From Hydrolagus affinis (taxonomy: Eukaryota): DNA of 64,000 nt. Shown in pieces: positions 1 through 64,000 of this stretch. Position 1 is the first letter of the stretch; each line of letters opens with the position of its first letter. The DNA lies in assembly GCA_012026655.1 (NCBI GenBank), contig JAAILG010000547.1, positions 1 to 64,000 of the forward strand, in the 5' to 3' direction. The translations under genes were made by a program, and so were the position numbers. The notes below the pieces were generated by a model that ran no database searches, was not told where the DNA came from, and was given only the letters and a program-made list of their open reading frames with translations.

Positions 1-115
1 CCCCCCCCGACCCACCCGCACCCTCCCCCTTGCCACTCGGGTCTTCACCCCTGACTGTTTAGCGCTTTGGGACGTCCTTCCAATGTGAAAGGTGCTCTAT
101 CAATGTCATTTTGTT
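1..115 (+). mobile_element. L2 LINE 3' end fragment
   Basis: C-rich 3'UTR then CTGACTGTTTAGCGCTTTGGGACGTCC...GTGAAAGGTGCTCTAT, the same terminus as the L2 copies at 62219-62446 and 57642-58230. Confidence 0.8.
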
Positions 116-1675
116 TACAGTTCCCCTCACTTCAACTCATTCAGTGATCGAAGGCCTGGATCCTGCCCCAGAAAGGTTCCGCATTCCCATCATCTTTTTG
201 AAATAGGTTTCAAAAATAAAATAATTTTTTCCAGGTTCCCCCTTCCCCCCCTCCCCCAGATAGTTTGTTAAGAAGATGAACATTGTTCATATTGTATTGA
301 AAAAATGAAAGTGTTTGTGATCAAATTGGGGAATGTGCAATCTTGAAAGTCATCAACGCTGTTTCATGTTACATTATAATTACGTATATTGAATTGGTTT
401 AGAGACGTGATCGAAAAAGTGTTCGAAAAAGACGATTATGGCTAAAATGATGGCAGTCTCAATGACCGCTGCCGAGATGGATTTTTATTCATTTGCCTCT
501 GTGGAATATTTATCTTGCAAAACACTATTTTTTCTCAGTGACAGTTCCTTTCAAAGTGCTATTAGCGAGCTGTTTTGGGGGCTATGATAGTTTGCAAATA
601 CATTTTATGATATGTTCAATGCGCTTGATGGTTATTTAGCTGAGCATAATCGCTGTTGTACAAGCACCCCCAGATGAATGACAGCGTTCAATTCAGAGCA
701 CAAAGTAATCAATTATTAATCTGCCTTTGCATTTTATGCATACATTTGCTTTGGATGAAGAGCCGTGTTGTGATCCTGGTTTTGTTTGTCAGACGGATGA
801 TTGGTTTTAATGGGATTTGTTCATCATCATCATTCAGATCATTAGAAAGCTTTACCTTCTATGGCCAGATTTCTATTCTGTAGCACCTACTCAAGTGGCA
901 GTAATAAGTACAGGGAAAGTTGAGCATGACACGCCAAATGACCTTAATCCCTGTGATCCATGCAATAGTTAAATAATTCCCTAAAGTTGGACTATGCTAT
1001 TGCAAAGAACTTTGTAAACTGCTGACATATTAAATGAAGTGTACCTTACCTTAGAATTGGTATTTTTTCACCTGATCACCGACAATCTGTTACATTCAGC
1101 TGTAATTTTGTTGTTGTTGTTGTTGTAAAACTGAATTTACAGCACGAGGGAGGCAGGAGAAGTAATCTGGGAAGAAATTAGTCATGATATTGTCAGCAAC
1201 ATAACAACTGCTCGAATCCCCTAAATCTCGCCAGCAGGCAGATAGACAGCTATTTGTAAGTAAGGGAGGTGGAGGCACATTTTCCAGAGAGAATCATTGA
1301 TGGTTCTTAATAACATGAGAAACAGAATATTAGAGTGGACACTAGATAACAGATTTACTGTTCAGTTGTCTTCCCAAACTGATTAGTGACATGGAAGTGA
1401 TGAACTCTTGGCTCAGTAGTGGATAATTAAGATAGCTCGCTTTAAAACGGCTATTTGTAATAGGTGGTATCTTGAACGCTGCATATTACTGTTTTAGTGG
1501 TAAAATAACCTTGTTCATTTCAGCCCAATCGATGTTCCCAGCTTATGATTCTGCTGCTTTTCTTATACAGGAACTTACACGATCACACAAGAAGAAAGTA
1601 AACATTTAATGCGAGATTTAGCAAACCAGGAACCATTTGATTGCCTTTGGTATTATTGAGCTTAAGATTCATATC

Positions 1676-1694
1676 TTCTCTCTCTCTCTCTCTC
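1676..1694. repeat. (CT)n microsatellite
   Basis: Direct reading. Confidence 0.9.
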
Positions 1695-1975
1695 GACTTT
1701 GTTTTGTATAAAACATTTTATTCATTGTTTAGTCGTCCCTGGATCCAATTCCGTCCCTTTACACACTGTGTTGAAAGCTCTCTTCTGTAAACGTAAGCAG
1801 ATAAAAGCAGCAGTAACACACGGTAAAGTGGAAAGGACAATTTTAACCAAACCATTAAATAAAGTCTCACAGCTACCCACTCATCCCCACGACTGCTGTA
1901 AAATATCACCAGAAACAGCAATGCCTCTTTTACGAATATTAATATTGTATTAATATAAGTGGGGTGGGGTTGGTG

Positions 1976-2023
1976 GGGGGGGAAGCAAGGTGAAGGGATG
2001 GGGGGGAAGCAAGGTGAAGGGAT
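1976..2023 (+). repeat. 24-bp tandem duplication GGGGGGGAAGCAAGGTGAAGGGAT x2
   Basis: Direct reading; follows a G-run tract. Confidence 0.9.
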
Positions 2024-2749
2024 GGCGGCGAACCTGTGGACTCCGCCAGTTCTAGGGCTATTTATTGTTAAACATGACCATGGAAGGCTGCGAATGGTCA
2101 GCAGCTGTGCACATTCAGGCATCCCACGTTGCATTATTCAACCTGCAGAAAGAGGGTGGAGTGTCAACAGCAATCCACTGGGCGGCGCTGGTATATCAGT
2201 AATTTTGTTTTGCAGGCCAGTTGGGAGAGATGTTTTCAGGAATTGACTGCTTTTGTGCAATGGAGTCCATTTGTTTGTGACCATGGGATTTGGGAGTGGG
2301 GGTCGTACGTTTGCCTTGTCGTGTTGCCTCTGGAGCGAGCAAAATTCAAGCTGTGTGAGGACCGCAAAGAAAAATCAATCCATCAGCCAATGATCCAGCA
2401 AATCCACCTATTTTCGTCCCTCTTTGCCGGTCTCGCAAACACCTGTGTTGTGTTCAATCCTCTAGGACAGGGAAAAGCTACCTTTACAAATCCCTCTTCC
2501 AACGCATTGGATATGCTGGTGACCCTGGAGCCATGCTGCTCTCGCAGATCTTATTTGTTAACATGGTGTTCCCATCTCTTGTGAATATTTTAGTGCAAGA
2601 TGTTCGGTTCACCAGTGGATTGTATGTTTGTACTGAAGAACAACGTTTACCTTCCACTTGTGCCGCTGTATACAGGTGGGGCTGCACCGATACCTACAGC
2701 AGCTGCCAGAGCTCGGGGCCTCTGCGGCGCCGCGTGACTTTTGTCGCAG

Positions 2750-2903
2750 ATCAAAGCAGTCGTTGCTCTACAATTGGAAGCGATCCCCGGGAATCACTGC
2801 TGCGGTCTCCTTCCATTGCCGTTGGTTCCAAATCCTTGACTGTTCAGCGCCTTGGGACGTCCGCCTGATATGAAGGGCGCCACGCAATTTTTGTTGTTGT
2901 TGT
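2750..2903 (+). mobile_element. L2 LINE 3' end fragment with (TTG)n tail
   Basis: GACTGTTCAGCGCCTTGGGACGTCC...GAAGGGCGC...TTGTTGTTG; upstream translation ESLLRSPSIAVGSKSL resembles the L2 ORF2 C-terminus; 5' boundary approximate. Confidence 0.7.
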
Positions 2904-4536
2904 ATTCGTTGAAGAAGCACTGCCTCTGGCTCGCTGCCATAAATCATCCCTTTTGTAGGCCAGGCCCCTGAATGCACCCTCTTGCCTTTCGCCAAGGACA
3001 GTGTGTGTGTTTGTGTGTGGGGTGTGGTGGTGGTGGTGGGGGGAGGTGGGGGGTGGGGGGGGTTCTATCATTGGCCGCCTATTGGCTCATTCATAATGTT
3101 TGAAAGCACTTGTCTAAGAAGAAAGAACCTTCCCGTTCTTTACGCTAAATCACATTGATTTTGCTCAAAACAGTGCCCGCGTGCTGAGCCACTTCACTGA
3201 GACGATTGGTTGCTGGGAGCAGAGAAAGGTAAATGTAATAATATATGTAACAGCCTTCAGCCTACCTCAAGAGAAACACCAGCTGGGCTATTGAGGGGAA
3301 AGGAGGTGAGGGCGAAGGAGATATCATTCAGACAGATGTGAAGCTTTACTGAAGAGAAGGAAGCAGAAAGGAGAGGGTGAGGTGAACCTTCTCTGGTCTG
3401 GCTTGTATTTCGATGGCTGGTTACAGTGACTTTGGGAGTAGGAGAACCAAGTGGCGAATGGGGGAAGGGGGGGAAATCGAGCCTCTTTTAATGTCAGAGC
3501 GCAACGTAAAGGGAAATAATCAATTGGACGAAATGCGCCGCATAAAATGTGTCAAGAAATGATCTAGCTCTTTATAATACGCTACCCCTGCCCTTTGCAC
3601 GGAAACTACTCGACTAACAGTTAAATTGCAGCGTCTACAAACATGCATCATTAAAAGTATCCGCTTGTCAGGCAGAGTCACTCAAATTGAGCAAGAGGCG
3701 AGATTTCCACTAAATTATGCATGGAACTCGTATGACTTAAGCTGGTCTTATCAACACTGTGTCAGCCTAAATAGACGACAAATGAAATGACTTGCTCCGG
3801 GCGGCGATGGGTCAGGTAGATGCGTAGCCTTTGTCATATTCATCATGTCAGGCCTTGGAATTATTTTACACTCCGCGTAAGTCTCAGCAGCAGTCTGAAG
3901 GTTCAAGGTAGGAAATCAAGCTCAAGAGAATGGAAGGCATTCCCATCGTCACACGAACACTACAACATAAAAAACATCAACAGCTTCTCGCTGTGGACTG
4001 GAGCCCTTGTGCACTTGGCCCAGGGTCATCTGATAATCCATCTGTATTCACTCCGGCATATCTGAGACTCTCCTGGACTGGTGGATGTGGGCTCGCTTCG
4101 ATCCGCACATTCCCAAGGCATAATGCGATTCATCATATCTTTGGGTTCAGTGTGACCCTGTGTCTGAAATTGGATCAGTCTATAACGTCTCGGAATAAGT
4201 TCTCTGCTAAAATCTTTTACCTTCTCAAGGGGTTTTTATTTGGTGTTTTTCTTCAGCACATTCCCAAATAGTTTTCTTGCTGCAGGGCATTGATTCACAG
4301 CCACCAGTCTCCCTTCAGTGCCTCGCCAACTAGTCATTATTGATGTTTATGTCTTGTGTGATGGGTGAATGGAGAGAAGCAAAGGAGACAGATGATTTAG
4401 CAGTTTATCCCAATTGGATGTACACACTTGGGGGGGGTGGGTAGGCGGAGGGAGTGGGGAAGGTGGGTGGGGGAGTTCTCTAAATAGCTGTCAGGGTCTT
4501 GTCTTGGCCTGTGATATTTTGTCTTAGAATTGAAGG

Positions 4537-4780
4537 AAACAAAAACAACAAAATTACACTTGTATAGCGCCTTTCATGTCAGGAGAGTGTCCCAAGGCCC
4601 TGGACGGTCATTGTTTCAGACCCGAGCTGGGGTTGGGGACAGGGAGGGTGGAGGGAAAGGGGGGTGATTTGGGGCAACTGATGAGACCATCGAAGAGGAG
4701 GGTCTTGAGGCGGGACTTGAAGGAGGCCAATGTGGGGGCGGGCGGAGGGACTGCGGGATGGAGTTCCAGAGGTTGGGGTC
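4537..4780 (-). mobile_element. L2 LINE 3' fragment
   Basis: (CAA)n tail, TATAGCGCCTTTCATGTCAGGAG...GTCCCAAGG and G-rich 3'UTR, closely similar to 57642-57870. Confidence 0.85.
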
Positions 4781-4782
4781 AG

Positions 4783-5108
4783 AATGACGATCCTTGCATT
4801 TGATAGAGTGCCTTATCACAATGTTGAAAATTCTCAAAGCGCTTCACAGGATTTTGTGTAAAGTGCAATGACAGCTTATTTGTTGGCGGAAATGACGGCT
4901 AATTTGTCCCACAAGCAGCAAGTGAAGTGAATTTTATCTGGAAGATTGCTGACGAGGGCGCTCTTTTCAAATGGCATCATGCAATCTTTAACATTCACAT
5001 TAACAGGCAGACGAGACCTTTGGTTTAACATCTCACATGAAATACAAAACCTCTGACAATTCAGCGCTCTCAAACACGCCATTGGAATGCCAGGCTGGAC
5101 TGTGAGCC
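4783..5108 (-). mobile_element. Deu-domain SINE (SacSINE1/AmnSINE1-superfamily-like) with L2-type tail
   Basis: ATCCTTGCATTTGATA tail plus core ...CAATCTTTAACATTCACATTAACAGGCAGACGAGACCTTTGGTTTAACATCTCA...CTCTGACAATTCAGC, matching the recalled Deu core and the copy at 38701. Confidence 0.7.
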
Positions 5109-5944
5109 GTCATTTTTCTGCGGTTCTTTAACAAAAAAGCTCGCAAATTCAGATTGAATTTAAAGGGAAAGTTGTCTAAGAGGGAGGGAGGCAGGGAACA
5201 CAATCTAATGTTTGTATGGGGGTGGGCATGTGTGTACGGCTGATGTCTGCCTGTACGTGCATTTGATGTCTGTACGTGGATTAGCCGCTCACTGAATAAA
5301 CAAACTGAGGTGTTGAGGTGACCTATTTGCGTCTTTAAAAATTCCGTTTCCTGACTAGTCCGTTGAGGGTAATTAACTGCAAGATTAACAAGAAGCAACA
5401 AACCAAATTAGTTTCCACTGTCTTTTTGATCTTTCCCATCTATTTGCTGGATTACAAGAGGCGGCATTTCACCAGAGGTAGGAGGAAAAATAACATCCTT
5501 CTGATTAAGGGAAACAGCAAACTAAAGCAAAGCCATAAATCGTCTGGTGTCATTTTGTCTTCCAAACACTACTGACACTAAACAATTGGTGGGGGGGGGG
5601 AGAGAGAGAGTTTCCAATCAACGAGAATGTTTTTGTGCATCAGGCAGCAAGTTTGGATGGAGAATAATGGATCTACCAAGACAAAACTGCATGTTGAGTG
5701 AGCAGAAGTCCACACAGTCAATCGTTCTTCAAGAAAGAGACCGTAATGTAAGGTTGCTGCCGCCGTTTCTGAGTCTCGATGCTCCAACACGACGTGGAGT
5801 CCTGCAGGGCTTTGGTTAGAGCGATCACCTCTCACGCGTGGGGAAGTTTCATAACTCCACACTCCTTTGCTTACCCGGCGGTAAATCGGAACCCATTCTC
5901 AGTTGATTGATGGATTGCTTTCGGGAGCTAATACAGTAATAGGG

Positions 5945-6092
5945 TGGAATACTGCTGTGCGCAATTGGCCACTGCGTTCTGCCCACCAACTGTACAATAA
6001 ATCAGTTTGCATTACATTCCGTGAAGCGCTTTCAGACGTCTCAATGGCGTGATAAGGCGCTATATCAAATGCAAGGCTTATTATTATTATTA
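5945..6092 (+). mobile_element. SINE2-1_CM-like SINE, 3' part
   Basis: GCTGTGCGCAATTGGC...GTGAAGCGCTTT...GGCGCTATATCAAATGCAAGG(ATT)n; homologous to the full copy at 60346-60645. Confidence 0.85.
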
Positions 6093-7670
6093 TCTTTGAC
6101 CAGCTGATAGTGTTCTGTGAGGGAGCAGTGAGGTGAGTATAGGTCGTACAGCAAAGCTGTTGACACTGCCAGCGACCATGCAATAAATTTAAAGGGAAAT
6201 AAATATTATCTGCTTTAAAATACTGCATGTCATGTTATTTTCCCCCAGAGGAACGCAGGTTATTTTAAGGCTTTTATCCCACAGTACTGTATTTCTTTAA
6301 TAGCTTTAGCTTACCACAGTGGAGGCTACCATTGCTGGAGGCTCTCGTCAATATTCAGCGCCAAAAGTACCATGCAGTTTGCTTGGCGTATTGATATATA
6401 CTTAGTATAATATTGCTCCACAGTGTGCAGAGTATAAAATAGGAGCTCACACTACAGAGAGAACCTTGCCTTTGTTCTTTCAAACCCTTAAAAGGATTGA
6501 GAGAGGCAGTTTGCAAAAAAAAATCTGCTGCCAACACCCACATGGAATGAATCCTGCTCAATGTACTCAAGTGTGACAATGTACAATACTGTATTGGGAA
6601 TGTGTGAGGCCTTAAATACATGCATACACGCACTTACACACCTATATATGCAACACACGCAATACAAAGCATCGGTCTAAGTCTTGTATACATCTAATTA
6701 TTCTTCTAAGCAGACACAGATGATTGTCTCAGACGTATTTTCAGTGCTGTGACAAAGGAGGCAGCAGCCTAACCTTTTAGTCTGTCCAGGCCAGAAAGCT
6801 GTTTGGGAAAGCAATCAACTTGAATACTTGCTATCAATACTTGATCCCTTCTGCTCCCTTTCCTTCCTCCACTTCAAGTCGACGACCAAAATGTGGTCAG
6901 GATTGTTTTAAGGAAAGTTCAATGCGTTTGTGAAATCCTGTTTTGCCTCTTTGAAGGTGAAAGGGCCCAAAGGGATTCTTTTAATGCACTGTTATGCATA
7001 TAGTGTATATTCCGTAGAGAGCGATTAAACTATTTAGCTCACAAAGATTAATATCATCGTCAAAATGTTCTCGTCTGTGCTCTCCAGTTCCTGCCTAGTG
7101 TTAGTAAAAAGTGAACTGAAAACAGTAAATAATTGACATGAAGATGAATGATCGAGGTGGTTTACAAGGCAATATATTTGCGAGAAAGAGGAAACATTAA
7201 TTGATGACTTATTGTTAATGTGTTTATAATGTAAACCTGCTTTTTGCTAAGATCAGCATTAGTGCCAATTAAAACGTGACTTATTCATAAATTGAATAAA
7301 AAGATAATTAAGATGTAATAATGAAGTCATTAGCGGATGTTACTCAGGTGGAACTGTGCTGTAATTAGTTGCTGATACATTAAGCTGGTTTTAGAATCCA
7401 GTTTATTCCCTGGTCAGATGGCAGTACAGTGACTGCTGGGGTCAGAATTCATTACTTGATCAAGTTGACCTTGTAGTTGACAAAAAAATGATAAAATGAT
7501 CCACCTTTTTTTCTTCCTGCCAGCGTTTAAAATGTCCGCAATCTGACACTCGTTTTACACTTTGAACAACAGCAAAACTGCAAAACCCTGCAAAGCTCTG
7601 GAAACAAAGTACGAGGAAGACCTGGTGAGTCTAAACTGTTAATACGTTCTAAACTCAGTCCCCACAGCCA

Positions 7671-7840
7671 TAATAATAATAATAATAATCCTTGCATTTG
7701 ATATAGCGCATTTCACGTCTTCTAGATGCCCCAAAGCACTTTACCCAATATGCTGTAAAGTGAATTGACTGTAGATTTGTGGGCGAAATGCGGCAGCCAA
7801 TTGCGTACAGCAGTGTCCCACATGCAGTTGTGGATTGAAA
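7671..7840 (-). mobile_element. SINE2-1_CM-like SINE, 3' half, with (TAA)n tail
   Basis: (TAA)6 then TCCTTGCATTTGATATAGCGC...GTGAATTGACTG...GCAGCCAATTGCG...GTGGATTGAAA. Confidence 0.9.
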
Positions 7841-7893
7841 ATTTTAATGCATGATAATACACGCATCTCACTAATGGATCCAACAATGGAAAT

Positions 7894-8040
7894 CGACCGA
7901 CCGACCGACCGACCGATCAACCAATCAATCCTTACATTTATATAACGCCTTTCACATCAAGGACGTCCCAAGGCGCTGTACAGTCAGGTAGGGACAAGAG
8001 CAGTGGAGGAGGAGTTGGGGCAGGATGAAGGAGAGTAGGA
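7894..8040 (-). mobile_element. L2 3' end with compound (CGAC)n/(CAAT)n microsatellite tail
   Basis: (CGAC)5...CAATCAATCC TTACATTTATATAACGCCTTTCACATCAAGGACGTCCCAAGGCGCTGTACAGTCAGG. Confidence 0.8.
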
Positions 8041-8144
8041 GAATTGACCGTATATTTTGTGGGCGAAAAATCAGTGAAAGACCAACACTGTGTGCCAGGT
8101 CCATGAGTGAAAAATTTACAATCTTATTCAGACCTATAAAGCAC

Positions 8145-8245
8145 ACAGTCCTCACACTTTACAGTATATCCTGTGAAGCACTTTGAGATATCCCCCTGAT
8201 GTGAAAGGCATTAGAACAAATACAAGGATTAGTATTGTTATTATT
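8145..8245 (+). mobile_element. SINE/L2 3' tail fragment
   Basis: CACTTTACAGTATATCCTGTGAAGCACTTTGAGA...GTGAAAGGC...AAATACAAGGATTA. Confidence 0.75.
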
Positions 8246-8950
8246 AGCAGTGATAATAGCTGCTTACAGTTGTGTAGGAGCTTGATGGGTAGTGCTGACA
8301 GTGCAATTTCACCGTTTCCAGGTGATCTTCCATTACCAGCTATACACAACCAATTTCTTGGTAATGTGCAGCGTTAGGTGCCCACATCGGGTGTTAGTCC
8401 TGTGCAAACAAATGAACTGCGTCAACGCCACGCTGGAAAGCAGTAAATCTCGCATTGCATTTATACTGAGCAATGTGGCAAAAGGCAAAGAAAAGCGCAG
8501 CATAATTTCAACAATGAATAACTTTAGAATAACCTAAATTAGCAGCAAGGAAACGTATCCATCGCAGTTGCACCACATTTGATAATAGACCCTTGTCCTG
8601 TTTTCTTCACCTACAAAATACACTTGCTGCACTTCCGTGAAATCCTGTCAAGCGTTTTGCCATGTCCTCTCGACATGAAAGGCACTTATATCAAATGTAC
8701 GGGTTATTTATTTTCAAACGATGATGGTTTTATACAACCTGTCTATCCCGTCTAATAAGCGGAGAGGGACTCATGTTCTATATTGATTCTATTGTTGAAG
8801 TGAAATGTTTTAATGGATGGAAATGCTCTATCCCATCAGAGATTGTCTCACACAGAAACCATTGAAACATGGACCAGAGGAAGAGAGTGATTCTGGTCGA
8901 TATGAACAGGAAGCAAACTACAGAACTCTACACGCGTTGTGAAAATCAAA

Positions 8951-8974
8951 CCTAACCCTAACCCTAACCCTAAC
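8951..8974 (-). repeat. Interstitial telomeric repeat (TTAGGG)~4
   Basis: CCTAAC x4 on the + strand. Confidence 0.85.
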
Positions 8975-9846
8975 TGTCACACAGTTCTTGTGAAAATCTC
9001 CTATATTTTCTTAAATTAATGTGCTGCATTGCACAAGAAGTTTTGAATAGTTGATATGCAGCACTGCTTTCCGATGACTTGGAGATGGGGCGTCTCAAAC
9101 ATGGTATCAATATAGTTTCTACAGAGAGTTCAGCAGCAGTGATACATTATTCAGGAGATAAACAGCAGATGGTATAACATACCGGTCGTTAAAATCAGGG
9201 AAATGTCAAATATACATGTAAGTCAGCTCAAACCCTGAATCTAAGACCGTATCCTGAACACATGCATTCTGACTGTTAAATATCATTGATGTGTTCAAGA
9301 CAAGCTCACTGCATAAAGTGAGAAGGGAATTAATTTCTATTATATTAATAATACTAACTGAAGTCATGATGATCCATTGACAATAAGGATTATAGGCATT
9401 CTCCAATGTCACTGTAACTTGCTGGAAATGATACAAGTCAGCTACTCTATAAACTGATAAGTCCGAAATGTTAGGCTGGTGATAGCTGGACAATCAGTGC
9501 AATGCATGCCGGACAGTGCTTTCAATGGCAAACTATGCAATTTTAGCTGGTTAGATTTTAGAGGTACCAAAATGCACCCCCTAGAGTCTCCAGGTCTTGG
9601 CTCTTGCCAACCTGTACCCAATACTCTCCAGAGATAGGCAAAGCAGGGTGTGTGTTTCATTGCAGAGATTGTATTTTTAAGATATGGAACTCTGTCTGGT
9701 TTCTCTTCTGCAACTAACAGCTCAAATGTAATATGCCGAACCTTTTATATAAATTCCCTTTCATCTTTGTGGGATCTCCCTGTTCACTTCACACATCTTT
9801 GGGCCATCGCAAGCAATAAGTGGTGCTGCAGCTGACAAACACATCA

Positions 9847-9975
9847 TAATAATAATAATCCTTGCATTTGATATAGCGCTTTTCACATCTTATCGACGTC
9901 TCAAAGAGCTTCACAGAATATACTGGAAAGTGTACATTTGTGGGTGAAATATATGAAAGCAATGGCTGCTTTGGT
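9847..9975 (-). mobile_element. SINE2-1_CM-like 3' fragment
   Basis: (TAA)n TCCTTGCATTTGATATAGCGC...TTCACAGAATATACTG. Confidence 0.85.
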
Positions 9976-10739
9976 TACCAATTGGACCATTGTAGGGAAT
10001 CATTCTTTGGGCCTCGAAAAAGTTTCCACACGAGGTATGGATGATAGTGAACGACTCTATGAAGGATTGTCGCCTTTCTGAGCCGGTGGCGGGAATTGTA
10101 GGCACAAGTAGCTATGAAACAATAGAGATGAAAGAGACAAGAAAAGGTTGTTGAAAAATGGACTCTTGAGGAAAGAATGATAGCAGTGGAACCTTCCTGA
10201 AGGAGATGACGCGGCAGGTTTATTTGATCACACACTTTGATTCTCGCTATTGTGGCGAAAAGCTATTTCAGACCAAGGAGAGTCAGAAGAAACGTACAGA
10301 ATTCCACTGCGAGAAAAAAAACATCTTTCTCAGGCAGTCAATTAGCAATCAGCCAGACTGGGTTTGATGCCTTCGCGAAGCTCAAATAAAGTAACAGCAT
10401 TTCCTCCTGGGAAAGGTGGAGTACAAATGCTGCGAGAACGTGGTGCCTTGACTGAATACTCTCTGAAGGCGATGACTTGTTCTTTTAGTTTTGCATCTCT
10501 TGAAATGCATCTTGAGCTGTACTACAAAAAACAGGAGAGTGTGTGGATTCATACGCACTGAACTTATACTGAAATATACCCGTGGGATAGTTTACACAAG
10601 ATCGTAATACCCATTGTATAAGCGTGGGCAAAAAAAAACATTTTACCTGACTCGGAATAGAGCAACACCAAGACAGACTGGATAAACACACATAGAATAT
10701 GCCAGAGCAGGTCATACAAGGAGTAAATATACAGTCCAC

Positions 10740-10845
10740 AATATACCGTCAATTCACTTTAAGTATATTCTGTGAAGCGCTTTGAGACGTCAATAAGACG
10801 TGAAAAAGCGCTATATCAAATGCAAGGATTATTATTATCATTATG
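10740..10845 (+). mobile_element. SINE2-1_CM-like 3' fragment
   Basis: GTCAATTCACTTT...CTGTGAAGCGCTTTGAGACGTC...GCGCTATATCAAATGCAAGGATTATT. Confidence 0.9.
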
Positions 10846-11029
10846 ATTTATTATTATATATAAAAGGCAACAAGATTCATACACATTGCTGTGGCGTCAG
10901 TTTACTCCATGAATATAACACCCAAACCATAAACTATGACAGAATGTTAGACTTGTCAGGGCTGCACTGATCTCCAATAACCCTATACCTATATCTCTGA
11001 TGTTGTCAGTACATCTTCCCACTGTCAGG

Positions 11030-11357
11030 TGTTGGTGAGTGGCAGACTGGTTCTGCCTTTGAGTCAGAAGGTTGTAAGTTCAACCCCCATATATAGGGAC
11101 TTTCATCTTACAGGCAGCGCTGATGCTTGAGTACAATATTGGCCTGTTCACGGCACGATTTAAAAAGGGAAGGGTGTTTCTCACAGGGGTCTTGGCCAAA
11201 AATCCCCCAAATAACATTCGTGACATACTACTTTGTGGCTTTTTATGGGCATTCAAATTGGCTGCTCCATTAATCTACGCAGTCACCACGTTTATAGTAA
11301 AACGCTTTGAGATGTACCCCTGCCGCAAAAGGTGTTACATCAAGTACAAGGATTATT
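11030..11357 (+). mobile_element. Old tRNA-headed Deu-type SINE, near full length, diverged
   Basis: Head GAGTCAGAAGGTTGTAAGTTCAACCCC (B-box-like), GGGGTCTTGGCCAA middle, AAATTGGCTGC...CGCTTTGAGATG...TACAAGGATTATT tail. Confidence 0.65.
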
Positions 11358-12619
11358 CTGAGAGTTAATCTTTAAGATGCACGGCTTTATCGTTACCCAT
11401 GAGTAATGTGTTCATCTTCAAGATGCATCGGGAATCAGGTGTAAACCTCACTAGGCTGAGGGGTCGGAAGAAACCTGCATCCAAATTTCTTACTGAGATA
11501 AAGGCTTGAACGTGTCTCCCAAGCCTCCTGCACAGTGAACTGCTCTCAGTGATCGCTTCTGTTATATATAATGATTTTCTTTGTGTGACTGGCCGCATGA
11601 CAGGCCTAAATAACAGCTTCTTATGCATCAGGGGATGCTTACTGCAGCTTGCAAACCTATCAGTTTATTTCAATGTTCAGCGAGTGATAGCCAAAAGCAG
11701 ACAAGTAAGGAGAAAAGAGCAATTATGTAAACGCTACCAAAATAAAAAGGAAAGGCAGGCAAAAAACAACAGGTCAGTTTATCGAGAGGTCCGTATGTTT
11801 ACGAGGGAAGATAGCATCATTTACAGAGTGGGCAGATGGGCTGAAGTGAGCTTCAAGTGAGGAATTAAGAAGCTGACAAAATGACAGACATTTGATGGTC
11901 AAACCAGAGATTGTTACTGTGTTGGAGCACACTTTAACCCGTATTTTTCTTATTAATATTCACACTTGGACTGTGCAGGGGGCAGCTTCATTCTGTTTTT
12001 CTTTTGCCACCAGCAGGTGCTATTGTTGAACGATGATGGATGGCAGACATCCGCAGAGTGCAGTGGGTTTGTTTGACGAGAAGCAAGTGTCAACTGGTTC
12101 AAGCCATTATAGCTTATCATTTGGTCAATAGCAGGAATTTACTTCAATAAATGTTACACAATTGATTATCGTGGCCTGCCTGCATGAATTCTTTCTATTA
12201 CATATATTCCCTATGAATATCGCAAATCGAGTGTGTGTTGGAAAAAAAAACTACGCAGTTAGAAACGGTTCAACCTTCATTGAAAGGGTTGAGAGGAAAA
12301 TTTCATGTTTACAATTTCCGTCACAGCTCACATTGGTTCCTCGTCGATGGCGCATATTAAGCACAGCCTAAATATTAAATATTAAACATAGCGTGCATTG
12401 CTTTTTACTTTTGAATTTCTTAATAAAGCACTTGATGACAAGAGCACTGGCAGATTGACACATCGGTGAGAGATGGGCAAATGCTTTGAAGGCAGGTGTT
12501 GCTTATTAAAGAAATTAAACAAGTGGCAGGTAGTTTAACAGCCACATAGTCCTGCAACACAAGTGAAAAGTGAATAGACATTATGTTCCTGTGAGAGCAA
12601 TTTTTTTTAAGAAAAAATA

Positions 12620-12680
12620 AGACATCCCAAAGTGCTTCACAGAATATACTGTAACGTGAATTGACTGTATATGTTGTGGA
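12620..12680 (-). mobile_element. SINE 3' fragment
   Basis: GACATCCCAAAGTGCTTCACAGAATATACTGTAACGTGAATTGACTG. Confidence 0.75.
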
Positions 12681-13369
12681 TGTGTCTTTCAACATCACAT
12701 AATGTTTAAGGAGGTGGTGGGGTGTGTGTTGTGGGGGTGGGGTGGGGAAGGGAAGGGTGGGGGTGGAACTAACACACCCCTAAAGTTATCAGTCACCATG
12801 AGAATCCTTGCAAGATACAGAACTGGTAGTATCTGAAAGCGGAGATTTGTGTACCCACCCATTTTGTGCTCAGTTTGTGTTTGTTGTCAGTTGGGTCAAA
12901 CGGGCAGATCTACTGGCATTAGAGAAAAAAGATTAAACTCTGGCCAGCGTTCACTGTTATTACAAGCATCCTGCTGGTTGATTCATTTGACTTGAAAAGG
13001 TAGGAGCATCTGATGGACTGACCTCTTAGCTGGAGGACATTACTATCAAGCTGGACTGCAGGTAGCCTCTCAGACTGTCAAGGCTCTGCGTCCCCACACA
13101 CTGTGGGTGAGGCTTACTCATGTGGATCACATTGGAAAAGCTTTTTTTTTTTATATACAGTATATACATATATATGGAATGTATTTTGCATTCTTCTCAT
13201 TTTGCAGTCCTCGCTGTGCCAAGCCTCAATCCCTGAACAAAAGCTCAGGTATCTGACCTTCCCTAACCATCGTTCAGTCCAGCCTGTAACTCTGCCAGCC
13301 AACTGCTATGGGGTCATCAGTTGTCCTCTTGTTTCTCCTCGTTACCCGCAAAGTACACGCTCGCTTTGC

Positions 13370-13445
13370 TTTGCAGGGTATCCTGTGAAGCACTTGGAGA
13401 CGTCCTCCCGACCTGAAAGCCGCTTTATCAAATGAAAGGATTACT
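13370..13445 (+). mobile_element. SINE/L2 3' tail fragment
   Basis: CCTGTGAAGCACTTGGAGACGTCCTCCCGACCTGAAAGCCGCTTTATCAAATG. Confidence 0.7.
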
Positions 13446-13792
13446 CTGACTAACTCTACGGAGGGCACCTCGTTGAGAGTACATCGGAGATTAGGAGCTT
13501 CACCACGTCCAAAACTTTGCCACGGTTATGATTCACCAGGACGTCTTAGCGGGAGAGCGATTAGGCGCAGGGAAACAGGATTTATATTTCTCGCTTCAAA
13601 AACTGCTGTCGGCACAAGCTGAGGAGAGCTTTGCACAAGGATCACAAAACCAGTCACGTGAACAGCTATTTAATAACATTTTTAAAAAGCGCCCAAGGCT
13701 GGAGCATAAGTTTAAACGTTTTAGAATACTGCATATACATATTTTTTGCAGCTCGTGCAGCAACTTCGATCTTGAAGCTGCCTCTCAAGGTA

Positions 13793-13980
13793 ACACAACA
13801 ACAACAACTTTACATTTGTATATAGCGCCTTTCACATCAGGAGGACGGCCCAAGGTGCTGGATGGTCAAATTTTAGGCCTGAGCTGGGGTCGGGGACCGG
13901 GGAGGGTGGAGGGAAAGAGGGGGTGGGGATTTTGGGTGACCGATGGGACCGTCGAAGAGGAGGGTCTTTAGGACTGAGTT
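13793..13980 (-). mobile_element. L2 LINE 3' fragment
   Basis: (CAA)n tail, TATAGCGCCTTTCACATCAGGAGGACG, G-rich UTR, GTCGAAGAGGAGGGTCTT. Confidence 0.85.
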
Positions 13981-14729
13981 TTTAGGAGTGAGTCTCGGAA
14001 TCGAATGGATCCCCAGAAACTTGAGGTGTATATTGTGCCTGCAGCATCGATCTGATACATAAAACAGTGTTGAATGAACCCTAACTGTAAGGTATTTAAA
14101 TGCTCCTGATGTTGGAGTGGCCTCAGATTCAAAGCGGATGTTGTGATCAGAACATTTTGAGCTCGTAAGCAGTCTGCTTTACACTAGTTTTCTAGTTTAT
14201 TCACTTTAACATCAGTCCACAGTAGGAATGTGAGGTGCCTGATCCCTTCAGTTGTGACACACATCAAAGATTTCAAAGCATTCGAAAGAAAATGGCGCAC
14301 AGATAAAATGCTCATTGTCATGAGAGGCTGATGGAATATAAATCGTACAGTAGGATACCTAGAGACATGCTGCTTTCTCAGTACAGACTGCGCTGATACT
14401 GTGATTAAAAGGATATGTGATAATCCTGGATATGTTTTGCTACTCATTATAACGTCTGACAAAAATCCATGAACATGTCATTGCTCTCTCATTTGGATAT
14501 GACAGATTTGCTCAGCAAATCTTCATCAGTTTCACCACAAATACAGCGGCACATGTTTATACCCAATGTCTATTTAATTGTCTTTCCTGGGACCTTTGGC
14601 TTGTCACCCTAGGATACTATTTGCTTTCATTCCTGCTGTCACACGTTGTAACAAGCTGCACACCAGCATCACCACATCCCAGTGATGAGCGGTGTCTTGA
14701 TGTCTCTTCCTGTTTAATTCATCTTCTCA

Positions 14730-15075
14730 GCGCTTTGAATTTATCCAAATTAAATGTCACTCGTCACTTCTTAGCACAGCCATCCAAACCACTCTGCATC
14801 TGATCGCCTCTTTCCCATGAAGTATAATAGTATAATCATCAATTTGAGCCACGCTTCACAATCGAACTCTGCATCTCTCTCCATTTGCAAATAATGTAAC
14901 ATCAGTGTAAACAACAACCACTCCAGCACAGACCCTTGAGACATTCCACTTCGTCTCATTTCGGCTTGATTTAATTCTACGAGCAACCATCCTTTTTATC
15001 TTCCCCTGATTCAACCAATTTCCGATCCACTTCAGAAACCGCCAGCTACTTCCCACCTTCTGCCTTTGCGCTCCA
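14730..15075 (-). mobile_element. Ancient CR1 LINE reverse-transcriptase relic (frameshifted)
   Basis: Minus-strand peptides in RT order: WIGNWLNQGK, SGMSQGSVLEWLLF (cf. GVPQGSVLGPLLF), TLFANG (cf. FADD), AKK*RVTFNLDKFK (cf. WQMxFNxDKC). Confidence 0.8.
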
Positions 15076-15959
15076 ATCAATGTGGCACTGTGTGTGTGTC
15101 AAAAACACAGACAAAATCAACAAATAGAGCAACTGGACCATCCAGCAAGTGCGCACCCTATACCACCGGGTCATCTCGTTTGATTGTGGAGATAGATGTA
15201 CATAGATTGTAAAGATGTAAAAATATTTTATCAGGTGTGATAAAGGCACTTGATTAAAATATGGCGTTTGGCATTCTTTTCCAGTCTTGCTAAGGATCTA
15301 TGTGACGATGACAAGCCAATAGGTGGTGCTGTCAATGCTTTCAGTAAATCACCACTGAGTGAAGTAACAGCAGCAGGGTAGGCTTTTACTGCTTCATAGG
15401 GAGTCCAGCTAACATCAACAAAAGGCTTATTTCTTTCTCAGATGTACAGTAATTAGTTTCTATTATGTATTCCTAATAAAAAGCACAGAAGAAATAAACA
15501 AAATCAGCAATTCCTGTGATAAAACAGAGAACATATTTTTACCCTGACCCCAGACTTAGAGGAAATTAATTATTTCGGAATTGAAATACAGCACGCACTG
15601 TGACTATCAGAGTATCTGAATTATTATGGTTTGGATCCTTCATGTTCTCGATTCAGTTAAAATTCAGCAAGAGTAGCCAATCTTTCTGTAGCTCTGTTTG
15701 TTGCATTGATTCATCTTGAAATTGGATTAGGTCCCGAGTTCCATCCTTTATCTCCACACCTGCACATTTAAACTCTCCACTGTGAAGTTCCACATTGGAA
15801 AGGTATTGACAATAGTTGAGTCCGAGTTTGTTCAAACTCAACAACGGTTCAATGGGGTTCAGCATTGAGCTGTGGAGTTCAGCAATTGAAAGCTGTTGTT
15901 GCTTCTTGGCTGCTACTCTCTTGTGGAGCTTCATTCTGATTCTCAATTTCTTTTTATCT

Positions 15960-16025
15960 CCCTAAAGCACTCCAGGACCCTACCCTGCATGAGGGGGTGC
16001 TATATAAATGCAAGTTGTTGTTGTT
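15960..16025 (+). mobile_element. Degraded L2 tail
   Basis: GGGTGCTATATAAATGCAAGTTGTTGTTG. Confidence 0.6.
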
Positions 16026-16149
16026 AATGAGCCATGTCTAGTTATTATTATTATTGTTCCTTTATTGTAGAATCAGTATCTCATATCACTGCACTGAAAT
16101 CACATTGTTGATTAACTGTATCCTGTTTAACTGAGTGGTTCATGAACAT

Positions 16150-16240
16150 ATAATGATCCTTGCATTTGAATGGTGCTTTTCACGTCTTCTAGATGTCTCA
16201 AAGCACTTCACAGAAATATATTGTAAAGTGAATTGACTGT
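16150..16240 (-). mobile_element. SINE2-1_CM-like 3' fragment
   Basis: ATCCTTGCATTTGAA...CTTCACAGAAATATATTGTAAAGTGAATTGACTG. Confidence 0.8.
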
Positions 16241-17857
16241 ATAATCCTCTCTTTAGACCACTCCCCACCACACAATGCCTTGCAACTCATTATTTCAAAG
16301 CGAGACTTAAAACCATCTATAAATCCAAGCTGAAAAACAAATTCTTAGAACTGAAATAAAGTCTTAAAAAAGTAAAGTTAACACACATCTATAACTCAAT
16401 GTTACAGTTTCTCGTGTGGCTGTGCTGCTTAGTTTACTCTACTGTCAGTTTTGCCAGCTAACTGGAGAGGCTCCATGTTTCAACACAGTTAAGCGGTTCG
16501 TGAAGAAACTTAAGGGAATATTTAAGTTAATTTAATCTTTTAAACTAAGTTGTATTTTACAAAAGGCTGCCAGCAACATGCCAAGAATCGACTGTAAAAA
16601 TATTTTGTTTATTAAAAAGTTAATTCTTTCTTCCCGTATACCTCTTTTCGAAAAAAAAAGTGCATGTTTAGAAAACAAACTGAACGAGGGGAGCACATTT
16701 GTAAATTCATCAGCAACCCACCCCCCACCAGGTTTACAGCATTGCTTCTGCCCGTTTTTGCTCTTTTTGCAAGTGGGAAAAATGCAAGTTGCAACGAAAA
16801 TGGAACTTGCACTTGCTACTGCAAAGGATATCATAAAATGAATGGTACAATGTGTGTTTTTTGCTATGAATGGTGGTTGAGGCCAGAATGCTGGACTCAT
16901 TTGAAAAGCAGCTTCATGCTGTGATGGGCTGATGGTACAGTGGGTGTTAAAATTGACTTTATGTATTAATGATAGAATTTTCTGTGGAGACGTGGAAACG
17001 ATATAGTCAAATGTTTGCATGTCACCTGGCAATGTTATTTTGATTGGATCTCTTGCTCTCATGGATTTGTTCAATTGGTTGATGTATTTAGCTTCAGTGT
17101 GCCTACAATGCAGGTATGTACCATTATTTTGTACTGAATACTTGACGTACGCATCAATTCTTTTGTAAGAACTTGATACTCAAAAGTTTAAGTGACTAAA
17201 CACTGGAAGCTTACACCAGTGATGGCTGCTCTCTTGCTCAATTTATAGATAATTCCAACAGCCCAACTTGCTAAAAAGTCGAAATGTAGAAATTAAATGT
17301 CAAGTAACTTAATGAACAAGAACAGAGTGCCATTAAATCTTTATCATCAGAAATAAAGGTAATTCTGTCGAGCTGGAGTTGGGTGAGGGATTTCAACAGT
17401 GGTATGAAAAAGGCCAATGATGTAAGATTTCAGGCGGAGATGAATTATAATTCAGAGAGGATAATTGCTCAATTTGTATGTAGATGCTCTGATTCAGTGA
17501 AGAATAAGCTACACAAAAGCAGATTGGACATTATATATAAATATTTTGCGAAATCAACATCCTCTTTTTCAGAGCTCCTGCTTAGCTCCGTTTGATAGTG
17601 GCAATTTTGGTTGCAAAGTAACAGCTTGTTTGAGAAGCATTACATTTAGTTCTGTTGCATTTATATCCCGATCTTGTGGGTTCAGCGTTGAATACCAAAT
17701 ACAGCATGTGAATTGACTTCACATCCACATACTCTCTCTGGTTAGGTTACCACAGTGTTTTTTTGTTGCTGATTTGCCACAGAACATGTGCTAGAGTCTG
17801 GCTGCTGAGTTAATGTGGAGATCCCGAGGCAATGGTTTCGCCAGGACATCAATTTGC

Positions 17858-17916
17858 TAGAATCATAGAAATTTACAGCAGAGAACAAGGTCATTCGGCC
17901 AATATTGTCTGTGCTG
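17858..17916 (-). mobile_element. CR1 3' tail fragment
   Basis: TAGAATCATAGAAATTTACAGCAGAGAACAAGGTCATTCGGCC: CR1 terminal (ATTCTATG)n octamer plus stem, like 20363. Confidence 0.7.
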
Positions 17917-20362
17917 ATATTCACATCACATTTGTGGTGAATGCACAATAAATTAACCTGTGCTCAAAAGTAATTCCTTAAAAGTTCTTATTCAATCCAT
18001 TTTAAGGGACCATCAAAAATTGGTTACTCTCACACACCCACACCACTCAAACACAATACACATGTACTTGCTGATTATCTTTCCAGACACACACCGCGAG
18101 GGAATATTTAATTCAACAGCAGACTTTCATGAACCTAACAGAAAGGAACATTTCTTACATTTTACTCTTACAAACGATTGTTACATCAAGTTATGAAGCT
18201 CACCCATTTTGATTTCCTCTGACAACTTTGCTCTAAATCCCAAAGTCTGGTAAAGAATAAAAAAATCAATAAATCTGATACAGTTCATTAGATGGAAGCG
18301 CACATTTGTACACTGACGATTTATGACACCGAAAATAGAATTTATAGCCCAGATTATGTAACTAACAAATCAACCAGAGAAAAAAAATTGAATTGGATTC
18401 TGTCTTGCTGCTTTATTATGGTTGCAATTAAACATACTATCATTGTAACTTCAATTTAATTATAATTTCCTTCCCAAGAATACACACATTGTTTCACTTA
18501 TAGACCAATGATCCATGCTCTGCATCATTCAGGCAGAAGACATTTTTCTATAGAGCTTTATCGTCATGTAAGATTGTTCTTTGCAACAGTGAAGCTGCAA
18601 TCTTTTATAATGGTTTAAGGTTATGGCAGCCTGCTAAGCCTTATATTAATTATACATTTCAGTTTGCTGATTGTTGACCTCTGGCTCTTCAAGGTCACTG
18701 ATGTTTAATTATAATGTGTCCGCATAATTTTATGTCAGTTATTATCCAGTGTTATAGGGAGAGTTGTCACCTCAAAAAATTGTAGATCAGTAAACGAAAC
18801 GCAATCATTATTTAATTTTTTTTTGAAGTTGCAGTAACCCTTTCTGCTGTTATGCATCAACATGTATTTTTAACGAACAGAAATAGACCCATTTTTCTCT
18901 TTTTCAGAGTTAGTGCAGCATTCCGTCATGCAATACAGATTTAATTGAGACTGAAATATAAGATTTAAATTCTATAATTCTATGTGATCTTACATTTTAA
19001 GACTAAATGGTCTTACAAGTTAAGACCAGGTGGCTTTCTGGGCTTCAGAGACCCTTAATGTACACTTTCCAGCAACGGTCACTGGTTAGATATGTGGAGC
19101 AGAAATCCTGATACCCACCCTGTTTGACAAAGAGTGTAAGGCACTGAGGGGTACTGAAAACACTAAGAATATTTACGAGACAAGAGGGAAAAACTTTTTG
19201 TACAGTACAAACTTTTTGCTTCCTTGTCCATGCTCAACCAGGAGTTGAAAATGGCAAGTTAAATGCTGGTGTTTAGTAGAGTTTTAATGGATTAATGGCC
19301 ATCAAGGACTAGATTAAAATCTGACAAACCAATTTACCTGAGCTGTCAACATAATGATGACATTTCGTTCCTTTTTACTGTTTGTCTTTGAACCAAATTC
19401 TCCACAGGCAAAAACCAATAACCGAGAACATGATTGCATTGGTCCCAATGCGCTCAATGTCTTAACCTACTAGCTTTTGGCTTTGTTAACTGGGAAACCT
19501 TTTTAAAAGACTGACAAAACAAAACATCTGTCCTATGCATCACCTCACTGGTTAAGACATTCAGTTTATTTGCTGCCTTGTCACTAAGTACTCTGGGACA
19601 CAACGCTGCATGAGGGGAGCTATACAAATTATTGTTGTTATGTGCTAAAGGTAGTTTTGATGTGTTTCAGTCCTTCTTAATATTTTGAAAGCTGTTTGCT
19701 TATTTCTGTCATTCGGATGCTGATCTTTCCCCAGAATAAAGTAATTGTAAACGATTCACACTGATGATAACTTGATGAGGAATCTAGTTTGGAAGCAATT
19801 ACCAACCTGGTAGAGTGAGAGAACTGAAGAAATGTGCACAGCTGAAACACCCTGTGTTGATGACTGTGGGCGGGTTCCTCTTGTCTCTTGGCTTAAAGGC
19901 TATTTGGGCGGTAACTGCATGGTAAGTATGCAGTAACACTGTACCGCCCAACTATAAGCATGTCATTTTACGCTTTTTCACTTGGTGATTTACCTCTCAC
20001 CGTGCGTTAAGCTATCAAATGGGACATAACATGTAACACTCCCAATTAAACTGCGAAACGAGAGGAGAATGCACTCTTTGACCTCTGTCTCAGCCACACT
20101 TCCGAAATGACAGGAAAGAGCCCACAGTTGTTAGTAAGGTACTTTCCCAAGGGGGGAAAAAAAAGCTTCATATTTTTAGGTAAACATTTAAAAGCAGGAA
20201 ATATGATCTGTTAAAAAAACGGAAAAAAAACTGGTAACTGCCAAAGTGCGTGGGGCTCACACTTTTTCAAGTTCTTGAAGAGTTAAAAAAGCACGACTGC
20301 AAATCCCAGTTTGGGCAGGGAATTGATGGAATAATTCGCTGAGTGAGGATTCCTCTTCAATG

Positions 20363-20945
20363 GATCATAGAATCATAGAATTATACAGCACAGAAGGATG
20401 CCATTTGGGCCATCGTCTCTGTGCCAGCTCTTTGGAAAGAGCTGTCCAAATCAATCCCACTCCCCAAATAACGATCTACTTCTCTCTTAAAAGTTGTCAT
20501 CAAATCGGTTTCCACCACCCTTTCAGCCACTGCATTCCAGATTTCTCCTCATCTGCCCTCTGTTTCTTTTAATAACTATTTTAAATCGGGTTTCCTTGGG
20601 TTTCTGACCCACTCCCCAGTGGAAATAGTTCTCCTTGTTCATCCTATTGAATCCCCCTCATAATTTTGAAAATTTCTATTACGTCTTCTCCTAACCTTCA
20701 CTGCTCCAAGGAGAATAATTCTAGCTTCTCTCACCTCTCCTGATAACTGAAATCCCTCGTTCTTGGTACCATCCTGGTAAATCTACTTTGCACCCTCTCC
20801 AATGACTTGACATCCTTCCCAAAGTGTGGTGTCCAGAATTGAACACAGTATTCCAGCTGAGGCCTAACCAGAGTTTCATAAAGGTTTATCATAACTTCCT
20901 GACTTGTATTTTGCATTATAAATGCCCCTATTTATAAAGCCTATT
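20363..20945 (-). mobile_element. CR1 LINE 3' fragment including ORF2 C-terminus
   Basis: ORF 20731-20916 LYETLVRPQLEYCVQFWTPHFGKDVKSLERVQSRFTRMVP is the CR1 ORF2 C-terminal motif; tail CATAGAATCATAGAAT. Confidence 0.92.
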
Positions 20946-23900
20946 ATTCCATATGCATTTTTTTTTAACAAACTCTTTAATAATAGTAATAGTATTATGA
21001 TACAAAGTACAGCTACCTGTTTTTGGATATGTGTTTTAGGCTAAAAGGTGTCAATCTCCAGTCAATGTGAATTACCCTCAGATTTTCTATTTAACATTTG
21101 TATTCCATGTCTCGCCTTCCGTCAAAATTGATTTAGTGACTGGAAGTCCAACATCCTCACTCATCAATGTTTCAATAATATCAGGTGCAACTGGGAATCG
21201 AGCAGCAAATGCTGAAAAGGTTTAACAAATACCATCATTGGCCTTGAGAGGAGTGGTTTACACAGCGATGAGGATCTCACATCTAATTGTTCAATATTCA
21301 GATACATTGCACTTCACAGCAAAAACATTAATCTTGAGCAAGTATTAATCTAAACTAGTCTTATTACTACTGTCTGTTATGATAAAAACACTTCTCATTG
21401 GTTATTCTCTCTACCTCCCATCCCTCCCTTCCCCACACACATTTCCTGATCCAGAGAGCTGGATAGCCACTTATATTCAGACGTCTACTGATATCCGCTT
21501 GAATTATTATTAGAGTGGAATTCCTCCATTTCACTCCATTCTGTGCCAGTAGAGACTCTTCCTTCCTCTATGAATCAACGTTAAACTTTGGTGACTATTT
21601 TCTACTACTGAACACGATTTAGTACTTGTCGTCTTTCATCAAATTGTCAGCTGTTAACACTGATCTGCCAGCTGCTTTGAAAAAAAAAGCAAAGATTATT
21701 TGTATATTAAATGCTGTTTTACAGAAGGTTTTACCATGAATCAATTTTATCGTGTTTTGAAACTGTGAGTATAAAATATCCTGGTGGCACCCTGAATTGA
21801 TTATATACTCGTGTGCTGGTGTGGTCGTTGAGTGGCAGAACATAGGTTCCTTACGTGAACTGAGCCAGCTCAGTCAATATTTCAGGTGACGGTTGAGGAT
21901 CGTCCCCAGAGAAAATGTCAAAGAATAAGTCCATCTGGACTGTCCCAATTAGCAAACCGCAGAGTCGCACTGACAAGAGTTTTGGGAGCTTGTGGTTTGC
22001 ATGTTCTCCTTGATGAAAAGATGGTACATGGATTGACAACTCATAAAGAGGGAAATATTAATGTTATTTATTCAAATCTGATAACTCACTTCTGCATTTT
22101 TTTTCCTTCTGAATTTATCAGGTGTTTCTTATTGCTTCAATCAAAACCCGGGGAATCTTCCTTTCTTTATCTCTCACGGAGAGTCAAGCCCGTCAGTTTT
22201 CATTTACACGGCTGAATTTCAATGCAACTCACAAATATTTTAAGTTTGTTTCTGCTTTTTTTTTGAAAAAAAGACAAGCCTTATGAATGTAATAGACTGT
22301 CTCTTTTTCTTTTACTTAACTTAATATGTTCTACCCTTTGAGGAAGATTAGAGTTTTGATAATGTCATTCTATGTGATTTTTTAAAAAAATGACTCCGCT
22401 GAAGGCTACTTGAGATGTAAAGCACACCCCAGCACAATTTAACGCAGTCTCTGCTGACAACAATACAGCTCAATGGGCTAAATTGTAACTACTGTTAAGC
22501 TTACGGGTAATGTATTTGTAAGGAAGAAATATAAGATGTTGATTTGAAAGCACGACTTCTGCTTTATTATTCCATATCAGAATGATAAAAAATGTCACAA
22601 CGTCTCGTGCTCTGATGAACTGGGTCCTCCACCCAACATCCAAGCACTTTTGAGATCCTACTCTGTGTGAGGTGCCCTATATAAAGTTGTTGTTGCTATT
22701 GTTAAGTTCTTATTATTTAAATCTCTTAAAAAACTATCTCCCAAATCATTTAAAAAAAAGGTCTTTCCACAAAATTCTAACCAGTTAAAATTTTATTCGA
22801 TTGTACAGTACTAATATTCAGCCTAACCCAACACCGACTGAGCCTCAAGCTGACATTTATCAACATCTTATCTTTATGAATTCAAATTGGAAGTAGAAAA
22901 TCTGCAGCAAACTGAAGTCTGCCATGATTGCAGTTCCACTGTATCAAGTACTGTTACTGAGGTTTGCTCTGCTAATTTTTGTTCCATTCTCCCACTTAAT
23001 TGCAGATCATTTACTTTACGCTTCCACCTCTTATTGGGGCTGATGTTGTGACAATATCTGGCAGAAAACATGAGGCAGAGAAAGTTCCATGATGTCAGTT
23101 TGCATCAATATGCTTCAGATCTTGACCTAGAATAATCTGTGCTCCAAGCAGGTAAATGTATTCAGAGAGAGAAAGAAATAGAGCTTGAACTACAGAGCAC
23201 AGCTGTGGTAAATAGGTACAACCAGTTTGGCAATAAATTATTTATGCTTCATTTTTCTCTGAAGGATGTGAATATTTTTGCTGTAGGGAAAAAAAAGCAA
23301 TTGGAGATATATGAACTTCTTTTTAAGATGATACCATCAAAGAGCACTGACAATGTGTCTCAGATTAACAGAAGAAGAACAAGCTTTGGGTTGTGAACAG
23401 AAAAATACCTGCAGCAAATGTCTCTGTGAATAAACCGTGAAACTCAGTTGTTTTTCTTTATGCTATATCTTACCTTCTCAGCCTCGCCCATGAAATGTGA
23501 AAGTAAGGCAAGAATACGAATTTTATCAACTTCACAAAATGTAACTGTCTGTCCTTGAACAATCTCGAACTCTAATTTCTTTTAAAAATATACTACACTT
23601 GCTTTTAAATGTATTGTGCAATATCATCTGTGGTTTATCTCATTGAAAATACTGGCAAGGAAAAAGACAAGGACGGTGATAAAGAGTGGATTTCTGGAGA
23701 GAGAGCCAACAGGGCTTCAGATACGAAAGATTCCAGTGAAGTACCCAAATGTTTAGGTGGAGGAAACGGAGGCCATTTGTTTCTCGGTAATTCTTTCATA
23801 CTGTTCTGTTATAGTGATCTAGATGCCAGTTTAGCAAAACATTTGTTCTTGAAGGCGATGCCTGTGAAGTGGAGTCTGTGCTTGTGGATTCTGACAGCCG

Positions 23901-24300
23901 CTTAACGGGATTGCAGCAGCCGTGAAGTTTGCGTTTAGCTAAGAAGCCAGAGGTTCAATGTGGAGGGTGGTGGTGGTTGGTGGTGGTGGGTGGGGTGGGG
24001 GAGGGGGTGGATGGGCTTCAGAGATGTGACCAATGAAAACATTGGGGTGTGGGAAAATCATCTTCTACACATTCAATGGGATCAATATGAAATGCAGCTG
24101 CAAATTGGCTCTGTCACGTGCCACGTTAGTTTATTCAGGCTTCTCAGCTCTTCAGTCTCACACTTGTAAATTATAGAACCTATAAATGTAAATTAGAATT
24201 TTGAAAGAGAAACAGCTGGGAGAATGGCTAAGTTATTCGAATGTACAAGTCATTTTGTGGATTGTGCAGGACATCAAAAGCTGAAAACGGTGCTGCTTAA

Positions 24301-24680
24301 AACAAATCCTTGCATTTTGATGTTTGATGTTCCTATAACATCTCTGAAGCGTTTCACAGGGAATTACTGTCAAGCGTGGGTATATAGGCAGATATGGTAT
24401 GAGGTCCCACAAACAGCCAATGAGATGAACAACCAATTCATATGGACAGGTGTGGGTGGGTGGGAAACAGAAACTTTCAAATCGAATCTTTCGCAGCTAC
24501 ATGAACCGGCAGATGGAGTTTGGGTTTGCCATTGCATCTGAAGGAAAAATTCCTTCAGCGATGAGATGCTCCCCTGGTGTTCTACTGGAGTGGCAGCCTT
24601 GGCTGAGTTCACAGATTCCAAGCGGGTTGACCTCACAACCTCTGATCCAGAAGGGAGAGTTGCTGCCAACTGAATCAAGT
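24301..24680 (-). mobile_element. Deu-domain SINE, near full length, diverged
   Basis: Tail ATCCTTGCATTT, GGTCCCACAAACAGCCAATGAGATGAAC, Deu core, and tRNA-like head CTCACAACCTCTGATCCAGAAGGGAGAG...CCAACTGA. Confidence 0.65.
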
Positions 24681-25475
24681 CAACATTACTTCTCCCGGCC
24701 TTTCAAACTTTACTGAAAGTCAATGGAGAACAGCTGTCAGGAAATAGATCTGCTCTCGCAAGCTAGTCTCAACAGAAAACCGAGGGAATTGGAGATTCTC
24801 GGCACCCTGGTGGTAAGAACCATTTAGCTCAGTAACTCATGTCATGCTATCAGCATTTGATTGCGGGACCCAGCAAGCCTCAACAATCAATCCTTGATAT
24901 CCATAGGACTCACTGTGAACTAAATAGTCTTTACTGATGGAGTAGAAGAATGCTCGATCTCCTTCACAGTTATTGTTGCAGACATGTGGCCTGAACATTG
25001 CTGCTGATGCTGGAGCTAATTTTTTTTTATCTACTTATTTATAGTGAGTGCCAACATGGTAATCCAAACTCAGGATGTAAATTCATGCATGTGGATTGAA
25101 TGCAGATGCCTTGTTTATATTCTCAATGGGGGAACTTCACAGATGTAATTGACTAAAATGGCTCTGATTCACAGCAGCCGTGATTCTGTAAATGTATTCA
25201 AACCAGACACCACGGACGTCAACGTTGCTTACATGCAAATATACAAATATTTGTTACTTGCAAACGATGGGGTGGAAAGGATGTCGGAAAATGAAATGGA
25301 AATGGAACTCACAGACACATTCAATGGGACTGAATCTGAGGACTTTCACATACTACATTATCAGACTGCTGATCATAGTGGTGTGGAGTCACAGCATCAG
25401 AAGAGGATACAGATTCAGGATATCACAGTACAGTGTCAAGAATCACCAGGAAGCATTTCTACCTCAGATGGTAAT

Positions 25476-25610
25476 TAATAATAATAATAATAATAATAAT
25501 AATCCTTGCATTTGATATAGCGCCTTATCACGTCTTTCAGACATCTCAAAGCACCACACAGAATATACTATGAAGTGAATTGACTATATAATTTGTGGGT
25601 GAATGGGTTA
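25476..25610 (-). mobile_element. SINE2-1_CM-like 3' fragment with (TAA)9 tail
   Basis: (TAA)n TCCTTGCATTTGATATAGCGCCTTATCACG...GTGAATTGAC. Confidence 0.9.
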
Positions 25611-26109
25611 CCTGAAGCATCATTGACTGTAAAGTGGATATACTATAAGGAGGATATCAAATGAACCAAAGAGCTTTGTTAATCTGAATGTATCTCATGA
25701 TCTTCAGCAAAAGGAACCTAAATGTAGGATATATTTTACACAGTCTTACGATTTATCTCTGTATCCGATACAGGGTATTAGTTTTTCTTTGACCCAAATT
25801 TTATTTGTGTCACTTCTCTCACCATTTTGTTTTGAGATCTATTTTACATCCTTTGCATTCCACAATGTTCAAAAAGTACCCAATGTAAGTCATCTCCAGC
25901 TATAATAAAGCTCCTAAACTTTGAGATTAGTTTGCATTATCGAACGTCTGGCACACTGACACAAAGACTTCCCCCGGATGAATAAAACCCTTTTCAAGAG
26001 CTCTGATGAATGATACAGATGAACTAGAGCAGGATTAATTGCTGGCATTTTGTAAATATCTTTTTTGTAGTCTCCTTTTTAAGGTTATTTTACTAAATTG
26101 AGATTCAGG

Positions 26110-26170
26110 TTAAGTGCCTTGGGACATCCTCCCAACATGAAAGGCGCTGTACAAATTGAATTTTGCATTG
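26110..26170 (+). mobile_element. L2 tail fragment
   Basis: AAGTGCCTTGGGACATCCTCCCAACATGAAAGGCGCTGTA. Confidence 0.7.
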
Positions 26171-29100
26171 TATTGTAAGTGTTTAATTATGATTGTTCAA
26201 GGTATTTTTTTTTCCACGAGATCCACACAATAAATAATACTTTTGACAAATCTAATATTAAATAATTTTGACTATCCTTGCAATAAAATTTAAAACAAAT
26301 TAAATTGTAAGACTGAATCAGGTCAACACATCAAAATATCTGAAGCATTTTATAATAAGAATGTTAAAATAGGAAAATAATCAAAAGCATTGGGAAATGC
26401 TACAAACCACACTCCTTTATTGTCAATAGATTGAATCAGTAAATAACGAATTGATTTATTTGCATGCCCTTTTCCTTAAGTTGTTGCAGTTTATTGAGGC
26501 TAATGAATGGTGCAATGCATCAGCTTTCTGTCTTTATTACCCAGTACCTGGATTTGAAGTTAGTCCAGATAGATGGGATGAAGGCTTTCTTGATCTGAAT
26601 ATTTATTTATATAGGTCTAATTGTGTAACTTCATCTTATTTAAATTGTAATTATAACTGGAATAATAATTTGAACTTACACACAGCATCATTTCTTTTTA
26701 ACCTTTCAACAATAACAACTTGGATTTATATAGCACCCTCCACGCTAACCTAACCTTTCGGGAAAATCTAAGGTAGATTGGTGAGAAACTCCTCCCGATA
26801 TTGTATAATTTTAATACCAGTTTTTGAAGAGGCAAGAAACGGTGTAGCCACAGAGAGTCAGTTTGGAATATCACCGTGGAGGCAGGTGTCCAATTTATTG
26901 GTAAAGTGTAGCGGTGACCTTGAAATGTCAATTTACTGCACTGTGCTTCACTGCAGGGCCTTAACCTGTAGGTGTCCCTGCTGCTACGCGGAACAGTGAA
27001 GCATAGCCTGTCAAACATGATGGGAAGCAAACCACAACATCAGTGGATGAAGAAAATGGAAGTGCCTTTGCCAGTAACACAGCACAAAATAAGGTTTTGA
27101 GATACAGCTGGCTGCTCAGTTTGCAAAAGAACAGGGAGGAAGGAGAGGTGGGGGTGGTGGAGGGGTGGGGGAGGGGGTGGGTAGTGGGGGTTGGAAGCGA
27201 TGATGCCTTTGGAAGCTCGGCATATGATTTTATTAGCTCGATGAAATAATCATTGCCCCTGGGAGCAATCATACAACATACAAAGTAATATAGTACCAGG
27301 GTTATGACAATTGCACTGAATATGCAATGAGGGAAGAGTGAATGGAGTAGTTTTTTTTCAATGAAGCAGACTGTCTTTTAATCATATCGGTTCTAGGAGT
27401 AAAGCAAAACAGCACCAATTGGAAGGTGTGGGAAGTGGACAGGTAGTGAATGCTGAGATCTGAACCCACTCAGATTGAATTATGAGGCAATACTCCAATT
27501 ACTAATAAGGTTAAAAAGCCTGAAACCAATGACTTTAGAAGATAAGAGAACATTATATTGACAGCATATTCTCCTCTGACTGTATGAGTTTTCAAATACA
27601 TTAAGCTATGGTACATGATATGACACCACCACTATTATGTCAGTGCAGTATAGTAGTATAATGGAAAGCCATTACCACAATGCTAGGGGATAAATGTATC
27701 GCTTAGAACTTGCGAGAAACAGTCGCTGCAAAGTATTGCATTAATTTTGTTGTTTGCGTTTTACTGGGATTCAAGCATAATCTACAATCACATTCCCATC
27801 AAACTCTTCTGAATGAGAAGCTGGATTTTCATAGCTGCACATTTAGTCACCCCCCATTGCTGTGGTTAGTCTGTAGATTAAAAGAGTTGGTGCATGAATG
27901 CATTAAAAGTAGAGCTTGGAGTGGGAATATTAATAAGCAGCGCACAGTATTGACTGTGAGGTTACTGCTCAGATCTGTAAATCAGGAAATCTGATTCACA
28001 GGGATCAACAGGATGAAAGTGAATCGGCCACAAAAATGTTTCAAATCCGGATAAACCTATGTTCTTGGGCATCTTTCCCACATTCTTCTGTATAATCGAC
28101 TCCCTTGTTTAACTTGTTTGGTGTATACTGTATATTGTATTGCTGATTTGTTCATCTGAACAATGCTGAGAGGTTTCCTCTAAGGACCTTTAACAAGACT
28201 TTAACAAGCCTGGATGAGCCAGTTTACCTCAATTTTTTTATACTGCTTTTGGAGGGGGCAGGAATGTCAGCAGAAGCAAAGATTTATTTGTCAATGTGAT
28301 CTCCAGTCACCAGAGCAATGTTAGCCCCACTGTGTTTTGAAGTAACACAGAATCACACTTCATGGTAATCTATGAATCGGGCCGTAGAAAATATGTCTTA
28401 AAAGAATTTATGGCTTCGAACTTAAGGCTGTGCTTAGGAATTTTGTCAGAAGTTCTGTGGCATGGGATGATTAATGGGATAGCATCACATTTAAATAACA
28501 AAATAAGTAATGAATAAGTTATGAAACAATCACAATAATTGTGCTTCATCAAAAAGGTCCACAGTGACAGCTCATGCCCACCGATTTCAGGAAGACAAAG
28601 TGGATCTCTCAATGAGCAACACCCAGAGGAACAGAGTACCACCGACCAGTGCCTAATATTAAAATAGAAAACAAGTGTCAAGGGTTCTAATAAATCATGC
28701 TGCTTTGCTATAAAGAGGTCAATGAAAAGTACACTGCAGTCTAGAGGTCTCCGTTAGAATGAGCTCAACTGGCCAAATGGCTTGCTGACTCCCAAACTTC
28801 TTATATTTTTTAACTTGTGTGGCTATGAACTACAGTAATGCCCTCTGTTCTGAAATGCACATTTAATGAACAAATGACTTGGTGAATAACAAAATGCATT
28901 ATGTAAATGGAGAGCAGCTAAATGGGAAAACCCCGTAATCACCACAGCATTCTCTTTATCCAATCTGTCGTATTAAAACAATGGAATGAGAAGAAACTTA
29001 AAAACTTGCACTCTCTTTATGCCAGCATTATATGAATTGGGAAGCCCATGAGTGGTTCTATTGTAAATCATTACTACAATACATTACAGTACTTACACTG

Positions 29101-30656
29101 ATGTAACATTATCCAATTGATTTTGGACTATGTTGCATTGTTTCCAAATTTACTAAAACAGAAGCCATAAAAAAGCTTAATTTGGAATAACTTCTACTAA
29201 TGGCAACATATTCTGCATGACAATATATCTGAGGGCAGGCTATGCTTTCAGAGGCTAACATTAGTTTTTTTTTACCAATTAATCACTGGAAAATGGAAGT
29301 TTTTTGTTTGTAGTGTGTGATTTCAAAATTGCTGAATAACACAGAATGAAAAACATTGAACAGAATGTAGAGAAGGTAGTGCAGAAGGGGAAGAAAGAAC
29401 TGTGGTCTTTAAAAGATAAACATTACGGGCTGCTACGTTTCCAAGGTTACTAAAGTGAATTAATTAGTATTCCATTGACTTGTCGGGGAAAATACTGCTC
29501 TCCACTTTGCTTTCTGTAAAACTACCCTTTTAGTTGTGCGCTTGGACAATTCGTTATCTAGTGTTACATTTTAATTTTGATTGCTTTCCCTCCTGATTTC
29601 TCCACACTGTTCGTTCCCCATTATTTCGCTCAGCTGAAGGGGTCTGCCTCACTTCCTGGGTGCTGGTCACTCTTAGGTATATGTGGGCATTGTTTTCATA
29701 TCAATCCTGCCAAATGAATCACTATTCCGATGTGTACCAAAGATCAACCTTTAAGATGGTTTTCACAAAAGGAACATTTGTTCTTAAAAGAAAATCAGGT
29801 TTAGGGGTTAAAAGGTGCCACTGCTTGAATCAAAATCGCAGCATTCCTCAGTCAGCGCAAATTATATTCTTCAGATTGGAAAAAGAATATTCCTTCATCT
29901 TTGTCCATGAAATAAATTGTGATCCACAAAGAGGTCTGCTCGGGCAACAGCTTATGCCCCAGACAATTTTTTTCAGTTACTGAACAATTGCACAGCAATA
30001 CAGTACGTTAAATTATGTTTTCTTTTGTGTTAAAATTGGAAATTAGTTAAAATGGAACCCACAATCATAGGGCTTGTTTGTAGGCATGCTTTTTGCACAA
30101 ATGCTTTATTTAATAGAAATATGTGCTGAGACGCTAGTGAATTCCTTATTTCTTCTGCGGTGTTTGCTCAACAGAAAGGTGAATATCTCAATAATCAGAG
30201 GTTCCAACCCTGAGAAGCATTTACTGGGTGCTGTATTTTGGTTGCGTCCAAGTATTGTGTTAAAATTGAAACAAATGTTGACGTGCATTTTGATAAGAAG
30301 CAGATATATGCTTTTCAGAATTTGCTTCCACCTGGACATAACTGGACAAAATTGTTTTCTTGCCCAAAATGTTTGCTGTGCATGAGAAGTTGGGATTTTG
30401 TGGCCAAATTATAGTGGTATACACCCTAGAGTTCTAATTACTAATTTGGCAGTAGTAGCCGATCATATTGTAGAATAGTGGATAGGCAAGTAATTAAGCA
30501 TGAGATCACATCTAAGCATATCTACCCCAAGGGCCTCGGTTTCTTAGAGTCTGCTGGAGGATGTACCATGGTTATTAGCAGATAATTCATGTTTGTGGCA
30601 CCTAATATGGGTTTTGCCTCTCTATGAGGAAAAACTAATTTCTTGAGATGTATCTT

Positions 30657-30710
30657 CAACAACAACAAAACAAAATTACATTTATGGAACGCCTTTCACA
30701 TCGGGAAGGT
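30657..30710 (-). mobile_element. L2 tail fragment
   Basis: (CAA)n AATTACATTTATGGAACGCCTTTCACATCGGGA. Confidence 0.7.
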
Positions 30711-31539
30711 GTTTTACGCAAAGAACAGGCAGAGCATTCGTTGTTGCGGCAATAATGCTCTAAATGCTACAGAATAAATAATGCTTCTTATTTTATATGT
30801 TCGTATTTGCCAAACTTTTCATTGTAAAATCAGAACTGTGTTTGTGATGCATATATTTTTTTACTGACGTGGAGTTTTATAACCAATTGAAGATTCTCTC
30901 AAAGAGCTGATTGCAATCGGGTGTTGTATTCTATGATTGTGTGAGGATATAATAAAATGAAATATTATACCAAATATTGGGCATTATCGAGATCTTTTCA
31001 CTCACCAAAACATCATAAGTCATTCACAAAGTAATCTGTACCTTTCGGGTGCCTGTGATTTGTGGGTCATTCATATTTGTGGCACAATTTGACTCCTCTA
31101 ATACAGTACAATGCCACTTGTATAACTTTCAATGTTTATCAGAAAACAAATTGCACTTACAGCAACAAATAATCATTAAATTGCCAATGCTTTCTGCAAA
31201 AGGGAAACTCATTACGACTTTTGTCCATGTTGTGCAATAAAATAATTATTTTGCAATTAATCACCTAGTTAATGGTCTGGGCAAACACCAACTATGTTGT
31301 TAGCATAAAACCAAGAGATTATGAAATTGTGCTATAAAGGTTTGTTAACTCTGGATAATTTAGAAACAATTAGTGGTGCGAATGTGAGGAAGGTTTGATG
31401 GACGTTGAAAGAAAACGAGTGACTTTAAAGTTTCAAGGACATGGAAAATACATGACCAATTTAATTGCTTGGGGTTTGTTGGCCAGCGCACCAGTATAAT
31501 TTCCAATTTTTAGCAAATAGTGGCATGAGCAAAGAGTAC

Positions 31540-31820
31540 CTCAGCTTAATGCCTCATATAAAGGACGGCTTCTCCGGCACTGCAGCACACCTCTTGCATC
31601 GCATTTGAGTATCAGCCAAGTGAGTTTTTAGAGTGCTGATGTGGTACTGACTGAGCCAGGTTGACACCCAAATTTTTTTAATTCACTTGTGGAACATTGT
31701 CACGCATAAATCGGCTGCCCCATTCGCCTACAAATACACAGTTACTTCGCTCTTCATTCAATTCTGCGAAGCTCTTTGAAGCCTTTCAAAGGTATGAAAA
31801 GGTGCTCTATCAGAAGCAAT
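31540..31820. mobile_element. Two adjacent old SINE fragments (Deu core/head on -, tail on +)
   Basis: GCTTAATGCCTCATATAAAGGACGGCTTCTCCGGCACTGCAGCAC...ACTGAGCCAGG, then CTTGTGGAACATTG...AAATCGGCTGCC...GCGAAGCTCTTTGAA. Confidence 0.55.
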
Positions 31821-33004
31821 GTCTACAATACCGACCAGTGGTATAATTCATTGGCACACACAGCAGTATGATATGGGAAACCCAGGGTTGAATCTCAGTT
31901 TCAGATGCTATTTGCATTTTGGATGATTCCTCTGGTATTAAGGTGCTAAACATGACAGTACATTGACCTCAATACTGAGTTGAAATGAACAGTCCAGCTG
32001 ACAGCGGGGGTGGGGTGGGGGGGGTGGGGGTGGACGAAAGCTAACAGCTTCAATTCGGTTCCACCACATCGCTGGGCAAATCAGCAACATTGGTGCAGCC
32101 GGAGAGACCCACACATGCTCAGTTCCTCCTCATTTCCTCTCACCACCACACACACAAAAAAAATAAAACTGCTGGGAAGGCAAGAAAATACATCAAAATA
32201 ATATCCAGAGATGTACAGAAGTGGATTGTGCAGTCGGCTGCAACGGTTCTGCATTCTGATACATTCAGGGAATGGTGGATGATTGGAAAGAAAACCCACG
32301 GATTTTTTTTTTCTCTCTCTCGCTCGCTCTCTCTGTTGCGGAGTTCTTTGTCACGCCATGTTTGTTGGGCCATTAATTTTTCGTGACAGTCAGGCTCTCT
32401 GATCAGACCCAAACCATAAAAACTGTAGCAGTGACATTGTGGAGCCAACACATGTAACCTGCAATGTCACAGTAGAAAAGTCTGACAAATGCAAGTATTG
32501 TATTTTCAACTGACAACTAAAAATATGATGAGTAAGGGGACTGAAATGAATATCTGTTCTGCCTGAGCCGAAGTTCAAGGATCTTTATGTGATCTGACAG
32601 TCTATTTATTTTAGGTGAAAAGCCTGATAAATCAGGAAATCATACATACCTGCTTTGGAGTCCTGAGGCTTTGGAATTTATTGTTCAAAGTAACTCGTAA
32701 ATCAAAAAAAAATCATTAACCTCTTGAATCTCTTTATCCTAGAGACAGATGACGATCTGGAAACACATTTCAAAATGAGAGTGTGGGCAGACATCACCAT
32801 TACATGTGTAATGCTGACGAACTTCAATATAAAGAATGTAATAACTTTTCTTGATTTGTATGTTTTTTTTTAGAAAGGATTGTTTTGAATTGTTGTTGAA
32901 AAAAAGATTGAAACAAAAAGCTGAATGCTGAACTTAAAAATAGACGGTACTGGAATGTATTTCTTTAATATACGTTTTTTTTCTCTCAGTCGTTAGTTTA
33001 AACC

Positions 33005-33210
33005 ATGAATGCTTTCCAATCTTTTAACATCATTAACACAATGGTTGAAGCAGAAAGCATCAATGAATCCAAAGAGAGTGTCTCTGCATACATGAAAGAG
33101 AGGGACTCGAGGGGTAAGGGATATGGTATTAGGAGAGAGTGAAGGTAAATGAGGAATGTGAACCATGGACTATATGGGCCAAAAGGCCTGTTTTGTGCTA
33201 CAACAATCTA
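33005..33210 (+). mobile_element. Old CR1 3' end
   Basis: GGTTGAAGCAGAAAGCATCAATGAATCCAA...GGACTATATGGGCCAAAAGGCCTGTTTTGTGCT, typical CR1 terminal stem-loop. Confidence 0.65.
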
Positions 33211-33754
33211 AGTAATACTCTCTAATTCTCTGTAACGTGGAAATAGTTTTCAAGATTGCTTCAAATTATTCTTGGCATCTTGAGTTGAGTAATTCCTGGG
33301 AAGCTTTAAACTGGTTTACGAATTGCAGAGGAAACACAAGCAACTCCTGACAAAGTACTGGCTGCAATTTCCGAATGCACGCTTTAGTGCGCAAATATGC
33401 ATTATGCTTTATTTTATTGCTGATTTGATGGAAGCCAACAAATAAGTAGCCTCAAATCAGCCATTACATACTCCCCCAGGATATTGTAGCCAGTCGCTCA
33501 TAACGTGGTAATGTTTTTTGGATTTTAATTTTTAATTATTTGTGATTATTATTACAGTTAGTTTATTGGCACAGAGATATCTTTGCAGCATTTACTGCCT
33601 GTTTGTTTAAATTTATCGTTACAGAATTAGGATGCAGTACTTGAAGCAAAAACAGCTAGTGATTTACCGTGATTTTATTTACGATAACGTATGGTCTAAT
33701 AATGTAGAATTCAATTGAGCTGATGCTTCCTGTTTCGGAGAATAACAATTTATT

Positions 33755-33870
33755 ATCCTTTGCCCACAAAATACGCAGGCAATCCACTTTACAGTATATT
33801 GTGTGCAGCACTTTGAGACATCACAGCAATGTGATAAGGCGTTATATCAAATGCAAAGATTATTATTATT
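33755..33870 (+). mobile_element. SINE2-1_CM-like 3' fragment
   Basis: CACTTTACAGTATATTGTGTG...GTGATAAGGCGTTATATCAAATGCAAAGATTATT. Confidence 0.8.
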
Positions 33871-34516
33871 AATTGAAATCTTCACACAAAAGCGGCTTTA
33901 TAAGTCATAATGTGTGGAGACCCATGGAATGCAGTGTGTATTAACTGCGGGCAACTGTTCATCAATGAATTAAAAAAATGCTACTTTCTGTGTGTTTTTA
34001 ATGTGCAGATTTCAATCAATCTCTGGTTTGAAAATCACAGTTTGATTTTGTAGACAAGTGGTTTGAGAACGCCTCTTGTGTCACACAGATTTTGGCTTCA
34101 CATCAGCTAGATTACGTTTCTGTAAAGTACATTAAGAAAGTTCCAATGTCTTCGTAAAAATTGCTGCTCTCCTACCCTTGCACAAATAAGTCACTGACTT
34201 GGAACACAATGAAGTTTTTCCTTGCACGACTGGTTCTGACACAATCATTTCCTTAAGTTGGTTCATCGTTTGCTTAGATTAATTTTGCCTCCAACTCACA
34301 ATCCGTATTTCATCTGAGAGCCGCAACAGAACATTGCTTCCACTGACCACAGATCAATAAACACAATGCCATCATGGGAGCCTTGAGTCAGTTATAAATT
34401 AAACCTGGAAGCATACTGATCTACTCAGCATCACCTATCTTCCTTCTGCATCAAATACCCAGCATTGTGTTTGATAAGAAATAGAAAAAGTAAAGTTTAA
34501 AAACTGATGGAGTGTT

Positions 34517-34672
34517 GAACTGCAGTTCTGTGCAGTTCTGACGAAGGGTCGTGGACTCGAAACGTTGACTCGTTTTCCTTTCTCCATGGATGCTGCCTGA
34601 CCTGCTGAGTTTCCCCAGCAATTTTCTGTTTCTGTTTCAGATTCCCAGCATCTGTAGTACTTTGTGTTTTGC
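34517..34672 (+). mobile_element. Non-autonomous Penelope-like element (pLTR fragment), copy 1
   Basis: CTGACGAAGGGTC...GAAACGTTGACTC...TCTCCATGGATGCTGCCTGACCTGCTGAG...CCAGCA...TTTCAGATTCCCAGCATCTG; homologues at 46.1 and 61.0 kb. Confidence 0.75.
34534..34570 (+). ncRNA. Minimal type-I hammerhead ribozyme motif
   Basis: Stem I AGTT/GACT; core CTGACGA(A); stem II GGGTC-GTG-GACTC; GAAAC; GTT cleavage triplet; stem III is the palindrome AACGTT. Confidence 0.7.
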
Positions 34673-36199
34673 ACACATTACATTTGATGGCTTTGCAAAA
34701 GGGCTTCGAGTCCCGCGCACATCAGTGGATTGTTTGATTTCCTGTGCTGCTATGCTTCCAAAACCAATGTTGACTCAGTGCAACATTCATACAGTTGGGT
34801 CAGCTTCTTTTTTGCCATGTGGAGATTGGAACAGATACATGTGGTTACAGCAAACGGCTTACTGCGCTGATAGCAAGCTGTTGACTGGGCTTCCAAATGT
34901 ATTTGTGTCACTTGAGGCTGCTGGACTGGTGGCGTGAGTTCCAACCGCTTAACTCAGAACAATGCGCTTAATTTTGCATTAGTGAAATTGACCAAAGATG
35001 AGATGGGAGCCTGCACTGCTATTTTTCACACTCATTACAAGCAATGGGGAGAGCTCATGCACATGCAAAACCTAAACTCGCCCTTTTACAGTGAATACTT
35101 TCAATTAAAAAAAATGATAATGCTCATTTTTACGCAAATCCTGATTAGCAATGTAAGTGAAACCTGAGTGTTAACCTTGGGGTTTGGCCATTCTCAACTG
35201 ATAACAATTGTGAGTCCATAAGAAAACGTTTGGCGCTTTAGAAAGCGCTTTCACAAAACCTCAAAGTTACCGTGATTGTGATAAATTCCCTACTGAGCAC
35301 TGCATATCCCCAAATGATTGTACGTAAGGCAATTTAACTGAAACCTCTGCTATCCATATAAACTGATAGACGTAGGAAATATAGGGTAGATGCACTCTAA
35401 GCAGCACTCTGCAAGGCAGGAGCCTTGGCATCACAAATCATGCTTCGAAGAAACTGAATACGTCACTGACTGGAATCAGAGAATATTTACGGCACTGAAG
35501 GAAGCCATTCAGCTCGTCGTGGAATCAGATCATAAAAACTTTAATTTGATTTTATGCCAGATTGCGGTTCGCACCAAGCAGTGAACCAGGAACGCGGGAA
35601 ATAGTAAACAAGACATTAAACTCTTTTGTCTTGAGTGCATTTCTTGTAAGGTCAAGAGTTAACAGGGCACTGTTCCTGCTTTTGTGCATTTCAATAGAAA
35701 CACATATATATACGTGTACGTGGAGGAGGAGAGTAATATGCTGTCAATTTCATTGTATGCAATACCTAGAGGCATATGGTTTGCCAAAAGGCCTCATCCA
35801 TTAAAAATGTGACAGTATATTAAGAAAACTGCATTTTGTGTTCCTAATGCAAATAGAAGATACAGAATGTGTAATAGCCTTTCACTTCAAATATTGTTAA
35901 GCTATGCAGTTGCTCGACAAGGATTATAAGACAGCTGCTGCAACCTAATGTAGAATTTTCTGGTTAAAACCCCTTTAAGATTCATATTGTGCAGGACTCA
36001 AACAAACGACTTATTTATGTTGGAAAACTGCCCAGTTGAAGCTGGAGCTACTGTTGTGCCATTCTGAGATTCTTCATGATTTGGTTCTGGAATTTAAGTC
36101 TTCTATCTCCATTCGAACTGGAATGTCAATTGTTGATGTGAAAAGGAATATGTATTTGTGGAGGTGTGGATATATAACTTAGATATCTTGTGCTCTGCT

Positions 36200-36524
36200 G
36201 TGATCTCCACTCGTTGAGCTCCAGCACGTCACCTAAAAAGCACTGCATTCTTGATGGTGCTGTCTTTTGGATGAGAGGCTAAGCCAAGGTTCAGTTTGCC
36301 TGTTCAGATGGATATTACAGATCCAGTGACATTATTCAAACAAAGAGAGTTTCAACCAACATCTAACCAACAATCCTCCCTACGCCTTATCCTTGTGGGA
36401 CATTGCTGGTGTAAATAACTTTGGGAGTTTGTTTATAAAACGTAAGCAATACCCTTGACAGTCATTACTTGTGAAGGGTTTTAAGATGTTTTGACATGGT
36501 AAGATGCTATAATACAACTTCTTT
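36200..36524 (+). mobile_element. Deu-domain SINE, diverged
   Basis: CACTGCATT...GGTGCTGTCTTTTGGATGAGAGGCTAAGCCAAGG...GCCTGTTCAGATGGATATTACAGATCC...CTTGTGGGACATTGCTG...TGTGAAGGGTTTTAAGATG. Confidence 0.7.
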
Positions 36525-38149
36525 ATAAAAAAAAATGATGTTCCTAATTAGGCAATTCTATCTCAGTAGTATCCCTCAGAGTCATACTTTAATTCATATT
36601 AACGACTTTTTTTTCCTGTAAGTTGCTGGTTAATAGAGCACATGCCAATCAGACATTTATTACTTATCAAGGGAAATCTGGGCCTAATATCATAAATATC
36701 ACTTCAATTGTGGTTCAATTTCTAATTGGCAACTAACTATCTGTCTCTAAACATTAAGAATGAAAACAAAATCTCTCTTTAACCCAAGCCAAATTTTCTT
36801 CTTTAAATGGAGCCTTATAAGGTCGAAAGCCTGAAGGGGCAGGTTTTGAAGAAAAAATCCATATAGAATAATTGAATAAAGGTAGGTAATGCTATACAAA
36901 ACAGCAGCAGTGTATGCTGCTTCTTAATATATTTAGAGGCATATTTTGTGTTATCATTTAAGATTTGGATTAGTTTCCTAGTCAACATTTTATTACACTT
37001 TTCTCCCCTGCCTCCCTTCCATCCACCCCCCACGCCCACACACACGTACACACTCCATAACTCCTTTCATCACTTTACACTCTTTTTTTTCCTGAAAGGA
37101 AACAAATGGATGAAGGGTGTGACTATTCTCAATGTCATTCCAGACGAGGCCTGACTCCTGTGCAACCATTTGTTATTACTTTATCCAAAGAGGTAATGCT
37201 TCACTGCGGCTCTGACTACCAGCCTGGTAGGGATCTGATGAGACTCACTCAACCAATGCCGGTGAGTGACAGATTACCCTTAGAAAGAAAACCTATCACT
37301 TTCTGTTTGACAGTTAGAGTCAAATACGTGAACGCTGAGCAGCCCTTAGATTAGAGAGACGTTCTGTACTCAGTGCTATTGTGATCGTCTCAGGATTTAG
37401 TTTTCTCCTTCAGAATATTTTACCTCTGACTTTCTAAGCATCTCTTCCCATTGGAACTTTTCCTTCTGCTGCAGGATTCTGACGAGTTTTATTATTGGAC
37501 TGAATGCAACTGTCTTCTTTGAGCGCTCGCTCATTTTGACTTGCAATTTATTAATCGGAAAGGAAACCTAAAAAAAACACTGTCTCCCTCAATACAAGAG
37601 AGCTTTCCGGTCTGAACACATAGCTTACACAAAATTTATTGCTGGTCATAGATTGGGTGAAGTTGCATTGGTGTGATTGACATGCTTGATATATTATCTG
37701 GGTGCCATGGGTTAGAGCAATATTAAAAGCGTTGGCAGGCTTTGAGTCTTCACTTGCGTTTTAAACCACCTGGAATCTCATTTGGTTTAACAATAAAGTC
37801 GAGCTGCTCAAGTTAAATCTGAACTCTTTAACAAACCTGAATCTTGAGCGGGTGATTTGCTTTTTATTTTTTCATAAGAAAATTTCTAATTAGAAAAATG
37901 CTCTGAGCAATCAAATTCCATTTCTTGATTTCTTTAGTAACTAAAACTTACCAGAGGTGCATACTTTTAGTGGCTAATATAGATAGAAGCTAATACTCTT
38001 GAAACCTTCTTCATGAACAATGCCGCAAGACATTTTTTAACAAAAAATTAACTAAACTTACCGCCTGGTGGCACAAACACACATGAGATGGAAATACTAA
38101 ACATAGCTTTAGTAAAATGTATCCTCAACGTAATTATCCTCAAATAATT

Positions 38150-38166
38150 TATATATATATATATAT
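38150..38166. repeat. (AT)n microsatellite
   Basis: Direct reading. Confidence 0.9.
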
Positions 38167-38700
38167 GCTTAAGTCTCAACATTACTGATAGCAAAGAAAA
38201 TGCTAATGAAATATGAGTAAAGTCCTCCTTCCCCGTTCCAGCTCACTATATTCCTTGCTTCAGAACACTGGAAGCAAAAGACTTTCATCCAGTCTCAAGA
38301 GCAATTGTCTTAAATGCATATTGGATTCTTTCCTGACTTTTATTGACATGAATGAGCAAATCTTCTGCGACAATATGCTTGGGTTCCACTTCCTAAATAT
38401 GGTGCCTCATTGAACAAAGACAATCCCCGTTTTTGGAAAACAGCAACTCGATGCATTGGGGGCGCACATTATTTTAACATTTGATGTTTCACTGTCGACC
38501 CCCGTAGCGTTGTTCAAGGCAATTTAAAAAGCTGTTAAAAAAATCTGCATTGTACATCCTCCCAGCAGGAATTATATATATTTGTTGATTCCAAACTTTT
38601 GTAGTCTTCAACCCACTGGCATGACACAGTATGCTGGCACCAGAATCCAAATGTTTTAGATGAGATATTTGGATTGCCTGGCACGCATTCCACAATAAGA

Positions 38701-39045
38701 AGAATAATCCTTGTATTTGATGTAGAGCTTTATCATGTTAATAAGATATTTTAAAGCGCTTCACGGGATATGCTGTGAAGTGGATTGTGACTGTATTTTA
38801 TGGGTAAAATGCGGCATTCGGTTTATGCAAAACAACATCTTACAATTTTATTTGGGGATGTGTTCGCCAGGAGATGGGAAAAACTGTCTTCTCTTTTCGA
38901 ATAGGAGCATGCGATCTTTAACTTGAACAGAGAGACAGGATCTTGGTTTAACGTCTCATCTGAAAGATGAGACATCTAACAATGCAACAACCCACAGCAC
39001 TGCATTAGAGTGTCGATTTAGGAAATGTGATTCCAAATCTGAGTC
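38701..39045 (-). mobile_element. Deu-domain SINE with L2-type tail
   Basis: AATAATCCTTGTATTTGAT tail; core CTTTTCGAATAG...GATCTTTAAC...TGGTTTAACGTCTCATCTGAAAGATG...CAATGCAAC...CACTGCATTAGAGTGTC. Confidence 0.75.
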
Positions 39046-40496
39046 AATTACCCTCTGATTAAAGAAAGCTCAAGCAAGAGCTGGTACGAGGCTGGCAGCC
39101 AGAGGGATTCACGTCTTCTCAAAAATAGATGGAATTCTTTGTTAACTAATTGTTAGTGTCAACAGTGAGAAAAATGGACGTAAAAGATATGTGTTGGTTA
39201 TAACATATGCAATTCTGTGTTCAATTGCTGAACAGTAATATCTAAAAAGCTAAACGCTGACTGCAACTTGGTTTTCAATATCCTACTTTGCAAAAAATGG
39301 AAAATGGGTTATAAAACTCTTAAATACATTTGAGAGGCAAAGGGAGCACACTAAATTAGTTGATTTATTTAATGTTGTAACTGAGCAGTTTGCAGGATTC
39401 TTGTAGGAAAGGAGATAGGGAGAAAGACTATCAAATTTAGGATACAAACCCACATGGATCAGGCTTCTGTCCAGCTTGTTAGTTTTAAAATCCCACCTTT
39501 TTATACAAGTTATGGACATTGACTGCTCACATCAGCAAATATTTTAAACTGAATTGTACAAGAGAAAACATCATCTCCAGAAAAAAAACACACATCAGTA
39601 TTACAGATTCTATTGTCAGCTTGTCTCCCATATGGGAGATGTGCTTGCGCAGGGAATTTCAGTAGCAATTTGAATTAGTGTGCTGAATTATTGAGAAACT
39701 AATTAGGCAAACAGTTCATAACTCGAATAAGCTTGGTTTTCCATATTAATAAATTGTTAACACGTTGACTGTAGCTAGTGTTTGAATCAATGTAAATGAC
39801 AGAACTTTTCGTTGATGAAGCACCAGAAATGAAAAAGAGAACATCAGCCCAGTGCAGTTTTCAAATATTAATGACTGAGTGCTGCTTGGCATAAGACACA
39901 TTGATTGGCCTGTGTCATTATTACAATAATCCATGTGCAACATTAATGTATTTGCTAGTACTGATTTCATCGTGACAATGTGATAAATTTGCAGAAGTCT
40001 ATGTATTAAACCCTTTCGAGGGATTGATGTAAATGATTGATCTTATTTATTAACCCCTTTCCTCGTACACAGTTGTATTTTCTATTCTTTGTCTATCGGG
40101 AATAAAAGCCGTTATTGGACATATGAAGTAATGTCAAGAAAAATAAGCCCCCAAATGACTATGGAACGGCAGAGCGGTTAATGAAGGAATTTTAAGAGTT
40201 CAGCGGTGTAAGCCTTTTTTGCCACATCCGTAATCCTGTGGATCTTATTTTTGGTATTCAGAGAACGGCCTACAATACCTCGATTAACAAATAAACAATT
40301 TGGCCATTTAATATGACGGGTAGAATGTCTCAAAGAACTTGAAAGCAGTCACTGCAACAGTGTTTTGTGGAAGCTGATCTTGTTTAACTGCCCAGCGTTG
40401 CGGAGGATCACCCGAGCTGCACATTTCTGATTCTCTGGCTTCATCTGGTATCTTCTGTGCTGACCGTTTGCAGACCATTCGACAGTCAGATGTTTA

Positions 40497-40598
40497 ATAA
40501 TAACAACAACCCTTGCATTTGATACAGCGCCTTATCAGGTTGTCGAGCACGTCTCAGAGCGCTGTAAAGTGTAGTGACTGTGTTTTTGTGTGGGTGTA
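40497..40598 (-). mobile_element. SINE/L2 3' fragment
   Basis: AATAATAACAACAACCCTTGCATTTGATACAGCGCCTTATCA...TGTAAAGTGTAGTGACTG. Confidence 0.75.
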
Positions 40599-42909
40599 TT
40601 GAGTTAGATATATGGGCATATGTAAAAGTTCAAAATTGATCTTTGAAGTGTCCAATTGTAACAAGCCATGTGAGCAGCCCAGGTTCGTTTTTCTGGCCGA
40701 TAGTTGTAAAGGGATTCCGAATTGAACTCCACCAAAGAGGTGTTAGCAGTCAGAAGAAGAGATCGAAAGATTCTTTGACTCCAATACGAGCACCACAAAC
40801 TGTGGCGTTCCATAGGTAGGCGGGGAGCACCACACCATCGACTGGGCCATCGCTCATCTGTCACGTTTGTGTTAAAATCCATCTCTCTAGGATCGGTCTA
40901 CAAAGCCAAACCAGGAGTGCTTTTGAGCTCGCAGGATGTGAGAAACAGATTTCAAAACATTTCCGTGGCCCCCATTTAAATTGGGAAGGGTTGCAGAACT
41001 GTAAAGTTGCCTGACCTTACAGTTCACTCATCATTTTAATTAATTTCTCTATTAAGTCACAAAGCTCACGGCAAAGCTCTTGCCACGAGACACAAGGAAC
41101 AACCCAGATGTAAATTTCCTGAAATAGATCTACTTTTTTTTAAAATGGGCAGGGGGTGAATCTCCCTTGGAGTATCTATATTGAAATTCACTCGCTCCTC
41201 ATTATAAACCGAGTCCTTGGGAGCCAAGAATCAAACATGTCTGATCGGCAGAGCATTAATGTGTAATTACAATATTTCCTGTGGTGTTCCAGAAATTTTG
41301 CAAGCTCATTTACACAAGGTACAGAATATTGGAGCTGCTTATCTATGTATGGAGACACTTAATCAGGCTATTTCAGAATACTACTGGAATATACTCAAAC
41401 AATTCACATTCGGGGATTTGGATACTTCAGTACATTCACCGTTAATTTATATGCATTGCCAGTGATATGAAGACAAGTGTTCCGAGTGAAGAGCGAGCGC
41501 TAATGCTAGGCTCACCACTGCTGGCAAAACGGGGGTCAAATATTCAAATTGGAGAAGTAAACCTTAGGTTTACCAAATACAGATATTAGCCTTCATTTTA
41601 CCCAATACATTCAATTGAAGTGTTGAGAGGATATTTCAAAGGATTTCCTGCAATTTTTAGTGATGGCATATTTTGTAGACAAACTAAACCCAGAAAGAAA
41701 AGAAAATCACGCTGTGGTGACTGTGTATTTTTGTAGCTGAACATGGCAGCCAATTTACTACCAAACAAATCAACTATTATCTAATTGTTGGCCCAAAAGG
41801 GCTCTAATTCTGGCAAGATTAAAAAAGGAAAATAAGACAAAGGTAAGTTCTGTAAACCTAAACACCACGATCTGCAATACAGGACAGCGGACAAGAGGCA
41901 AATATTCGAATCTCGGAATATATCTGCCTTGATTCTCTTCCCTCCTCCCTTCTCTTCTGTTTTGCAAACACACCACTTCTGAGTGTGCGGCAAAAGTAAA
42001 TGTGCCTCAATAATTTACTTTCTACGAGTTGGTGAAAGGGGAGCTTAATATGCTGCTGAGTATGAAGAATCATAATGAATTGTGCTAAACAAATTAGAAA
42101 ATAATTACCACGTTCTGCCATCCAATTTTGTGATGATCCCACAGAATGTAAGAGTACATGTGTTTGTGTATAGGGAACATGTCACTGATAATAGTTATGA
42201 AAAATGCGCTCAACCGGGGATGATTTCTTAGTTTCCAATATAATGAGTACGTTGAAATATGCAAATGTTCTACTCATGCAGATATATTGTTGTCAGCCTC
42301 AAATGGTTAACTTATATACAGTATATTTTTTAAAAGTAAAATGTCACGGTGGAAAATGGAATCTAACCCGTGCTCCTGAAGAAGGAAAATAAGCAAGTTT
42401 CTTTCTGAATAAGATATTTCTAACCATGATAGGAGGAATTGGATGGAAGCGTCCGCAAGTGCATTAATATCCCAGTTCAAGTGTGAGGACAAATCTCTTT
42501 GCTGATCGTTTGGTTTATCTACTGGTACAGACCCTGGCGCTAGTCATTGAGGGTAAGGCGACAGAGCCCATGTTAAAAAACGAGCTTGCACTGTGTGAAA
42601 TGCTTGCTGAATCTACCAGGGTGACTGTGAATTCGTTGAAATTGAAAGGCTGAGTAAGTAAGTGTTTTTGATTTGGACAATGATACAATGAATGACCAAG
42701 CAAGGAAATGAGCAGGAAACATAATGTAAACATTTGCAAGGGTCTCAAAATTCACATGTTCTTTTCTGAGCTGATCTCATGCAGCTCATTTGGAGATGTT
42801 TTCATGAGGGGGGACTCTCTATAAACATACAAATGTGTCAACCTCTCTGCTTTTGAAAACATTTGTCATGCTGAAATCTTTCTGCATTCAGATACCAACG
42901 TGGCACAGA

Positions 42910-42992
42910 CACTCCACAATATATTCTGTAAAGCAATTTGAGGCCTCTCAATGACTTGATAAGGCGCCATATCAAATGCAAGCATTATTATC
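42910..42992 (+). mobile_element. SINE 3' fragment
   Basis: ATATATTCTGTAAAGC...GATAAGGCGCCATATCAAATGCAAGCATTATT. Confidence 0.75.
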
Positions 42993-43619
42993 AGCTGAGG
43001 CCTGATATTTTCTTTGCCTGAGGTGACAGTAAAGATGGTGAGTTCTTGTAGATGAAATAAACTAGTCGCACATTTTTATTTATTAAAACTGCAAAATAAA
43101 ACCTTTGTTATCTTTGTGACTGACATGCGGCTGCCACACTAGGGATCGCTGTGATTCTAGCCTCCTACAGTGAATTGCAATGAAGCTGTCATCAAACGGA
43201 ACACATTAACATTTGGGTACTGAGGACTGCAACTGTGCAATATTACACACGACAGCAGTTAAACTAATCATTAAGCGGCGATGAGCAAAGACTTTCCACC
43301 TTCAGTGCTCAATGGGCATGGTATGAGGCTATAGATGCCAAGCCACAGAGCAAGTTGATCGCAAAAGGAGCTATTAAAGTTAAGATGGGTAAAGCAATAC
43401 ATAATGAGTTGCAAGGTAATGAGAACGAGATCGGAGGGAAAAATTACCTTTCAGTTAAAAGCAGAAAAAGGAGTGACTTTGACTTCACAAGCAGCTGTGA
43501 TCAGATCTCCTGTAGGAAACAGAACAATGGCGCAAGCTAGATTCAGTTCACTCTGATCAGGTATATCCAGGGGAGTCCTATATATTGGGCAACAGCCTTG
43601 AACTTCCTTTGAACTCATC

Positions 43620-43680
43620 AATAACAAAATTACGTTTGTAGAATGCCTTTCGCATCGGGAGGACGTCCCATGGCACTCAT
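43620..43680 (-). mobile_element. L2 tail fragment
   Basis: AACAAAATTAC...GCCTTTCGCATCGGGAGGACGTCCCATGGCAC. Confidence 0.7.
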
Positions 43681-46095
43681 CAGAGATTGGAATAAGTACA
43701 ACTATTTTTCTTGATGTTTCTCTGTAAATAGCAGCAATTCAACCCAATCCCAACTCATCAACATTCCCTCTGGTAGTTATTCTCCAACCCTCGAGAAAGG
43801 TGGATGACTTCTTAAAATACGAGTTGGCATTCCTCCTCACACAAGGCCGTGGCAACCTCCCACCAATCCCCATGAGGGTAAAAAGCAATTGGAGGGAAAT
43901 TCTTACATGCAAACAATCGCCTGGAGATATTAAAAGTGATTATTAATAAAACCAAATCTTATCTAACATGATCTTAATGAGATCCCAACCAGTTCAGAAT
44001 TGTTTAAACCAAGTTTTGAAGTTGCATTAATATCAATTTCAATCCAAATTATTGTAGCATTTCAAGATGAATCTCGTCTTCTGACAATAAGGATTAAAAT
44101 GATTCAAGAGGGCACTAGCCGTTCCTAAACTGAGGCATGCTAACCTTTGCCTAAAATAATTTTTTCAATTAAAAATAAATTGCTTTGTGAAAATTGTAGC
44201 GTCATCTATAGATATGAAAGATTAAAGATGACAACAGCCCCGCTCACAACACACAATACCATATCCCGGTTGCAAATTTGTACCCACCTCGCATAAATCC
44301 TTAACATATTTGCATACCTCTAAGGAATCATGAGGGCAAATCGGAAAGCTGATTAAATATTCATAAGGGAAAGTTGAGGATCTGTCAAACTACAATTGAA
44401 TTTGATTATGGGCAGAATGGGCAAGGCAGTTACTTATAAACTGGTGAGAATTGTACAGGATTGTACCATTATGAGCTGAGGAGCAGATTGAGTTTTTATG
44501 TCAGACGTGTAAAGATACATAGATGTATTTACATCCCTGAATATATTTGTTCCACTTCAGCACAAAAACACACATCTTGTGTCTCCACTTTTTCCCATAA
44601 CCTATGTTTTAGCGTTTCTGACTTAGGACTCAGTGTTTTCTTAACATGTTTCGTTTAAATAAAATCAAAAACGGAATGCTTTTTGTATTGTTCAGAAAAA
44701 CCCTAAAAGAGCATTTTCGCCTGTTCTGTTCCCAAAGGGAAAGTGAAACATCTGTGACTTGTAAGCATCTCATGCTTGTACCCTCTGGGACACAGGAGTA
44801 CATTGATGAAACCCTTCGAGAGAAGTAGAACAATATGGTTAATCCCAGAGAGAATGTGAAGCAGTGTGCCAAAAGCAATGGGCTCCTTAGAGAAGCCAGT
44901 TTGTGTCATAAAATTCTAGGTGGAAAACCTTGTTCATAGACACTAGAGTTGGAATCACACGCAAGCTTACCTTGTTCTGAAATATTTACAATTAAGATTG
45001 CATTCGAGATGTTGAATAAAGCAAAGAGACTTAGAATATTTTCAATTATAGCTCAGGTACACTTCAGTCCGGTACTCTTAAACCTGACAATGCACAAAAT
45101 CATGTGGGAGAGAGTTGCAGCACAAGGCAATCATTTAATCAAAGCATCTGGATGATATCATAAACAACAAAAAATCACAGATCAAATGCTTTGTGAGTGA
45201 CACTTGCGCTCTTCTTCAAGTTAACGCCATTTTCAGTGCTGTCTAACATTTTATGTAATAGACATACTTGAGCTCAATAAAACAAAACCACTTTGATGTG
45301 GTGCTGTAATGCTATTGACTGACTGTTGCTGCCACGTAATTCACAAGACAGCAGAATATTCAAGACCTGTGCCTATTCTGCTCGTGAATTACCCGGCCTG
45401 CTTCACATGTAAAAATACATCTTGGAAATGGTCCCCACCACCACCATCCATAACAAGCAACGCTTTGTGACGCGTATTCAAAAAGGGAGAATAACATTGA
45501 AATAGATACTGTTGTATTCTGAGCTGTTTCCTGGTGTGAAATTGTACATTTGCTGTCACACTGGTGGAATATTCATATTTTTTCAGGAATTCCCTACATA
45601 TTTTCTTATGCAAGTGAAATAAAAAGGAATTATTTTGCGGAAGTCCATTCCCCCTCTTTCTCATATTACAGGTTACCCTCCAAGACCTTTGATTCACCCC
45701 CATTTCTGACATTTTCAAGCTTTGAATCAAGGATCCACGTCTCCACTGAATCCCCCCTACTTTCCTTGTGAGGCTTCTAACAGCTGTTTGCCTGAAGTCC
45801 CTGATTACATGGATTCCCAATCTAAATGATGTTAATTTTGGTGGCACTGACACAGCCAATGACAGGAATAACGTTCAATAATAAAACATTATTTAAATGA
45901 GACTGGACTGTCCCTTCCGATTTCACAGGGTGAAGCTGAAATGACTCAGAGATTACATAAATTTTGAAACAGCTACTCGGGTTGTCGACAAATGCTCACA
46001 AAAGGCCCCCATTCACCATCAGCTACCAATCACTTCAGTCAACCTTCTCATCATGAGGAAAGCTTAAAATAAAGACAGAAAAGCATTTAGTGGAA

Positions 46096-46299
46096 CAAAA
46101 ACTGAAATCGCTGGGAACACCCCAAAATCTCGAAAACGACCCTTTGTTGAAGGTTCAGTTCTGACGAAGGGTCGTGGACCCAAAGCATTGACTCACTTTT
46201 CCTTTCTCCATAGATGCTGCCTGACCCGCTGAGTGTTCCCAGCGACTTCTGTTTTTTTTTCAGATTTCCAGCATTAATTTGCAGTATTTTGCATTTTTG
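46096..46299. mobile_element. Palindromic Penelope-like miniature element, copy 2, with TSD
   Basis: Minus arm (CAAAAACTGAAATCGCTGGGAACAC...ACGACCCTTTGTTGAA) head-to-head with plus arm (CAGTTCTGACGAAGGGTCGTGGACCC...GTGTTCCCAGCGACTTCTGTTTT); flanks AAGCATTTAGTGGAA (46081-46095) and AAACATTTAGTGAAA (46300-46314) match 13/15. Confidence 0.75.
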
Positions 46300-48178
46300 A
46301 AACATTTAGTGAAAGTTGGTTATGAGGTTCTCCATAAATGGAATTTGGTCACAATATAATACACAGTGACTGACATTTGTAACTTATTAAGCTTCCTATA
46401 GCCATGTATAAGATAGGCTGCATTGAAGTGTTTCGGAGAGGGAAAGCGAGGGCTCAGAATTATATGAATGTGCGAGAATTTAGATAAGGAATAGAACTGT
46501 AGGAGCAAAGCGAATACAGTAAAAGCTCCATAAACTCCCTGCATTTGCTTATACAATCTCATGCTGTACTCGTTTGAGAAATAGCTTGATTTTGTGTTGG
46601 GGGCAGGGGTGGAATGATTGACTGGAGGATCTGGAAGGATGAGTTCAAATACATCAAAGGATGCAACTTTTTCAGTTGAATCTCTGTGATTTTGTAATGT
46701 GCCTTTTTAAAATGCTGCAGAATCTAGCGTGCCACTAATCAAATCTAACTTAAATGAACCTTTAAGACTCAATACTGCATGGCAGAACTCGAAATGTAAT
46801 TAGAACAACTAATTTTGAGTTTCAGTGTGAGCCTTGCATTAGCTGGCGAATCTCTGAGTATAAACTGCAGTTCCACTGCTGGGTGCTGCAGGGGAGTTTT
46901 TGTTTCTTAAAAGCACCAGATTACTGCATCAAATTAGAAAAATAGCAATCTTACAATGAAAAGAAACAATTGCATAAGGAACAGGTTAAAGTAGGTCTGA
47001 CTGGCTGAATTATTTATTCTGATTACGTCGAATTTTGTAAAATTCAGAAGGACAGCCACATTGGAATAATGCACAGCACAATTTTGAGCTCCGTCAGTTA
47101 CTCAGAAAGCATATTACTCTGACACAGAACACTAATACAGCCAGACTTCAAGTCAGCATGACTAACCTGTTGACAGTTTCCATTTCACAAGGAAATGTCA
47201 GACAGGAAAATTTCATTGCATTTGATCCACTGGTTTTTTCTCTGAAGCTGTCGCATCTGACAGCTGTATATATAATTGTTTCCCAATTTTAAGGAATGAT
47301 TTTGATCTTTTATCATGCTCTTCTCAGTCCACACGATCAAATCATAATGCTGCAACTAATTTCAAGTTTTATTCCCGCAGAAAAGCAATGGTTGTCAGTA
47401 TTCATTAGAGTGAATGATAACACTAAACTGGGGAATGGAGTATTCTCCAGAGAGTATTATGATATTACAAAGCAAATTTACTGTGGGTATATTGAAGGCT
47501 ACTGCAAGTGCTGTGTACCAAACTGATAAGTTAATGTAATCCATTTCATATCAGTTTGCACAACTTGGGTCTCTCAAAATTGCATTTATCGCCTATTTAC
47601 AAATTGAGTAAATTCAGAATTAAAAACGTTTCTGTTTGCAAATTCACCCTAAAAGTGACGGTACTGCTGTATTCAAAATAGCGAGAGTCAAAGTTTTAAA
47701 TCAAACTGATCTTTTATACATAGAGTATGAAGCTTTCATGACAATAAGACACTCGGGTGAAAAATGTAGCATTTTTGACTGAAATAAAACAATTTACCGT
47801 AGTCCAGTTGAGAGGGAAGACTGGAATCCAACAAGCAATTATCAGAATTTGTTAGAGTAATAACAATGCAAGTCAGACATGTGTATACTAGCCACTGAGA
47901 TACAGATATCCCTCCCATCCATTCCCCTAGGGACCCTGCTTACCTCTCTTGCAAAGATAGTGTCCCCTTGTTGATCATTAAATGTGGTATATTGAACATC
48001 TATTATTCACCATGTAAATAAACCCACTGAAACACTTAACCATCTACAATAAATTCTGGGCCTTTTGTCAAATTTGCTCTAGTGAGAATTTACCATAATT
48101 CCCTCTAGAGTGACTCTGAAACTCATTTTGAAATGTGAACTGGGGCTAATTCGCTGTGGCTCTTAACAGTCAACATTA

Positions 48179-48726
48179 ATTTCCTTTCCAAGAACTGGAT
48201 TTAAACAAAAAACCTCTGGAAGTCCACAAAGAGTGTTGGATAAGCCGGTGACACGTTTTGTCCACAATCTGACTCTTTTTAATCTATTTTAGGAAGGTGT
48301 TCTAAAAAGATAAACATTTTACTGAAGCAACAAAAGCCCTGCTATTAAAATCGATCACGGTCACATTGAAGAATTTATGACATGCAATAATAGATGAAAA
48401 GATAATTTCTGCAAATAGGATATTAGTTAGATGAGTTCTAGTCCAGAAAAAGCGGTAATGGCATCAAGATACAGTGCGTAAGATATTGATTTACGCACTG
48501 AAATTAGGCCAAGATACACAGGTTCACAAATATAGCAACTTTACTAGATTTCACTTTATTTAAGCATCTCAAAACATATTTATCAGAGATCGGCATAGTT
48601 GCAATCAAATAAGAGTTATTTTTGAGTGACACAATGATGTAGCACCTAGTTGTCCAGATGCACTTTCCTTAACAATGGTAGAAAAAGGGATTTCCTTTCC
48701 AAGAACTGGATTTAAACAAAAAACCT
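48179..48726 (+). repeat. 37-bp perfect direct repeat pair (48179-48215, 48690-48726)
   Basis: ATTTCCTTTCCAAGAACTGGATTTAAACAAAAAACCT read twice. Confidence 0.92.
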
Positions 48727-50929
48727 GGTTCTAACATGGTTCAGGTTCAGCAGTTAATTTCTGTCAACAGCCATGTCAACATCAGTCGGTGGTAGACATC
48801 TGGGAAGAGGCTGGAGCTAGTCAGTATACAATGCATGGCTTGAAGGACCCAGTCATCTGAGCAAGGGAGACAAGATCCTGGCACAAAATCAAAGACATTC
48901 ATTCTGTGATGTCTAGGAACCGAGAAGTGAACTGGAATCACTCGGCCAGCAAATGAAATGGAGCGTAGCAATGGGGGATTAAGGAACGCACAAAAATCCC
49001 TGCAATTGTGTAAGTGGATGCATGTGGGGGAAGTGGGTGAGCAGTTGTATGTTGTGTGTATTTGTGTGACTGTGTGCGTTGGGGTGGGGGGTTGGAAAGG
49101 AAGAAGATGTGTTCGTGGGTCAACTGCTAATGTTGAAAGCTTCATTCTTGATGCTGTGCTCGTTTCACCGTTCTCTTCCCACGACATCCATAGTGGGTCT
49201 ACTGTATTTCGTTTTGCTGGGAACAAAAATGGTTTATCTCGTATGATTTCCGACAATGACAATGTGCATAAAGCGAACACGGTTTAATAAAAGTTTTAAA
49301 GATTTGTTTTTCCAAAAGAATTCACATTAAGTTCTCCAGCTGGAACTTCATTCCTTCGTAAGACGGATGATCTAACCAAATTTCCACCACTATTTTGATC
49401 TATGGGGAAAATACTTATTGATTAGAGACTGGCCAAAGAAATGTATGGATGAAAGATGTATCATTCCTTGGAAACTGATTCCTTGCAGTCCATTTTCTGG
49501 TTATGAACACTGCGAGCAATGATTAATAACCTTCAGTCTTGCCCTCAATACAGCTCGTAAGGGAATTGCATTCCTCTTGTGACTACCATTGGGACTTCAT
49601 AATGGTCAGTACAAACCCAGAATAGAAAAGACAAACACGATTTCAGGATATTTTCACGTCTGCTATTGAGCCGAATAATAAAAGTATACAGGAGTGAGTC
49701 ATTGCTGTGAATATCAACCGCAATCTGTAATCTGATTACCAAGGGCCGCACGAGCTTTCAACATGAAAGATTCATAGCACTGAACAAACTTGCACCATGG
49801 AAGGCGCAGCTGAAGGAACAGAGGGCAATGAAGTTACCACACTGTCCAAGATGAAAGCGATTCAGGCTGTGTTTGGACAAACAGAGTAAGGAAAAAAGAA
49901 AGTTTCTTAAAAAGGCCAGGCTGAACTCCACTGATCTTTGCAGACAATTGGATCCAATTTAACATGATTCCTTTTTACAGGGATTTTACCTCATTTTATT
50001 CCATGTCCAAAGTCCATGGGTGGAGTCGGTTGTAGAATATTTACATTTGGGCTCGAAATAGGTTCAGAATTTTTAAGTGTACATCTACTTCTTTCAGAAG
50101 TTCCTTGGTACAGAACCTTTGCAATTGCACATGCACTCTATTTTACAGCAGTGAATGGAAAATGGTTGGAGTACAGTGGAAATCCACACAAGGATCAGAA
50201 TTATATACTGATGAAGTGGTACAATTCTGAGGATTTGACAATGCATAAAAATAACAGATTCTGAATTTTTAATGCAGGCTGCATTTACCTTGAATTAGTA
50301 AGCACTCTAAGCAGGAAGATAAAGATGCAAATGAATTTACAGGAATATACTTTATGGACATTTTCAGGGACAATAAAATCTGCCAAGCCATATTTTAAAG
50401 GGCAGACAATTGCCTGTAGAGAACCTTTTCTGATATGACCTTCGAGTCACAAGCTCTTTCAGAAAATTATATTAAGGATTACGACATGTATTATTATGGG
50501 ATTAGAATATCAATTAATTCATTCAGTCAAAAATGGGAAATTTAATACACTTGTGCTACAGAATGATCTCTACAATCCATTATTTTTTTCCTAAATCTCC
50601 TTTCCCTGAATGGTTCTAACAATTATTCTTAACAATAGGGAAGATCATCTCATAGGTGACAATACATTTCATTGTTTGGAAAGTTGCCTGTCCTTACTGG
50701 GTCTTCTTTTGCAAAGATGACATGAAATTCTGTTTTGTATTACTGGTCTCATTATCTGGGGATTTTGCTCCACACACTGGATTGCTTGTATAGACTGTAT
50801 ACACTTGTTCAAATAGCAGATGTACACAAGTGCCAATAACGGCCCAATAAATGATTAATCGCTGAGCAATGAATGCTATTTCATTCAGTTTATAATACTT
50901 CAGGATTCCATTTTAACCATTCATGCATC

Positions 50930-51045
50930 TAAAAATACAGTCACTACACACTACACATTGTGAAGGGCTTTGAGACTTACTCCAATGTGAATGGCGCTAA
51001 ATCAAATACAAGGATTATTAATTATCATAATAATAATAATTATTA
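50930..51045 (+). mobile_element. SINE 3' fragment
   Basis: AAATACAGTCAC...TGTGAAGGGCTTTGAGAC...GGCGCTAAATCAAATACAAGGATTATT. Confidence 0.75.
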
Positions 51046-51789
51046 TTGGTGCTCAAGCAGAATTCATTTGATAGTGATGAAAACTTGTATTGCTCAAGAT
51101 CTTCATTTTAAATTAATTTGCTTTTGCCAACACACAAATTAGCACCTCAGGTATTGGTTCTCTTCGTGTCCTTACAAAGAAAGGTTAGGTACGAGGACAT
51201 TTAAATACAGTATAAACATTCTTTGTGACGATAACTAAATCTATCCGTTTTTACAAAATCAAATAGTTACTCTAAACAAGTTTGCAGACTTGATAATATT
51301 GACAATTAATCTTTTGAAATTTCTTAAACAGATTTGAATGTAGTACCAGGGCATCAGGTGGCAAAAGAAGAACAATAAATTTAGATAGATCTTGCAGAAT
51401 TTACTCTGTTAACGTTTATTTTTGACATACGACATGGAAAATGATTGGAAATTGCATAGCAGAGCTAATAGCCAATGTAAACACTGAAGTGAACTGACAA
51501 ACATCACCATGGAAAGTGTGCTTGATTTAGTCTGAGATGATTTGTCTAATCAGGACCTCCACAAAACTGAAAACAAAATAAATTGCAATGAAACCAAATC
51601 AATGCAATGCTTCTGGTCTGTTTGACAGTCATAACAGAAAAAGAAATGAGTGAAGTCTGAGACAATCCAGAGTGAATGTGCAAGGCTGATATTTCAGATC
51701 GTCTTGTGAAGAAAAACGTCGGCTAGCGTTGTCAAAATTGCAATATTCATGCTGCAAACATTTGGAAATGCCGGCAAAATGGAGAGGTG

Positions 51790-51882
51790 GATTCTTGGCC
51801 AGGACACTGAGAAAAACTCCTTTCTCTTCGAGTAGTGCCTTGGGATCTCAAATGTCCACCTGAACAGGGAGATGGAATCCAA
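51790..51882 (-). mobile_element. Deu-domain SINE core fragment
   Basis: TTGGCCAGGACACTGAGAAAAACTCCTTTCTCTTCGAGTAGTGCCTTGGGATCT...GTCCACCTGAACAGG. Confidence 0.7.
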
Positions 51883-52446
51883 GCGACTATATTATATTCT
51901 TATGTTATTTTAAATAAATGATGAAAATTAAACAATATTTCAAAGAAAGATGCCCGAAAGCCTGCTGCATCATATTACCATTACTTGGAACTATTTGTGA
52001 TGCCGTGAACAGCACAATTCAGCTCAGTAACAAGTGCTCAGCTGTACTATAATGGCATCAGTTTTCTCTTGAGATTTCTGGGGCACAAATCTAGTGGCTC
52101 TATCTTCAATAAATCAGTGCGATAATAGGGAAAATAGGCTCCAAATTATATTGTGTAACTGTTTGACAATTTTTCCAGGAAAGTGCTCAACTCCTATCAG
52201 TTCCCTGTTAGTACAAGAAACATAGCACAGAGCAACAGCCTCTTAAACGCTAATCTTATAGTTCCTCAAAGGATCTCTCTGCTTCTGTGAAACGAAAAGT
52301 GAAATAGTGTTTGCTTGTTGCCCTCCACATGCTGCTGTCGTGGTTAGTTGTACATTAAATCAATGCATTGAATTACCTTGCTACAAGCCGCTAGGGTAAC
52401 CAATACTTCTAACAAAGGTAGAGTGAAGCGCCAAATCAGATAAGAG

Positions 52447-52505
52447 TAACAGCAACAACATTACATAGCGGCTCTCACGTTAGGAGGATGTCCCAGGGCG
52501 CTTCC
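52447..52505 (-). mobile_element. L2 tail fragment
   Basis: AACAGCAACAAC...ATAGCGGCTCTCACGTTAGGAGGATGTCCCAGGGCGCT. Confidence 0.65.
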
Positions 52506-52856
52506 GAGTAAACACTTTAATCACAGTTACCAGTCCCATGGGAAAGGGACTCTTCCCAGTCAGCTCTTGTTATCTCTGAAAGCCAAAGACCTGATAGGTA
52601 GAGTGGTCCTCACTGGACAAGTAGTGGGAAAGCTAACTAGGCAATGCTCTCATTGAGAATCTATGTGGTTTTAGCCTCCAGCAGTACCCCCATTGGATCT
52701 TCTTAGGGTCCCCAAGCCATGGCAATTTGTCAACCTGCACCCAATACTTTCTGGGGGAGCGCTACGTTGTTGGAGGAGCCCAATTTTAACAGTATCTTCA
52801 TTGGCAGAACATTCTCACGAACCTAAGAGTCACGTTTCATTTATAGTTGTGTATAA

Positions 52857-54082
52857 CAGTGTTTCTTAACAACCAGTCCGCGGACCGGTGCAGGTCCTCA
52901 GCAGCGTCCTTTGCCGGTCCGTGTGAAATTAGAGAAAAAATAAATTTACTGTATATTAACTTTGAAACAAAGAAAAACATGACAGAGTCGTAGATTTCTG
53001 AGCGGAGTGGATTTTCCAGTGATGTGCGGTGGGTACTCTACTTGACAGGGTAGGCACTTTACTTCTGCAGTTTAGTTTGGGAACAGAATGTGTGTAAAAT
53101 GTAAAGCACTCTCCCCCAACTCTACCGGAGAGATAGGGCCAACATTTTAAAGATGACCATGCTCACTTCATGTCAAAGATTTCTTCTAAAATGTAAAATT
53201 ACAGCCGGAAAAAAACACTTTTTTTATTGTTATCTGTGCTAAATAGGGTGAGTTTCAGATTATTCAACTTAATTAAACACCAGTGTCTGCACTTTCATTT
53301 AATTTCAAGTTTATATTCCACCTCAGACGGATCGCCCGCTTTCTTCCACCTCCGATGGATCGCCCGTCTCTGGCAATATCTCGCCCCAAAAGCCGCTGAA
53401 ACCCTGGTCCACGCCTTTGTCACCTCTCGCCTGGACTATTCAAATGCCCTCCTCGCCGGTCTCCCCTCCACCACAACCCATAAAATCCAACTAATTCAGA
53501 ACTCCGCCCACATTCTCACCCGCACCAAACTTCGCTCTCCCATAAACCCAGTTCTTGCCAGACTTCACTGGCTGCCTGTCCCAGAGAGAATCCATTTCAA
53601 GATCCTCGTTTTCAAATCTCTCCACTCCTCTGAACCCCTCTATCTGTCCGTCCTCCTCTCTCCTCAAATCAGCACCCGTTGCCTTCACTCCACCGGGTAT
53701 GGCCTCCTCCGTGTCCCCCGAATCCTCTACTTCACCCTCAGTGGCCGTGCCTTCAGCCACTACACCCCGAGGCTCTGGAACTCCCTTCCTCACTCCCTTC
53801 TACCTCCTCTCTTCCCAGTTTCAGGTCCCAACTAAAGACCTTTTTCTTCGACCCGTGCCTTTGGTCACCTTCCTCCCACTGCCTCTGGCTCGGTCCCGGG
53901 ATCTGTTATTGTGAAGCGCTCTGAGGGCGCTGGAGGGCGCTGTATAAATCAAAGTTGTTGTTATATGCACAAATCTAGCAGTAAAAAATAGACAAAAATG
54001 GCCAGGACCTTAAAAGCTTGTCCACCTCAGTTTAGGAAGATAGCCAGCCAGTCCCCTGCATCGAAAAGCCTGAGAAACACTG
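52857..54082. mobile_element. Non-autonomous hAT (Charlie/MER5-like) DNA transposon containing a nested L2
   Basis: TIRs CAGTGTTTCT(TAA) and (CTG)AGAAACACTG; subterminal GTCCGCGGACCGGTG/CCGGTCCG; 8-bp flanks GTGTATAA / GGGTATAG (6/8, central TA). Confidence 0.8.
53316..53962 (+). mobile_element. 5'-truncated L2 LINE (ORF2 C-terminus plus 3'UTR)
   Basis: ORF 53227-53835 contains AETLVHAFVTSRLDYSNALLAGLP...KIQLIQNSA...LHWLPVPERIHFKIL...RAFSHYTPRLWNSLP; (TTG)n tail. Confidence 0.95.
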
Positions 54083-56279
54083 GGGTATAGCGTTGGAAAG
54101 AAAACTTGTAAACTGTAAACTGTACTAATTCTTGTTAAGATGAAAGTGGAATATACCCTTAGTTTCTTGCATGAAGTGATGAGAATACAGTTTGAGATCT
54201 CAGTGCAAGATTGTTTACATGATCTGCTCTGAGTTGGGTAATTTTCTGTGCAGTATTTGCTATAGCAATTTATCATGTTGGTGCGATGTCACAAAGAATC
54301 TCGTAGGATTTTACTGCAAAGTATTTTTGAAGCCTTCAAAATATATTCCATTTGCGCATCATTTAATGGAGCCAGGTGAGTCTTCTCTATTAATATTTAT
54401 ATTTACTTCACTGTTTTTTTTATGTGAAATCTTCTGTCGTCTCGCTTGTGAACTGGAAATATTTCAGTAACTCCAATAGTTACCTATTTTCCCAATTGCC
54501 TGTGGCCAGGGATCCATGTTGAATCTGTGGACTCAGAAAAGTAGGGCAGCAAAACCCTGGGGAATATTGTGGCTGCAAAGACTGAGTTAGAAATCATATC
54601 ATTAATTTAACCTGGGCTTCCCCCACCATATGCTTGCTGACAACAGAAGTCAATTCTCTATCCAGTCAGCCAATTCATCTTTCCCAAGGGATTTCTCTCA
54701 AATAGTAGCACCTAATTTTTTACCCCCACTCAGTCTGATCACCAATGGCTGGCTGTGAAGAAGGTGAAAACATGTCCTAAGTATCATAGCTCGATCTTTA
54801 CCGATATCCTGAAGCCAAGAATAAAGGAACAGATTTATTTCTCCTTAAATCAGTTCTTCAGGTGAGCTGATCTAATTTTCGAAGGTTTTACATTTCTCAC
54901 AATTTAGAATAATTTGGCGATCCATTGCATCCACAGCTCCACACCTTAAAAATAAAGCCTCCAAAAAGTGAATCTGTGCATTTGTATACGCTTCCTTGTA
55001 GCTTCTAATGCTGGTTAGATAGCAACCATCACAGTCAGACCAACTGATCAGAGCAAAATAGGCTCCACATGACTTTCCACTTGATGTGTTAAAGGGACAC
55101 TGGTTTTACTCTGAAGTACGGATACAACAACAAAATAACAAAATAGTATAGTATAATAACAGCAACTTGCAATTATATAGGGACCCTCACACAACGTCCT
55201 GGAGAATAGTACATGTCTGTTGAGTTAAGACACAAATACAATAGAAAAAAAACCTGAAGACTTTTTACATCCAGAACAGACATCTCAAATTGGCCCCAAA
55301 AGGTTCTGGTTTTGGGGCTTCTTTAAAAAGGCATAAGTAATTTCGAGGAAGGTCAATAAATATTGGTTTTGTTGAATACTGTTGCTTGTGTTCAAGACTT
55401 TTTAATGAGAATAAGGAACAATACACTACACTTTTTATAAAATTCAGTGTGCAGAACAGCCCCAGAACAGGTAACTATCGGCCAGGTTTTCAATATTTAT
55501 TTAAAGAAGAAAATTTGGCTGAGGAGTTTCTGGAGTACAGTATTCACTTGCGATGCCATTAACGTTACACCGGCCGCAAGATTAGATGGTAATTAACAAA
55601 CTCTCCCCAGTTTCATTCATGTAAACCACTCACAGGATAAACCTTTACTAATACAGTGCTTGAAAATTGTGGTCAACGTGGTGTTCACATTCCAACCTGG
55701 TCATTGAGGTCTACTGTTTCAAGGCAGTCATTGAATAATAAAAATTCAATGAAGTAACGTTTGTTGCCGGTAACAGTTGGTATGAAATGTGTGCAGTTGT
55801 TCTCAGCTGTTAAATATGTAGTGTGTTTCCTTTTTTTAAAACCGCCTGCTGTGTATTAGTTGTGCGCTTGAGCGAAAGGCTGATTTACGTCTGCTTGCCG
55901 CTGTGCTTATGCATTTGACGACTGAGTTGTGATTGCCTGTGGATGCATCATCAGTAAAGGGTATGAGAATATCAATCCATCCCATGTGTCTGATGGGAGC
56001 TGAAGCATGAGATGAGGACATTACCTCTTTGCCTATTAAAACTGACCATCAAACTGTGGTGCATTTGCTGTGGTGACTTAACGATTGCTGTCCTTGGTCT
56101 TTCAGGAGCAATGATTTCTGTCTATTGGTTTTAATTAAGGTTTGCAATCAAGACTCAAAACTGTCAATTGTAACAAATACATGCTGAAAAATAACAAGTT
56201 TGCAATGGTTAAGTGAGGAAAAACAAACAGAAGAGAAATGACTTCAGCGCAACATAATGTGAGCAGCAAATCTGGATCA

Positions 56280-56428
56280 GATGCTGTGGGTTCAAGTCCC
56301 ATATCTGGACTGGAGTTCATAGTCTGAGATACATCCCAGTGTGGTAATGGGAGGCATTGCATTGTTAACAGTGATGTCCTTCTGATGAGAAATTAAACTG
56401 AAAGTACTGTAAAAATGCAAGTTCTTTC
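56280..56428 (+). mobile_element. Old tRNA-headed Deu-type SINE, internally deleted
   Basis: GTGGGTTCAAGTCCCA B box, GGGAGGCATTGCATTG...GTCCTTCTGATGAGAAATTAAACTGA, tail AAATGCAAGTTCTTT. Confidence 0.6.
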
Positions 56429-57117
56429 CTTGGACCAAAAGCACATTCATAACTAACCAAAGCAGACGAGCTAAAAATAGCATCCACCTAATTTTAAAAC
56501 AAAATTAGCATTGATTCCCATTAAGCATATGGGTCCAAAGGCTGAATCATTGGGGAGAACACCCCAATTACTGGCTAATAACGTCAGCACCTGCTGAACT
56601 CAAATACACTCGAGATGCTAATGAAACTTCCATTGGAATTTTAAAACAAGTTTTTTTTTAATATATGCTCCTGTGTGGGCTGTTCAAATGCTTTCTACCT
56701 GTGCAGAAAGCATTTTGATTTTTCAGTTTCTCAGACTTCAATAAAAATCGAATCAAAAAGTCCTCTGTAATGTTTCTGGTCATTCCCCTGTGTTTAATGG
56801 CACATAAAATTCCAAGGAAACATAAGGAGCTTCAAAAAACTGGCCATTTGGAAAGTTTGAGAGTTGTACTGTAAGAAAGTAATTTTGAAAAAATAACACT
56901 TGTGCAGACTGTATAAAGACTTCGTTAAAAGTAACATCTTTTCAAAAATAAGACTTAATTCCCTCATTTCAGCAATAGACATTTAGAAGTAATATGCTGA
57001 TCACAAGAGTTGTATGGATAAAAAAGGCCCCATAACCTATTTCATCTTATTGTTTCAGAATACCCATCCTCCCACCAAAGCATCAAGCTATACATGGTCC
57101 TGCCTCAACTATCTCTA

Positions 57118-57225
57118 TAATAATCCTTGCAATTGGTACAGTGTATTACCGTGTCTCAGATCTCTCAAAGCATTGCACAGGATACACTGTAAAATGATAA
57201 CACTGTGTATTTTAAGGGCAAATGC
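57118..57225 (-). mobile_element. SINE 3' fragment
   Basis: TAATAATCCTTGCAATTG...CTCAAAGCATTGCACAGGATACACTGTAAA. Confidence 0.7.
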
Positions 57226-57641
57226 CTCTGTGAATACTCAGCCACTGAAATCGTACAGAGCCAAGGTTGCCACTTAATCTTTTAACGCACCTCACCTAAC
57301 GCAGGGCTCAAGTTTAGATTGGCTCCAAGGAATGAGGACAGAAAGATGATCGAATGAAAAAGTAAAAGAAGGACAAGCAGAAACCGAGTCACAAGAGAGG
57401 ATACACCCTAAAGATAAAAAAGACAATGGGAGGAAGCAGATTCCTAAGTGTTGGACTGAGAGAGCTGCAAAGGAAAGCATGAAAAAACAAGGGAAATCAA
57501 TGACTGATTTTAGTTTTGCATGAAACAGAGAAAAGCTATAGGCACAGCAGAAGGCCTGTGAAATAATAGACTCACAGAGCTGTCAATAAGAATCGAGACT
57601 CAAAGAAAAGACTTGCGGTTTCGGATTGCGCAAAACAAGAA

Positions 57642-58230
57642 AAACAACAACAACAAAATTACACTTGTATAGTGCCTTTCACATCAGGAGGACGTCCCAA
57701 GTCGCTGGACAGTCATTGTTTCAGACCTGAGCTGGGATCGAGGACGGGGAGGGTGGAGGGAAAAGTGGGGATTTGAATGACCAATGGGATCATCAAAGAG
57801 CAGGGTCTTGAGGCGGAACTTGAAGGAGGCCAGGGAAGGGGCGGGGTGGAGGGACTGTTCCAGAGGTTGGTGCAAAGTGGCTGAAAGTTCGCCCACCAAT
57901 GGTGGGGTGGGTGGGTCGGGGGACGTGGAACAGGCTGGAGCCTGCTGAGCAGAGGGTGCGGGCAGGTTGGTAGGCATTAGGAGGTCACAGAGGTAGGTTG
58001 GGGCGAGGCTGTGGAGGGCTTTGAATGTGAGGGCCAGGATCTTTAATTGGATCCTCTGGGTGAATGGAGAGCCAATGTAGTTTGGCGAGCATGGGGGAGA
58101 TGGGGTCACGAACCTTGGAGTGGTAGAAGACACGGGCCGCGGAGTTCTGGATTATCTGCAACCTATCGAGGGAGGAATTGGGAAGGCTGACGAGCAGGGC
58201 ATTTGCGTAAGTTGAGCCGGGATGTGATAA
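57642..58230 (-). mobile_element. 5'-truncated L2 LINE (ORF2 C-terminus plus 3'UTR)
   Basis: ORF 57684-58133 QRIQLKILALTFKALHSLAPTYLCDLL...SLASFKFRLKTLLFD; (CAA)n tail on the + strand. Confidence 0.95.
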
Positions 58231-59008
58231 AAAAAAGTCATTTGATCTTTTGAAAAGCGTGCATTTATGCTTCGGCTTTTGCTGATGTTAATGGAGTTAG
58301 TTAATGGAGGGAGAGGGAACAATGTCTCGTGGGTTTAAATGGAAGAGAGCCTTATTAGTCTGTTACAATAAGCGGAACCTAGCTCAAACAATCCAAACAG
58401 GTCAAAGCCAATTCAGGAATTGCTCGCTTAAGGAGAACAGTACAATTAATAGTAAAGGCATTTTAGTGGAAACCTAAAAAACTCATTATTTGGACCTCTC
58501 TGGGGGAACGCCCTGATCAGAATAGAAAGGAAACCAATTACATTTCACGAGTGAGAAGCTCCTAGAATTAACCAAACGGAGAAACTGTTCGTGGGAATCA
58601 CATCTCCTCCTTTGAAGACTTGAGAAAAGATTTTTCAGCAGGCCAACAGTCAGTTAAATGGCTTCAAATCACATGGAGTGGATTTCCAGGGCAAACAATA
58701 TACATAGACTACATATTAATAAATGTGCCAATCTCTCATAGCCATGGCCTAAAATAACATGCTGCGCTTCTTTTCAGAAATAAAATTTGTCTCATTTGTA
58801 TGCCACTCAGATGGCTGTAAATATTGGTTGCTTTCAAGCTTTTTTCCCAGATCCCCATCATTTACATAGTCTTCCATGTTAGTTCCCATTTGCATGCAGC
58901 TTGGATGTATGCTAATCCCAGCTATGTATGAATAATTCCTCCTCAAACTTGCATACAACAGGGATTTTCATGCTTCTGAGTTGCATACAAATTACTAATA
59001 TTTTTGGC

Positions 59009-59024
59009 TTCTCTCTCTCTCTCT
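59009..59024. repeat. (CT)n microsatellite
   Basis: Direct reading. Confidence 0.85.
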
Positions 59025-60345
59025 ATCGCTTATCATATGGTAATGGTGTTTACTTATTATCTTTAGCATAGGTAAAGACAAGCGCTATTTTGCAGTGTAC
59101 ACTGCACGGGGCAGGGCGAGGGTGAGAGAAGAGAGTGTATCTGGAAGGTGTGCTTACTTTGCTCTTTATTCTAAAGAAAACGCAATGTTATCTGACAACA
59201 CAGTTTTGTACCAGTTCCATGAAGAACGCTGCTCCAAATGGTACCCATGCTTACAGATGGTAAGCTGCAGGTTCCTGCATAGTCGTAAACTAACTGATCA
59301 AGGACAGCAGGAGAAAAGCACTGCTTGGTTTTGGTGAAGCCACTCCTGGTTCTTAAATAATTGAAACCAATTTACAAATCAGTCATAATTATATTTGCAT
59401 GAAATTTTGGGTTTCTGACATGCGGAAGCAAACGGATGTTGGACGCGATTAAGCATACCCCGCTCACAACCATTCATTGAAGCATCTCCTTTTGTGAGCG
59501 TTGAGCTCAAGGCCAACTCAGTTTGGAGAACAGAGACGTAGAATACAACACAGTGGTAGGCCATTCGCTTAACCATACTGCGGAAGAAACCCTCAAAAAA
59601 TGGAAATGGGTAAAAGACAATGAAATAAATAAATAACAATGTATGGCTCAACCCAACACTGTATAAAATAATAAGTCTATTGTTGCCTTTACATATGAGG
59701 AGCATATCAATGGAAAGCAAATCCCCCCCTTCCCCACCAAAACTGTTGTTTGGTACGCCCTGGGTATATGTCAAATTTTCCAGATACTGTATGTATTTGC
59801 AAGTGTTATTTAACTGCAATGCATCACAACTCAATAAATTGTTATTTATTCTATAAAATCGGGTATCCACACAAAAACTGTAAACACTGCAACCCAACGT
59901 TTGATGCTCATTTAGCACTATTACATTGTGTGCAAAATTTGGGTGGATTGGTTGCAACAACATGCACATAGTTCAACACACAAAGTTTAACTTGTTTATA
60001 TCCATAAGTGAAGCTATATAGAAAGTCGTTTTCCATTAGCTTGAGGAGCAGGAGAACAGAACTTCCGCCTGAAAACTAAATGACTTCTGGGGGTGGACAT
60101 TTGAGGACATTTTTATACTGTTTTACTGGATGTCCTTCAAGCTGATTTTGTGTGTTCTGGAGGGCACTTAGCTGTCGTTTGGAGAACACAGTTTGATACC
60201 TCTGCAATAACTCGACAACGGTAAAAGGAAAATAATCCATCTGCATTGAACACATCAGATCAAATTGGACTGAGAAATTTAGGTATTGATTTTTCAGTAT
60301 TTGGAAGATCAATAAAACAAGATATCATTTGAATTGAAAGTTAAT

Positions 60346-60645
60346 TATAATAATAATCCTTGCATTTGATATAGTGCTTTTCATGGCTTCTAGATGTTTC
60401 AAAACGCTTCACAGAATATATTGTAAAGTGAACTGATTGTATATTTGTGGGCAGAACATGGCAATCGATAGAGCACAATAGTGTCCCACAAACAGCCGTG
60501 GATTGAAATAACCAATTTATTATTATTTTTTCATTATCAGGCGTGTGGAGTGAGGAATCTTGCCCAAGGTTTCGTCCTGCCGGGATTCAAACCCAGGTCT
60601 CTCGCTTGTGTGGTGAGTGCTTTAACCACTGAGCTATAGGATTCC
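60346..60645 (-). mobile_element. Full-length tRNA-derived SINE (SINE2-1_CM-like)
   Basis: Pol III A box TAGCTCAGTGG (60636-60626), B box GGTTTGAATCC (60593-60583), GAAACCTTGGGCAAG...CTCCACAC, AAATTGGTTATTTCAATCCAC, L2-like tail ending (ATT)n. Confidence 0.9.
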
Positions 60646-61032
60646 ATTAGACCCATTTGTTGGAAAATCGACTTGTTTTGTTGTTATGTATTTCAAACAT
60701 GCAGATAGTGAAGTGCTTTTATTGTACTAATGTTTGCAATACATCTGATTATGTTTTGAATGTCCAGCCATACAAACATCTGATGGTCGTTCAGTAATTG
60801 GATACTTCAGAGAATCAATCTGAATCCAATAACACAAAAATAGATACCACACGAATACTTGTGTTCAGGGATATTCAGACTCAAATCATGTAATTGTTAA
60901 AAAAAAAAAAATCCATTTAATTTATTAGTAACTAATGAGATAAATCTGGTTTTTGGACTCAGTAATTCCCTTAATTTTTCCAATCGATATCAATTGCATT
61001 CCACCTTCATTGCAAAGACTTTCAGTTATGAT

Positions 61033-61723
61033 CAAATCCCAAACGACTGCAGATGCTTGAAATCTGAAACACAAACAGAAATCGCTAGGAACACTCAGCA
61101 GGTCAGGCAGCATCTATGAAGGAAGGAAAGTGAGTCAATGTTTCGGGTCTATGATGAAGGGTTCTGATAAAGGATCGTGAACCCGAAACGTTGACTCACT
61201 TTCCAAACTTTGACCCTCCATTACCCCAGTCTTTGCTAGACTTCACTGGCTCCCTGTCACGGAGGGGATCGATTTCAAGATCCTCACCCTTGTTTTCAAA
61301 TCCCTCCGCTCCTCTGCACCCACCTACCTCTCTGACCTCCTCTCTCCTCAAACCAGCACCCGTTGCTTTTGCTCCACTGGGTCTGGCCTTCTCCTTGTCC
61401 CCCAAATCCTCTGCTCCACCATCGGTGGCTGTGCCTTCAGCCACTATTCCCCGAGGCTCTGGAATTCCCTTCCAAACTCCCTTCGCCTCTCTCCCTCTCT
61501 TCCCAGTTTCAGGTCTCAGTTGAAGACCTTTATCTTTGATCGTGCCTTTGGTCACCCTTCTACCCCGTACCCCTGGCTCGGTCCCGGTATCCACTATTGT
61601 AAAGCGTTCTGAGACGCCATCCGGCATGGAGGGCGCTATATGAATCAAAATTGTTGTTGTTGTTTCTCCATAGATGCTACCTGACCCTGCTGTGTGTTCC
61701 CAGCAGTTCTGTTTTTGTTTCAG
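61033..61723. mobile_element. Palindromic Penelope-like miniature element, copy 3, split by an L2
   Basis: Minus arm 61033-61155, plus arm 61159-61204 continuing at 61663-61723; flanking direct repeat TTTCAGTTATGAT at 61020-61032 and 61718-61730. Confidence 0.8.
61205..61662 (+). mobile_element. 5'-truncated L2 LINE nested in the Penelope-like element
   Basis: AGACTTCACTGGCTCCCTGTC...TTCAAGATCCTC...GGCTCTGGAATTCCCTTCC...GGGCGCTATATGAATCAAAA(TTG)4; same subfamily as 53316-53962. Confidence 0.93.
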
Positions 61724-62218
61724 TTATGATATTCTCTACTCTTAGGGTGACTGAATCTAAGTGCTGGACTAGTTCAGGTTATTTTTAAGGATATCTCTGT
61801 GGGTTTGCAGTGTGCACCTCATTACAACACGTGTAATCCTTGGCTGAGGGTAGAGTGCACTTAAATAATAAGTCTTGCTCCAAATATATCTAGGTCAGAA
61901 CATGATTTCATAAATATTGAAGAGCTGTAGTGAATCTCCATTATTTTTTATGCTACATCTTACTTCTTTTGGAATTCAATGGTAATTTTTATTAATCCTC
62001 TTTGCTTCATCGAACGTAATAGGGTTCTTTGCCATTGTAATTTTTCCTCAGTCTTTTTCAAAAAAAATTTATACCTAATGATGAATTAACAGGTATTTGG
62101 ATGCAAAAATCTCCCTCACTGTTTTTAAGACGCTTCTGAAAAAACTACCTCCATGATCGTTGCCTTTGGTCATCTTCCCCCTGATCTACTTCATCCTTAT
62201 TGTGGAATTCCATCCCGC

Positions 62219-62446
62219 AGCCCTGCTTCCTCCCTTTTTTCCTTCAAGGCCGGTCTCAAGACCTTCCTCTTCGACCGCGCCTTCGGCTGCCCCACTAACT
62301 CTTCCCCCTCTCCCACTTTCCTTGCCCTTCCCCCTACCCTGACCCTCCCCACCTGCTCGGGTCCCGACCTGACTGTTCAGCGCTTTGGGACGTCCTCCTG
62401 ACGTGAAAGGCGCTATATAAGTGCAATTTTGTTGTTGTTTGTTGTT
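62219..62446 (+). mobile_element. L2 LINE 3' fragment
   Basis: SLFSFKAGLKTFLFDRAFG; GACTGTTCAGCGCTTTGGGACGTCCTCCTGACGTGAAAGGCGCTATATAAGTGCAATT(TTG)n; many CpGs retained. Confidence 0.9.
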
Positions 62447-62877
62447 CCTTAAGTCTCACACTGGCCAAGCAAAGTGCTCAGAGACTTTCTTCTATGTGAA
62501 ATGTGCTGTGCATGTGCAAGTTATTGTTGAGGGCTTCTGTTAGTTTTGCTTTCCAAATATTTTCAGACTATCCCTTTCTATTCTCCCATTACTTGCGTCA
62601 AAGGAGTTTGAAAATACAAAGGTCCAAAGGATATTGCATTGGCTCATTGAAATGATCTGGCGTAGCTAACAACACTGAATAAAACCTAAAATGTGTTAAG
62701 TTAGTTTGGAGAAACAGTTGTGTCTTGTCATAATGTTTGCCTTTTTTGTGTCGTAAACTGAAGGTTTATTTTCTTGCAGTTTATACAGTGCTGTGATATA
62801 TACTATCTTGTACTCTGGAACACTCCTCTAATTTACATATTCTGAAAAACCTAGACACTGTTTTGTTGCTTCAACCA

Positions 62878-62937
62878 CCACAACAACAACTTCCATTTAT
62901 ATAGTGTCCTTTCATGCCGGACGGTGTTTCAGAGCTT
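62878..62937 (-). mobile_element. Degraded L2 tail
   Basis: CAACAACAACTTCCATTTATATAGTGTCCTTTCATG. Confidence 0.6.
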
Positions 62938-64000
62938 CAATTATGAGTCCAAACTTGACAGCTACTTGGTGGAAGTCACTTCTGTATGACTTCCACGGCC
63001 AACCTCTATGGCCATTCAACCTCTCGCACTGCTGAGTTACTGGTTGCAATAACGATTCCACCATGGTAGGCTGCTTTCGTTAGTATGTATGGTGTCTCAA
63101 TCTCACTTCATAATGTTGTTAAATTTTAAGTTGCAAAGGCCGGAATCCTGCACTGTCATGTCAATATATAATCACTCGTAAGAATAATACTGAATGGAAG
63201 AGGATGAATATTTCATGCCACCACTTAACACCACTTGAAAGAGTCTAATGGACTTTAGCGAATTCACAAATTTGCCAACCACTTGAGGGATGGAGGCATT
63301 ATGAGTTACCAAGCAGAATGGTACTTGTTCAGCGAGGTTCGCGCTAGTTCCTTCCAGGGTCTGAAGACGTATCCACACCCTCAACCCTACCTTGGAAGAC
63401 TGCAGGCTTCTCATTTTGTAACTCAACCTACAAACAGATATATTATCCAGCTGGGGGCAGTAAAGGCCAAGAAAACTGCAACTCTTCAGCTTGACTGCAG
63501 ATTCATTGACATCTCTTGCACTGTTTATCAACCTAAGCAAGACAGAGTGCCCATCACAAATAATTTGTGGAAAATAATCAATAAGCTGAGCAGTGAATAC
63601 AGCAATACGTCTGTGAATATATTAGCTAACCACTAACTGTGTAATTTTGGTTTCAAGTACTATTAAATTGGTCAAAATTTGTCTGAATATCTTTATGGGT
63701 GGAAACTAAACTGAATAGTGAATTTTCAGCACAAACGTAGGCATTTGAGTTTATCTATATTTGATTTTTGATCAAACTTCACTCTGGTCTTCCTTATCTG
63801 AATCAGGCATTAGCTTTTCAGGTACTCAAATTTGCTGGTTCTGAAGTGAGCCCTGAGAAAATTAGAATGCTCACCCCTGATAATAAGGAGATACAGTACT
63901 GTGTTTGGGTAAATGCTACAAGATTGAGAAATACAATACAATGAATACAATATTCACAACTTATATTACAATATGGGAATGTTAAGTCAGCGTTCCTGAA

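What the first reader, a model, noticed from the sequence alone, without database searches (positions are those of the whole stretch)
34534..34570. Intact minimal hammerhead ribozyme inside a chimaera/shark Penelope-like repeat
Seen: AGTT-CTGACGA-A-GGGTC-gtg-GACTC-GAAAC-GTT-GACT. This reads as stem I (4 bp), the CUGANGA core with one extra A, a 5-bp stem II, GAAA, and a GUU triplet whose stem III has no loop but is the palindrome AACGTT. Established: Penelope-like retroelements and retrozymes carry minimal type-I hammerheads with palindromic stem III that cleave as dimers. Inference: this is the only one of the window's three copies with all core nucleotides, so a + strand transcript could self-cleave after 34566 if it pairs with a second copy in trans. 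That would make it a possible intronic RNA-cleavage element. The ORF track does not show it.
Basis: partly seen in the sequence, partly recalled or inferred. Interest (0 to 1): 0.7.

Follow-up and report, generated by a model that had tools for sequence, protein, structure and literature searches.

The report
Penelope retrotransposon stub with hammerhead motif
This is a complete copy of a tiny self-cutting-RNA motif at the head of a 139-base leftover end of a very common Penelope-like jumping gene, a kind described in 2014; thousands of copies in this genome keep the same core, and this lone copy is predicted to be inactive.

Summary
The motif is there letter for letter and is beyond chance (1 hit in the window, 0 in 300 shuffles). 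It heads a 139-nt stub (34533-34671) of a Penelope-like element whose long copies carry RT, a CX5CxxC linker and GIY-YIG (Neptune/Nematis type). It matches the published PLE minimal hammerhead, extra A included (Cervera 2014). Being intact is not special: 3,879 core matches genome-wide (control 12), 12 of 20 long copies intact, core decaying like neighbouring DNA. Related PLEs from metagenome contigs keep the core with changed but pairing stems. The local-cleavage idea is weak. No host gene was found. In a dimer, this core would cut the partner; cutting at 34566 needs a partner's intact core, and none lies in cis. Flanking hairpins are predicted to bury the core. One side clue: 18 of 39 sampled arms start within 9 nt of the motif's first base, with no excess at the cut site, suggesting copying from uncut RNA that starts there. 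The scan has noted such stubs and this pile-up before, on other DNA.

The parts
34533..34671 (+). 5'-truncated pLTR stub of a Penelope-like element (139 nt); differs from the majority of 20 long copies by 7 substitutions and 1 gap
34534..34537 (+). stem I, 5' strand (AGTT)
   Evidence: sequence
34538..34544 (+). core C3 U4 G5 A6 C7 G8 A9
   Evidence: sequence
34545..34545 (+). extra A between A9 and G10.1, a published trait of PLE minimal hammerheads
   Evidence: PMC4209133; A in 44 of 44 arms of the two samples not picked on the motif
34546..34558 (+). stem II GGGTC/GACTC with loop GTG; 34557 is T here (G-U) where most copies have C (G-C)
34559..34566 (+). G12 A13 A14, loopless palindromic stem III ACGT (34562-34565) and H17 = U (34566); predicted cut between 34566 and 34567
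   Evidence: sequence; GUU listed as an active NUH site in PMC3138052
34567..34570 (+). stem I, 3' strand (GACT)
   Evidence: sequence
34639..34671 (+). optional ~33-nt PLE 'tail' (approximate start); family arms end either near 34630-34645 or near 34671
   Evidence: PMC8557442; PMC11167929
34513..34532 (+). 5'-junction micro-inversion/duplication (GAACTG CAGTTCTG TG); predicted hairpin 34513-34524 with 34531-34543 (-13.7 kcal/mol) that buries stem I and C3-G8
   Evidence: 8 more such letters in run X1
34559..34576 (+). predicted competing hairpin GAAACG/CGTTTT (-3.5 kcal/mol) that buries GAAA
46156..46306 (+). second stub; GAAA box and palindrome broken
61033..61154 (-). tailed arm of a head-to-head pair; lacks CUGANGA
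61161..61723 (+). tail-less arm of the pair (61161-61204 and 61656-61723, split by a ~450-nt insertion); G8 reads A, substrate half ACGTT-GACT intact

Best explanation
The motif is the minimal hammerhead of a Penelope-like retrotransposon, carried here in a 139-nt end-fragment that likely arose when reverse transcription started at the element's tail site and ran to the 5' end of an uncut RNA, and this lone copy is predicted to be inactive. Shown: in long copies the same 139 nt lie 285 nt after the stop of an RT + GIY-YIG frame; in partial tandems the motif begins 172 nt before the next ATG (MPTLKK). Inferred for the parent element: two motifs pair cross-wise through ACGU and stem I, each core cutting the other's GUU, slowly and probably only with help from the element's protein. 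Inferred for this copy: it has no intact partner in cis, its flanks misfold it, and it is intact because the family is young, not because it is selected.
For: Parent element: RVT_1 above cut-off in L087; GIY-YIG weak matches, E 0.0025 and 0.051, below cut-off; 311 RT relatives at E<=1e-20, and the 3 scanned all carry RT + GIY-YIG; distances. Abundance: 3,879 core matches vs 12 control; 1,057 vs 0 for a tighter pattern. Neutral decay in 20 long copies: core non-CpG 3 of 176 vs other non-CpG 99 of 3,251 (p=0.49), core CpG 4 of 39 vs other CpG 13 of 119, 7 subfamily columns left out; 4 of 100 listed copies (of 158) changed at one stem II base keep a pair there. PLE anatomy: 19 of 39 arms end at unit 97-112 and 20 of 39 at 130-138; 11 of 11 inverted pairs have one tailed and one tail-less arm. 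Function in the lineage: 6 of 80 related loci carry the motif 99-139 nt after the protein match on the same strand, with both-side changes in 5 of 8 pairs. Inactivity here: stem I probability 0.0 in three flanked folds; GAA unpaired 0.10-0.11; double hammerhead -8.5 kcal/mol vs -7.8 per monomer. Literature: no monomer cleavage and low dimer cleavage for a Schistosoma min-HHR (PMC4209133); an Anolis PLE hammerhead cut only with protein and uncut RNA was the main insertion template (PMC11167929).
Against: No cleavage assay was run; folding ignores tertiary contacts, Mg2+ and proteins, and copies in their native element context also fold poorly (mean stem I probability 0.11 in 16 copies), so the fold does not sharply separate this copy from the rest. 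Core non-CpG changes are nominally fewer than background (1.7% vs 3.0%), and the sample is too small to exclude mild selection. The orthologous copy in run X1 keeps 34534-34562 unchanged, as expected at ~1.4% flank divergence either way. The covariation set was picked by a descriptor that demands pairing and holds only about 4 independent families. A host gene with short exons could have been missed.
Confidence: 0.85

Rival explanations
1. One reading: this copy cuts a + strand host transcript after 34566 by pairing in trans with RNA from another intact copy.
For: All core letters and both stems are present; thousands of core-intact copies could supply partners; family sequence is abundant in RNA runs X2-X4 in both orientations.
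Against: No host gene found; only two 4-bp intermolecular helices per core, and the double form is predicted to be less stable than two monomers; flanks bury stem I and GAAA; min-HHRs cleave poorly even as tandems (PMC4209133).
Confidence: 0.05
2. This copy acts as the enzyme half on another copy: on a + strand transcript spanning both, its core would cut the intact ACGUU-GACU half of the 61161 arm, 26.6 kb downstream.
For: All 4 stem I pairs and all 4 stem III pairs between this core and the 61161 arm are complementary.
Against: Needs a >26-kb + strand transcript that was not shown; the 61161 arm would pair with its own inverted neighbour at 61033-61154; mixed double form -6.1 kcal/mol.
Confidence: 0.03
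3. The stub is a member of a non-autonomous retrozyme/SINE-like family that spreads as its own small RNA rather than by truncation of the long element.
For: 25 of 39 arms start at unit 1-22, which gives many near-uniform ~139-nt units; a 2026 preprint derives animal retrozymes from PLE pLTRs (10.64898/2026.07.22.740005).
Against: No head-to-tail array here; 8 of 39 arms run on into the long element's 3' region; ends do not sit at the cut site; the stub is 94% identical to the end of the RT-bearing L007.
Confidence: 0.07

Closest known systems
Minimal type-I hammerheads (min-HHR) in pLTRs of metazoan Penelope-like elements (Cervera and de la Pena 2014, PMC4209133)
   Same: CUGANGA and GAAA cores, a nucleotide between 9 and 10.1, G10.1-C11.1, palindromic 15.2-16.2, short stem I, position in the pLTR, mostly solo truncated copies in the thousands.
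   Different: Host group: the Results and Discussion I read name fishes, coelacanth, frog and reptiles but not cartilaginous fish; five shark/chimaera terms found nothing in 2 searched supplements, and supplement 1, which may hold the species lists, could not be searched. Stem II is 5 bp with a 3-nt loop; the triplet is GUU.
Neptune/Nematis-type EN+ Penelope-like elements (Craig et al. 2021, PMC8557442)
   Same: RT then C-terminal GIY-YIG, CX5CxxC linker (CQRRRCNTC), DKG motif, partial tandems, inverted 5'-truncated arms, optional 30-40-nt tail.
   Different: No tree was built, so Neptune was not separated from Nematis; no intact full-length ORF was seen among the copies fetched.
PAc, the Poseidon PLE of Anolis (Frangieh et al. 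2024, PMC11167929)
   Same: Two 3' ends about 33 nt apart; copies made from uncut RNA; hammerhead near the start of the ORF.
   Different: In PAc the start codon lies inside the hammerhead; here the ATG is 172 nt after the motif's first base.
Non-LTR retrozymes (Li et al. 2026 preprint, 10.64898/2026.07.22.740005)
   Same: Short non-coding unit with a type-I hammerhead, derived from a pLTR.
   Different: Retrozymes are defined by tandem units each with a hammerhead; this is a solo stub.

Membership tests
PLE minimal hammerhead (min-HHR) | CUGANGA and GAAA boxes with a UH site | tested here: met
PLE minimal hammerhead (min-HHR) | nucleotide between 9 and 10.1, and G10.1-C11.1 pair | tested here: met
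   A34545; G34546-C34558
PLE minimal hammerhead (min-HHR) | palindromic, loopless or tiny stem III | tested here: met
   ACGT 34562-34565
PLE minimal hammerhead (min-HHR) | lies in the pLTR of an RT + GIY-YIG element | tested here: met
PLE minimal hammerhead (min-HHR) | covariation of stems I and II between families | tested here: met
   5 of 8 pairs with both-side changes in 9 distinct rows, about 4 independent families, picked by a pairing descriptor
PLE minimal hammerhead (min-HHR) | covariation among copies within the genome | tested here: not met
   4 of 100 listed copies changed at stem II pair 2 stay paired; expected for dead copies of one young family
PLE minimal hammerhead (min-HHR) | self-cleavage as a dimer | not testable with these tools
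   needs an in vitro assay
Rfam hammerhead families | match to a curated covariance model | tested here: not met
   no hammerhead family among hits at E<=5 or E<=10
Neptune/Nematis-type EN+ PLE | RT followed by C-terminal GIY-YIG | tested here: met
   RVT_1 above cut-off; GIY-YIG E 0.0025-0.051, below cut-off, above it in 3 of 3 relatives scanned
Neptune/Nematis-type EN+ PLE | CX2-5CxxC linker between RT and EN | tested here: met
   CQRRRCNTC in L085, L087, L088, L089
Neptune/Nematis-type EN+ PLE | inverted 5'-truncated arms and optional tail | tested here: met
   11 of 11 inverted pairs with one tailed arm
Neptune clade proper | placement in an RT tree with reference elements | not tested
   no reference set was fetched
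Non-LTR retrozyme | head-to-tail tandem units each with a hammerhead | tested here: not met
   solo stub; nearest same-strand copy 11.6 kb away and broken
Domesticated intronic hammerhead (RECK type) | inside a host intron and conserved across species | tested here: inconclusive
   no host gene found; only one close DNA run compared

The most novel reading that the evidence does not exclude
The element's RNA starts at the first base of the hammerhead (A34534, in an Initiator-like CCAGTTC; consensus recalled, not from a call), so the thousands of stubs are run-off cDNAs from the two tail initiation sites to the 5' end of uncut RNA, and the ribozyme is a switch at the very head of the transcript that removes the capped first 33 nt and takes the RNA out of the pool that is copied. 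Basis: 18 of 39 arms start at unit -1 to 7, and there is no excess at the cut site. A reverse-transcriptase stop at the folded motif explains the pile-up equally well.
Probability: 0.3. Interest if true: 0.45.

Novelty: new member of a known kind. Interest (0 to 1): 0.15.

Why it matters
As a single locus it matters little: it is one of about 3,900 core-bearing copies of a known motif class. It adds a cartilaginous-fish-like genome to the hosts of PLE minimal hammerheads; my three shark/chimaera searches found no paper describing them there, but the library lacks most subscription papers and one supplement. The role of PLE hammerheads is still called unclear (PMC8557442). The sharp 5' start of stubs at the motif's first bases, with no excess at the cut site, gives a testable handle on where PLE RNA starts and on whether cut RNA is ever copied.

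Tried and rejected
Rfam scans gave no hammerhead match. Host gene: Pfam scans of 267 window frames of 60 aa or more and 132 frames of 55 aa or more from contig bases 64001-94000 gave no match above a curated cut-off; a crude splice-site scan gave 8 candidates, which were inspected but not scanned; 'intronic' is neither shown nor excluded. Expression: no RNA holder listed for 32000-37000. Three raw RNA runs of one sample (organism B, 27-30% of each read) gave family-level depth in the hundreds, depth 0 at 34405-34509 and 34699-34900, and no pile-up of ends; organism B was not shown to be the window's species and these libraries cannot show cut ends, so this is inconclusive. Cleavage footprint (lead from e1-9207248): copies starting at the cut site, 11 truncated of 17 distinct, against 15 of 26 two bases later and 12 of 25 two bases earlier (truncation called by a crude motif rule): no excess. 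An early hint that tandem copies begin only after the cut site (4 copies) failed when 30 junctions were examined: 7 of 30 begin at unit 12 or earlier. Apparent compensatory stem II variants (11 matches, control 2) failed against the single-change control. No clear target-site duplication was seen by eye. Lunse et al. (PMC5785218) is not held; I saw only its title and the summary in PMC6765202. One search crashed partway; its last lines were rerun. Four of 12 descriptor hits (L167, L191, L196, L241) were left out of alignment A2 because their stem lengths or core differ.

Full report
Observation. A descriptor asking for both stems, both core boxes and a palindromic stem III finds this one site in the window and none in 300 dinucleotide shuffles. 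No Rfam hammerhead model reports it. The other two insertion sites in the window have broken or missing cores: 46156-46306, and a head-to-head pair at 61033-61723 split by a younger insertion.

What it belongs to. The motif opens a 139-nt unit, 34533-34671, that recurs genome-wide at 89-96% identity among the 40 candidates scored. Following copies upstream leads to a frame with RT and GIY-YIG motifs. In L087 the RT piece passes the RVT_1 cut-off; the GIY-YIG matches are weak (E 0.0025 in L007, 0.051 in L087) but pass in 3 of 3 long relatives scanned. The best named relatives are bamboo-shark proteins at 62-63%; I did not identify the host. A CX5CxxC linker points to the Neptune/Nematis type as defined in PMC8557442 (passages read). 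The core starts 285 nt after the stop codon in L007 and L087; in four partial tandems the motif begins 172 nt before the position of the next start codon, whose MPTLKK start resembles the MPTLR start of relative P0004.

The family has PLE anatomy. From the first 30 of 1,901 exact matches to a 38-mer downstream of the motif I obtained 39 distinct arms. Of these, 19 end at unit 97-112 and 20 at 130-138, and all 11 inverted pairs have one tailed and one tail-less arm. This fits the optional 30-40-nt tail (PMC8557442) and the two reverse-transcription start sites shown for the Anolis element (PMC11167929, first two of four parts read). The window's copy carries the tail.

Is the intact core special? 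No. A core pattern has 3,879 matches against 12 for its reversed control (it allows the CpG change at 15.2); a tighter one has 1,057 against 0. Among 20 long copies picked on 900 nt of mostly other sequence, 12 keep all 11 core letters. Non-CpG core positions differ in 3 of 176 cells against 99 of 3,251 elsewhere (p=0.49), CpG positions in 4 of 39 against 13 of 119; 7 subfamily columns were left out. Of 100 listed copies (of 158) changed at one stem II base, 4 keep a pair. So copies decay like neutral DNA, and within-genome covariation is absent. Between families the picture differs: among 80 metagenome loci encoding relatives, the descriptor hits 12 times, 9 on the coding strand, and 6 hits lie 99-139 nt after the protein match. 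Aligning 8 of the 12 with two copies from this genome gives an invariant core and both-side changes in 5 of 8 pairs, with 93% of cells paired against 13-49% for slid controls. That set was selected for pairing and holds about four independent families, so it supports function in the lineage only modestly; the published case is stronger (PMC4209133, first two of four parts read).

How it works. Shown: the anatomy above. Inferred from topology (the dimer model is that of PMC4209133, Fig. 1 legend): with no loop, A15.1-C15.2 of one molecule must pair with G16.2-U16.1 of another, so H17 and the 3' strand of stem I in each active site come from the partner. An intact core therefore cuts the partner, and cutting at 34566 needs a partner with an intact core. 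None lies on the + strand of the contig: 46157 has AAAG for GAAA, 61161 has A for G8, and the copy at 67611-67823 is on the - strand and broken. The only complete site in cis would be this core with the 61161 substrate half, 26.6 kb away. Nearest-neighbour energies disfavour the double form (-8.5 kcal/mol against -7.8 for each monomer). With native flanks, a junction hairpin (34513-34543, -13.7 kcal/mol) buries stem I and most of CUGACG, and GAAACG pairs with CGUUUU just downstream. The caveat is that copies in element context also fold poorly by this measure (mean stem I probability 0.11, n=16). Published assays fit a weak, assisted ribozyme: none as monomer and low as dimer; cleavage only with the element's protein, and not needed for insertion. 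GUU is listed as an active NUH site (PMC3138052, passages).

Host context. No Pfam match above cut-off in 399 frames from contig bases 1-94000, so 'intronic' is unsupported, though short exons could be missed. Run X1, which reads like DNA of a close relative (flat depth near 50, ~1.4% flank differences), holds the same insertion. The RNA runs are inconclusive (see Tried and rejected).

A side clue. Of 39 arms, 18 start at unit -1 to 7, 25 at 1-22, 8 further upstream and 1 at 34-37 (alignment ends can shift by a few bases, and the sample excludes copies cut 3' of unit 50). A genome-wide test for starts exactly at the cut site found no excess: 11 truncated of 17 distinct, against 15 of 26 and 12 of 25 at neighbouring positions. 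The stubs were thus likely copied from uncut RNA and stop where the motif begins, at CCAGTTC, which fits the Initiator consensus as I recall it. That suggests a transcription start at the first base of stem I, or a reverse-transcriptase stop. I saw the pile-up before consulting earlier notes; several notes on other DNA report the same, and one reports a cut-site footprint that I did not find in this family. Those notes are leads, not support. A literature search for this point listed two papers; of these I read passages of PMC8557442 under other terms and only the listing of PMC11722881, so novelty in print is not established.

Comparison and verdict. It works like, and by every sequence feature tested is a member of, the PLE minimal hammerheads of Cervera and de la Pena 2014; cleavage could not be tested. 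It is not a retrozyme by the tandem criterion (preprint 10.64898/2026.07.22.740005, first part and passages read; its supplements are closed) and not shown to be a domesticated intronic ribozyme (PMC6155905, passages). Searches for hammerheads with Penelope and shark, or with chimaera, found no paper on this host group; supplement 1 of PMC4209133 and Lunse et al. were not seen and may cover it. New member of a known kind; interest 0.15.

Noticed in passing
window 4776-60508, e.g. 25488-25603, 33763-33875, 6013-6093: A different, more abundant short repeat (about 80-130 nt, with an ATT/TAA-rich end) occurs many times in both orientations (families D2-D4, D6, D8, D11); it looks like a SINE or LINE 3' end. 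Not identified.
   Followed up: no
window 53197-53835 and 61205-61655: Two related fragments (85% over 197 nt) that translate like the C-terminal end of a LINE reverse transcriptase (likeness recalled, no Pfam match); the second splits the + arm of the PLE pair at 61161, so it is the younger insertion.
   Followed up: partly
L081:3611-3823 (contig 67611-67823, - strand): A further copy of the family beyond the window, with G8 and G16.2 changed to A.
   Followed up: yes
L131-L139, L145, L148-L150: 13 of 30 tail-to-ORF junctions belong to a separate repeated block in which another sequence replaces the hammerhead region upstream of unit ~97; possibly a satellite or segmental duplication that captured the element's 5' end.
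   Followed up: no
L122, L124, L128 (just before the ATG): The element's ATG follows CCTCTCTTCTAG-GA, which looks like a splice acceptor; a 5'-UTR intron is known in Drosophila Penelope (PMC4209133). No donor was identified.
   Followed up: no
G000, listing: About a quarter of the listed matches read GTGTC-RTC-GACCC, mostly on short contigs: an amplified variant with a mismatch in stem II.
   Followed up: no
L191:1766 (-), L167:2030 (-), L241:4478 (+): Metagenome loci near related PLE proteins hold other hammerhead variants: one with U3-A8 in place of C3-G8, two with a longer palindromic stem III.
   Followed up: no
window 34519: Run X1 has 8 extra letters (CTGCAGTT) at the 5' junction of the same insertion, so the junction duplication differs in length between the two genomes.
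   Followed up: partly
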